A stretch of 64,000 bases of DNA from positions 11,532,001-11,596,000 of the forward strand of contig JBHGNT010000003.1 in assembly GCA_043228905.1 (NCBI GenBank), given 5' to 3'. How positions within the stretch are numbered: position 1 is the first letter of the stretch; each line of letters starts with the position of its first letter. A program made the translations under genes and the position numbers. Below, in pieces: positions 1 to 64,000 of the stretch. This DNA is from Azolla caroliniana (taxonomy: Eukaryota; Plantae; Polypodiophyta). The notes under the pieces are model-generated. The model saw nothing but the letters and a program-made list of their open reading frames with translations. It had not been told where the DNA came from and did not search any database.

Positions 1-312
1 TGTTTTGGGCAAGGACGAGGTGTTGTCGGACTAGGAACTGAGCTCTCTACTCCACTATCTATTGATCATCATTCTTTGCAGGTTTCAGAGTCGGTTGCCT
101 CTGCTTCGAGGAAAACCGAGCGCTCCTAGCAAAGGCTCCACTATGTGTGTGCATGGGCGTGTGACTGTTTGGGTTAGGTGTGTCGCCGGCTATCCGATTG
201 TAATATTGCAAGCATTGTAATCGTTATTGTTATTGTAATTGAATCTCCCGTTTTTGTTTATCTATGTTTCTGGGAGTTTCCCTTTTTCCCGCTTGTTCAA
301 GACGGTATACAC
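1..312 (+). repeat. Partial LTR-like sequence cut by the window edge
   Basis: Bases 1-62 are a near-exact reverse complement of about 2619-2680. The right boundary is approximate. Confidence 0.4.
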
Positions 313-366
313 ATTGGTGGTGTGATTCAGCCGGCACGTGTTGTCGGTTGCAAACAGGTCTAACGG

Positions 367-1089
367 TGTCGTAGTGTATTTCGTACACTACGTGAAAAAG
401 TAAAAATAATATAACCGATTTAATTACATATAAATAAATAAAATAAGAATATCAAGATATTTATCACGTGCATAGGGCAAGATTCAAACCTTGTACCTCC
501 ATGTAGCCAAACCTCAACTTTACCATTATGCTACCTTATCTTTAGTGTTCTACAAATAGATTTAATAACTATAAGTGCTTTATTTGCGCCTACCTTTATT
601 AAAAGGTAAATCATGCATTTTTAGAGTGCGTGAATATTTTATAGAAAAATGCAAGCGACTAAAAAGTGACTCATGCACATCTAGCATGAATGAGCACTAT
701 ATTTAGCAAATAAAAGCAAGGATTAGAAAAGCATCACATGCACATTTAGTGTGCATGAACATATTAGAAAAAGCATGTAGCTATGCTTAGTCTCTCCCAT
801 CACTATATAAGGATGGGGAGCACATTGTAGTTTTTGTTGATTATTTTTCTATAATGATCAATCAATCTAAAATATTCGTGGGATTCACGAATTTGCTAAA
901 ATAATTCTCTCTTACTACCTAAATATTGACTAAATATACTAAACTCGTGGGATTCACGAGATTTTTATCTTATAACTCTTTATACCTATTCTTTACTAGC
1001 CTTATTTGTATTTTTCTTTTCTCCTAGTCCAAAACCCCGGTGGTTCCCACCCGACTCACGCAAACGATCCGGAGCCGAAAGGCACGACA
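367..1089 (+). repeat. 5' LTR of a tRNA-Trp-primed gypsy-type element (element 1)
   Basis: Ends are TGTCGT...ACGACA (inverted). A 4-nt spacer, a PBS and a gag-like ORF follow. No partner LTR was found. Confidence 0.7.
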
Positions 1090-1093
1090 CAGT

Positions 1094-1111
1094 TGGTGAA
1101 CCCGACGTGAA
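1094..1111 (+). promoter_or_regulatory. Primer-binding site, tRNA-Trp
   Basis: TGGTGAACCCGACGTGAA is complementary to the plant tRNA-Trp 3' end (TTCACGTCGGGTTCACCA, recalled). The same motif occurs in element H. Confidence 0.8.
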
Positions 1112-2798
1112 GGCGGGTGGCAAGGAGATGGAGAATCAACAAGAGGCAATGAGCATAACGATGATGATGATGTTCGAGCGGATGCTACAAGAACAACGAG
1201 TGATGTCGGAGATCACGGGGGCAGTAAAGCGGCTCGTACAACGAAACAAACAATTCAACGGAAACGATGTGTCACGCTATCTATGTGACTACAAGGCGGA
1301 GATGATACGATGTGGGATACCGGAAGGATTGCAAGTGACATCCTTCAATCGGGTGGCCACGGATGAGCTACAAGAGAGAATCCACAAGATACGGCAACAA
1401 AACTCGACATGGGGGTCATTCGAAGAAGCTTTACGAGAGGCATATGATTACAAGAGATCGAAGGGACAAGATTGGCGAGAATTCGACGAATGGGTGGCAT
1501 CGGAGAAGACCCACCGAAGTGCAACACAAGCATTCCTAGAGTTCGAGCATCGTTTTGCTCGACTCTCGGAGCGGGAACAACGGTTGGTGGGGGAGGATAA
1601 AGTCCTAATGTTCGTAAAATCGATCGATCGAAAAGAAAGGATGGACATCGGGATCGAACTCGAAGACGATGAAGGTACGAATGGTCTTACCGAAGATTGG
1701 GCCGAAGTCCAAAGGGTATGCCGGAGACATGATGAGAGGAAGATGAGAATCTTGTCAACGACATGGCCGATGAAGGATGGTCGATTGAAGACAAACGATG
1801 GAGCCGATATGAAGGCCGAAATACAACATGATGGTCCGACGGAAGAGGGTGTAAAACAAGCTACCCTCTTGTCTTGCGAAAGAACAACGACAAAGGATAA
1901 GGCCGATAACCCAAGTGTAGAAGAAGATTTCGGAATACAAGTGTCCGAAACATCGGGTGAAAAAGGGGTAAGCATAATTGATGTTTGCATAATTGATGCA
2001 GTGAAAGAGAGCAAGGAGGACTTGATTGAGGAGGTCACCAAGAAAGATGACATCGAATCGAAGGTGGCTATGGACGAATCAATGGCGGATGGCCATATCG
2101 AGATTTCTCCACCACTGATTCCAGAGACTCCGGTGGTTGCGTTCGAAAGGCAACGTGAGACCGAAGAGACGGAAGGTGGTGGAGAGAAAACAAAGGTCGA
2201 AGCCGATTCATACGACGGAGAGATAGCCGAGAAGGAGGCTATGGTTGAAATGACAGAGGATGATAATACCGAGGATTCCTACCCACTAATTCTAGAGACT
2301 TCGGCGGTTGTGTCCGAGAACCAACGTGAGACCGGAGAGACGGGAGGTGGCAGCAAGAAAGGTAAAGTCGGAAGCCGGTTTGGATGGAAGGTGATCCGGA
2401 CGGGATTCCGATCCGAAAGAAAGCCGAACCGGGTAAAAGAGGATTCGACCAAAAGTCGACCCGAAAGAAAGCCGAACCGAAAGGAAGAGAATTCGGCCGA
2501 AAGACGACAACGGGCCTTACACGTGCACGCTTCTCATTCCTCTTGTTTCTCTTGCTCCTCGGTTCAGGGCCCCTGTGGTCCCGCCTTATTTTCCCACGCG
2601 AAAGCGAAACAACACGACATAGATAGTGGAGTAGAGAGCACGGTCCCTATCCGACAACACCTTGTCCTTGCCCAAAATGCGATACCTCTCTTAGCCTTCT
2701 CCCCTCCCTTTTATAGGCCCTGGGGACAGACCGTTATACCCTGGTTACATCCTCTTTATTTCTGTCACTTCAGACAAAGATACACTACGATTTCCTAA
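1107..2798 (+). CDS. gag: Gag-like ORF with an acidic extension and no pol; likely start ATG at 1128
   Basis: FNGNDVSRYL motif. LMFVKSIDRKE..GLTEDWAEVQRVC aligns with the H gag remnant LLFIKSVDSLN..GLVTDLAVVKSVC. The C-terminal part reads through unrelated repeat sequence. Confidence 0.6.
   Translation: MKAGGKEMENQQEAMSITMMMMFERMLQEQRVMSEITGAVKRLVQRNKQFNGNDVSRYLCDYKAEMIRCGIPEGLQVTSFNRVATDELQERIHKIRQQNSTWGSFEEALREAYDYKRSKGQDWREFDEWVASEKTHRSATQAFLEFEHRFARLSEREQRLVGEDKVLMFVKSIDRKERMDIGIELEDDEGTNGLTEDWAEVQRVCRRHDERKMRILSTTWPMKDGRLKTNDGADMKAEIQHDGPTEEGVKQATLLSCERTTTKDKADNPSVEEDFGIQVSETSGEKGVSIIDVCIIDAVKESKEDLIEEVTKKDDIESKVAMDESMADGHIEISPPLIPETPVVAFERQRETEETEGGGEKTKVEADSYDGEIAEKEAMVEMTEDDNTEDSYPLILETSAVVSENQRETGETGGGSKKGKVGSRFGWKVIRTGFRSERKPNRVKEDSTKSRPERKPNRKEENSAERRQRALHVHASHSSCFSCSSVQGPCGPALFSHAKAKQHDIDSGVESTVPIRQHLVLAQNAIPLLAFSPPFYRPWGQTVIPWLHPLYFCHFRQRYTTIS
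2619..2790 (-). repeat. Inverted LTR fragment of the same family as bases 1-62
   Basis: Reverse-complement match to the window start. On the minus strand it begins TCGTAGTGTA, like the LTR at 367. Confidence 0.55.
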
Positions 2799-4582
2799 AC
2801 AATAAATGTATACTACCTAGTATCCTCACACCCACCGAAATGCTCCTAAGTATGTACAAGTTATTAAATAACGTGCCCACATGTAAGGGCCAATTCATGC
2901 ACATATTTCCCTGATTCCTCCTAGGGGCGGTTTTCTCCACGATAGCGTTTGAGGAACCGTGGGGCAAAGATGGTTGTAGACGAAAATGCTCATAACTTCT
3001 CGCCACAATAACAGAATTCACTAAATGAACATTCCGTAGAAATCTCTCGGAAAGAGCTTCCCAATTATCTATAGAACGTAGAAAACGATGGCCGGGGTCA
3101 AAGAGGCGCACAGATAGATAGATTATATTATTGTCTTCGGAGGTCAAATATGTCCTATGAGACCAAAAATATTATATTTCACGTGATACGTGTGAAAGTG
3201 AGTAGCGACTCTCGATGTTCAAGAACTTTACCAATGAATGTTGGAATTGAGAATGCAAATTGTGGTCGTGAGCGGAATTCATGCAAGGATTGGGCTCGGT
3301 CGAAGAGATGTGGAAAGCATGGTCGAATATAATCAAAGACAGAGTATTGAATCAAAGTGTGATACTTAGACTCGCGAACTTGTTTAGGGAAAAGTGTGCA
3401 TATCCGACCACTCTCCTCACTTTCGCCCCAACGCCATGTCTCACATCGCAATGCATGTGAGCTAAGTCGCATGGAAACAATGGTTCGAATGGCAGATAAC
3501 GGTATGGGCTCTAACATGTATCGATGTGTACGGTTTCCTCATTCCGCAAAGAATATGGTTTTGTAATTAGGTGCACCATGTGTAGTATAATGTGTGAAGC
3601 GTGACCCTCCACATTTTCCCCATGTCATGATACATTGACATTGCAAAAAGGCCTCAATTATAGAGGAATCTAGTGATGCATTATGAAGCAAATGTCTCAC
3701 ATCCCATCTACCAAACCATTTTTCTATATCTTACGTCCAACTAGAACACAAAATTTTGCTTTTATGGGTCTTTTGGATCTTTTTTCTTGCTTCCCATGCA
3801 ATTCTAGGAAGTCGATGTGAGGGATTTTTTTGAACCTTAAGCATGTATTCAACAACCCTTTCCATGGCCATGATCTCAATGGGAAGTGATCCTGTCAGGA
3901 GGGTGTAGGGCGTTTCTTTCTTAACTTGTAGAAACTTTCTAAGAAAATGTTTTTGGACATTTTCAAACGCTTTCCACATAGATTTACGGATGCTACCGCC
4001 CCATACTTCCACCCCATAGAGAAGAACCGGTGTCACCAAAGTGTCAAAAAGATATTTCTTGAGGACCCAACACTTAATATCTCCAAGATGGCATGTGTTC
4101 TCAAATGCATAGTGGCTCGCTTACCCGCCTCTAAGCGGCATGTAGCACATTCATTCCATCTATGATTTGAAGGAACATCAAGGCCAAGATATTTGAAGCT
4201 TTCCACACATTAAGGTGGCTCATTGTTGTACATAATGCATGGTGTATCTCATTTTTGGCGCTTCACAAGCATAATCTTTGACAATTAATTTAGTATGCAT
4301 GCAAAAAATTTCCAATGCCTTTATAAGATTTTGTGCATCTCCTAAAGTATTTGCAGAAAGCACTACATCATCTTCATATAATAAAAGCATAATCACAACA
4401 TTCCCAATGGCAACTTCTTCAACACAATGTCATTCTTCCTTTACAAACTTGGTAACCATTTCTTCCAATTCATCAATGCATAGAACAAATAGGGTTGGTG
4501 AGAGTGGGCATCCTTGCTTAACACCAATAGTGCTTTTGAAAAAATCGGAAAGTTTATCTCTCATATGCACACAACATATAAC

Positions 4583-5026
4583 TGTCATGAACACATGACC
4601 ATTATGGCGTCACCCGGACTTGAACCTCGAACCTTGTAATCCATACTTGAAAACCTCAACCATTAAGATAGCTTATTGTTATATGAAACAATAAAAGCTA
4701 CTTCTTATATTACATTGATTATTGTAAAAACTCTAGATTATTCTAGAATGTTCTAGAATGTCCTAGAGCATTCTAGGTCTAGAACATTCTAGAACATTCT
4801 AGAAATCTCTAAGCTATTCTATAGGAACCTATAAATAAGGGCATACATGTATTCTCAAATCAATTCGAACCAACACCAGTCTTTAGCTCTCATTATATAT
4901 CTTGTATCCATTCTCTTTCTTTCTCTATCTTATACATCCATTCTTCTCTTAGTATTTCGTTCCTTTCTTCTCGTGTTCTCTAATATCCTTCTTCCATCAC
5001 TCTATCTTTTATCCTTGGTTCTGACA
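4583..5026 (+). repeat. 5' LTR of A
   Basis: Direct repeat of 9863-10303 with about 6 transitions counted by eye. TATAAATA at 4830. Confidence 0.95.
4741..4804 (+). promoter_or_regulatory. Heat-shock-element (nGAAn inverted repeat) cluster in the LTR U3 region
   Basis: TTCtaGAAtgTTCtaGAA (4741-4758) and GAAcaTTCtaGAAcaTTCtaGAA (4782-4804), about 25 nt upstream of the TATA box. Confidence 0.7.
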
Positions 5027-5035
5027 GTTTGATGC

Positions 5036-5040
<5 letters not shown>

Positions 5041-5074
<34 letters not shown>
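5041..5074. repeat. (CT)n microsatellite in the leader of A
   Basis: About 17 CT units directly after the primer-site region. Confidence 0.9.
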
Positions 5075-5077
<3 letters not shown>

Positions 5078-5102
5078 CCTCCTTTGTAACCATCCTGAAA
5101 CC

Positions 5103-6266
5103 ATGGCTGTCATTAACTCAGAAGAATATCTCACCCTTGTTGCAGAAATGGAGAACCTTAAATTAAAGTTCGCATCTCTTGAAGTGGAGAATCAACGTCT
5201 ACTTGGGGATCTACAAAAGGTTACTATAGAGAAGCAACAACAACAAGAGGAGTGCACGCGACGAGTGCAACAGTTAGAGTCGACAATGGTTGTGTTACAA
5301 CAACAAATGGTTTAAGGTCAGGGACTTATCAAGGAGCCCAAAATTAGCCTCCCAGCTAAATTTGATGGGTCGAGGGCGCATTTCCGAGGTTTTTTGAATC
5401 AAGTACGGTTGGTGATTCAAATGCATCCCGCACGTTATCCAACAGATGCATCACGAGTCGAGCTAGTGGGAACTTTATTGACTGGCATAACATTGTTGTG
5501 GTTTGCTCCATTGCTAGAGACCAATTCTCCTCTACTGAATAATTACGAGGAATTTATCAAAGAATTTAAGGCTTGTTTCGGAGTTACTAATGGGGCGAGA
5601 ACAACTATCAACAAGATTCATACACTTCATCAAGGTGATCAACCAACTTCAACATATGCTGCCAATTTCCGTCTCATCGCAAGCGATATTCCTTGGGATG
5701 AACAAGCCCTAATGGAGCAATTTCATTCAGGCCTTCGTAGTGATGTCAAAGACTTACTTCTTACCTTCCCTGAGGATCCAAGGTCACTTACAGAAGCTAT
5801 TAGTCGAGCAATACGGTGTGATAATCGCCTTTTTGAGCGACGATGTGAGCGACAACAACAAATAACAAGATCAAGATTCACACCAACTTATGCATCAGTA
5901 ACGGCGCAATCATCCCCAAGGCAAATGTATAGCCCTGCTCCAACTCCAAGGCAAACACGTAGTCCAGTCCCAATGGATAGTCCTACACGCATGGAGATCG
6001 ATATGACTCAACGACGAGGACCGTTGTCAGACGAAGAGAAGCAACGTCGTCGAGCAAACCATCTGTGCTTATATTGTGGAGGTCCAGGACATATAGCCAT
6101 TCATTGCTCCCGTAGGCCGAGACGTTAGGTAAATCAAATTCACTATGACAATAAAAATGAGTCCAACATTTTAGAAGTAGTTAGTGAATCTAATATTATG
6201 AATAATCCACCGTTGTCCAATAAATTTGAAGTCCTAAGCCAATTAGAAGAGGAGTCAAACGAATAA
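5103..6266 (+). pseudogene. gag: gag of A with two premature stops
   Basis: PKISLPAKFDG, retrotrans-gag core, MEID..RGPLSDEEKQRRR and CLYCGGPGHIAIHC knuckle. Stops at 5313 and 6126 look like C>T changes. Confidence 0.9.
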
Positions 6267-6292
6267 GTCCGGCCAAAATAGGAGCCATTTGG

Positions 6293-9200
6293 TTGGACAA
6301 CCCTAGATATGTACAACCTAGTGTGGGTTCCATTACTTCCAAGCATGTTAGTAGAGTCTTCTCAGGCCCAGTACAAGTTAGGACACCCAGTTGTCAACTT
6401 CAAGTCCAAGCCCTCTTAGATACTGGAGCCAATTCTTGTTTCATGGATAGAGATTTTGCCCAAAAACACCAAATATCCTTGCATACACTTCCTTGTCCAG
6501 TTTCCGTAGTAGTGATTGATGGACGCCCCATAGCTTCTGGGAAGATATTTGAAGAGTCTGAGCCAATACACATACTCTTGGGTGATTTCGGATGTGTAGT
6601 TTCCTTTAACATAATCCGTAGTCCTGAGCATACAATTGTCCTCGGTTTGCCATGGTTCGAGCTACATAATCCTAGAATCGATTGGAGGAAGCGAGAAATT
6701 AGGTGCCCTTTAGCAGAAAATATCATTGTCAAGGATCGAACTCGGGATTATCCTCCCAAAGTATATAGTTCTACCGATGCACCATATCCTTCTCCTCAAA
6801 TTTCAGCCATCACATTGCAACAATTGCGCCAAGTGGGAGGCAAGGAGGACCTTTTCTTATTTGCAGTATCAGTGACACCTTCTAGTGTCACTCAAGGGAA
6901 TTCAGACATCCAAATTCCCAAAAAATATCAAGACTATGCTGATGTTTTCGACAAAGTCAAAGCTAGTGTTCTTCCAAAGCATCGGCTGTACGACTGTCCT
7001 ATTGATCTCCAACCAGGAAAAGAGCCACCGTGGGGTCCGATTTACAATTTATCACCCAGTGAGCTTGAGGTTCTTTGAGAATACATCGAGGAAAATCTTG
7101 CACATGGGTTTATTCGACATTCAAAGTCTCCAGCTGGTGCTCCTATCTTTTTTGTGAAGAAAAAGGACGACTCCCTTCGTTTGGTCGTGGACTATCGATG
7201 CTTAAATAAAGTCACCATAAGGAATAGGTATGCTTTACCTTTAATCTTCAATCTCTTAGAATGCATTGGTGGGGCAAAGCATTTTACCAAAATTGATCTA
7301 AGGGGTGCATATAATCTTGTTCGAATTCGGTCGGGAGATGAGTGGAAAACAACATTTCGTACTTGGTATGGTCATTTCGAGTATACAGTCATGCCTTTCG
7401 GCTCACAAATGCACCTGCCGTATTCCAACATATGGCAAATGACATCTTCCGGGATTTCTTGGATATTTTTCTAATCATCTACCTAGATGATCTATTGATT
7501 TACTCTAAAACACAGGGGGAGCATGATATACATGTGCGGCAAGTACTTGAACGCCTAAGGAAGTATGGTCTTTATGCCAAACTTGAGAAATGCAGTTTTG
7601 ATTGCAAACAAGTCGAATTTTTGGGATACACTATTTCCTCCCATGGTGTTTTCATGGACCCGGCAAAAGTCCAAACAATATTGGAATGGAAACCCCCATG
7701 CTTAGTTCGGGATGTCCAGTGTTTCCTCGGATTTGCGAACTTCTATCGCAAATTCATACATAATTATTCAAGCATTGTGTTGCCCCTTACTCAACTCACC
7801 AAGAAAAATCAAGCATTTTTTTGGAGTATCAAAGCGGACAAGGCTTTTACGCAGCTAAAAGAGGCATTCACATCAGCACCCATCCTAGCACATATTGATC
7901 CTGAAAAGCCATTTACTATTGAGGCGGATGCATCAGACTTTGCATTGGGGAGTATCCTATCGCAACCAGGCGAGGACGGGCATATACATCCAGTCACGTT
8001 TCACTCGAGAAAATTTACAATTTCAGAGATAAACTATGAGGTGCATGACAAGGAGTTACTAGCTGTGGTCGACTCATTCGAGCAATGGCGTCATTTTCTA
8101 GAAGGATCACCTCATCAGATTATCATTTATAGTGATCACAAAAATCTCACATATTTTCAAACAGCTCGAGTATTAAATAGACGACAAGCTCGGTGGGCCC
8201 AATTTCTAACGCGTTTCGATTTCAAGATCATTTTTCGCCCCGGAAAACAACAAGGGAAAGCAGATGCTCTGTCTCGGCGTTCGTATCTAGCACTTCGACC
8301 TGGAGATCCAGCCTTTGACAATCAAAAGCAAACTCTCCTCAGGCCATCAAAGCTACAGGTAACAACAATTTATGCCACACCACTTGATTCTACCCTTCTT
8401 TACACTATTCGGCAACAACTTCATTCGGATGATTTTGCTAAGGATGTCTTAGCCCACTGTGGTTCAAGTCATCCATCTTGCTCCACATTGCCAGGGTCAT
8501 CTCAACATTATCAGGACTTCAAGTGGCAAGATGGTTTACTCTTCTACAAGAATCTCCTTTACGTCCCCGACGGATCACCCCGACTTCAAGTGTTGGAACA
8601 TTGTCATGATGCCCCCATGGCTGGACATTTTGGTATTTCCAAGACCATTGAGCTGGTGAAACATTCGTTTTGGTGGCCTCACTTGCAAAAATTTGTCAAA
8701 GATTATGTTCACACTTGTGACACCTGCTGTCGCGCCAAAATACCTCGGCATCACCCTTATGGCTTACTACAACCATTACCCCCTCCCAACAAGCCATGGC
8801 AGTCTATTTCTATGGATTTCATTATGGATCTGCCACCTTCCAAAGGCTTTGATACTATTTTAACAGTAGTGGATCGGTTCACCAAGATGGCACATTTTGT
8901 ACCATGTGTAAAGACCATCAATAGTGAAGAAACTGCAGATCTCATTATGCGTGAAGTGTTTTGCCATCATGGTCTCCCGAATGATATTATTAGCGATCGA
9001 GGTCCTCAATTGATCTCACACTTTTGCAAGCACCTATGGGCAGGCCTCAAAATCTCTTGCAAACTCTCCACAAACTGACGGACAAACAGAGTGCACAAAT
9101 CAAACGCTCGAGCAATATCTTCAATGTTTCATTAGTTATCAACAAGATGATTGTAGTAATATTTTACATCTTGCCGAGTTTGCATACAACAACACGGTCC

Positions 9201-9867
9201 ACTCTTCTACCAAATTTACACCTTTCTTTGCCTACACCGGCAACCACCCTCGATGGTGTATACTGGATCTTCCCGAAGTGTCACGAAACCCTAGTGCGGC
9301 GCATCACCTCCACCGACTACAACAAATCCAGTTCGAGTTATCGTCCCATCTTCAGAAAGCGCAAGCACACCATAAGACCAATGCAGATCGACATCGTCTT
9401 AAGTCTCCGTTTAAGGTTGGTGACCATGTATGGTTGCTTCGTCGTCACATCAAGACTACCCAACCGTGTGCTAAGCTTGACTATCAACGCTTAGGTCCTT
9501 TTGTCATCACGGCGCAGATTAATGATGCAACATTTCGTCTTAACCTTCCTTCACATATGCGGCTTCACCCTGTCTTTCATAGCTCTCTTTTGGAACCTTG
9601 CGCACCTCTTTAATTCCTAATCGTGTCGTGCCACCACCGCCTTCTGTACAACTTGTGGACGGCCCCGAATACAAGGTAGTTGCTATTCTCGATTCTAAGA
9701 TTGTGCGCAATAACCTTTATTATCTAGTTGATTGGCTTGGTTATCCACCGAGTGATCGCACTTGGGAACCCATCGATAACGTTTATAATGTTGAAGCTCT
9801 GGTCAACGACTTCCATCGTCACTATCCAAACAAGCCCGGCCCAACAATGTTAACGCCGAACACATGA
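6293..9867 (+). pseudogene. pol: pol of A (PR-RT-RNaseH-INT-chromodomain) with stops and frameshifts
   Basis: LLDTGA, YLDD, EADASDFALG, HCHD..AGH..CDTC, ISMDFI, SDRG and chromodomain EYKVVAILDS..YYLVDWLGYPPSDRTWEP. Confidence 0.93.
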
Positions 9868-10303
9868 ACACATGACCATTATGACGTCACCTGGACTTGA
9901 ACCTCGAACCTTGTAATCCATACTTGAAAACCTCAACCATTAAGATAGCTTATTGTTATATGAAACAATAAAAGCTACTTCTTGTATTACATTGATTATT
10001 GTAAAAACTCTAGATTATTCTAGAATGTTCTAGAATGTCCTAGAGCATTCTAGGTCTAGAACATTCTAGAACATTCTAGAAATCTCTAAGCTATTTTATA
10101 GGAACCTATAAATAAGGGCATACATGTATTCTCAAATCAATTCAAATCAACACCAGTCTTTAGCTCTCATTATATATCTTGTATCCATTCTCTTTCTTTC
10201 TCTATCTTATACATCCATTCTTCTCTTAGTATTTCGTTCCTTTCTTCTCGTGTTCTCTAATATCCTTCTTCCATCACTCTATCTTTTATCCTTGGTTCTG
10301 ACA
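9863..10303 (+). repeat. 3' LTR of A; first 3 nt and PPT missing
   Basis: Matches the 5' LTR from position 4586 onward. Confidence 0.93.
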
Positions 10304-11268
10304 ATAACCTTCTCATAAATTCGGGAAATTGCAGGCATGTATTCACTTGGCACCTCAAGTTCTTCCATTCGCCTCCAAAGATGCTCACGAGGTACCATAT
10401 CAAAAGCTTTCTTGAACTCTAGAAACCAACAATATAAACCTTCACCTCTAAGGAGATTTTCCTCCTTTAATACTCGAAGGGTGACAAGGTGATCAATGGT
10501 GCGATGGTGTTTTCGAAAGCCAACTTCTCCATAAGCTCTCTTACCATTTTTTTAAGCCCATACACTTATCTTTGATTCCATTATACATCCAAATAGTTTT
10601 GCCATTAATGAGCCAACCATGATGGTTCGATAGTTGTTTACATTATTTATATCTCCACCTTTATGTAAAGTTTTGATCCAATTTGTAGTCCAATGGTACG
10701 GCATACCATGTTTCAATGCATCAATAAACATATCGCTTATCCATACATGTGCTTCCTTTCCCTTCCATTTGAGCATTTTAGCCTTTATACATTGAAGATC
10801 GCTTGTCTTTTGAGAGGCCAATTTCTTAAGTCCTATACATATATCTTCAATTGTAAAGAAGAGAGAGAGAGAGAGAGAGAAAGCGACGACATTCCAAGAA
10901 TAGTGTTGAAACATGTTTCTGATGTAACTTTGTACTCAAAACTCCCTTTGTTATGATTTTTGGCTCGTTGCGAAGCTCCTCCAATTTTGGACGTTAAGTA
11001 TCGTTATCGGTACAAGACGCTACAAGAAAAAATTTCATCTTGTAAGGTTAGTTCTCTCAATCACTATTAGGATGGCTAACACAACAACATGAAGTGAGTT
11101 GATGATTGTTGATGGATTTGGTAGTAATGATGGTTGTGAAATTACAAGAGGCAAAAGTGTATCGATTCTACAGAACATGAGAAAACATCATATGTTGTTA
11201 TTCTTGGTGGGAAACATGTTATTGGAGATGATTATAATATTGATAGTCGTCGTAATTTTGTTAAGGCT

Positions 11269-11949
11269 TTGCTTTCCGATTTTATGGAAAAAAATGAGAA
11301 AGATTCTAAAGATTGTTTGGAGGAGGATGTTGTAGAGGTGGTGATGGAGACCAAGTCTATGTTTGCAACTTTTGACAAGTTCTATGATCGTGGTGTTATT
11401 TTGTATTTCACTAGCAAACTTCCTTTGGTATCATGGATTAAGCAATGGTTGAATTCATTCATAATGCCTAATTGTGTTGATGATGTCTATGTGGGTCCAA
11501 GAGGTTTCTATGATGTAGTTTTTCGATCATTAGAACACCGTACGCCCTTGGTGGCAAAGGTACCAATCTCTTTTGATAGAATATTAGTGCATGTGATAGA
11601 ATGTGTTCCTGTGGTGGATTATAAACATTTTTTAAAACAACAATGTCCAATTTGGGTGACCGTTGATTGCAGTAACTCATTCTTTTGGGATTTACTACCA
11701 GGATTGATGTCTCAAATTGGTAAAGCTTTAGTTGCTCCTCATGTTAACTCGTTGAACAAATGTAGATTTTGCATGTTATGGGATACTACAACTTATAAAC
11801 TTCCAGGATGGTTGAGTATAGATACATCTCCATTTGGTCGATTTCATTTTAAGCTTCAATGGGAGACTTTTGTAGGACATTGTTTTAAATGTGGTAAATT
11901 GGGGCATTTTATGGTTGAATGCCAATATCATGGTGAACTATCCCCATAA
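11269..11949 (+). pseudogene. L1-like LINE ORF1 remnant with zinc knuckle
   Basis: RGFYDVVF..PIWV..CFKCGKLGHFMVEC, located upstream of endonuclease and RT remnants. Confidence 0.75.
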
Positions 11950-13891
11950 AATAATGTCAAAGGGAAAAATAAGGAAGATGTTGAGAAGGATATTGTCTCA
12001 ATGGTTGATATGGTCATGGATGAGGGAACATCTCATGGGTTAGAGCAAGATCCTAAAGTTCATGGTCATTTTACTCTTGTTGGGGAGGAGAATGGAGTAT
12101 GCATTAATGATGACCCAGATGTGAAGATGGAGAGTGGCATCAAGTGAAGCATAAGATAAAAAGGAAGGGTGTTGCCATACAAAGGGACACAAAAAATACT
12201 AATGCTAAGACATTACCAAAAAATAATTTGAGATTGAATGAGGGGTTTAAGAAAAATCCTTCGCAAAAACAATTGTGAAATCAGAGATTGTCCAACCAAT
12301 TAAAATTCGATTCTTCAGGAAGGGTGGCACGACCTCAATTAAATCAAGGAATTTGTTTTCGTGGGCCTAGACAACAAAACCCTAATATGTTGGAGGGGAT
12401 GTAGTACACAAAAATCCTTATGCAACTCCTGAACAAGTAGTTAGTACATTCATCAATACACTTGCACATAAAGATCAAGTTCTTACTAAAGGTGTTAAAT
12501 GAAAGTGGTATCATGGAATGTGCGAGGGCATCTTCTCCTCATAAGAAATATATATTATGGAAACCTTTATTCGATAAAGAAGGGGATGTTTTATGTGCCA
12601 TTCAACATAACTGTCATGATTTAGCAAGATCTGTGTTACATTTGCATGGATATTCCGCATATTATGCAAGATAGTTATCACATCATTACTCAGGGGTTTT
12701 CATGATTATTTGTGATTTATTTTGTCCACATATAGTCTATAATGATCCATATGGACATTCTTTGATGATGGAAGTCAAGTATTTTGAGGATTTGATATGG
12801 TTGGTAGGAATCTATGCACCCAATAATGCTAATCAACGCATTGAGTTATGGTCTTCAATATATCCATGGTTATTAGTTGGCCGTGTTGGTTTGTTAATGG
12901 CTGGTTTTAATATGTGTGTTGATGCTTCACAATCTACTTCACGATTCTCATTGATGGATTCTCCTGAGCAAGCAGTTTGGGACAATTTGGCATCAGAGGT
13001 TTTGAAGTTAGATGTATGGAAATGGTTGCATCAAGATGAGGTTGGGTTTACATTTTAGTCTATTCAATATAAGGAAACATGGAGTAGGTTAGATAGAATG
13101 TATGTTATGCATGATGAGTCTTTTTTGCCAAAGATGCTTAATATGTCAATTATACAAGAGGTTGTCACATTGGATCATTTTCCCATATGTTTTGAGTTTA
13201 ATAAACGTGGGGTAGATATGTACAAAACATTGCTTGATCGAGTTCCTTTGAGGTTTAATTCTTCTTTATTATTACATTCCTTATTTGATGCCTATATGCA
13301 ACAAATTTTTGGCATGTTTTCAAAACAAGTTATTTCAAAAGGATGGTATGCATGGGATACAACACTACAAAACATCAATGATATTCATCGTATGTATGGT
13401 ATGACTAATGCTAAAAGACGTAAGAAATTGATGGATAAGTTTTCATATATTCTTACGCGATGCAATGTATTATTGATGAATAATCCGCATGATGAAAAGC
13501 TTTTGGATGTTCAAGTTCAAGTATAGGACATTGTGAAGAATTTGTCTTGTCAAAGTTATCAATAGACAAGACTACGTCAATTAAAGGAGGGATTTATAGA
13601 TCATCAATCACAATCTCATATGTTTTTTCAAGGATTAAAACCACCATATGGTCATTCAAATGTGGTACAAATTAAGATAAGGGATGACATTGTTATAGAC
13701 CCAATATAGGTTATTGAGTTATGTATTACTCATTTTAAGGATTTGATTGGGCTAGAGTTGATTATTAATGAGGATGTGTTGAAAGCACGACAAGAGTTTT
13801 ATAATGTAATTGGGAGTGTCATGAATACAAATATTTGTCAAGAATTGGATGCTGATTTTGATGAAGTTGAGGTGGAAAAGGTATTGTTACA

Positions 13892-14326
13892 TGTTACCCG
13901 GACATGTATGGATGCATCGAAGTCAGAAACATGTTCGGAGTCGGAGTCGGATCGACAGTTCGGATCAATGACTCAGCAGATAGCCGAATAGGACATAGTT
14001 AGTTACGAAGTTTCGTAATTCTTGATAATTATAGGAGGTAGGATTTCTTGATGAGAAAAGACCTTCGGGTTACCTATAAAAGGAACCAAAGGCATTGTAA
14101 AAATCTATCATTGTATTTAGTAATATAAAGTTTGGTTAGGAAATCTCTGTGTACGGATTGCTTCTTGCCATCTATTTCTTTCTGTTTAAACTATATTACA
14201 TAAGTCACGATCTCGGTGTCTATTATCACCGATAAGTTTACAGATAATTCGTATCTATTCGTCTATTCGTACCGAACGTTCGTCTTATACTATGTCGACA
14301 AAGTAGTAATTGTCGACCGAACAACA
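13892..14326 (+). repeat. 5' LTR of B
   Basis: TGTTACCCGG...AACAACA, a direct repeat of 26861-27305 with several substitutions and small indels. TATAAAA near 14075. Confidence 0.93.
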
Positions 14327-14337
14327 CAGTATAATTT

Positions 14338-14348
14338 TGGCACGCCCA
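14338..14348 (+). promoter_or_regulatory. Short PBS of B (tRNA-Arg-like)
   Basis: TGGCACGCCCA, 11 nt downstream of the LTR end. It resembles the TGGCACGCCCAGTGGGAC-type PBS (recalled). Confidence 0.6.
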
Positions 14349-14616
14349 ATTACATCTACACATAGTAGAGAACAAGACGAATGGATGTCGTCTAGTCCTA
14401 ATACACCAATCGGTTATAAATGTGCTCGTACGTGTTCTGTTACGAAGACACTAGAGACAGAATCGGCTGAGGGATTATAGCAGGAAACAGGTAGAAGGTG
14501 GTCTGTACTTCATGATTTAACTGATAGCCAGTCTTCCGTCGAAAATCAGCCGAAAGAGGTATCATTTTACGATATCTGGAGTGAGGACAATATGCCTTAT
14601 CCATACTCGAAGTTCC

Positions 14617-17600
14617 GTGCATCCCCAATATCTGTCTTGACAGGCCCAAGTCTGTCATTGAGAAAGTTCGGTTGAGAGCCTTCTTCAGCATCCGTATTTT
14701 AGCTTGGTCCCATCCGACGATCAACATGTCGTCCACGTACAGAAGGAGTATCAAGAAGTCGCCTCCATCGAACTTCTTCACAAACACGCAGTGATCGGTT
14801 TGCGTTTTGTGATACCCTTGGTTGGTCATGAAGGAGTCGAACTTCCGGTACCCTTGTCAGGGAGCCTGCTTCAGTTCGTACAAGCTCTTCTTCAACCGGC
14901 AAACCAGGTGCTCCTTCCCTTTCTCCACGAATCCTTCTGGTTGTTGCATGTAGATCTCCTCTTCGAGGTCACCGTGAAGGAATGTCGTCTTCATGTCCAA
15001 CTGCTCTACCTTGAGGTCCATGCTTGCCGCTATACTTAACATCGTCCGGATGGAAGTCATGTTTACTACCGGGGAAAATATCTCGTCGAAGTCCACGCCC
15101 TTCTTCTGCTAGAACCTCTTCACCACGATCCTGGCTTTGTATCTCGGGGGGTTGCCGGCATCTCCCGGTTTCAACTTGTACACCCACTTGTTTCGGAGTG
15201 CCCGCTTTCCTTTCCGCAACTCCACCAATTCATATGTATGGTTCTCATGCAAGGAATCCATCTCATCCTGCATGGCACTTAACCATTTGCGGCGATGGGC
15301 GTCACTTTTAGCTTCCTCGAAGCTTTCATGCTCCCCCTCGTCGGTTAGCAACACATGCTCTGGATCCAGAAATCTTCGGGGGGGGTCTTCTCTCTCTGAG
15401 AGGATATCTGTGTCCTTGGGCTTCAGTAACCGGCTCCTCCATTTGCTCTTCATCTGAATCCGATTCGGGGTCTTGTCCGGTTTTGGTTTCACCTATTCCT
15501 TCTTCTTCGGCCGGTTTTGTCTCCTCACCGTCACCGGCTGGTTCATTGAGTGCTATCCGGCTTCTTGCCGGTTGGAACTGCATTTCATCAAATCGAAATT
15601 TTTCCTTACCGGTCAACTCGGAGTTCATTATCTTCTTCTCCGACTCCCAGTCGGCAAGCGTCTTGTCCTCCATGAAGATAATATCTCGACTCCGGAATAC
15701 TTTCTGGTCGATCGGGTTCCACACTCGGTAGCCGAACTCATCGTCGTCGTAACCGAGGAATATGCATGGCCGGGTCTTCGGATCTAACTTTCCTCTCTGG
15801 TCCTTAGCTACATGCACATACGCAAGACACCCAAATACCTTCAGATTCCGGTAGGACAGTTCCTTACTGGTCCAGACTCTCTGCGGCGTGTCTCCATCCA
15901 AGGGTACTGAGGGTGATCTGTTTATCACATATGTCGTCGTTGACAGTGCCTCAACCCAAAACGTCTTGGGTAAATTTGCATGCGCCAGCATACTCCGAAC
16001 CCTCTCCATTATGGTCCGGTTCATCCTCACGGCTAGCCCGTTTAGTTCTGGCGTCTTTGGCACGGTAAATTCAAGCTGGATTCCCTTCGAGCGACAGTAC
16101 TCCTCGAACTGCCCCCGGTATTCTCGTTCGAACCACCTTCAACTTCCGGCTGGTTTGTCTTTCCACTCTCGCATGGAGCTCTTTGAAGACTGATAGCACC
16201 TGATCCTTCGTCTTCAACGGTGTGGCCCACAGCTTCTGGCTGTGGTCATCTATGAACGTCACGAAGTACTATGATCCGGCATGTGACTTCGTGTCCACTT
16301 GACACACATCAGTATGCACCAACTCCAGTGGTGCATTACGTCTCATCGGTGGCCTCGATCGGAAGGAGGTCCAGTTTTGTTTACCGGCCAGACAATCAGT
16401 GCACTTCTCCACAAGTGCATGTTCTTCACTGGAATGAGGTTGTCGTTTGCAAGCCTCTTAATCCCCTTCTCGCTCATGTGACACAACCTGTTATGCCACA
16501 ACTCACTGGTAGTGTCGGATGCCACGTTAACTTCCTCCGGACATAACCGGGCATTCATCAGGTACAGAGTGTTGAATTTCCGAGCCCGAGCCACAATCAA
16601 GCTCCCTTTGTTGAACTTCATAACACCATTCTGGATGCTACCCGTGTAGCCTTCATCATCTAGCCGACCAGCTGATATTAGGTTCAATCGAACCTCCGGA
16701 ACATGTCGAACATCCTTCAGCAGCATCTTGCATCCAGTTGATGTCGTCAACCACACATCTCCTATGCCAACAATTCAGCATGTACCTTCATTCCCCATAC
16801 GAACACGGCCGTGGTCACCAACTGAGAAGGATGAGAAGCATTTTCTATCTGGGGTCAGGTGGAACGACACTCTGGAATCGACCACTAGGTCATCTCGTCT
16901 CCGGCAAGGTTCAGCTCACTCTCCTCGGTGATAAGCATTAGCTCCTCTTCGTTTGCCGCGATTGCCGTCGTTCCTTTCCGGACCTGCCCTCGTCGATCCG
17001 AACCGTTTTGGTCCGATGACTTCTTCGAATCGGTACTGTTGATTTCCTTGTCTTTCCGGAAATGCCGACAAATCTTCTGGAAGTGCCCCGGCTTCCCGCA
17101 GTAGAAGCAAGTAGGCCTCCCTCTTGAGTTTGACCGTGTCCCCGATTTTTCTCAGTTCTGGGGACTCCAATTCCTTTGTCTTCCACGTTCCGATTCGGAA
17201 AGGAGCGCTTTTGAGTCGGGGATTGGTTCCTTGTCCTTCCGACGCGCCTCCTCGTTCAGGATGCTTGTCTTCACCGTCTGCAAAGACAAGTTCTCTTCTT
17301 AGCAGGAGGTGCTGAGAGTAACCACCAAGTTCTCCCAGCTTTCCGACAACATACACATCAGCATGATTGCCTGCATTGCATCATCCAAGGGGAACTTGAT
17401 CACTGCAAGTTGATTTACATACCTCATGAAGGTGCTTACATGTTCAACCATGCTCTCGCCGTCTCTGTATTTCAGGTTTACTATTTTCCTCATCAATGAT
17501 GTTCTGTTGAGCGCATTCTTCCTCTCATAAAGACCCGACAACTTCTGCCACATCTCGTGGGAATTTGTGTCATTCGCCACGTGCTGAAGGACACTTACGT

Positions 17601-18288
17601 CGACACACTGTCGGATAGTGGCCACAACTTTCCTATTCAGAAGCTTCCAATCCGACTCCAATACCCCCTTTGGTATTTCCGATCTGTCGATTGGCTCGTA
17701 CAGGTCTTTTACAATGAGAAGGTCTTCCATCTTAATCTTCCAGTCTCCATAGTTCTGTGAATTTAGAACCATCATACCTGGGAAGCCGCTCCCGCCTCCT
17801 TCCATTTTCTGTGTTGCTCGCTCTGATACCAGTTTGTAGTTCGAATCTAATGGAAGGGGAAAACAGAATACAGAAGCTGAGAATGACACAGATTTTAACG
17901 TGGAAACCCAAACTGGGAAAAAAACCATGTGGAGTCCACAAACTCCGAAACAAAAGACTATGAGAGAAAGGAATAGAATCAAAGATCTCAGAGGCAACGA
18001 CCTCAAGATTTTGCTTCGCCAACAGGCGGCTATGGAGCTCACACGCTTCCACTCACACTCGTTCACTCTCACGGTTACAGAGGCAACAACCTCGTCAACA
18101 GTAACTTTACAATAACGCACATTTCTAACATAATTGCCCTAAGTAACCTTTCGACTATTTAGAAGTTTAGCTCACGAGGGCATATTCAGCCTATTTACAA
18201 ACTTAGCCTTCCGTGTTGGCTATCTCCACGAGTTGCTCATCAACACGATTCTTCTCACTTCCCATCCGGAGGGACCTGTTTCCTAACA
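14617..18288 (-). mobile_element. 3'-truncated Ty1/copia element C nested in B, same family as E
   Basis: LTR at 17835-18288, PBS TGGTATCAGAGC at 17820-17831, gag MEGGGSG.., integrase, and RT LLLYVDDML. It breaks off inside RT. Confidence 0.92.
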
Positions 18289-18333
18289 AGGGATTTCCTG
18301 ACAACATGAGAGATTAACCATGGAGCTCAGATA

Positions 18334-21300
18334 TTGTCGGCAGCAGCCGAAGATAAGTCTAAGATAGTTGAGTTCGTTTTGTCATTGGAGGGTTATTCCA
18401 CTAATTGGTTTGCGCAAAATGGTCTCCGTGGGTTCGAAACATTCGAACAATTGAACATCAAATTTCTGGAGTTATTTCATCGACAAATACGTCAAAAGGA
18501 TTTGATAGCGCAATTTTCTCCGTTGTATCAAGAGCAGTAGGAAACGGTGTCTCAATTCGTGATCCGTTTTTTAATATTTGCAACTTCAAATTTCCAAGCC
18601 TATTCTGGACAATGAATTAAAGGATATATTCCTTGAATCAATTCGTGAACCATTACGAACAACACTGAAAGTGTTTGATTTCCGGAATCAGAATATCGAG
18701 CAAGTAATTGATAAGGCAATCGCTACGGGTCGACCGCCGATTAATGTACGGAGTATGGATATGTCAACACTAAATCGAACACTACCAACGATGGAGGAGT
18801 TAGAATTTCGACAAGCAGTTCAGTGTACTATTTGTTTAAATATCGATCATTCGACGATCGAATGTAGTCTGCGAACACATTGCACAATATGTCATTCTAA
18901 ACTTCATTCCCGGTCAAGCAATGTGAGTATAACTTGCTCAATAAGACGACGGCTCCGGTAAGACAAATTTTTCCAGAAAACGGGTACCACAATAAACACA
19001 ATTCATTCAATAATGGATACCAACAGAATAGTTTTCCACAGAGTCAACAAAATAATTTTCAAACAAATCAAGCCTTTTAGCAAAATAAATTCCAGCAGAA
19101 TCCAGCTTTTCAACAAAATAATTAGTCCTTTCAACAAAGTAATTTTCAACACAATCAAGATTTTCAACAAAATCAAGAATTCTCGGTAACACCGAATATG
19201 AATCAGCAACAGCAAAATGGAGAACGGTTTAAGCAGAACCGGTATAAAAATAAAAAATTCTACAAGCCGAAAGCCTCACGACAGTTTCAGCAATCGCCGA
19301 ATGATGGTCAACAGTTTATGCAAGATGATGGAACTAGTCAGTTTGAGCAAGGCGAGGGAAGTGGAACGTTTGTTCCTACTTGTTATATTTGCCATCAAAT
19401 TGGTCATTATGCTAATTAGTGTCCTGCTAAAGGAAAAGGACCGGCAGTTAATATGGTTATACTGAAAATACAGCAAGTAACCACTAGAAGCAAAAGTAAA
19501 CAATCTAAGTGGGAGATTCAGGAAGCAGTCCAAAAAGCAGCCAAGGAATGGGTAGAGGAAGCAAACAAAAATAATGTAAATCGGATGCTCCAAGACAATA
19601 AAATTAACCAAGTTACCGAATTACCAAGAGTTATTGTTGTACTAGAACAAGAGGAAACTTGGAAGCTCTTGGCAAATTGCCAAGTATCATTACCATTGAC
19701 CGGATTACTTAAGTTGGTCCCTAGATTTACCGAAAAAGTGGCAACATTGATTGCCTAAAAGGGGTCGGAACAAGTATCGGTACACTATAGTCAGCCAAGC
19801 ACCAACCCTTCAATCATGGATGAGCAAAATCCATCAATTAAAGTAATAATTCAAGGTCAGGAAATCGAAAATACGATTATCGATGGGGGCTCAGGAGTGA
19901 ATGTCATTAATAAAACCACCTGTGATAGGTTGGGAATTAATAAATGGGAAGCTTGCCCATTTTCGCTAAGAATGGCGGATACCACTACGGTACGACCAAT
20001 TGGCTTACTCCGCCAATTAGAGGTGGTATTGGGTGGTCATAGTTTTTTGATATCGGCAGTAATACTTCATTTGGAAGCTCCTGGTGCATATCCTTTGTTA
20101 TTAGAGCGACCATGGTTAAAGACTGCTAACATCAAGCAGAATTGGAATCAAAATTAACTTACATTCAGAAAAGGCAAAACGAAAATCCGGGTGTCGACAT
20201 AGAACAAGGTTGCGACAAGAAAACAGTGTTTGCCTGTGTATGTTGAGTCTGTCAATATGATGGAGGGATTAGATGAGGTCGAAGAAAATCAGTATTTTGA
20301 TGATAATCCGAAAATTATTCCTTTGTTCAAAATAGATATTTTACAAGCCTTAACGCCATATGTGGATTCCCAAGAGGAATTGCCAATAGATGAGCAAGCA
20401 ATAAAGGAAATACGACTTCAGCAAGAAGCTACCGATAGAGAGATGAAGGTGTCCCAACAAGTTCAAGCTTCAGCACTGGAGGAAATAAATTTGGCAGAAG
20501 AAGAGTTGAAAACAGTACTCATTGCGAAAGATATGATAGAAGCAGACAAACAAAGGTTAACATCATTATTAAAGCAATATAAGGATGTCTTTGCCTAGTC
20601 TTTTGAAGATATGAAGGGACTGGATACAACTTTTTGTCAACATCAAATCAACCTGCATAAGGATGCAAAGCTAGTTCAACAACGCAGGTACTGATTAAAT
20701 CCTAATTATGCTATTAAAGTAAAAGAAGAAATAGATAAACTTTTGAAGTAGGGTTTATTCGTCTGGTGAAAAAATCGACATGGTTAAGTCCAATCGTCGT
20801 AGTTCCGAAAAAGAATGGCAAGATTCGGGTATGTGTCGACTACCGGAAACTAAATTCGGCTACCGTTATGGATGCGTTTCCATTACCATTTACGGATGGT
20901 ATATTGGATGTGGTAGCTGGCCATGAAGTATATAGTTTCCTAGATGGTTTTAGTGGTTATAATCAGGTTCGGATGAATCCGGAAGATCAAGAAAAGACAG
21001 CTTTTGTTACAGAATGGGGAGTGTTTGTAGCAGTAGTAATGATGTTTGGCTTGAAGACCGCTCCGGCGACATTTCAAAGAGTGATACAGGAAATATTTGG
21101 GAATTACGTTCCTGCCTTTATGCAAGTATTTTTGGATGATTTTGCTGTTTATAGTCAGAAAACCGAACATTTTGAGCATTTACGACTATGTTTGGAGAAA
21201 TGTCGGGAAGGACGGCTTAGTTTAAATCCGGCAAAATGTGCATTCGAGGTAACTAGTGGCACATTATTAGGCCATATTGTCAGTTAAGAAGAAATTGTAG

Positions 21301-23295
21301 TGGACTCTGACAAGGTTAAAGCCATACTGGAAGCACCGGCACCCACAAATGCTAAAGCTCTCAGTCGGTTTTTGGGACAGATTCGATGGCACAGCCGAAT
21401 GATAAGATATCTTGCGGATATCGCCATTCCCTTACATACAACAATACACAAAGTTCCTTTCAGTGGACAAGTGGGGAACAAGATGCATATGATTGTCAAA
21501 AAAAAATGTTGTCCAAAGTTCCAGTCGTTCAACCACCTGACTGGAATAAGCCATTCCATGTTTTTGTCGACGCATCGGACATCGCAATCGGAAAGTGCAT
21601 TAATGCAGTTAACCGAACCGAATTGGTACAGACCAGTTTACTATGCTAGTCGGAAACTCTCAACAGCAAAAAGAAACTACTCTACCACTGAGAGGGAAGC
21701 TTTAGGAATGATCTATAGTGTCAATAAATTTCAACACTATCTTTTGGGGAAAAAGTTTACATTTCATGTTGATCATTCGGCTCTTCTTTATTTGGTCTCG
21801 AAACAAGAATTAACTGGCAAGTTAGCAAGATGGACTCTTCTACTCCAAGAATTCGAATTCGACATTTTACATCGGCTAGGAGTACAACATGTAGTGGTCG
21901 ATTATCTCAGTCGACTGGAGTCAGGAGAAGAAGGCATAGGTGTCAAGGATGATTTTCCGGATGGCCAGCTTTTTCGAGTGGAAGCAGTAAATGCACAGGT
22001 TGTAAATGAAGAAAGTGAGGATGGTTGGATCTCAGAAATGACAATCTTTCTTACAACAGGGTTACCACCCAAGCATCTATCAGCAAACGAAAGAAAAAGG
22101 TTGGCGGTACGGAGTCATAATTTTTGTCTTTTGAACGACACTTTGTATCATAAAGGAGCAGATGGTATTTGGAGAAGAACAACACGACAATTCGAAAAAT
22201 CGGTCATTCTTCGGGAATCGCACTGTGATATTGTAGGAGGACACTATGTTAGAGAAACCACAACAAGAAAAATATGGAACAATGGCTTATGGTGGCTGAT
22301 AGTAATGAAGGATGCACTTGAATATTGTCGAAAATGTGATTTATGCCAACGTATGGGACAACCAACAGAAAAGGACCGGATGCCATTTCAACCTATGTTA
22401 CCTCTTGAACCTTTCCAGAAATGGGGTTTGGATTTTGTAGGCCCATTCAAACCGGCAGCAGTAAGAACAGGCAATAGATATATTATAGTGGCCACTGACT
22501 ACTGTACGAAGTGGGTAGAAGCTAAAGCTCTTAGGAATAATACAACAGCTTCAACAACAAAAAATTTGTACGAAAATTTGTACGAAAGTATATGGTGTCG
22601 ATTCGGCTGCCCAATAGAATTAGTGAGCGATCAAGGTACGCATTTCATTAACAAACTTGTTCATGAATTGTCTACTTGCTATGCAGTGGTTCATAAGAAA
22701 AGCACGCCTTACTATCCACAAGCGAATGGATTGGCAGAGTCGACAAACAAAACCCTACAGACGATACTCATAAAGATAGTAATTGAGAATTGTACAGACT
22801 GGGATCAAAAGTTGCATAGTGTTTTATGGGCATATCGCACGTCATACAAAACATCTATTAAATCAACACCTTTCTGAATGGCTTTTGGATTGGAGGCAGT
22901 TATGCCAATCGAATTCTAGATTCCGACACTCCGAATACAAGCAACCGAAAAAATAAATGAACTACACTCGGAGCAAATTCGGAAAGAATCTTTATTGTTG
23001 TTAGAAGAACATCGAATACAAGTTATGATAGCTTTGGAGCACAAGCAAAGGTAAACAAAGGCGTTTGTAAATCGACACCAACGAAAAACCGAATCTCAAT
23101 TTAGAATCGGGAAACCGGTACTGGTTTTCCAAAACAAGATGGGGGCGATGCCAGGAAAACTTTGGTATAAATGGTGAGATTTTATTAGGAACCCTATCAG
23201 GTGAGATTTTACCAAAATGGGTCAATGGTTTCCGGCTTAAGCCATATCATGGAGGCATGCCGAAAAATCCATTTAAGGCTGAATTAGAAAAGTAA
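18334..23295 (+). pseudogene. gag-pol: gag-pol of B with many stops and frameshifts
   Basis: CTIC..H..C knuckles, IIDGGSGVN protease, [24 protein letters not shown] RNase H and [20 protein letters not shown] integrase. Confidence 0.92.
19010..19190 (+). repeat. Degenerate short tandem repeat (TTTTCAACAAAATAA-like) inside the gag of B
   Basis: About 7-8 imperfect units encoding an F/Q/N-rich stretch between zinc knuckles. Confidence 0.6.
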
Positions 23296-23664
23296 AAAAA
23301 AAAAAGAAAAACTAACTATAGAATATTTTCTTGCCAAATCATAACTAATTGTCACAAAGAGATTCTTGGAGTAATTTCAGAGGCCTATAAGTAAAAGTAG
23401 TGGAGGCATATTTCTATTAGTCATTATTACTATTTCTAGCTATTACTCCACTAGTACACCTAGTCATTACCACATTAATAGTACTTTTATTCCCTAGGCA
23501 TCATGCAAAAAATTAATCTTTTAAAACCTATTTCTGTAATGATTGTTTCACCACAAAGGCAGAAACGCATTCGAGCTCACAGGTTTTCTGATCTTATTCG
23601 CCATAGCCAATAGCGTTTCTCACCACCACCACAGAGTGACGATCTGTCAATCGACGACGACAAC

Positions 23665-26600
23665 ATGCCGATTGTCATATCTGATAACCTGCGCCGCTGG
23701 CTCGTTCGCAATAAATTACAAGGATTCTTGAAAGTCACAAAAACAGAGCTGCACCCGAATGCGGAAGCTTTGATGGCAGAAATCAATGTCTCGACGATCA
23801 CTAATAAGAAGGTAGGAGCCATGTTGGAGATGCCAAGAGGCGGGTTCGTCGTTGTCAACAAGGTCACAAAGGATGGTCTGCGGTCCTATTTCAGTGAATA
23901 TTCGCCCTCTGCCAAAGCGTATCAGACACAAGGAGGTAGGGACGTGTTTTTCCATGAAGTTGCAAAAATTTTACTGGAAGTAGGGTTTGTCAGTCCGAGA
24001 TTCTACTATATGCCCAAAAAGAGGTCCGAATTTATTATCGTCACTTATGAAGGTGAAGCTTTCGATTGGGGGCTACTGTCCGCAGATGCTTTGAGAGAGC
24101 AATTGAACGGAGTTCAGACGGGCAAACCAATGAAGCTGATTTTTGCTCGGTGGTTATCGATATTATTTCCGACTTCAAAGCCAGAAAACCGATCAGAGGT
24201 GCGTCGACCGCCTCAGGTACAGTCATCCCGAACCCGATGACAAGTCCAACGGGAAGAGTGGAGGGAAGAAGAATCAACGCAGGACGATACCACTCAGACC
24301 GAATTTGACCAACCGAACCCAAGGCAACAACAAGAATCAGAACAACAACAGTCGACGCAGTCTCAACAGTCGACACCGCAACCCGAACCTGCCCAGCAAC
24401 CGCTGACTCAACAACCAAAGTTTCAACCACAGAGGATGCAACAACGCGGGACGATAGATGAGCAACCCTCACAACAACAGGAATCGAGACAAGTCAACAT
24501 TGACCAGCAACCGCCGAAGCAACGCACGATTAAACAACGGTCCCAAAGATATTCTAGACCGGAGCAAGAACAACATGCGCAGAAGAAACAGAGAACTAAT
24601 GATCAAGCTGCCCAAAGCACACAAGTACCTTGTGTCAATCCAAATGACATGTCATGAGTTCAAAAAGGGCAGGCATCAACAACAACGGTGCAAGAGGCAC
24701 TCGGTTTTTCCGACATCCCGGCAGCAGCACATGAGCTAGCTGCCATTGTGCAGTTCGGAACATCATATGAACTAGTAGAATGGTTAGCTAAAAGACTTCA
24801 AGAAGTGTTGGAAAGAAAGAGCACCGAGATCAAATAATGATCCAAAAGTCATTATGTGGAGCTATCGAACCCAACGAGCAAGCGGAAGTGGATAGAATTG
24901 GTTGACAACGAAATGCTAAAATTAGAGGTGAAGCCATTCAAATACCACCGTTACATGAGGCACTGGTGGAAGTCCACCGGGAATATGAAAAGGCTAGCAG
25001 AGCAGCCAGGGATATGGCTGAATTATATAAACAGGCTATAGTAGCTGCAGATGTGCTTAATGCACAGTATAAACAGACGCAGGTAGAAAATCAGCAGTTG
25101 AAGAATAAACTGCAAGAAGAACAAGTGGCTCTAGAAAAAGTGAGAGAACAGATAATACAACTAGAGTCACAAAGAAAACCTTTGGAGACGGATTTGGAAT
25201 TACAAAAGAGGTTGGACTAAGCCGAAAAAGCACGAAGAGAAGCAGAAATTAGGGTAGAAAAGACCGAAGACAGGTCCAGAGAAATGGACGCTCGATTACA
25301 GTCGGCAAAAACGGCGGCCGACAGATGTTTGGGGGAAAAAGATAATGTGATACAAGAATTACGCTGACAGTTAGCCCAATAGCAAGAGGCTACAAGGCAA
25401 CAAGTTGAGGAACTGGAAGAGTATGTCAAGAGCCAAGAGACTTGTTTTACCACACAATTGGCTGGTAAAGACAAACTCATAGACGAAATCAACGAAAAAA
25501 TGATTCAGCAGCAGAACAACTGGAATGAGGAAAAAGTGAAGCTGGAAAACCGATGTGCAGAAGTTCAAATGGTCTCCGAGAAAAAACGACTTGACTTGTT
25601 AGCGGCACAAGCTAAACTGATGCAGGCAGTGTTAGGAAACAGGTCCCTCCGGATGAGGAGTACCCAGCTACGGAAGACCCGGTGAGAACCGGATGAGGAG
25701 TACCCGGCAAGATCCGGATGGTGAAGGCCCGGTGAGAAGTGCTCACCGGATGAAGGGACATATTCGTAAATATGTTTCCTAAGAGGCCATCGGGGCTATA
25801 TTTGTAAATAGCCGAAAAGTCATATTAGTATAAATAGCGAGTAGTTGTCATTCTTCTTGGTGCAAGATTAGAGCGCGTAACTATGTATAGAGAGAGTGAG
25901 AGAGAGAGAAAGAGACAAAGAATTTGTATCTCTGTTGTAACCGCCGCCTGTGGCGAAGATAGCAAGCTCGAGGTCGTTGCATCGGTGCTTTACTATTGTA
26001 TATTGTTACATAGTGATAGTTAGCAATCAGTGGACTACCGTGGTTTTTCCCGTGTTTGGGTTTTCCACGTAAACATCCTGTGTACGCTTCTCTCCATTGT
26101 GTCGTGCATTCATTCCCCGTTTTTTCTATGTTTTTTTATTCTAAGCTCGGTTGTGGCTGAGCGTTGTTCATCGGGAGCATGTAGTTCCTGTCAGGCAGAA
26201 GGACATACGAATGCGGTAATCATTGATTTGCGGAATACATTGGCAACATCACAGTTTGAGGCTAGAATGACTCAGGACAGGGTTCAAGCGATCATTACAT
26301 GTCACCGACTTAACACCTTAAAATTGGTCAATGAATCGTTGGAGAAGGGTTGGCAAACATGGTCGGCGCAAGCCGCGGAGCTTTAGCTATTAAGAGCCGA
26401 CAGAGAAAATAGGAAAGTTCAGGGCAAAGGCTTCCTCAAGAGGTCGGAGGAAGCAATGACCACAGTTCAGTGGTAAGGACCTATACAACATGGTGGAGAA
26501 GAAATTAACCGAGTCATGCAGGAATTCGACAAGCATGATGTCAAGACATCCATCACGTTAGACAATATTGAAGCCGAAAGAGTAACCAAAACACCTGGAC

Positions 26601-26809
26601 TCGGAGCACCGGATTCAACAGAGCCAAGACCATCGACCGAAGAAGCCAGCCAGGAAAACAACGACGGGGAGGACACCGAAGATGAAGACGAAGACGATGT
26701 AGGCGTGGCAACACAGGAAGCAGAACCCTCATTATTCGACATTTTACAGGACGACCCAAACGATGATTTGGAGATGGAGGAAGATCTTTCCTCAGAGCAG
26801 CAGGAGTGA
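23665..26809 (+). pseudogene. Extra ORF (ORF3) of B, decayed and split by a solo LTR
   Basis: A globular-looking 191-aa N-terminal piece, a Q-rich linker, coiled-coil pieces and an acidic tail. WSAQAAEL*LLRADRENR matches ORF3 of G. Confidence 0.7.
25630..26193 (+). mobile_element. Copia solo LTR (D/C/E LTR family)
   Basis: TGTTAGG...TGTCA with TSD GGCAG on both sides (25625-25629 and 26194-26198). It is similar to 52785-53704. Confidence 0.9.
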
Positions 26810-26841
26810 AGGGTTCCCCTGGGTTTGCCGGACAACGTCTT

Positions 26842-26858
26842 GGCCCACGGGCGTGCCA
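26842..26858 (+). other. Sense tRNA-3'-end-like motif at the PPT position of B
   Basis: GGCCCACGGGCGTGCCA, then AG, then the 3' LTR. There is no adjacent purine tract. Confidence 0.75.
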
Positions 26859-26860
26859 AG

Positions 26861-27305
26861 TGTTACCCGGACAAGTATGGATGCGTCGGAGTCGGAGTCG
26901 GAGTCGGATCGACAGTTCGGATCGATGACTCAGCAGATAGCCGAATAGGACATAGTTAGTCATGAAGCTTTGTATTTCTTGATAATTATAGGCAGTAGGA
27001 TTTCTTGATGAGAAAAGACCCTCGGGTTACCTATAAAAGGAACCAAAGGCATTGTAAAAATCTATCGTTGTATTTAGTAATATAAATTTTTGTTAGGAAA
27101 TCTCTGTGTACGGATTGCTTCTTGCCATCTATTTCTTTCTGTTTAAACTATATTACATAAGTCACGATCTCGGTTTCTATTATCACCGATAAGTTTACAA
27201 ATAATTCGTATCTATTCGTCTAACCACAACTTCTTGATAGAACATTCGGTACGAACGTTCGTCTTATACTGTGTCGACAAAGTAGTAATTGTCAACTGAA
27301 CAACA
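26861..27305 (+). repeat. 3' LTR of B
   Basis: Direct repeat of 13892-14326. Confidence 0.93.
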
Positions 27306-30300
27306 TTACACTTTCCAAATGGTAAAAACCCTAGTTGGGATGGTGTTACAAATGAAGTTTTTAAGAAATATGTTGGCATGCTTAAGACTCCATTCACGCA
27401 AATGTTTGAACAATGTTGGGATTCTGGTTTCATGCCTAAGAGCCGGAAGGTGGGCTTAATCAAATTGATACCAAAGGTACCATCTCTGGACTCATTTCAT
27501 CAATGGAGGCCTATTTCATTGATGGGAGGGTTGTACAAAGTGTTTGCAAAGATATTATCCAACAGACTTCAGAAGTTCTTACCTCAACTTATTCATCCAT
27601 CTCAATATGGTTTTATTACAGGTAGAAATATATTGCATAATGTTTTGAATGTTCAAATGGCTACTAATTATGATCGACATACACATCAAGAAATGGTTAT
27701 GGTGCAATTAGATTTAGAAAAAGCATATGATCATGTTAATTTGTCTTTCCTCTCAGGTGTGATGTATAATATGGGGTTCGGTCCTTGTATGTGTCGACCT
27801 ATCATTTTGCTACGGCAAAATGCAACGTCGTGTGTGATGCTTAATGCTGGAGTTACTCTGAAAGTGTTTCTTACTAGATTCGTGTAGCAAGGATGTCCAC
27901 TAAGCCCATTGTTATTTGCTATTGTTACATATCCTTTGTTAGTAATGTTGTAAAATCTTGTGGCTAGTGGTGATATTGTGGGTTTGCATCTTTTCTGGTG
28001 GACAATTGGTGGCACAAGCATTGTCTGATGATTCTTTTATGTTTTTACAAGCCTCAAAAGACAATCTTGAAAGGAGTATGCAAGTTTGGGATCAATTTGC
28101 TTTGGCTTCCGGGTTGTATATAAATTGGAGGAAGTCTTGCCTTATTTCTTGTACGGAGAGTGATTTGGAATGTTTGGGATGGCGAGGGTCAGTGATTACA
28201 CGAGGATCAATTTATCAACATTTGGGTTATCCATTGGGTGTTGATGTTACAAATGTTCAATTGATTGATTGGATTGGTAGTAAATTGAAGGACAAATTTA
28301 TGTATTCGAAGTCTCAATTATTGCCCTTTCATGTACGACTCAAAGTGGTGCAATGTATCTTGATACCCATATTATTATATTTTTTGCCTTTACTACCTTG
28401 GACTAAGAAGGCATTACAAAACATGTTGTGGCGGAAGGGAGAATTGATGGGAACTACATGGATTTCATGGGACCATTTGGCTACTCCTAAAAGGTTAGGT
28501 GGTGCAGCAATATTGGATTTGGAAAGGCATTTGATGGCTCGTAGATTTGCATTATTACGAGATATATCTCAACAAGAGCAACCATGGATATCTATGATGC
28601 AATATTTTATTGAGCGTGAAGGATTGGTGCACGGGAAAACAAAGATTCAAGCATCCCGGTGGTCATTACTCAATGGAAGTATTCCTCTAAAGATTCAACA
28701 TTCTGTATGTGGACAACATTTGCTAAGATCGTGGCAAGATGCATTATATCTTTTTGAATGGGGAACATCTAGTGATCGAGAATATTGTAATTCATTACAA
28801 AATGAATTGCTTGTTTCTTCTTGAGTGTTGTTTTGGCATGGGAAAGAGAAGTTGAGATCTCAATTCAATCGTTTATTTCGATTGGGGATTGTACATTTGG
28901 AAGATGTGGTTGATAATGAATCACAAAGTTTGTCGGATTTTCAAGATGCCAAGCAATGGTTATGTATTCCCTCAAATTATGGATTTATTTGGGAGAAATT
29001 ACAAGATATACCATTGTTGCAAGGAACTTTGCCATTGAAAACAATTTTGCACCTTGGGTGGATTGGCGGTTACAAGATGGTACACACTTGTTACAGGTCA
29101 CTACAAATATATTGTATCATCATGCGATGGAATCATTATCTTAGCTATCTCCTAAAGCATCAAAGTTGTGGAATGTATGTAAGTCAAATGCAAGGTGGGC
29201 GAAAATATTACAACGTGGTTGGCATTCCCATGCCAAGATAGGAAGAGCTTGGTTCAGTTCCTGGCAACCAAGCCAGACCATGAGCACAAAAGAGACTCCC
29301 TCAAAGGTGAAAAGCCAAGAGGATTTTTTAATTAGGTTATTAAAGCATGGAACCGTAATAGCCCAAAGCATATTAAGTCCCCTAATTTTTGTGAAAGTGG
29401 TGAAAAGCAATTTTGGTTCTCCAAAAATGGATCTTGTAAATTCTCTAGAGTAGAAGACAGAGATATGTGTGGAGTAGAAGGACAAGAAGTACCTAAAAAA
29501 AATTAATATATTGAAAGGTGATGATACAATATGTAGTGCCCTAGTGGCAATTTCATTTGACAACACACTTGGGAGATGGAGAGTATTGTCGCATCAACCT
29601 AAATGACAATTTGAGGTATTTCCAATAAACTTAGTTTACATGTATGCCACCATTGAAGACTTTGGACAGAATGTTGAGGAAGGAAAAATGGTAGAAGTAC
29701 ATATGAAGTACAAGATCGTGGATAAGAAGATGAAACTTATGGCTTCTCCATATGAAGAAAATAGTTTGTGACGGATAAGGAGAGCAGTGACCGATCCTAG
29801 CTTAAGGGAGCAGAGAGGCATAGGGCACACTAGCGCACCTATGAAACATGAGGGAAGCTCGAAATCGGTGGGGGCAGCTTCCTTTTGCTTGAAGAGGATT
29901 GAAGGTTTAGGAGGATGTTGAAAGGACATGGAAGAGCTTTGCATCAACCCTAAGGTGTTGGAGCTAATGGTTATATTGATGGTACCACCTCATGTATCAT
30001 GGAATATCAAGTTGATCTCAATGTTGAGAGTTCACATCATCCCCTTGTTTGACGATGAATTCCACAAGTCACAATGCATAAGTTAGGAGTTAGTTTATTA
30101 CATTAACAAAGATGAAACCCTTGTATAATTTCAGGGACATTGTCGTCATTCTTTGTGGACATTTGAACATTAGGTGTGTATCCAAGGCAGTCTATAACAT
30201 AATGTAATGTTTTATAGATTATCTTAAAGTCCAATCAATTGGATCATCTTGTTGATAATGGCTAAAGAAATGGAGATATTGCTCTAGATCTTCCTTTTTG

Positions 30301-30701
30301 TTTCCCTTTCTACCAAGCTCTTTAGGTTCCGAAAACAATCGAAGACGTCATTGTTCTTCTCTATGAGGTAGATCCACATCTATCGCCTATAGTCGTTGAT
30401 GAAGAGGACGAAATATCGACTCCCACCTATACTCACGTTTTGTGTCGGACTCCACACATCCGAATGAATCAGGTCAAGCTTGTTACGGCTCCAATTTCGC
30501 TCGGTGGGGAAGGAAGCCGGTGTTGCTTCCGTAGTTGACCAACTTCACAAACTTGGGCCTTCCGACCACTGAACTTCGGCAAGCTAAACACAACTTGTTT
30601 CACTTGTAACTTCTGAAGCCGTTGGAAGTTGATGTGGCCAATCCACTTATGCTACAAGTCGATATCCGATTAGAATTTTTGTCCTTTGGCGAACATTGCG
30701 G

Positions 30702-31312
30702 TGTCGCGGATTTCCACATATACGTGTCGGATTAGGCAGAACCACGGGGGTCCTTGACTAGGGAGTCAGAGTCGGAGGTAGAGATGCTACTAAACTTGCA
30801 GTGACCTAACCAGCTCATTTGCCAGAGTTCTTCATTGAGCACATAGGCTCAGAGATTCTGTAGCCAATCTGGCTCTGTCGTCGGATACCAAACAGAACAC
30901 ACGGGGTCACGGACTCAGGTAGAAACGTGCGGAACAAAGAGGGAGAGGAGAAGCAATGCCTCCCGAACATAGAAACATAGATACGGAAGTAAGTCCTACA
31001 TAGAGAGAGAGCACCCGGATGCGACAATACTAAGTAATTTATTAATGACAAAGAAGTATTACAAAGAATGGCCTCCAGGCTAGGAAACTGAGCTTCAAGC
31101 TCAACAACCCGATTTCCTTCCATCACACACTTTATTCCCTTCTTTTTATGGAATCTTAAAAGTATCTATTTAAGTCACACTGTCTCGTACTTTTTATACC
31201 CTACATTTTCCATTTGTTTTATGCAAAGACTCTTTTTATGTGCATCCGTGCACACACCTGTTCACACATGGTCGGCGAGCTTTTCTCCCTTTTGCTCGAA
31301 TCCTCCACGACA
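30702..31312 (-). repeat. 3' LTR of H (internally deleted relative to the 5' LTR)
   Basis: Aligns in blocks to 50535-51361. GGTGGGGGTGGA PPT is adjacent. Confidence 0.82.
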
Positions 31313-32485
31313 TCCACCCCCACCAAACTGCACATCCTCATGAATGTGTCGAATAGTGAAGCAGTGGAGATTCCGGTTGACCCCTTACTCGTCCTCCTCC
31401 GATCTATCGCCCATCCTATCCTCATTCGGCTCCTCGCCCTCGTTGGCGTCCTTGTCCTCCACCTCCGAATTCAGCTCCGCCTCATGTCGCTTTTTGAAGG
31501 CCTTGATCCGCTTCCCCGCAATCTGTACTAGTATTTTCGTCTCGTCGACCTCCAAGGGGTCATACGTGGAATTGTCATTGGCACTCGTCATGACATATGG
31601 CCTAAACCACCGTCTTGTGAACTTCCAGGTTGACCAGTGCTGGTTGTCAAGGATAATGTCCTAGTCGCCTTCTTCTATCTTCCTCGGTCGCAGTCAGTGT
31701 GTCTATTCGAACTACTCCTTGTTTTTCATCCACGCCTCCTTTATCCTTGCCTTCACTTGCTCCACGTCCTTCGATCGCCTCTTGAGTTGTCGAATCCGTG
31801 TTGCCAAAAATTCCTCCCGACTCATCTCGTTGCCCAATCGACTATCATCCATGATGTGATTGTCTGTTCTACCGGCATGATTGCCTTTTGTCCGAACATA
31901 AACTCGGTTGGCATGTACCGAGTTACTGAACTATGCGTAGTTCGGTCAGCCCGCAATGCATATGGCAAGAGTCTCGGCCAATTCCCGACTCGTCAATCGC
32001 AAGCCCGTACAATCGCCTTCACAATCAGACCATGCCCTCATTCGACCTTTCCACTCGCATCCGGATTTTATGCCCTTGTGAGGCAGAGCTTGACCCCTAG
32101 TTGGTCAAACAACTCCGTAGCTTTGTGTGCGTCCAGCTCCCCTCGGTCGACCACTATCTTCCCTAGAGCCATACCAATAGATCACGTCCTCGATCAGGAA
32201 CTTCCACACAGTTGCGGTTGTCTTGTTTGTCAACGCTTGTCCTTCCACCTGGTTCATTAGGTCCTCCCATGCCAGCACCAAGTACCTCATCTGGCCTACC
32301 CCCATCGACATCGTCACTAAATTGACCATCCCCTTAAAGTGGATGGCTGGCGAGTAGGTTGGATGTAAGTCGCGGTGTGGATCCCGGAATTCCCTAGACA
32401 ACTTTTAAATGTCGTCAAGAAATGGTGCACATCCTTGTACATCCGCAACCACTAGTGCCTCTCCTTGAGATTCTCGAATGTAACC

Positions 32486-35400
32486 TATTCAGCGAATAAG
32501 CTCAACCGGATTCAGATCGGTTAAATAAGACAAAGCCGGATCACCAGATAGGTACCCGGATCGAAGTCCAGATAGATGGGTATCTGGAACCTGAAGCCAG
32601 ACCAGAGAACCGGATCGTACCCCGGAATAATGTTAACCGGTAGGCCGTTACAAGCCTACGATTTTAGCCTAGAACGTAGGCAGGCATATTCCTTGGAGTT
32701 AGTGTAGAGGCTCATTTATGAGCATCCAAGTACTTGGGGTACTTGTGTCATTCCGTGTAAGGACTTGTATAAAAGTGCTCCAGAGAGCACTTTCTATGTA
32801 CAGAGTGTTATTATTTTGAATTGCGAGTTTTGTTCTGCTCTCCCATGTACTCTCTATGTGATTCAATCTTCCATTAAACCTTGTCTTTGTTTTCTATTGG
32901 TATCCGGCTAAGCTGGTTTGTCTACGCTTCCGCACATAATTCGTTACATGGTATGAGTGCGAGAGGGTTAAGAACCTCGGTTGCCGACAAGCGATCTCTA
33001 CAGACAAACCCTAATGCCCCGTAAAGAAACAGAAGGAGAGAATGGACCGAGGAATGGCTAGCTCACTCCCGATGGGAAAGCTTGACTAAACCAACTACGC
33101 ATCTTGGTCGTACAAGATGCACTAGTACCTGAGCAGGCACAACTGCTGGAGTTATGTCAACGAACCTAACGATACAACACCTCATGCGGCACACAGGGAC
33201 TTTCAGGCTTGGGAACAAGCGGCAAGCAGGGTGATGTACTGCTTTCCGTCCAGTGTCGGCGATCAGCTAATGAGCCATATTCAGGATGCCAAGATGCTAA
33301 AAGAAGCTTGTTGAAACCTAAACAAGGTCTTGCCCACAAGCACCACGGTCTGGAACTTGCAACTCCGACAAGAGTTGAGGAATGTCCGATAGAAGGACAT
33401 GTTGGTGGCCAACTACGCAGCTTGGATTAAAGACATATGTGACTGACTTGTCTCCATCAACGTGACCATTCAGGAAGATGAGATGGTGTAGGTTAGTCTT
33501 GGGGGCCTAGCGTCAAAGTTCGGAGCATTCCCGATAGCGGTGTGTACAAGGGAGAATACGCCTTCATTTTTCGACTTACAGTTGATGTTCCTTGTAGAGG
33601 AGAACCACGCAGGTGCATCAACGAGTACACACACCGACAACATGATGTTGTACACAAAGGAAAAGGGGCCCCGTGGTTGTGGGGGACAAGGAGGATCAGC
33701 ACGCAATGGAGGCGGCCGACAAAAGCAAAACCGAAGGCATAATCAAAATGCTGACAGTAACTAACACGTTCGAGTTCCCAAGTGGAAGGATTGCGCATTC
33801 CACTTGTAGAATCTTCTTAAAACGAAGCAAATACACCCTCTCTACAAAAATTGGATGCACTAGTATCACATGTTCCTCAACTTGATGAGAATTTTCAAAT
33901 ATAAAAATACATGATAGATCTACGAGTGGAGATCATTAGAAATCATGCAAGTTTAGACATGTTGATAAGTTAATGTAGGCATAATAAAGTTAAACTATGG
34001 CTCAATATGTCACTACTGTGCGACAAGGGAAACACTAACTTAAAGACTTATATTAATTAGGTAAGTTTTACAAAAATATGAGGTGTACTTGTATCCATAC
34101 TAATAAAATGAGATATAATTTATACTTTGACCCATACGTGCATGTATGTAATTGTGGAAAATGTAGGATAGTGCACATTAGGATAAGTGATTGGAATAAC
34201 TAACTTATTAAAGTATTCAATACTTGTATTTAAAGTTGATCTAATCTATTCCTCAATTTGTTCATATGGGATCAAACCATATGTTTATAATTGTGGACAA
34301 TGTTAAGGCAGTGAACTTTAGGATAATGTCGTGGAAATAACAAACCTATTAGGCTTTCATACCTGTATTTAAAATTGATCTACTCTATTGCTTAGGTGAT
34401 TCACACAAGATCAAACTCCGAACGATAACGCAACTGGAACCATTATCAACACACTACATCGTAACACCTCGACCCTTGATATCTCTGATGTGGATATCAT
34501 CGTGTACGACTTCACACTTACAAAAGCCGGACGATTAAGGAAGTCAACAATAGATATAATAAAAGAAAAATTACCAGGTCTACAAGGTGGCTCGAGTCAA
34601 AGGCAAACGAGATCTGCTACATATAATCTACAGTCAAACCATTTGGTTTATGACGAAGATAATGCACTGATTGGTACATCCAAGGATGATGAGGAGGAAT
34701 CGTCATTGTATATTAGTTATAGTAGTGATTCTCCGTAAAGGAGTGATCATGAATGTAAATTTGGCTATTAAGTGTAACTACATTCCGCTTGTAACAAATC
34801 GAGTAATATAAAATCATGTGTTTTGAATTCTTATGATTTCTAAAAAATCGTTTCTTATAAAATAACATTGGTTGTAAAGTTTGTGATATAAATTGAGAAT
34901 GTATCTTTTTGAAATTCGTCTTTTTTTAGTTACTTCTAAATCACGAAAATAGTGGATTTTTAACCTTTTTCATAGTATGTTTGAACATGTATGATATTGG
35001 TATCAATGTGTTTTGTAAAATCATTCAAAAACCCCTAAAATTTCCCTTATCCTTCCATCTATGCGCGATCCTTCCACTTGTGAACGCGAACGTGTTAATA
35101 CGATTTCCTAAACAATAAATGCGTACTATCACCATGGCCCAAAATCTTCATGACAACGCAAGGTAGATTTTGAAGCCCTAAATCGAGTCAAAGTGTCGCT
35201 GGAAACCGGTAATGAAAGGCCGGCATGGAATGCTGATATGTTCATGGTCGGAAGGGCCATAGAGAAAGCGACTGCTGGAAGAGAAGAGTTGATTCAGACA
35301 AGGTCGGGTCGAGCCGGAAATATGCAGACAAGCATCACCGATCGCACTACGCCGGAGACTCGGAGAGACCCAAGTCAGCACTGACCCTCGTAATGAAGCA

Positions 35401-38400
35401 TGAGGCCAACCGGATGGGAGCTTCCAACTCGAAGTCGGAAGAAGTTTGGTACATGGACTCTGGAACTTCAAGTCATATGACGAACCACAAAGAGTGGTTC
35501 TCCTTTCTTGAGAAGTCGGAGAAGCCGGGGGTTGTCGAAACCGGAGACAATACCCCACATCCCATCGAGCATATCGGGGATGTCCCTCTAACGCATGTCA
35601 TCTAGAAGGAAATAATAAGGAACGTCCTACATGTACCGGCGATAACCAAGAATTTGGTGTCGATTGGCCAGATCGTGGATCAAGGAATGCAGGTCCGGTT
35701 CACTCACCATGGATGCTTCATTAAGGAGGAAGGCCGGATAATCGCGCAAGGGCACCGGGATGGAAGAATGTTCATCTTTGAAACCAATGTTCGCGAGTCA
35801 GACATCGACATGTGCCACAAGCGGATTAGCCACATCAACTTCCGGAAGCTTTAAGAAATGCAGTCGAAACATGTGGTTTACGGACTGCCAAAATTCAATG
35901 GCCGAAAAGGCCAAATATGTGAAGCTTGTCAACTTGGGAAGCAACATAGGCTGCCATTCCCCAATGAGAAAAATCGGTGCCAGAATCAACTCGATCTCAT
36001 CCATTTGGATGTGTGGGGATCGGCTCAAAACATGAGTATTGCCGGGAGTCGATATTTCATCTCCTTCATCGACAATTTCCGTCGACATACTTGGATCTAT
36101 TTGATCGAGAAGAAAAGCAAAGTCTTCTCATTCTTCTAGGACCTAAAGAATCATGTAGAGCGAGAAACCGGAAGGAAGATTAAATGCCTGAGATCAAATG
36201 GCAGAAAAGAGTATTTTGCCGACCAGTTCACGAGTTATCTATAGACCAAGGGAATCCGATGGGAGTTCTCCTGTAGATACACACCGGAGCAGAACGGCAT
36301 GGCCAAACGTTTGAATCGGACGGTGGTAGAAGTGGCAAGGGAAATGCTAGAAGAGAAGTGCATTTCCCGGATCTATTGGGCCGAGACAATTCGGATTGCC
36401 GTCCACATTTAGAATCATACTTCTATCTTCGGGACAAAGGTGTCGCCACACGAATTATACTTCAAGAGGAAGCTGAATTTGGCACACCTTCGAATATTTG
36501 GCAGCTTTGCATGTGTGCATGTACCGGATGAGAAGCGGAAGAAACTAGATGAAAAATCCAGAAGTGCATCCTGGTTGGATACTCCAACAACTAGAAGGTG
36601 TACAAGTGATACAACCCCTGTTTGAAGCATGTCCGAGTTAGTCGTGATGTCGTTTTTGACAAATTGGCATCCTGGTACTTCTTATCACCCAAGCCCGAGC
36701 TGATTGTTGCTAATGAGACAACAAATTCTGGCACAGAGGGATAAAGGGAAGTGTTGTGGAATCTGATTAACCGGATAGTCCAACTTCCCTGCGGATGAGT
36801 GGACCGAACTAGACTGGTTGAGCTAGAGCGGTCAACCGGATGACGCGCCGGCAAGTAGTGAAGACTCGTCCATGCTCTCCCCATGTAAGGAACCAAGGAG
36901 ACGGTTCATGAGCAAAGAGAAGGGGATGAAGAAGATGTCGGAATACGATACCAACAGAGATAAGTCGGATTGGAGCGAATCCAACTCCAGAAGGAATCAA
37001 GGACCTTCGGATAAGGACCTTCGGAAACGAAATCCACATCGGTTGAGAGGGCCAAGATATCGGCGAATCAGGAGCAGCGCCGATCCACCCGCCAAAAGAA
37101 TGCCATGATCCGGTACGGATATAACCACTATATGGCGCATCATTATGCGTACATGGCGAAGGTGGCAGCCATGAGTGAGCCAGAGAGCTACACAGAAGCG
37201 GCTAAGCATGGAAAATGAGACGTGGGACTTGGTAGACGTACCGAAAGGAGTGATGTCGAACGGTTTTCGGTGGGTGTATAAAGTCAAATAAAATGTTGAC
37301 TGCTTCGTCAACCGGTACAAGGCCCAACTGGTGGCCAAAGGCTACGCATAACAGCTCGACATTGACTACGATGAGACATTCACGCCGGTTGCGAAGATGA
37401 CAACCGTATGTGTCTTGCTTGCTGTGGTAGCGGCGAAGGGGTGGCACTTACATCAAATGGATGTAAAGAATGCATTCCTACAAGGTGATCTTGAGGAACA
37501 AGTATATATGGTACAGCCCCCCGGATTTCAGTCCGGAATGAACATGTCACTTGTTTGCCGACTGAAGAAGTCCCTTTATGGACTAAAGCAAGCCCCACGT
37601 GCTTGGAATGCGAAGATCACACAGCGCTTGCGTCGGATGGGGTTTTCCACATCCAACTCGGACTCTTCACTCTTCCTCCAGCAACGTTGGAATGGACCGA
37701 TAAGAACTTGACTTTATGTTGATGATTTAGTCATCGCCGGGGCCGACTTGGAAGAAATCGACCGTGTCAAGTCCACACTCGCGGCATCATTCAAAATGAA
37801 GGATCTTAGTGACCTTCATTACTTCCTCGGGATCGAGGTGATCTGCACCCCGGAAGGCATACTAATCAGTCAACATCATTATGTGTTGAGTATGCTCTTC
37901 AAATTCCGTATGACGGAATGCAAATCCGTCTCGACTTCTCTAGATAGGAATGTGAAGCTTCGCCCTAACTTCGGAACGGCATGCGACCCGAAACGGTTCT
38001 AATATATAGTCGGAAGCCTTATATACTTGGCCATCACCGGACCGGACCTGAGCTCTCCAATCGTCTTGATTAGTCAATTCATGGTGCATCTGACTGTGGA
38101 GCACCTTCAGTGCATGCACCGAATACTCAGGTACGTTAGTGGCACAAAGGACAGGGGGTTGTTGTATCGGACCGGTATAGCCCGACAGCTTGTCGGCTAC
38201 AAGGATGCCGATTGAGCCGGAAACTCTGACGATCGAAGGTTCACTTCCGGATTCACTTTTTCACTTCGAAGTGTTGTGATCTCTTGGAGCCGTAAGAAGA
38301 AATCGACAGTTGCACTGTCGAGCACCGAGGTTGAGTATAGAGGAGCGGCTCTTATGACATGTGAGGCCATTTGGCTCAAACGGTTATTGAAGGATCAACA

Positions 38401-39711
38401 AGTGGAGGTGTCTAATCCGACGCTAATCTATTGTAACAACCTCAGTAGTATCCAGTTAGCTAAAAAACCCATTTTCCACGCCTGGGCCAAGCATGTTGAG
38501 GTGCATTACCAGTTTGTTCGTATGTGTGTCCTCTCCGGTGAAGTCGAATTGGTGTATTTTCCGATGGATCGGTAGGCGGCTGGCTAATATATTCACCAAA
38601 CCCTTAAGTCTTGACAAGTTCCGACAATTTCTAGGCATGCTTGGGTTGCAACACCTTGATATGTCGAAATTGAAGAGGAGGAATTAAAGGAATGGAAAGG
38701 GGAGAGATATTCGAGTTGGAAAAGAAGACGTCTAGAAAGCCGAATCGGATACAGAATTCGATTTCGGACCAACTGCAGAAGTCGGAATGTTCGGGTTGGT
38801 TGACGTTGTCGAGGATGGATGGACATGTGTAGATAGAACAGATAAGTGGAGACTTTTCAGGTGAAGGGGGGGCAACCACAAAGGGAAGCCCAAGCCAACC
38901 GAAAAAGGGGAAGGTAAAGCCAAGGAGGCTAAGAAGACCAAGATACAGACGTGGTCCGATGTCGTGAAGGGTTTGAAGATCAAGGATGAGTTGGAGACAG
39001 CTAACTCAGACAAGAGCGGGAACAAATCGGAGACAATCGATTCGACCGGGAGTCGAAGTGAATCGACCAAAAAGGTCGAGGTTCGCGGAACCGGATGGGT
39101 CGTGGGAAGAGGAACCGGACCGGATGAGGAGCGCGACCAAGGCACGAAGACGCCAGGAGAACTCGACAGCAAGGGTTAGGAAAGACAGACACGACGATCT
39201 GACCTCAAGTTGAGCTTGAGGGGGAGTATTCAGCAGACAAGCTCAAACAAATCCAGATCAGCTAAATAAGCGAGAGCCGGATCTCTATCCGGAACGGAGA
39301 ACCGGATAGGTACCCGGATCGGTGTCCGGATAGATGGGTACCTGGAACCTGAAGACGAACCGGAGAACCGGATCGTAATGTGGAATAGTGTGAATTGGTA
39401 GGCCGTTAGAAGCCTACGGTCTGAGCCTAGTGCGTAGGCATATTCCTTGGAGTTAGTGTAGAGGCTCATTTATGAGCATCCAAGTACTTGTGGTGCTTGT
39501 GTTAGTCCATGTAAGAACTTGTATAAAAGTGCTCTTTGAGCACATTCTATGTATACAACGTTATTATTTTGAATTAAGAGTTTTGTTCTGCTCTCCCTTT
39601 GTCTCTCCCATCCACTCTCTATATGATTCAAGCTTCCATTAAACCTTGTCTCTGTTTCTATTGGTATCCGGGTAAGCCGATTTGTCTACGCTTCTGCACG
39701 TAATTCTTCCA
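32486..39711 (+). mobile_element. Old decayed Ty1/copia element F
   Basis: LTRs at 32486-32948 and 39227 to about 39711, degenerate Met PBS at 32949-32960, PPT GAGGGGGAG at 39218-39226. Motifs [25 protein letters not shown] and LYVDD. No matching TSD. Confidence 0.88.
33764..35095. mobile_element. Non-autonomous TIR DNA transposon inside the gag of F
   Basis: 37-bp inverted repeats at 33762-33798 and 35061-35097 with 3 mismatches, an AT-rich interior, an internal ~140-bp duplication and a short ORF remnant at 34490-34738. Confidence 0.8.
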
Positions 39712-41190
39712 TTAAACGCATGCTAGATTGGAGTGCTTCATATGTTCTCCAACAAACAACCGGACTCGAAAATTGTCCTCCGATACCATATTGCTTTCTC
39801 CTTCGAACCGCACTCTCGACAGCATATTGGCCATGGTATTCTCCTTTCTGGAAATGTGTCGGATTTCCGGATTCAGGGACTTCATGTATGTGATCCATCT
39901 AAGCAGAAGGCACATGCTCCCAGGAATCGTCAGACCTCCGTGGTCGACTTGCATTCCTCCTTCATCACCGAGATGGATTCAACCTTCGCCAAAGATGGTT
40001 TCCGACCGTAGGGACCACATAGGTGCCCGACCTTCAAGCCTTCGAGCCTCTGTAGTACCTTCTCACAATCAGATATGTGATCTGCCACGAACTTCTGACA
40101 CCCGTCCTCCCCGACCATCTCGTCCTTCATATCCTCTGGGCACCCCTTTATAGGGATGTCGTCCAAGAATGGCATAGTGATGTCCGGGATGCAATCCCTT
40201 GGCACCTTATTCATCGCATTCACCATGTATGCCACTGAATTTGTTCCTCCCTGTGGCCGGTTACACATTTGCACTTAGCCAAGAGGGGTCTGCATCGTCG
40301 TGATGTCCCTACTTTCGATGGCTAGTTGGAACTGGTCATACCCTGAGTATAAGACACTGACCTTTCGGCTAGTTGGAACTGGTCATACCCTGAGTAGATG
40401 GACCTTCCGACGAAGGCCTCCATGAACTCATTGATGGTTGGACCGACCCCTGCATTTCGGATCATCACTTTATTGACTGGTTGCAGGTCCTATATGAAGC
40501 GTAGAGTACCATTCTTCTTCGACACCGTAAACCACTGATTCAATATGGGGCACTCGATGGTTCAAGGATTCCCATATTGACCTTCTCTTTGAGCAGCTCC
40601 ATCAACTTTGGGATGTGCGCCCTCGATACCAGAATTGGCTTTAGGTTCCACGGTACATGCGGCACCGTGAAGATCACCATAGGCTCGATGATCATCAGGT
40701 CGACGCACCTAATCTCCTTCGGTGAGAAAGCGAAAGCCTTTCAGTGACTTTCGATCATTCTCCGAAACCGGTTCTCTGCGGGTAGTAGGAAGCCACCCCC
40801 ACCAATCCTGAGCTTCCCTAGTGTCTTGTCGGTGCACCGGTGTCCTATGCCACGTGGATCCTACAAACTTGGGTCATTCGTGGCCCCCTTCATCCGTTCC
40901 CATCTGTCCTCCAATAAGGGTGCCACGACTAGCCTCACCTTCTGGTCCACATTCTTGTATTTAGTGTCTACATGGGTGATCCGACCCGCCCTGATCATTT
41001 GTCCGAACTCTATTATATCCTCATACATGTCGATCAAATGGACCGGAATCATTCGGTCCTCAATTAGACCTCCCGTGACCATCCTCTTGATTTCTCCGAG
41101 GCTGTCATCAAATGAGACTGCCTCCTCCACAACGTTGTTGATCTTGTTGGCGGGGCCAATGGCTCTGCATGCCCTTAGGCGCCCCACGAC

Positions 41191-41645
41191 TATTATAGAT
41201 CATAGTACTAATGTAAGCTTAAGATAAGGATAATGAAAAGATAGATAGAAAGGAGAAAGAGAAAGAAGGGTGCCGATCCACCCGACCACCCCCGAGCGAA
41301 GGGATCGAGACGGACTCGAGCCTCGATCGGCGTCCCATACCACCGCCGTGGCGTCGAGTCGTACCTGGTGCTGGCGCGCTCGCTACAAGAGTTGACCCAC
41401 CACACGAGCAGAGTCTCGATGTAGTCAAAAGATGATCAAATGAGGGTAGCTAGGCCTCTTATTTATAGCGAAACCCAAGGCCCCCAGGCAAGTTCACACT
41501 TGACCTAATGGGTTGTCTCAATCCCGAGGATTAAAAGTAATCCTCCCCTTCTTTACACTCTCCTTTAACCCTCACACTTATCCACGTGTATAGAATACTA
41601 CGGTAAATTCTTACCACGGGATATTATATGGTCATGCCCGTAACA
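41191..41645 (-). repeat. 3' LTR of J
   Basis: Near-identical to 47756-48210. Confidence 0.97.
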
Positions 41646-44600
41646 TACTCCCCCTCTTTAAAACATTGCACTCTTGCAATGGAAAGTTAGGGAAGTTAGT
41701 TCTAAGTGTATTTTCGCGTTCCCATGTGGCATCTTTTATTGATTTATCCATCCATTTTATTTTGAATTCTCGGATATCTTTAGTACGTAATTTTTTTGTT
41801 TTAACATCGAGAATTCTTTCTGGTACATGTGGTTTAGAAGATAATTCTTCAAAAGTAACCAGAGTTTCAGTCGTAGCTGTATTGTCGCCAGAACCTAGAA
41901 GTTCTTTTAGACGACTCACATGAAAGACTGGATGAATTCCGACACCATCGGGAAGAGCGAGACGATAGGCTGATGACCCAATGCGTTTGAGGACTGTAAA
42001 AGGTCCACAAAACCGTGGGGCTAACTTAGCGCACTTACCCGTAGACAATGTCTTAGAATTGTGAGGTACACGTAAAAATACCTTCTGTCCAGGGTTGAAT
42101 ACACGAGGTTGCCTATGATGATCGGCATAAAAACGCGCTCTATCTTGAGCTGTTTTTATATTATCTCGTGCAATATGCAACATATCTTGCATATCCTGAA
42201 GAAAGTTTTGCGTACTTCGCAACTCATCATGATGTATAGTAACATCAATCGGGGCTCGTGGCTGAAAACCATACATCAACATAAAAGGACTATATCCCGT
42301 CGACGTATGCTTGGAGCTGTTATAAGCAAACTCCAAAATTGGGAGATAACGTTCCCATTTTGTTGGTTTTGCACCAACGTATGCTCGAAGCATGTCCTCA
42401 ATAATTTGATTTACTCGTTCTGTCTGTCCATCGGATTGAGGATGATCCGTGGAGCTCATGCTCAACGTAGTTTCTAACTTCTTAAAGACCTGTGTCCAGA
42501 AGTCACTAGTAAACTTTGGATCTCGATCACTCACGATATCCATCGGTAACCCATAAAAACGAAACAATTCGTCAACGAATTGGTAAGCCAATTCAGGAGC
42601 TGTTACCGTGGTTTTAGTAGCAATAAATCTGGCCATTTTAGTTAGTCGATCAACGACAACCCAGATGGCATCATGACCTTTTTGGGTGCGAGGAAGGCTA
42701 ACAATAAAATCCATGGATATACTTTCCCACTTATTATTGGGAATGTCCAAGGGATGTAAAAGTCCTGCGACTTTAAGTCTCTCGGCTTTGTTAACCTGAC
42801 ACTGGTGACATTTAGTCACATAGCTATGTATGTCAGGACGCATCTTAGGCCAATAAAATTGAGTGGAGATGAGAACGAGTGTACGATGTATTCCAGGGTG
42901 CCCTGCTGAGGGTGCATCATGGCATTCAAAAAGAATCCTCTTTTTGACCTCGGGTAAATCTGGAACACAAACCTTCCCATTACGGTAGAGCAAACCGTTA
43001 GCAATGTGGAAGTATTCCTTCGAGGATGTGGTGGTGTCTGTTCCAGACTCAACTCTTGCCCAGTATTTTGCGAAATAACTGTCATCAGGATACTTTCCTC
43101 GAAGGTGATCATAAAGATCTGATGATATTTCAGTGAAGTTAAGCGTGTTAACTTCACGGATGCGACTTAGTGCATCAGCGACAGTGTTCATGGAACCTTT
43201 ACGATATCGTATGGAAAAATCAAAGTCCTGGATGAGATCAGCCCATCGTGCCTTACGACCTTTCAGGTCTTGTTGGTCACAAAAATATTTCAAGGACTCG
43301 TGGTCCGTAGTTACCACAAAGTGATTTCCATAAAGATAATGGCGCCATGTTTTGAGCGCATGTATAACTGCAAATAATTCCTTTTCTTGAACGGTATACC
43401 GACATTGAGCAGAATCAAGTTTCTTACTCTCGAATGCTATCGGTTTACCATCTTGATACAAGACAGCACCTATAGCGTAATCGCTGGCATCGGTTTCAAC
43501 CTCAAAAGGTTTTGAAGGATCGGGTAAAAGAAGTGAAGGAGCCTTGCAAACCAGGTCCTTGAGTTCCGTAAAGGCAAGGTCTAGTGTAGCATTCCACACA
43601 ATAGGTTTTGTAGACTTACGCGTTTGACCTTTTAAAAGATCAGTAAACGGCGTCGTCAATTGGGAGTAATTACGAAGAGACTTTCGCAAAAACCCCACAA
43701 AACCAAGGAATGATCGAACTTCTCGAATATTCCGAAGAGTGGGCCAAAGCTTGATTTTCTCAATGCGAGAAGGATCAATTTCAACTCCTCGTTCGGTTAT
43801 GAGATGTCCTAGATAAGTAATTGATTTCTTGAAGAACTCACATTTTGAGATCTTCGCATAAAACTGTTTGTCACGCAATGTTTGTAAAACAAAGCGGACA
43901 TGTCTAGCATGTTCTTGTAATGTACGGCTATAAACTAAAATATCATCCAAGAAAATAACGACAAATTTTCCAAGTTGTTCTCGGAAAATGTCATTCATTT
44001 CTTGTTGAAAAGTAGCCGGAGCATTGGTCAAACCAAAAGGCATAACCAAAAACTCGTAATGGCCATAGCGCGTATGAAATGCCGTTTTAGGAACATCGTC
44101 CTCACTTATTCGTATTTGATGGTAGCCAGTACGGAGATCAAGTTTCGTAAAATACCGAGCTCCCTGGAGACGGTCAATTAGATCGTCAGCCCGGGGCAAT
44201 GGATACGAATTCTTGATCGTCACTTTATTCAAGCGTCGGTAATTAATACACATACGCCATGTGCCCTCTTTCTTTTTAACCAAGAGAGCTGGTGCACCCC
44301 ATGGAGATTTACTATAACGTATATAACCCATTCGTAAATAGTCCTTGAGTTGCTTAGATACCTCATCTTCTTCGGATCGACTTAAGCGATACGGAGGTAT
44401 ACTTATTGGTGCAACACCAGGTACAATATCTATACGATGGTCTATATTACGTTTAGGAGGTAACCCATCAGGTAGTTCACTTGGAAAAACATCATGAAAA
44501 TCATTTAAGATTTCATCAAGTTGTTGTTGTTCAAAATATGTTAATTGAATCGGGACATTATCGATATTGTAAACGTGAATGTGCGGATCAAGTACACAAT

Positions 44601-46065
44601 AAAATAACGTAGAACAAGACAACTCGGATATTGATGGACACGAGGAAACAATCGAGAGGGATTGTTTTTTTACACATTGAATAAAATGCGTACAATCGTT
44701 CAGTACAAAAGAAATGGAATGACGAACCCAATCAATAAATAAAGAAGAGTTTTTATTATAAAACCAGGGATAACCCAATATTACATCGGTGGTACAAAGA
44801 TTCATTACATGGAAGTCTACTTCCTCTATATAAGTATCAATAGAAATTCCTAATGAATGAATCGCCCCGTTGATGTATTGTACTCTTCCATCAGCCAAGT
44901 GCACCGTGTAGGTGTGATCACTTACGGTGGGTTGGATTCCCCATATCTGAACCAAACGATCATTCACAAAATTGTGTGAGCTTCCCGAATCAAATAAAAA
45001 TTGTACGGGAGATCCATTGATATACCCGTTTGCACGTAGTAAATCATTGGGACCCAATACATAATGAGGGAAAGAACATTGACAATTACTTAAATGATGT
45101 GTATAGACCTGAAGGACATTAGGAATCTGACCTTTATGGTCTGCAGCTTTAGCTTTGTTGTCGTGCTCTTTCCGTTGGAGCTTTCGACATTGATCTTTTG
45201 TATGACCCTTCTTTTTGCAGAATACACAAAAAGGATGTTGTCGCTTACAATCGCGATCCAGGAATTCGTTGGGTGTCTTGCGTTTCCCAACAAATTGCGA
45301 CTGCTTAGTCCCGGGCGCTTCGTTGGGTTTGTTATGGTCCTTCTTAGAAGTGCGTTGATAGCGAAGAACTATTTCAACGGCCTCTTCGAAGGATTTTGGA
45401 TCCTTATCGTGCACTATCCAGTGATAGTCCGAATTGGGGATGCCATTGACAAAACAAGCTATCAACCAATTGTCCCCTTCTAGACCCGATTTTTGGATTT
45501 GGGTTCTAGCATGGTGAACATAGTCTTCTAGCGAGGAAAATTTCCTGCTAGAGAGGTTCATTAAAGCTTGTGCTGCCTCGGTTCGAGAGGGAGGTTGCAG
45601 AAATTGGCCCTTAAAAACCGTGACAAAATCTGTCCAGGTATCGGGCAATTTCCCCATAGTACGGAGGCCACGCCACCAGGCGGCGGCCTTACCCCCGAGT
45701 TCTCGGCCGACATATGCAATCTTCGTACTATCTGGCGTGGGATAGAGCTCAAAATGAGACTCCCATCGTCCCAGCCATGTGCAGATTGCTTCTTCGATTC
45801 TTTCCTTTTTGTCTCCCGTAAATGGCTTAACGACAAATGATGGTTCACCTTGTCGCTCATCAGGTCTATTAGTCTCACGTTGTAGGCTAATGACACGTGC
45901 CTCAAGAGCACTCTGAGATTGCCGAAGTTCGGTCATCTGTTGAGCGGTGAAACTAAGGAATTGGGTTATTTGTGCCAAATACATCTCAGTGGACATTTGT
46001 CCAGGAGGATTCCCTTGAGTTCCTTCCGCTTGAGCGGATGACATCGGGTCGTTAATTTGAGCCAT
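41632..46065 (-). CDS. gag-pol: Single-ORF Gag-Pol polyprotein of J (1477 aa) with a C-terminal chromodomain
   Basis: [60 protein letters not shown] motif and PERILD..FKIKW..ATWE. The frame is uninterrupted. Confidence 0.97.
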
Positions 46066-47244
46066 TAAAGATTATTTCTGGAAAAGAAATAGGATAAGGT
46101 CAGAGATATAGTCATAACATCTTGTCGTGATGTAAACATATCATGGGCGAGCATTAATCGATATCATTATCTCACGTCAATACCCCTCTAGACGTATGAG
46201 ATGAGGTTCAAGATCAGGTTACTATGGTAACACAAAGGTGTTTTAAAAACCATGGGGGTGACAAATAAATGTCTTTCCCTGATCTCTATATCGATTTTTT
46301 CATGGTGGCTCCCCGAGGCTCAACCATGTATGTTCGCGTCATGAATAGTTTATACAAGAAAAAATATGTTAACAATAAACTATGTTTCGGTGCCCACATA
46401 AGTGGTTTCGACTCTTTAAGTCCTATTACGAGGACCCCGAGGTGCACTTAGACCTTAAGTCTAAACATGTGTTATAGTCATATGTATCAAGGATGTTGTA
46501 TGGTCTTGGTCATATTTGAACTCGAGACCTCGAGAACAAATACATTAAACACTTGAGCCAACCAAGTAAGTTGCTCTTCTCGAATGCTTAATGTTTGATG
46601 CGTATAAGAGATATGCGAGGCAATTGATCATATACGTTTTTTTTAAAAGAACATATATGTCAAGGGTCCTTATTTCGCCCTCATTTACCAACACTATGTT
46701 GGTACGTTACCTAACCTCAAGTCTCGTAATTACGATGGCATATGTCAAAGGGCAACCTAATGGTCAAGCCAAATGAGCCCTCGTTTCGTAGTAGGCTCAC
46801 GTGGGCCATCACATGGTCACGTCATTACGAATGCCTCTCGTAAGAACGAGCTCATGGTGGCATCGTATCCATGTAACGAGGGAAGGATGTTGGATACGTG
46901 CGTCATTGGAGCGACCTCACTTGAAGTGGGTCAAGCCCTACGTACTCAACATCATTTTGGCTATTGGCGTTTCTTTACGTAACGAAATCGAGGTCGTCAA
47001 CGGGGTTATCAACAATAAAAAAATGTTGAAAAAGGGATGGTGACAACGCCATTCTCACAAAAATGTGAGGACGGCCACCAACATCCTTTTCCCGATCATG
47101 ACAACTTTCGATATAATCACGTAATAACGAATATACACATATGGTTACTTATCACATATATACGATCAAATACGTATATATGTGACCACATATGCCTATA
47201 TTCAACATATCGTTATAGTAAATAGCCACAAATGATGTGATCGA

Positions 47245-47510
47245 GATACGTAATCGAGGTATATACCTCTACGCACACGAAACATCCACAAATAAGAGAT
47301 CATCGTAATACGCAATGGAGGTATTGACCTCTTACGCATACGAGACCAAACGCATATCGTTTACAACAAATCAAGGTATTAAACTCATACGCAAACGTAA
47401 CATATGTTCATGAACGTAATACGTAATTGAGGTATTAACCTCGTACGCATACGACACTCATCACATATTATTAACATGTCAAACGAGGTATTGACCCCGT
47501 GCACATATGT
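47245..47510. repeat. Five degenerate hairpin-core repeats in the leader of J
   Basis: GAGGT-N4-ACCTC-like cores at 47256, 47318, 47373, 47429 and 47485, followed by TACGCA-like tails. Confidence 0.75.
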
Positions 47511-47755
47511 AAACGTTTTAGATAATCAATTAAAGACCACTACAACATCATTGATTTAATGAAAAAAATTACATATAAACTAAACACATGATTAGATGGG
47601 AGAAGAGAGAATAGAAAAAAAAAATATGGAAAGAGTTACCGAAGTTCTTTGTTGATCGTTGTCTGGATCAAGGCCAACCGCACAATGATCGATCAGCATC
47701 AATCAAAAGACAAATGAAAAACAAAGAAACATTAGTAAAAAAATCTGATACCAAA

Positions 47756-48210
47756 TATTATAGATCATAGTACTAATGTAAGCTTAAGATAAGGATAATG
47801 AAAAGATAGATAGAAAGGAGAAAGAGAAAGAAGGGTGCCGATCCACCCGACCACCCCCGAGCGAAGGGATCGAGACGGACTCGAGCCTCGATCGGCGTCC
47901 CATACCTCCGCCGTGGCGTCGAGTCGTACCTGGTGCTGGCGCGCTCGCTACAAGAGTTGACCCACCACACGAGCAGAGTCTCGATGTAGTCAAAAGATGA
48001 TCAAATGAGGGTAGCTAGGCCTCTTATTTATAGCGAAACCCAAGGCCCCCAGGCAAGTTCACACTTGACCTAATGGGTTGTCTCAATCCCGAGGATTAAA
48101 AGTAATCCTCCCCTTCTTTACACTCTCCTTTAACCCTCACACTTATCCACGTGTATAGAATACTACGGTAAATTCTTACCACGGGATATTATATGGTCAT
48201 GCCCGTAACA
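47756..48210 (-). repeat. 5' LTR of J
   Basis: Adjacent to the tRNA-iMet PBS. TATAAATA on the minus strand near 48025-48032. Confidence 0.97.
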
Positions 48211-50512
48211 ACGACTCTTTCTCTTTTTTGGCCGAAGATGCCGACAATTGTACAACCTCCGTTGTCGAAGAGCCAAAATTTCCTATCTAATGTACAAGTG
48301 TGGGGTTTCGGCCTATTGTCTGGACTATCGCGACCCCGTGCCTTGACAGTCCTCTTCAAAAATCCTCTCGTCCTTCGCTACTGAGAGAGTCCCTGTTGCG
48401 CTCGTGATTCCGCTGAACCATCAAGAATTAGACGGAGTGTCGACCGTCCTAGCTCTTAACTCGTGCATACGTTGAACCATTGTCTAGCACCTCCGTCTCC
48501 ATACGAGTTGTCGTGATGTACGGTTCTCCGAATATGACTGGGTGGGGGGATGACTCCTCCACAAAGAAGTGTTGATCAATTTCGACGTCTCCGTTCTTCA
48601 CCCGGACATTCAAGCATGCACCGTGTAGCTCTTCCGTAGCGTGGGTCGCCGCACGTATCTTCCACCCATGCTTCGTATTGATCTGCCACGTCCCGTTTCT
48701 GTACAAATCCATGGACATCAAATTAATTTCCAATTCATGCCACCACCGGCTCCTTTGGGTCCCCAATTTGGACCGGGGTCTCTGTTGTAGCTCTTGCCCA
48801 GTGTGTCCTAGTGTAGTGGTTGCCCGAAAACTTCTCTTCCATCGCCACCTCGTCGATGTGGGCCGCTTTACCCTCAACCAGTTTCTCACTTTCCGGCTCA
48901 GTTGAGCCCAACTTTCTCTTCACCAGGTCGAGGATCGTGATGTGGAACTCCTTCTTCGCAATACCCAGTACTTCTCGCAGCATGAGTTCCACCTGATGTC
49001 AAGGATTCGCTCCTCTAAGTCCTTGACATCTCCGAGCTCAATCGAAAACATAGAAATTTATCTTTCGCCTTCTCTCTATCTCCGAGCTCAATCGAAAACA
49101 TAGATCCATTGTCTTCTCTATCTCCGAGCTCAATCGAAAACATAGAAATTTATCTTTCGCCTTCTCTCTGGATTGGTCGGTCGGCCATCATTCTTTTTTG
49201 CCCCGCTCTGCGTATCATACCTACCCGAACGGCCTGCCCCTCCAGCCTTCCGGACCTATTTGTCTTTGACCAGAACTTTGAAATTCAGGCATGCGGCTTC
49301 TACGAAGCCGGTCTTCTCCTCCACCGGATCGCTCCATCATGTGACACCTCCCAAACCGGCCTCTTCGTGCGATCCGCCTCATGCTTCTTCAGCTTCTTCA
49401 GCTTCTTCAGCTTCAAGTATAACCGACGCTCTTGTCTCCTCCAACACGGATTCCATCTGATGCCTGGCCTCGACATGCTGCACCACGGCCTCCTCCATCA
49501 ACCTCTTCATGCCACCTCGTCCGGTATTCATCTTGAGGGGCCTACACATTTCGCTCTCGTGTGCCCGACCGTTCTAGAGGTACACGAAGTTGTTCCCTAG
49601 TGCCTTGGCAAAGTCAGCGCAGTCTCTTCGAATGTGGATGACGTTATCACACCAAATGCACCTAAGCTCATTAGGCAAGCGCCAGTCACGCAATTGATCC
49701 CTGCCATCCTTCCGAGCCTAAGCAATCTGAAGGTCACGCACCATTTGGTTAGTTCCTCCAGCGTCGGGCCTCCTGACGGACCCTCGACCACGTTGGTTGG
49801 TATCGGGCCCAACTCGAACCGCCTTCTCGTCTCGTCCAACCGAGTCGGCACCTCCCTCATTATCCCTCTAGTGGTCGGGTTGGACAACGCTAACCCTGTG
49901 TCATTCCATTCACGCCGTTTATCGACACAACTACACAGGGGTTGCACACACTCTTGACCACTGCCAAATCAGTCACCAAGCCTTTGTTTGTTTCCAAGAA
50001 GAGACCCACCTTTTTGTGATTGAGCGAGTCGACTGATTTGATGAATAACAAGACCTTGGTCATATTAAGCACGGTCCAGTACAACGCTAATTGTCGTGCA
50101 AATCACTTCTCGAACTCCTGGAGAAGCGCCGATGTGTTGCTTCCCTTTCCATGGGCTCCCTCTTCGACAACTAGAGTGAGTCGTCCAGTCCATATCTTTC
50201 CAGGAGCCACTCCTCGAACTCCAACCAGTTACGATAGTCGGTATGTACCCCGAACACCTCAGTGTGGATGTTCGGTGTGACCATTCAGGAAAATCCAGAC
50301 AACCGCTTGTCCTTTGGAATATCCCACATTAACATCTCCGCCTTGTAAGCCTCCAGATTTTTCCATTAAATCGGGTCAACACGATGACTATAGTTTCTAT
50401 GGCCTTGTCGAGGCCTGCCAAGTTCTCACAAGCATGCACAAGGCGGTCCACGGAGGCCGCCATTGCTTCTACAAGCTCACCCCTTCTCATCGTGAGACTC
50501 CTTTTCCGCCCT

Positions 50513-50530
50513 TTCACGTCGGGTTCACCG
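50513..50530 (-). promoter_or_regulatory. PBS (tRNA-Trp) of H
   Basis: CGGTGAACCCGACGTGAA, 17/18 identical to 1094-1111, with the same 4-nt spacer from the LTR. Confidence 0.8.
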
Positions 50531-50534
50531 AAGA

Positions 50535-51361
50535 TGTTGTGAATTTCTGCATGTATGTGTCGGATCAAGCGAGACCTCAAGGGTCTTGAACTAGGGAGTC
50601 TGAGGCAAAGGTGCTACTAAGCTTGCAGTGACCTAACCAACTCATTTGTCAGAGTTCTTCACTGAGCACACAGGCTCAGAGATTCTGTATTTGATCCGTC
50701 TCTGTCGCCGGATTCGAGAAAAAGAGCACACGGGCTCGCATACTCAAATAGAAACGCACAGAACAGAAAGAGAGAGGAGAAGCAATGCCTCCCGAACACA
50801 AAAACAAAGACATGGAAGTTAGTCCTACATAGAGAGAGAGCACCCGAATGTGACACTACAAAGTAATTCATTAATGACAGAGAAGGATTACAAACAATGG
50901 CCTCCAAACCGGGAAACAAAGCTTTGAGCTCAACAAAACACACCGATTGGTGAGCCTCTGGTCGAGAGCACACGGGCTTCCTACGTGAGCAGAGGCATCA
51001 CCCTAGCTATCCAAATCAATATAGAACAGAAAACCAATAGAGCTCGAGACCACAAAACGACAACACCTTCCCTTCCAAAACTATTAATCCATAAAACAAT
51101 CTTCCTTCCCTCCTTTTATAGTTCAAGGAGGGTGAGTTACATCAGCATTCATGAGAGCCGCTTCTTTCAGCGATTCTCTCCCCCGATTTCCTTCCATCAT
51201 ACACTTTATTCCCCTCTTTTTATGGGATCTTAAAAGTATCTATTTAAGTCACATTGTCTCGTACTTTTTATACCCTACATATTTAAATTTGTTTTATACA
51301 AGGACTCTTTTTATGTGCATCCATGCACACACCTATTCACACGCTAGAATCCTCCACGACA
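50535..51361 (-). repeat. 5' LTR of H
   Basis: Homologous to 30702-31312, with TG..CA ends. Confidence 0.82.
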
Positions 51362-51473
51362 ACAGTGCCAACGTGGTTTGTGTTGAGGATGAACATCCTC
51401 CATTCTTGTCGCCCTTGCGTGATGATTTTCCCTTCTTCTTCAATGAAGCACCCAAGATGGGTGAATTGGACCT

Positions 51474-51768
51474 GGGTGAAAACATGTGAATGGAAACACT
51501 ATTATAGCTAATATGTAGCTAAAATGACCACAACTAAGTAGTTTTTTATAGCTAATTTTTAGTGGGAAATTCTTAATTATAGATATTATTTATTATGGCC
51601 GTGGAAATAATACCATTTATGGTCCACATTTTAGTTGGTCTTTATTTGAGATCACATTCTAATAATCCCTAAAATTGCCAAAATATGTCAAATACATGCA
51701 CTGTTTTGCATAGCTAATTAGTTATGTCAAGGACACAACTAACTGTTCCCATTCCCATGCTTTCACCC
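51474..51768. mobile_element. 295-bp MITE with 25-bp TIRs and an apparent 4-bp TSD
   Basis: GGGTGAAAACATGTGAATGGAAACA versus the reverse complement GGGTGAAAGCATGGGAATGGGAACA. Flanks are ACCT and ACTT. Removing it restores the copia sequence GMQVQ. Confidence 0.85.
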
Positions 51769-52784
51769 ACTTGCATCCCTTGGTCAATGATCTGTCCGAT
51801 CGACACCAGATTCTTGGTGATCTTCGGGACATGCAGGACGTTCATCAGTCACCCCTTCTGTCCGACAAAGCCAAGTTTCGTCACCGACATGCTCGACGGG
51901 GTGAGGGGTATCATCGCCAATTTCGACAACCCCCGGCTGCTCCGGTTTCTCAAGGTATAAGAATCACTCTTCGTGGCTCGTCATGTGATTCGAAGCTCTG
52001 GAATTGACATACCACACCTTATTTGGTTTTGAGGTGCCCGTCTTCATCGAGTTGGCCTTATGCTTCATTACAAAGGTTGGGTCCGTTCCAGCTTGGTTCG
52101 AGCCTTCGGCGTAGTCAAATCGTTGTCGATTTCCCTATTCGGCTCTACAAAATCTGGATTTGTCTAAATCAGCCTTCTTCTTCCCGCACTCTCTTTCTCT
52201 TTGGTCTTTCCGACCACAATACCAGCATTCCGGCGTGGCCTTCACTTGCCGGTTTCTAGCACCGCCTTGACTCCCCCTGCTCGTGGAGGGTCCAGAAATG
52301 GTTTCGGCATATCGATTATGCCTCTGATTCTACTCTTGTTGGTCGCCACTATTGCATACCAATACACCACGTTCTCCATGACCACATGGCCTACCCGCCT
52401 GCATGTACAACATCTGATGGTCAGGTTGCGTGATCCTCAATGCACCTGTGTGGTTTTCTTCAACCATAACCATCGATTGCAGGTCAAAAAACGACGGTGG
52501 TTTCTCCCTCGTGCAAATAGCTGTCTGGATCGGCCCGTACCTTTTAGCTAGACTGCCGAGGCAAATTTGTACCATTTTGTCCTCATCCACTATCACATTG
52601 ATGGACCCCAAGGCATCACAGATTTCCTAGATCTAAGTGGTGTAGTACGTCACCATTATCAAGGAAATCCTCGTGTGTTCGTTAAATGAAGCGGAACCAC
52701 CGTGGTCCTAAACCGGAAGGATTCGATGTTTTTATTAGCGAAGTATTTAAGATAGAGAGAGAGTAAATCCCAATTCCAACTTTG

Positions 52785-53704
52785 TGTTGGGAAAACAGGT
52801 CCCTCCGGATGGGAAGGAAGAAGAACAGTGCCGAAACCGTATGAGGAGTACCCGGCTACGGAGAGCCGGATGGTGCAGACCCGGTATGAACCGGATGAGG
52901 AGCACCCGGCTACGGAGAGCCGGATGGTACAGGCCCGGTATGAACCGGATGAGGAGCACCCGACTACGGAGAGCCGGATGATACAGGCCCGGTGTGAACC
53001 GGATGAGGAGTACCCGGCTACGGAGAGCCGGATGATACAGGCCCGGTATGAACCGGATGAGGAGTACCCGGCTACGGAGAGCCGGATGATACAGGCCCGG
53101 TATGAACCGGATGAGGAGTACCCGGCTACAGAGAGCCGGATGATACAGACCCGGCGAAGACCGGATGAGGAATACCCGGCTACGGCGAGCCGGATGGTAC
53201 AGACCCGGTGAGAACCGGATGAAGAGACATATTCGTAAATATGTTTCTGAGAGCCCATCGAGGCTACATTTCTAAATAGCCAAAAAGTCATATTAGTATA
53301 AATATGACTTAGGGCAAACTTTTAGTACAGCAGGAGTTGTTATTTTTTCTTGTTGGTGCAAGAAGAAGAGAGAGCACGTAATAGTGTACAGAGAGAGAGA
53401 GAGAGAGAGAGAAAGAAAGAGGTCGTTGCCTCTGTTGTAATCGCCGCCTGTGGCGAAGAGCGTGAGTCCGAGGTCGTTGCCTCCAAGAGCTCACTGGTTT
53501 GTACACCCATACATAGTGACAGTTTGCAGCCTGTGGGCTGCCGTGGTTTTTCCCCTAGTTTGGGGTTTTCCACGTAAACCTCCTGTGTAGTGTGTGTGTA
53601 CCATTTCTCTTCTTTGTGTCATGTTCTACTTCCCGTTTTCTGTGTATGAAAAGAATCTCGGTTGTGGCCGAGCGTTGCGCATAAGGAACATTCGGTTCCC
53701 GTCA
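52785..53704 (+). repeat. 5' LTR of D (920 bp)
   Basis: TGTTGGG...CCGTCA, homologous to solo LTR 25630-26193. TATAAATA near 53297. Confidence 0.88.
52834..53222 (+). repeat. Tandem array of about 7 x 54 bp in the U3 region of D
   Basis: Unit GAACCGGATGAGGAGTACCCGGCTACGGAGAGCCGGATGATACAGGCCCGGTAT. Confidence 0.95.
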
Positions 53705-54280
53705 AGTGGTATCAGAGCGAAACGACACAGAAAATGGACGAATCGTTTGGCGGCATGTTCAAGCTCACCGGCTCCAACTATTCAGTGTGGAAGTCGAAGA
53801 TGAGGGACATGCTCGTGGTTAAAGACCTCTGGCTGCCGGTTCAATTCGGGGACAAGAGACTAGACAAAATCGACGCCGCGATATGGGAGGTGATGCACAT
53901 GAAGACAACGGCGTACATACGGTGCTTCATCGACATGAGCCTATACAACAACTTCAATGAAGAGAGCAAGGCTCATGAGCTCTGGGAGAAGATCGGCATA
54001 ATGTTCCAGAACAAAAATGTTGTCAATCAGGTGTCGGTATTCCGGAAGCTAGTAAGACTCCGGTACCAAGATGGCTCCAGCATGGAAGAGCACATGAATG
54101 CCTTCCAGGGGCTGATACACCAGGCAACGTCATTGGAAGTACCTCTTGCCGACGAGGTACTAGCGCTACTCCTGCTCGATTCCCTCCCGGATAGCTGGGA
54201 GACGTTGGTTGTCACTTTGGGCAACGCCGGGCCGAAAGGAAAACGGTTATCCCTAGCAAGAGTAAAGTCGAGCTTGCTAG

Positions 54281-57200
54281 TGTTAGAAATTGACGCTTTC
54301 AAAACCTTCACCTCTAGGCCACAACCGAGGAAACACGAGTCAATGCAGCAGTAAATCGAAAACACAGAGAGAGACTCGAATGCACAGGGTTTAGCGTGGA
54401 AAACCCTAGACGGGAAAAACCACGGGAGTGCAAGACTCCAACGATCACTATACGCAGGGAATGTACAATGGCGAGCTGCAAGGCGACGACCTTGAGCTCG
54501 CTGTCCTCGCCACAGGCGGCGGTATTACACAGAGGCGTCGACCTCTTCCTTTCTCTCTCTCTCTCTCACTCTCTCTCTCGGCTGCTCTCACTTCGCTCCC
54601 TCTAAGTGGAAAACAGAAAAATGAGCAACAACAACAAAATTGTTTGCCCTAAGTCATATTTATACACATATGACTTTCGGGCTATTTACAAATATAGCCT
54701 AGAGGGCCCTTGGCAAACATATTCACAAATATGTCCCCGCATCCGGATCTCTCTCCGGGTACATTCGTCATCCGGCTCCGTAGCCGGGGTCTTCATCATC
54801 CGGATCCGATACCGGGTACTCCTCATTCGGGTCTTCATTCCCGATTCCCGGACATCTGACCATCCCATCCGGAGGGACCGTAATCCCAACAAACTCCCCC
54901 TTCACTTCGGCATGGGATGTCTTTCCAGTCCGACCCTCTTCCGGCATGCTTCCAGCTTGTCGGGTGTGAGCACTTTGGTCAGCATATCTGACCCGTTCTC
55001 GTCCGTGTGGATCTTCGTCAGCACGAACTCCTGGTCTTCTATCCTTTCCCGGATCCAGTGATATCTTCGCTGGATGTGCTTCGTCCGGGAGTGATAGGCC
55101 GCATTCTTCGCAAGGTGGATGGCACTCTGACTGTCGCAGTAGAGTCGGTACTCCTCCTGCCGGATACCGAGCTCTCTAATGAAGTCCTTCATCCATATTA
55201 TTTCCTTGCCGGCTTCAACAGCCGCCATGTACTCCGCCTCCGTGGTTGACAACGCAACCGTCTTCTGCAGCCTCGACTGCCACGAAACAGCTCCCCCTGC
55301 ATACGTCATCACATACCCTGATGTGGACCGGCTAGTATCTGCATCAGCCGATATATCCGAATCGGTAAAGCCGTCGAGTTCAGGCTTACCGGAGCCGAAT
55401 CGGAGGCACACGTTTGTCGTGCCCTTCAGGTATCGGAGTATCCACTTGGCCGCATTCCAGTGCTCTTTGCCGGGATTGCTCATGTACCGGCTCACCACTC
55501 CGACTGCATATCCTATGTCCGGTCTTGTACACACCATTGCGTACATCAAGCTTCCGATGGCAGAGGCATATGGTACTTTCATCATGTCCTCCTTCTCAGC
55601 CTTTGTCTTGGGGCTTTGCTTGCTGGACAACTTGCAGTTTGCCGGGAGGGTTGACCAGACCGGTCTTGCTTCCGACATGTTGAACCGGTGAAGCACCTTT
55701 GTCACGTACTTCTCCTGTGACAGCCACAACTGCTTCTTCTTCCGGTCCCGGATGATGTGCATCCCTAGTATTTGCCTCGCCGGACCCAGGTCCTTCATTG
55801 AGAAGGTTCGGTGAAGCGCTTTCTTCAGCATCTGTATCTTGACCTGGTCCCGTCCGACGATCAACATGTCGTCCACGTACAGGAGGAGTATTAGAAAGTC
55901 TCCTCCTTCGAACTTCTTCACAAACACGCAGTGATCGGACTGCGTTTTGTGGTACCCTTCGTCGGTCATGAAAGAGTCGAACTTCCGGTACCATTGCCGG
56001 GGAGCCTGCTTCAGTCCGTAAAGGCTCTTCTTCAACCGGCATACCAGGCGCTCCTTCCCTTTCTTCTCGAATCCTTCCGGTTGCTGCATGTAGATCCCTT
56101 CTTCGAGGTCACCGTGAAGAAATGTCGTCTTCACGTCCATCTGTTCTACCTCGAGGTCCATGCTTGCCGCTATGCTCAGCACCGTCCGGATGGAGGTCAT
56201 CTTCACTACCGGGGCAAATATCTCGTCGAAGTCGACGCCCTTCTTCTGCTGGAACCCCTTCACCACGATCCTGGCTTTGTATCTCGGGGGCTTTCCGGCA
56301 TCTCCCGGTTTCAGCTTGAACACCCACTTGTTTCGAAGTGCCCGCTTTCCTTTCGGCAACTCCACAAGTTCATATGTGTGGTTCTCATGCAGGGAATCCA
56401 TCTCCTCCTGCATGGCACTTAACCACCTGCGGCTATGGGTGTCAAGCTTTGCTTCTTCAAAACTCTCCGGCTCCCCCTCGTCGGTTAGCAGCACGTGCTC
56501 TGGTTCCGGAAATCTCCGGGGGGCCCTTCTCTCTCTTAGAGGATATCTCCGTTCCGGAGCTTCGGTAACCGGCTCCTCCGTTTCCTCTTCATCCGAATCC
56601 ATTTCGGGATCGGGGCCGGTTCGGGTATCAGTTTCATCTTCCTCGGCCGGTTCTGTTTCTTCACCGTCTTCGGCCGGATCCTCGAGTGCTAACCGGTACC
56701 TTGCCGGTCGGGACTGCTCCTCGTAGAGTTGATCCTCACCGGTCGACTTGGAGCTCTTCATCTTCTTCTCCGACTCCCAGTCGGCGAGTGTCTTGTCCTC
56801 CATGAAGATGATATCACGACTCCGGAATATCTTTTTGTCGACCGGGTCCCATACTCGGTAGCCGAACTCGTCATCGCCGTAACCGAGGAATATGCATGGC
56901 CGGGTCTTTGGATCTAGCTTTCCTCTCCGGTCCTTTGCCACATGCACATATGCGAGACACCCGAACACCTTCAGATGCCGGTAGGATACTTCCCTACCGG
57001 TCCACACTCTCTGCGGCATGTCTCCGTCCAAAGGTACTGAGGGTGATCTGTTTATCACGTATGTCGCCGTCGACATTGGCTCAGCCCAAAACCCCTTGGG
57101 TAATTTCGCATGCGCCAGCATACTCCGGACCCTCTCCATTATGGTCCGGTTCATCCTCTCGGCCAGCCCGTTCAGTTTCGGCGTCTTCGGCACAGTAAAC

Positions 57201-59591
57201 TCGAGCCGGATTCCCTTCGAGCGACAGTACTCCTCGAACTGCCCCCGGTATTCCCCTCCGTTATCCGCTCGTATCGCTTTCAGCTTCTTGCCGGATTCCC
57301 TTTCCACTCTCGCGTGGAGTTCTTTGAAGACGCACAACACTTGGTCCTTTGTCTTCAACGGTGCCGTCCACAGCTTCCGGTTGTGGTCATCAATGAATGT
57401 CACGAAGTACTGGGCTCCGCCATGTGACTTCGTTTCTACTTGACACACGTCAGTGTGCACCAACTCCAATGGTGCGCTACGTCTCGTCGGTGGCCTTGAG
57501 TGGAAGGAGGTTCGGTTCTGCTTACCGGCCAGGCAATCGGTGCACTTCTCCAGGTGCACATGCTTCACTGGAATAAGGTTGTCTTCTGCAAGCCTCTTCA
57601 TCCCCTTCTCACTCATGTGGCACAGTCTCTTGTGCCACAGCTCACCGGCAGTGTCGGCTGCCACGTTCAACTCCTCCGGACACAACCAGGCATTCATAAG
57701 GTACAGTGTGTTGACTTTCCGGGCCCGAGCCACTATCAGGCTCCCCTTGCTGAACTTCATTACGCAGTTCCAGATGCTACTTGTGTAGCCTTCATCGTCT
57801 AGCCTCCCGGCCGAAATCAGGTTCAATCGAACCTCCGGAACGTGTCGGACATCCTTCAGCAACATTTTGCATCCGGTCGAGGTTGTCAACCACACGTCTC
57901 CTATGCCGGCAATCCGGCACGTACCTTCATTTCCCATCCGAACACAGCCATGCTCACCGGCTGTGTAGGATGAGAAGTATCTTCTTTCCGGGGTCAGTTG
58001 GAACGACGCTCCGGAATCGACCACCCAGGTAGTCTCATCGCCGGCAATGTTTAGTTCACCTTCTTCGGTGATGAGCATGATCTCCTCTTCACTTGCCACA
58101 AGTGCCGTCGTTCCTTTCCGGTCCTGCCCTCGCCGATCCGAACCATTCCGGTCCGTGGCTCCCCGGTAAGCACCGTTCCGTTCCGAAGACTTCTTCGAAT
58201 CGGTGTCGTCGGCTCCGTTGTCTTTTCGGTAATGCCGACAATTCTTTCGGAAGTGCCCCGGCTTCCCACAGTGGAAGCATGTGGGCCTTCCTCTTGACTG
58301 CGACCGGGTCCCCGACTTCCGTTGTCTTCCCCGATCCGATTCGGTAAGCAGCATCTTCGGATCGGAGGCCGGTTCTTTATCTCTCCGACGCGCTTCTTCG
58401 TTCAAAATGCTTGTCTTTACCGTTTGTAGGGACAAGTTATCTTCGGTGCAGGAGGTGCTGAGAGTCACCACCAAGTTCTCCCAGCTTTCCGGCAATGTAC
58501 ACATCAGCATGATGGCTTGCATTGCATCCTCCAACGGGAACTTGATCGCCGCAAGCTGGTTCACGAATCCCATGAACGTGCTTACGTGTTCCACCATACT
58601 CTCCCCGTCCCGGTACTTGAGGTTCACTATCTTCCTCATCAGGGAGGTCCGGTTCAACGCATTCTTCCTCTCGTAGAGGCCCGACAGCTTCTGCCACATC
58701 TCATATGCGTTGGTGTCGTTCGCCACATGTTGTAGAACGCTCACGTCGACGTATTGCCGAATGGTTGCAACGGCTTTCCGGTTCAGAAGCCTCCATTCCG
58801 TCTCAAGTACCCCCTTGGGTATTTCCGACCTGTCGATCGGTTCATACAGGTCCCGAACAATGAGCAGATCCTCCATCTTTATCTTCCAGTCGGCGTAGTT
58901 CTGCGCATTCAGCACCATCATCCCCGGCTCCCCGCTGCTGCCGCCTTCCATTTTCTGCACTGCAGTCGCTCTGATACCAGATTTTTAGAAATTGACGCTT
59001 TCAAAACCTTCACCTCTCGGCCACAACCGAGGAAACATGAGTCAATGCAGCAGTAAATCGAAAACACAGAGAGAGACTCGAATGCACAGGGTTTAGCGTG
59101 GAAAACCCTAGACGGGAAAAACCACGGGAGTGCAAGACTCCAACGATCACTATACGCAGGGAATGTACAATGGCGAGCTGCAAGGTGACGACCTTGAGCT
59201 CGCTGTCCTCGCCACAGGCGGCGGTATTACACAGAGGCGTCGACCTCTTCCTTTCTCTCTCTCTCTCACTCTCTCTCTCGGCTGCTCTCACTTCGCTCCC
59301 TCTAAGTGGAAAACAGAAAAATGAGCAACAACAACAAAACTGTTTGCCCTAAGTCATATTTATACACATATGACTTTCGGGCTATTTACAAATATAGCCT
59401 AGAGGGCCCTTGGCAAACATATTCACAAATATGTCCCCGCATCCGGATCTCTCTCCGGGTACATTCGTCATCCGGCTCCGTAGCCGGGGTCTTCATCATC
59501 CGGTTCCGATACCGGGTACTCCTCATTTGGGTCTTCATTCCCGATTCCCGGACATCTGACCATCCCATCCGGAGGGACCGTAATCCCAACA
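54281..59591 (-). mobile_element. Intact Ty1/copia element E
   Basis: LTRs at 54281-54891 and 58983-59591 (about 7 substitutions and one CT-repeat indel by eye), TSD GCTAG, PBS at 58968-58979 and PPT at about 54892-54906. Confidence 0.97.
54902..58960 (-). CDS. gag-pol: Copia Gag-Pol polyprotein of E (1352 aa; first ATG near 58951)
   Basis: CFHCGKPGHFRKNC, WVVDSGAS, HTDVC..DNGGEY integrase, LLLYVDDML RT and STTEAEY..CDSQSA RNase H. The frame is uninterrupted. Confidence 0.97.
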   Translation of the reverse strand: MQKMEGGSSGEPGMMVLNAQNYADWKIKMEDLLIVRDLYEPIDRSEIPKGVLETEWRLLNRKAVATIRQYVDVSVLQHVANDTNAYEMWQKLSGLYERKNALNRTSLMRKIVNLKYRDGESMVEHVSTFMGFVNQLAAIKFPLEDAMQAIMLMCTLPESWENLVVTLSTSCTEDNLSLQTVKTSILNEEARRRDKEPASDPKMLLTESDRGRQRKSGTRSQSRGRPTCFHCGKPGHFRKNCRHYRKDNGADDTDSKKSSERNGAYRGATDRNGSDRRGQDRKGTTALVASEEEIMLITEEGELNIAGDETTWVVDSGASFQLTPERRYFSSYTAGEHGCVRMGNEGTCRIAGIGDVWLTTSTGCKMLLKDVRHVPEVRLNLISAGRLDDEGYTSSIWNCVMKFSKGSLIVARARKVNTLYLMNAWLCPEELNVAADTAGELWHKRLCHMSEKGMKRLAEDNLIPVKHVHLEKCTDCLAGKQNRTSFHSRPPTRRSAPLELVHTDVCQVETKSHGGAQYFVTFIDDHNRKLWTAPLKTKDQVLCVFKELHARVERESGKKLKAIRADNGGEYRGQFEEYCRSKGIRLEFTVPKTPKLNGLAERMNRTIMERVRSMLAHAKLPKGFWAEPMSTATYVINRSPSVPLDGDMPQRVWTGREVSYRHLKVFGCLAYVHVAKDRRGKLDPKTRPCIFLGYGDDEFGYRVWDPVDKKIFRSRDIIFMEDKTLADWESEKKMKSSKSTGEDQLYEEQSRPARYRLALEDPAEDGEETEPAEEDETDTRTGPDPEMDSDEEETEEPVTEAPERRYPLRERRAPRRFPEPEHVLLTDEGEPESFEEAKLDTHSRRWLSAMQEEMDSLHENHTYELVELPKGKRALRNKWVFKLKPGDAGKPPRYKARIVVKGFQQKKGVDFDEIFAPVVKMTSIRTVLSIAASMDLEVEQMDVKTTFLHGDLEEGIYMQQPEGFEKKGKERLVCRLKKSLYGLKQAPRQWYRKFDSFMTDEGYHKTQSDHCVFVKKFEGGDFLILLLYVDDMLIVGRDQVKIQMLKKALHRTFSMKDLGPARQILGMHIIRDRKKKQLWLSQEKYVTKVLHRFNMSEARPVWSTLPANCKLSSKQSPKTKAEKEDMMKVPYASAIGSLMYAMVCTRPDIGYAVGVVSRYMSNPGKEHWNAAKWILRYLKGTTNVCLRFGSGKPELDGFTDSDISADADTSRSTSGYVMTYAGGAVSWQSRLQKTVALSTTEAEYMAAVEAGKEIIWMKDFIRELGIRQEEYRLYCDSQSAIHLAKNAAYHSRTKHIQRRYHWIRERIEDQEFVLTKIHTDENGSDMLTKVLTPDKLEACRKRVGLERHPMPK

Positions 59592-60704
59592 GCTAGATGA
59601 GGAGGCGCGTCGGAAGGATAAAGATACGAGCTCCGACTCCAAAGTGCTCCTTACCGAATCAGAACGCAGAAGACATAGAAACCGTAGTCCTCAGAACCGG
59701 GAGAAGTCGGGGACACGGTCAAAGTCAAGGGGGAGGCCTACTTGCTTCTATTGCGGCAAGCCGGGACACTTCCAAAAGAACTGTCGGCATTTCCGTAAAG
59801 ACAAGGAAACCGACGGTACCGATTCAAAGCAAACCCCGAGCCGGAACGGTACAGACCGGAACGGTAAAGAACAGAGGGGGCCGGACCGGAAGGGAACGAC
59901 GGCAATCGCGGCAAGTGAAGAGGAGTTGATGTTCATCACCGAGGAGAGTGAGATAAACCTTGCCGGCGACGAGATGACCTGGGTGGTAGACTCCGGAGCG
60001 TCGTTCCACCTTACCCCGGACCAGAAATGCTTCTCATCCTATTCAGCCGGTGATCACGGCTGTGTCCAGATGGGGAATGAAGGAACATGCCGAATTGTCG
60101 GCATAGGAGACGTGTGGCTGACAACACCAACCGGATGCAAGTTGTTGCTGAAGGATGTCCGACACGTTCCGGAAGTTCGTCTGAACCTGATATCAGCCAG
60201 TCAGCTAGATGATGAAGGCTACACGGGTAGCATCCGGAACGGTGTCATGATGTTCAGCAAAGGGAGCTTGATTGTGGCTCGGGCCCGGAAGGTAAACACG
60301 TTGTACCTGATGAATGCCCGGTTATGTCCGGAAGAAGTGAACGTGGCATCCGACACTGCCGGTGAGCTGTGGCACAAGAGGTTGTGTCATATGAGCGAGA
60401 AGGGGATGAAGAGGCTTGCAGACGACAACCTCATTCCAGTGAAGAACGTGCACTGGGAGAAGTGCACTGATTGTTTGGCCGGTAAGCAGAACCGGACCTC
60501 CTTTCGATCAAGGCCACCGATGAGACGTAATGCACCACTGGAGTTGGTGCATACGGATGAGTGTCAAGTAGACTCGAAGTCACATGCTGGAGCGCAGTAC
60601 TTCGTGACGTTCATAGATGACCACAGCCGGAAGCTGTGGGCCACACCGCTGAAGACGAAGGATCAGGTGTTATCCGTCTTCAAAGAGCTCCACGCGAGAG
60701 TGGA

Positions 60705-61124
60705 TGTTATTCTCTTAGCCGGACAAGGCCTAACACAAGGTGTCACGGAGACACTTCACCAAAGGGTGATTACGGCATAGGATTAAGATTCAACGATTAC
60801 ACCGACTTACGTAGGTTACACGATTAGATTGCTTTGGTTAATTACACGCGTAAGATATAACAGTGATTACAGAACGGAAATCAAGACAGAAGTATAAACA
60901 ACATAAGCTCTACTAATTATCCGCTGTCATTACAATAGGGTCCGGGCCTTTAAATAGGTTTCCGGCCCGTAGTACAAAACGGTGCCTCTCGCACCTATTC
61001 GGGATCCGTCCGGATCTGGAACGGCATACCGTTTCCAGTCCGTCCGTCCACACTTTGCTCATTTACAACCATATCTAATTAATTCCTTCACTCCGTATTT
61101 TGGACTCCTTGCCGGCCGGTAACA
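60705..61124 (-). repeat. 3' LTR of G
   Basis: 5-bp inverted ends and a sharp junction with the D coding sequence. Minus-strand CCTATTTAAAGG resembles CCTATAAAAGG in B. The partner LTR is outside the window. Confidence 0.8.
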
Positions 61125-61126
61125 CA

Positions 61127-61143
61127 TGGCACGCCCGTGGGAC
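61127..61143 (-). other. Sense tRNA-3'-end-like motif at the PPT position of G
   Basis: The coding strand reads GTCCCACGGGCGTGCCA-TG-LTR, 16/17 identical to the motif in B. Confidence 0.78.
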
Positions 61144-61176
61144 AGTACCTTGTACGTCGAACCCTTCTCGGCCCCT

Positions 61177-62292
61177 TCATTGTTCACCCAAATTGTTCAA
61201 AATAGTTTGTTCAAGAATTTCCACTTGTTCTTCCGGTTGTGGTTGTTGCGGCTGTGCTTGCTGCTGCTGCTGTGGTTGCGGTTGGGACTGAGGCTGCTCC
61301 GGCTGCTCTGCTTGCTGCTGCTGCTCCGTTTGTTTCGCTGACTCCGGCTGCTCCGTTTGTCTCTCTGGCTCCGGCATCTCCGTTTGACTGCTTCTGGTCC
61401 GGTCTCCTTCCAGTAACGGTTCCTCATCACTGAGGTTGACCGTAACTGGTTCTCGTTCTTTCTCTCCCCGGATCCGGGACCTCTCGTAGCTTTCAAACTG
61501 GATCTGCGCCTCCAGCCTGTCGTCGTCCAGCTGAGCTACAAGTTGCCGGACTTGCTCTAATTGGTCTTCTGCCAAGGCTTGAAAGTCTTCGGCAAGCTCA
61601 TCCCTTATGCCGGTGAAGTCTTCGGAAGTCAGCATATAGCAATCATCTCCCTCCTTCCGCCGGTTCTCTACGTCAGCCCGGAGCAATTGGAGTTCCGCCG
61701 CGTTCGTGGCCCACTTGGTCCACCATTTGACGGACCCGTTGTCAATCAAGCTCTTGGTCTGGTTCAACCAGGCCCGCATTATATCCTGGATGCGACTTGC
61801 TCCCATTTGTGCTCTGCTTTCCACCACTTGTCGCTCCTCCTTCAACTGCTTGATGAGATTTGCCGTATCCTCCGCCTGCTCCCTGTAGCGCGTCAGCTGC
61901 CCTTGATATGTCGTTTGCAGCCTCTGCAGTACCTCCGCCGCTCTTTCTTTTTCCGCCTGCTGTTGCCTGAGGAGCTCTGTCCGAACCTTCTCCGCCTCTT
62001 CCAACCGTCTTCTGTTTTCCGCTTGTTCCTTGGCGAATGCGGTTGCGGTCCGATCAACTGCTTGCCGGAGCTCATCCGTCCGTTCCTTGTGCTCCGTTTG
62101 CAACCGTTTCCACTGTCTTGGTGCTTCTGTGCTTCTTGGCTCGCGAAATGAAAAGGTCTCCATGCGTTCTGCTTCTTCTTTGTGCGTTTTGGCGCCTTTT
62201 TCGAGCATGCACACGTCGTGTACCAATTTAGTATTAAGTAGCGTGGCGTCTCTTAAATGCCCACTACGTACCTTTTCGCGCCTTGCTTTCAC
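61177..62292 (-). CDS. Extra ORF3 of G, a predicted coiled-coil protein with a Q/P/E-rich tail (371 aa; start uncertain)
   Basis: Open frame between pol and the 3' LTR, E/R/Q/A-rich, and homologous to ORF3 of B. Confidence 0.75.
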   Translation of the reverse strand: MKARREKVRSGHLRDATLLNTKLVHDVCMLEKGAKTHKEEAERMETFSFREPRSTEAPRQWKRLQTEHKERTDELRQAVDRTATAFAKEQAENRRRLEEAEKVRTELLRQQQAEKERAAEVLQRLQTTYQGQLTRYREQAEDTANLIKQLKEERQVVESRAQMGASRIQDIMRAWLNQTKSLIDNGSVKWWTKWATNAAELQLLRADVENRRKEGDDCYMLTSEDFTGIRDELAEDFQALAEDQLEQVRQLVAQLDDDRLEAQIQFESYERSRIRGEKEREPVTVNLSDEEPLLEGDRTRSSQTEMPEPERQTEQPESAKQTEQQQQAEQPEQPQSQPQPQQQQQAQPQQPQPEEQVEILEQTILNNLGEQ

Positions 62293-62315
62293 ACCCGTTC
62301 ATACCTCGATTTTTA

Positions 62316-62319
<4 letters not shown>

Positions 62320-62361
<42 letters not shown>

Positions 62362-62365
62362 TTTT
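62320..62365. repeat. Poly(T) tract (poly(A) on the coding strand of G)
   Basis: T33-AAA-T10 between the pol stop and ORF3. Confidence 0.9.
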
Positions 62366-62382
62366 AATGACGGTGTGTGACC

Positions 62383-63999
62383 TTACACATCCGTAGGTCC
62401 CTTCGGACCCTGACCGTTTTCCTTACGGGTTGCCGTGTCTTCCTTCGTCTCTACTACGGGTTCCCCGTCGTCTTTTTCTTCCGGATCGATCCGTACCGAT
62501 CCCGGACAGGTTCCTGGTATAGTGCCGGTGAGCTGCATAAACGGGTTCTTTGGCATCGGTCCTTTATAGGGCTTTAGTCGAAATCCATTCACCCACTTGC
62601 CTAGTACTTCCCCGGCAAGTGTCCCTATCTGATAGGACCCGTTGTATTCCCGTGTCAGCCAATACGGGCCTGTCCATCTGAACCGGAGTTTACCCGGCAT
62701 CTTGCCCATCCTCGTTTGGAATACTAGCACCGGCTTTCCGATTTCGAACATCTTCTCATTACCTTTCCGGTGACGGTCAACGAACGCTTTCCGTCGTCGT
62801 TGCTCCAGTTCCATGTGTAGGATGCTGGCCAGCCGTTGCTCCTCCAGTTCGCATAGTGCTGCTAGCCGCATTTCCTCCGACTTCTTTTCATTCAGCCGTT
62901 CCCGTAGTTGGATCCGTAAGCTTGGTACCTGAAACTCGACCGGCATGACCGCTTCTAAGCCGAATGCTAGCCGGAACGGCGTTGTCCGGATACTTGTTTT
63001 GTATGCCGTTCGGTACGCCCATAGCGCACTATGGAGCTTTGTGTCCCAGTCCGTCCGGTTTTCATTGACAATTTTGCGGAGAATGTTCTGCAGCGTTTTG
63101 TTGGTGGACTCTGCTAACCCGTTCGCCTGTGGGTAGTACGGTGTGCTTCTTTTATGGACCACGGCATAGAACGTTGTTAAGCTTTCCACTACCTGGCCGA
63201 GGAAGTGGCCTCCTTGGTCGCTGATTAATTCAATCGGACATCCATATCGGCACCAAATGTTTTCGTACAGGAATTTTGCTGTGGATGACGCGGTGTTGTC
63301 TCTCAGGGCCTTTGCTTCCACCCATTTAGTGCAATAATCCGTTGCCACGATGACATAACGATTACCCGTTCTCATTGCCGGTGGCTTGAACGGTCCGACA
63401 AAATCCAACCCCCACTTCTGGAATGGCTCTAGTGGAAGTACCGGTTGGTGTGGCATCCGTGCTTGCTCCGTAGGCTGGCCCATTCGTTGGCATAGGTCAC
63501 ATTCCTTAGCATACTTGACGGCGTCTTTTAACGTCGTGGGCCACCATAAGCCGCTCTGCCATACTTTCCTCGCCGTCGCTTCCCCGGCATAGTGTCCTCC
63601 GGCAACCCCACAGTGTGCTTCCCGTAAGATTACTTCTTTCTCGTCACTACGGACTGCCCGTCGCCATATTCCATCTGCTCCTTTGTGGTAGAGAGTGTCC
63701 CGTAACAGACAGAAATTGCGGCTCTGCACCGCTAGTCGTTTCCTCTCGTCCCGGTTCATTTCTTCCGGTGGTAGGCCCGTGCTTAGGAACTGGTGCATAT
63801 TTGTCAGCCATTTATCTTCTGATGCCACCGTGTCTTCCGCTGCCGTTTCCGGGGTGATACGGAATAACTCCGCGTCCGGGAATTCATCCGCTACTCCGTC
63901 GCCTGGTTCTCCGGACTCTAACCGGCTTAGATAGTCTGCTACGGCATGCTGGATACCGGGCCGGTGGAAAATCTCGAATTCGAACTCCTGCAACAGCAA
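62383..63999 (-). CDS. pol: pol of G: end of RNase H plus integrase (5' partial)
   Basis: [47 protein letters not shown] and WTGPY. Uninterrupted, with no chromodomain. Confidence 0.95.
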   Translation of the reverse strand: MLLQEFEFEIFHRPGIQHAVADYLSRLESGEPGDGVADEFPDAELFRITPETAAEDTVASEDKWLTNMHQFLSTGLPPEEMNRDERKRLAVQSRNFCLLRDTLYHKGADGIWRRAVRSDEKEVILREAHCGVAGGHYAGEATARKVWQSGLWWPTTLKDAVKYAKECDLCQRMGQPTEQARMPHQPVLPLEPFQKWGLDFVGPFKPPAMRTGNRYVIVATDYCTKWVEAKALRDNTASSTAKFLYENIWCRYGCPIELISDQGGHFLGQVVESLTTFYAVVHKRSTPYYPQANGLAESTNKTLQNILRKIVNENRTDWDTKLHSALWAYRTAYKTSIRTTPFRLAFGLEAVMPVEFQVPSLRIQLRERLNEKKSEEMRLAALCELEEQRLASILHMELEQRRRKAFVDRHRKGNEKMFEIGKPVLVFQTRMGKMPGKLRFRWTGPYWLTREYNGSYQIGTLAGEVLGKWVNGFRLKPYKGPMPKNPFMQLTGTIPGTCPGSVRIDPEEKDDGEPVVETKEDTATRKENGQGPKGPTDV

Positions 64000-64000
64000 G

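Follow-up and report, generated by a model that had tools for sequence, protein, structure and literature searches.

A tRNA-Arg(UCU) 3'-end copy at the polypurine-tract position of a plant Ty3/gypsy lineage, a candidate start site for the plus strand

What starts the plus strand of an LTR retrotransposon when the position beside its 3' LTR holds a piece of tRNA and no polypurine tract (PPT)? For LTR retrotransposons and retroviruses alike, plus-strand priming from a PPT is taken to be the general rule (PMC5371799, PMC6317226). The question is raised by an element, G, at the end of a 64,000-nt stretch of Azolla caroliniana DNA (the window), which is filled by LTR retrotransposons nested in one another. 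A first-pass annotation had described the junction at G as an LTR end plus a primer binding site (PBS) on the + strand, with pol, ORF3 and the TATA-like motif of the LTR all facing the other way and a T-loop-like GGGTTCGA 13 nt upstream of the motif on the coding strand, and each of these descriptions was confirmed (Table 1). On the + strand, the LTR end at 61124 is followed by 2 nt, TGGCACGCCCGTGGGAC (61127-61143), 13 nt and the complement of GGGTTCGA. Read along the coding strand, the order is the ORF3 stop, GGGTTCGA, 13 nt, GTCCCACGGGCGTGCCA, 2 nt and the TG of the LTR.

G is a minus-strand Ty3/gypsy non-chromovirus that is cut by the window edge. Its LTR stands directly after GTGGA inside a + strand copia frame (element H), and in other copies this copia runs on past 60704 (44-90 contigs per run in four public runs). 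A young age for G is plausible from its place inside a copia with open visible frames, and a single LTR gives no date. The open reading frames of G had been called intact, which is not supported: ORF3 is open, but alignment to two relatives (L063 and L017, the ORF3 of relatives having 1,050-1,170 codons) reveals that ~1.9 kb is absent in frame, and of pol only 1.6 kb is visible. Pfam scans of ORF3 returned no family, a search with its N-terminal part found 10 unnamed homologues, and Atlas clusters gave leads, scoring under 0.9, to Transposase_32 and ATHILA. The nearest named relatives of the G integrase occur in Adiantum, Riccia and Cryptomeria (~37-57% identity), and closer relatives are metagenome proteins. 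Between pol and ORF3 lies a long T-run (poly-A on the coding strand; 62318-62366), shorter in element B at the same place.

Several neighbours have features of their own. The LTR of copia H holds an array of ~7-9 copies of a 54-nt unit (52781-53280), and element A has a 64-nt palindrome in both of its LTRs (4741-4804 and 10018-10081), and neither a tRNA PBS nor a PPT is clearly seen in the parts of its inner junctions that were inspected. Element B contains a solo copia-like LTR within ORF3 (25649-26193) and, in its gag region, a further copia in antisense (14617-18290). A tRNA gene search over the window found none, and Rfam over 60600-61500 gave a single sub-threshold match, taken as chance.

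Table 1. Positions of the features of elements G and B and of the copia that G interrupts, in window coordinates.
Feature	Position	Strand	Description
3' LTR of G	60705..61124	-	420 nt, TG...CA
TATA-like word in the LTR of G	60949-60956	- (coding strand)	sole TATA-like match in the LTR
Spacer	61125..61126	-	2 nt between CCA and the TG of the LTR
tRNA-Arg(UCU) 3'-end copy	61127..61143	-	tRNA positions 59-76 without base 66, in coding sense; at the PPT position; reads as a PBS on minus-strand DNA
Insert	61144..61156	-	13 nt; hairpin with 4-bp core and 3-nt loop; 2 bp more via 61142-61143/61156-61157
tRNA T-arm copy, GGGTTCGA	61157..61164	-	tRNA positions 51-58
ORF3 of G	61177..62298	-	extra ORF, open; ~1.9 kb gone in frame near residues 61-72
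RNase H tail and integrase of G pol	62383..63999	-	open up to the window edge; 1.6 kb of pol visible
5' LTR of B	13892..14326	+	5-bp target-site duplication (TSD) TTACA; LTRs 400/423 identical
Sense PBS of B	14338..14347	+	10 nt, 11 nt after the 5' LTR
tRNA-like block and 2-nt spacer of B	26816..26860	+	adjoins the 3' LTR, 26861-27305
Host copia H	59592..60704	+	PBS at 53707; G splits it at this point, copia F (54283-59591) further upstream
GTGGA	60700..60704	+	expected TSD of G; partner beyond the window

The PPT is missing before the 3' LTR in G, in B and in a third element, L123, described below. The 18 nt that precede the LTR contain 8, 10 and 9 purines, respectively, and no G-run, while the same 18 nt contain 13 purines in the chromovirus E and 14 in the copia F, both with a G-run. 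The tRNA-like block that occupies this position was compared with a reference, a whole tRNA-Arg(TCT) with its CCA at L003 1190-1265. In G, the block corresponds to tRNA positions 51-58 and 59-76, with base 66 missing and the insert placed after position 58. The L003 tRNA is a mature, whole tRNA in PBS orientation, joined to the ORF3 tail of a deleted element, and it is likely that a primer was copied by read-through there before a wrong jump.

Within the window, the 15-mer core of the block occurs exactly twice, at G and at the 3' LTR of B; allowing up to three mismatches gives four matches where 0.61 are expected, a count reached by 0 of 100 shuffles. Contigs of four runs include many that share only 61121-61164 with G and have unlike flanks. 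A pattern scan of metagenome contigs retrieved at least 121 loci, most of them from one assembly series, so that few hosts are sampled. Because the 15-nt core is imposed by the search pattern in L002-L122, its invariance there is circular. The T-arm part lies outside the pattern and was recognised, by at least 7 of 10 matches to tRNA 49-58, in 113 of the 123 blocks, G and B among them, whose upstream sequence was long enough, and at 15-16 nt before the core in 110 of the 113, among the matches listed. At least four of the 10 blocks that lack it are chance bacterial matches. Covariance-model scores are also obtained by L001, L048, L073 and L075, which are chance matches to the pattern, so such scores on pattern-selected loci are no evidence; over 86 kb, the L123 junction (E 0.046) was the sole match of the covariance model besides G and B. 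In viral contigs, the pattern scan gave one chance locus and the G integrase gave no match; alignment gave two distant elements there, L125 and L126, and L126 carries a normal PPT.

The insert appears to fold. Among the matches listed, a hairpin of at least 4 pairs is present in 91 of 113 blocks and in 45 of 65 distinct sequences, compared with a shuffle mean of 5.7 and maximum of 14. All six inner hairpin pairs covary with both sides changing in the 79 distinct blocks among the matches listed (86 cells, a count reached by none of 500 shuffles, with no more than 17 in slid controls), and this covariation is strong but not convertible to a probability, the structure having been drawn from the same, related sequences. 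Positions matching tRNA 58-60 covary with one another and not with the tRNA, which indicates that pairing past base 61 is not required. Folding of the block alone was no better than shuffles (z -1.0 to +1.2 in 16 folds), and neither folding energies nor wobble counts (15 G.T versus 14 A.C on the coding strand) picked a folding strand. Judged by these comparisons, the block is lineage-wide, conserved and structured. In L023, L026, L074, L099 and L109, CCA and LTR may be separated by 4 nt rather than 2, and L045 (750-1826) is a fold-back derivative with two inverted right ends and the block on both arms (72-89% complementary pieces).

B and G had been treated as independent instances of the trait. 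G, B and L006 fall in one clade (14 rows, SH-aLRT 95, in a quick tree of the integrase core with nine short rows dropped), so the two copies have the trait in common by descent and not from separate origins. A scan by protein only, without the block pattern, found two loci, L123 and L124. The second (30% identity) was dropped as distant, with no TG...CA LTR pair at the repeat inspected. L123 is a complete element (59% identity to P0003) in which both LTRs are present (1.6 kb, 93% alike) and the TSD is unclean. After its 5' LTR is an 18-nt sense PBS of another type, and before its 3' LTR are GGGTT, an 8-bp hairpin of different sequence, the tRNA-like end and 2 nt. This tRNA-like end matches the L003 tRNA at 13 of 15 positions and has base 66, and its two differences are CpG-type transitions, read as decay; GGGTT is kept without a full internal T-stem. 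As L123 lies outside the G/B clade (quick tree of the integrase core, 39-row subset), the trait spans two branches. L123 (7895-15226) has a 2,444-codon frame that extends ~1,000 codons past the integrase, the extra ORF being apparently fused to pol, and this plant-type element is on a contig filed in a bacterial genome bin. G had been proposed as the best test case, a place that structurally belongs to B or L123, each with both LTRs present.

At the 5' end, a sense PBS directly follows the LTR in 16 of 53 motif sites with at least 330 nt downstream, two of these 16 being degenerate (among the matches listed). In L028, L040 and L067, the LTR is followed by gag in the sense orientation. It should be noted that short-read contigs can collapse or join two LTRs, which makes the 5' junctions, G-like ones included, evidence at the level of the family. 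The first-pass annotation had asked whether the inner junction of the other LTR of G would hold a PBS or a PPT; for the family the answer is a 5' junction with a sense PBS, and that of G itself is seen only at this family level. At the LTR end of G, run X3 has a mixed loose end (four contigs, agreement 0.61) that by hand count agrees with the G-like 5' junction in 21 of the first 24 letters with one gap. B does not fit self-priming of the Tf1/Tcn1 type, where the PBS would pair with the 5' end of the element's transcript: the 10-mer of its PBS has a complement only in the 3' block and none in the LTR.

The 5' sites were compared with the tRNA and with the 3' block of the same element at 14 junctions: four follow the tRNA for 13 nt and their own block for 11, five match both for 10 nt and five match both for only 4. 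All four loci of the L006 family have a PBS that tracks the tRNA for 13 nt and the block for 11, and this further tracking points to a host tRNA as the minus-strand primer. Four of the five junctions with a 4-nt match are those of L017, L036, L063 and L067, whose LTRs are 74% like that of G. The 5' PBS is thus not complementary to the 3' block in the closest relatives of G, nor in L123, and the block is therefore not simply pairing with its own PBS. Most likely, as far as these junctions can tell, the tRNA used by the family of G at the 5' end differs from the one whose copy is kept at the 3' end. The G-like 5' PBS is probably of the Arg(UCG) type. For an 18-mer with the same first 12 letters, two sources differ, one giving the label R and the other W (PMC4724089).

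Both sites are also kept in seven non-coding derivatives (L010, L020, L022, L030, L058, L071 and L074), in which PBS and block lie 1.8-2.3 kb apart on one contig with a longest ATG frame of 71-154 codons. These derivatives are ~2.3-2.6 kb long with short LTRs, and in L022 the other type of 5' PBS is seen at an additional LTR end. In L063 (2420-3760), a foreign pol and a G-like ORF3 are separated by the nested LTR of an unrelated element that has a normal purine tract; the pol there is part of a different, nested element and was left uncounted for the lineage.

That the block is where the plus strand starts, by a route free of a PPT and by one or other of the two leading mechanisms considered here, is probable from the sequence comparisons. 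For the first of these, in which a host tRNA would anneal to the minus-strand DNA at the block and prime the plus strand 2 bases before the LTR, we estimate a probability of roughly 0.5. On the sense RNA, transcribed from the 5' LTR, a host tRNA would act as primer at the short PBS of the 5' end, and after the first jump reverse transcriptase would copy the 3' block and RNase H would clear the RNA. Nucleocapsid from Gag would then anneal tRNA-Arg(UCU) to the DNA, with positions 76-67 and 65-61 paired, base 66 bulged, the hairpin looped out and the T-arm (51-58) paired. Extension from the CCA would add 2 extra bases and then U3-R-U5, which is the usual geometry for trimming by integrase. The 3' block would be inherited from the RNA and not recopied from the tRNA, so that its deletion and hairpin persist, while the 5' PBS would keep tracking the host tRNA.

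The arrangement CCA, 2 nt, TG is found in G, B and L123, none of which was selected by the search pattern. Three observations favour priming by a host tRNA. The core stays tRNA-like across families with non-aligning LTRs, the LTRs of G and B failing to align although the two elements have the 15-mer in common. The position that corresponds to tRNA 55 (column 11) is only T or C in 79 of 79 blocks, with C in 30 (among the matches listed), a change that a G.U pair with the tRNA tolerates. Finally, the 3' 30-mer of the tRNA folds onto the minus strand of G in three predicted segments around the hairpin (RNA parameters). A tRNA paired to DNA makes an RNA:DNA hybrid, which RNase H could cleave before the primer is extended, and this counts against a host tRNA, as does the need for two tRNA species that would arise in G-like elements and L123. 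These two points, together with the internal covariation of positions 58-60, are the reason for keeping a rival in which the element primes itself.

In this rival, which we hold to be unlikely but the strongest of the alternatives, the element's own RNA primes the plus strand: the block would be a PPT that mimics a tRNA, RNase H would cut after the CCA, and reverse transcriptase would extend. Refolding of the hairpin would leave a 10-bp RNA:DNA duplex on a T-arm-like stem, like a tRNA on a 10-nt PBS. The position and spacer would be the same, loss of base 66 sets the stem flush with the 10-nt end, the six covarying pairs (58-60 included) favour an internal fold, and a second tRNA is unnecessary in G-like elements or L123. 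However, T-stem pairs are broken in 26 and 19 of the 79 sequences, that of G among them, the 3' side being fixed by the pattern, and T-loop identity is loose, with position 58 being C in 18 of 79 blocks (among the matches listed) in addition to the C at 55. An own-RNA primer could also drift freely, yet the 15-mer is shared by G and B, and in L123, which has base 66, 13 of 15 positions agree with the tRNA.

It is improbable that the block is no primer site at all and serves 5'-3' pairing, strand transfer or packaging, with the plus strand starting at some purine-poor tract that went unrecognised. Non-priming sites related to tRNA are known at the 3' end of other elements (PMC1635307), and families with a UCU-type 5' PBS can pair the two sites over 10-11 nt. 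The known sites are, however, complementary to the tRNA on the genomic RNA, while the block is identical to it in sense; pairing extends over only 4 nt in 5 of 14 junctions and fails in L123 too; and the block takes up the place of the PPT, so that no other tract would fit beside the LTR.

Still less probable is that an antisense transcript is packaged, in which case the 3' block would be the first-strand PBS and the short 5' site would start the second strand. The antisense strand does offer textbook PBS geometry (2-nt spacer, 17 nt), and the 5' sites of the G/B clade are short (10-13 nt, 2-11 nt from the LTR). Against this, TATA-like words in the LTR lie on the strand of the block, the coding strand, in 65 of 77 LTRs and on the other strand in 13 (among the matches listed), the 5' PBS follows the tRNA at base 66, and L123 has a full 18-nt sense PBS. 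Recopying from a tRNA should in addition restore base 66, and no such insertion reaches 3% among the contigs on G, a weak argument in the same direction. An ORF3-like match is found within 700 nt upstream on the strand of the block in 47 of the 48 loci that have one (74 of 122 are without, among the matches listed), and this orientation, with that of the TATA-like words, supports the earlier description of an inverted PBS at the inner edge of G's own 3' LTR and rejects a separate + strand element as the owner of the LTR at 60705-61124. Although the other end of G lies beyond the window and a fold-back derivative does occur (L045), a separate element, a one-off inversion accident or a misassembly at G is hardly credible, given the same arrangement in B with its TSD, in L123 with both LTRs and in nearly all ORF3-bearing loci, the sense gag after the LTR at three loci, and short-read contigs of four runs that cover the block, one of them bridging 61122-61212.

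If priming by a host tRNA is correct, a high-copy lineage shows a second way to start the plus strand and to set the left end of the LTR, which bears on what lets reverse transcriptase extend an RNA primer on DNA rather than cut it. Such elements would be missed by annotation tools in which a PPT is obligatory, or flipped by those that take the orientation from the PBS. The wider picture, an old multi-family plant lineage that lacks a PPT and has both strands primed by host tRNAs, with two different tRNAs in the family of G and in L123, the first acting on the RNA genome and the second docking by its acceptor end and T arm at a hairpin of the minus-strand DNA, stands at about even odds. New here are the mismatch of the 5' and 3' sites in the family of G, the protein-selected L123 and the deletion in ORF3 of G. 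The literature searched, with subscription journals largely outside it, held no description of a tRNA copy replacing the PPT.

The order gag, protease, RT-RH-INT is found in B, P0003 and L123, and G shows the RH tail followed by INT. A chromodomain after the integrase, as found in the neighbouring chromovirus E, is absent from G, P0003 and L123. Pfam scans of P0003, B and L123 found no second RNase H, the PR-RT region of G being outside the window; both P0003 (87% like G) and L123 have the acidic residues of RNase H. Quick trees of the integrase core, in which REXdb references are not included, place G, B and L006 apart from angiosperm matches that are presumably Athila. The lineage is best left as an unplaced non-chromovirus, probably near Athila. 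It lacks a chromodomain like Athila, Tat (TatIII, Ogre and Retand), Phygy and Selgy, has an extra ORF after pol and a 5-bp TSD (in B) as plant non-chromoviruses do, and resembles Ogre, TatIII and some Retand in its Arg-type PBS (PMC6317226). The single RNase H (P0003, L123) and 5-bp TSD (TTACA in B) agree with Athila, but the PBS of Athila is mostly Asp/Asn while that of the lineage is of the Arg(UCU) type by L003; Tat has an additional archaeal-type RNase H that was not found in the lineage; and Phygy and Selgy have a 4-bp TSD and no extra ORF, unlike the 5-bp TSD of B and the extra ORF of ~1,100 codons (PMC6317226).

Up to plus-strand priming, the lineage of G is like ordinary Ty3/gypsy elements. 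In hepadnaviruses, an RNA primer for the plus strand translocates and anneals to the minus-strand DNA by complementarity, the primer being viral RNA and not a tRNA. HIV-1 has a tRNA-like sequence in U3/R near its 3' LTR and keeps its PPT. General background is given in PMC11963269, and the available part of PMC6317226 lists three types of minus-strand primer and no replacement of the PPT. In Tf1, Tcn1 and TAR, the minus strand is self-primed from the 5' end of the transcript (PMC6317226), self-priming being also what the own-RNA alternative invokes; in the lineage of G, however, the minus-strand PBS follows a host tRNA, and the unusual site lies where the plus strand would start. With Ty3 the lineage shares LTRs, gag and the PR-RT-RH-INT order, a tRNA-primed minus strand, a short 5' PBS and involvement of the T-arm in primer binding (PMC5371799). 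There is a likeness in layout to the bipartite or double PBS of Ty3 and Drosophila gypsy, in which the T arm is likewise involved at a second site related to tRNA, close to the 3' end (PMC5371799, PMC1635307), the one in gypsy being dispensable for cDNA synthesis (PMC1635307). On the genomic RNA, those second sites are complementary to the tRNA, and what they bind is the primer of the minus strand (PMC5371799, PMC1635307), whereas the block in the lineage of G is identical to the tRNA in sense, includes the acceptor end with its CCA and abuts the LTR.
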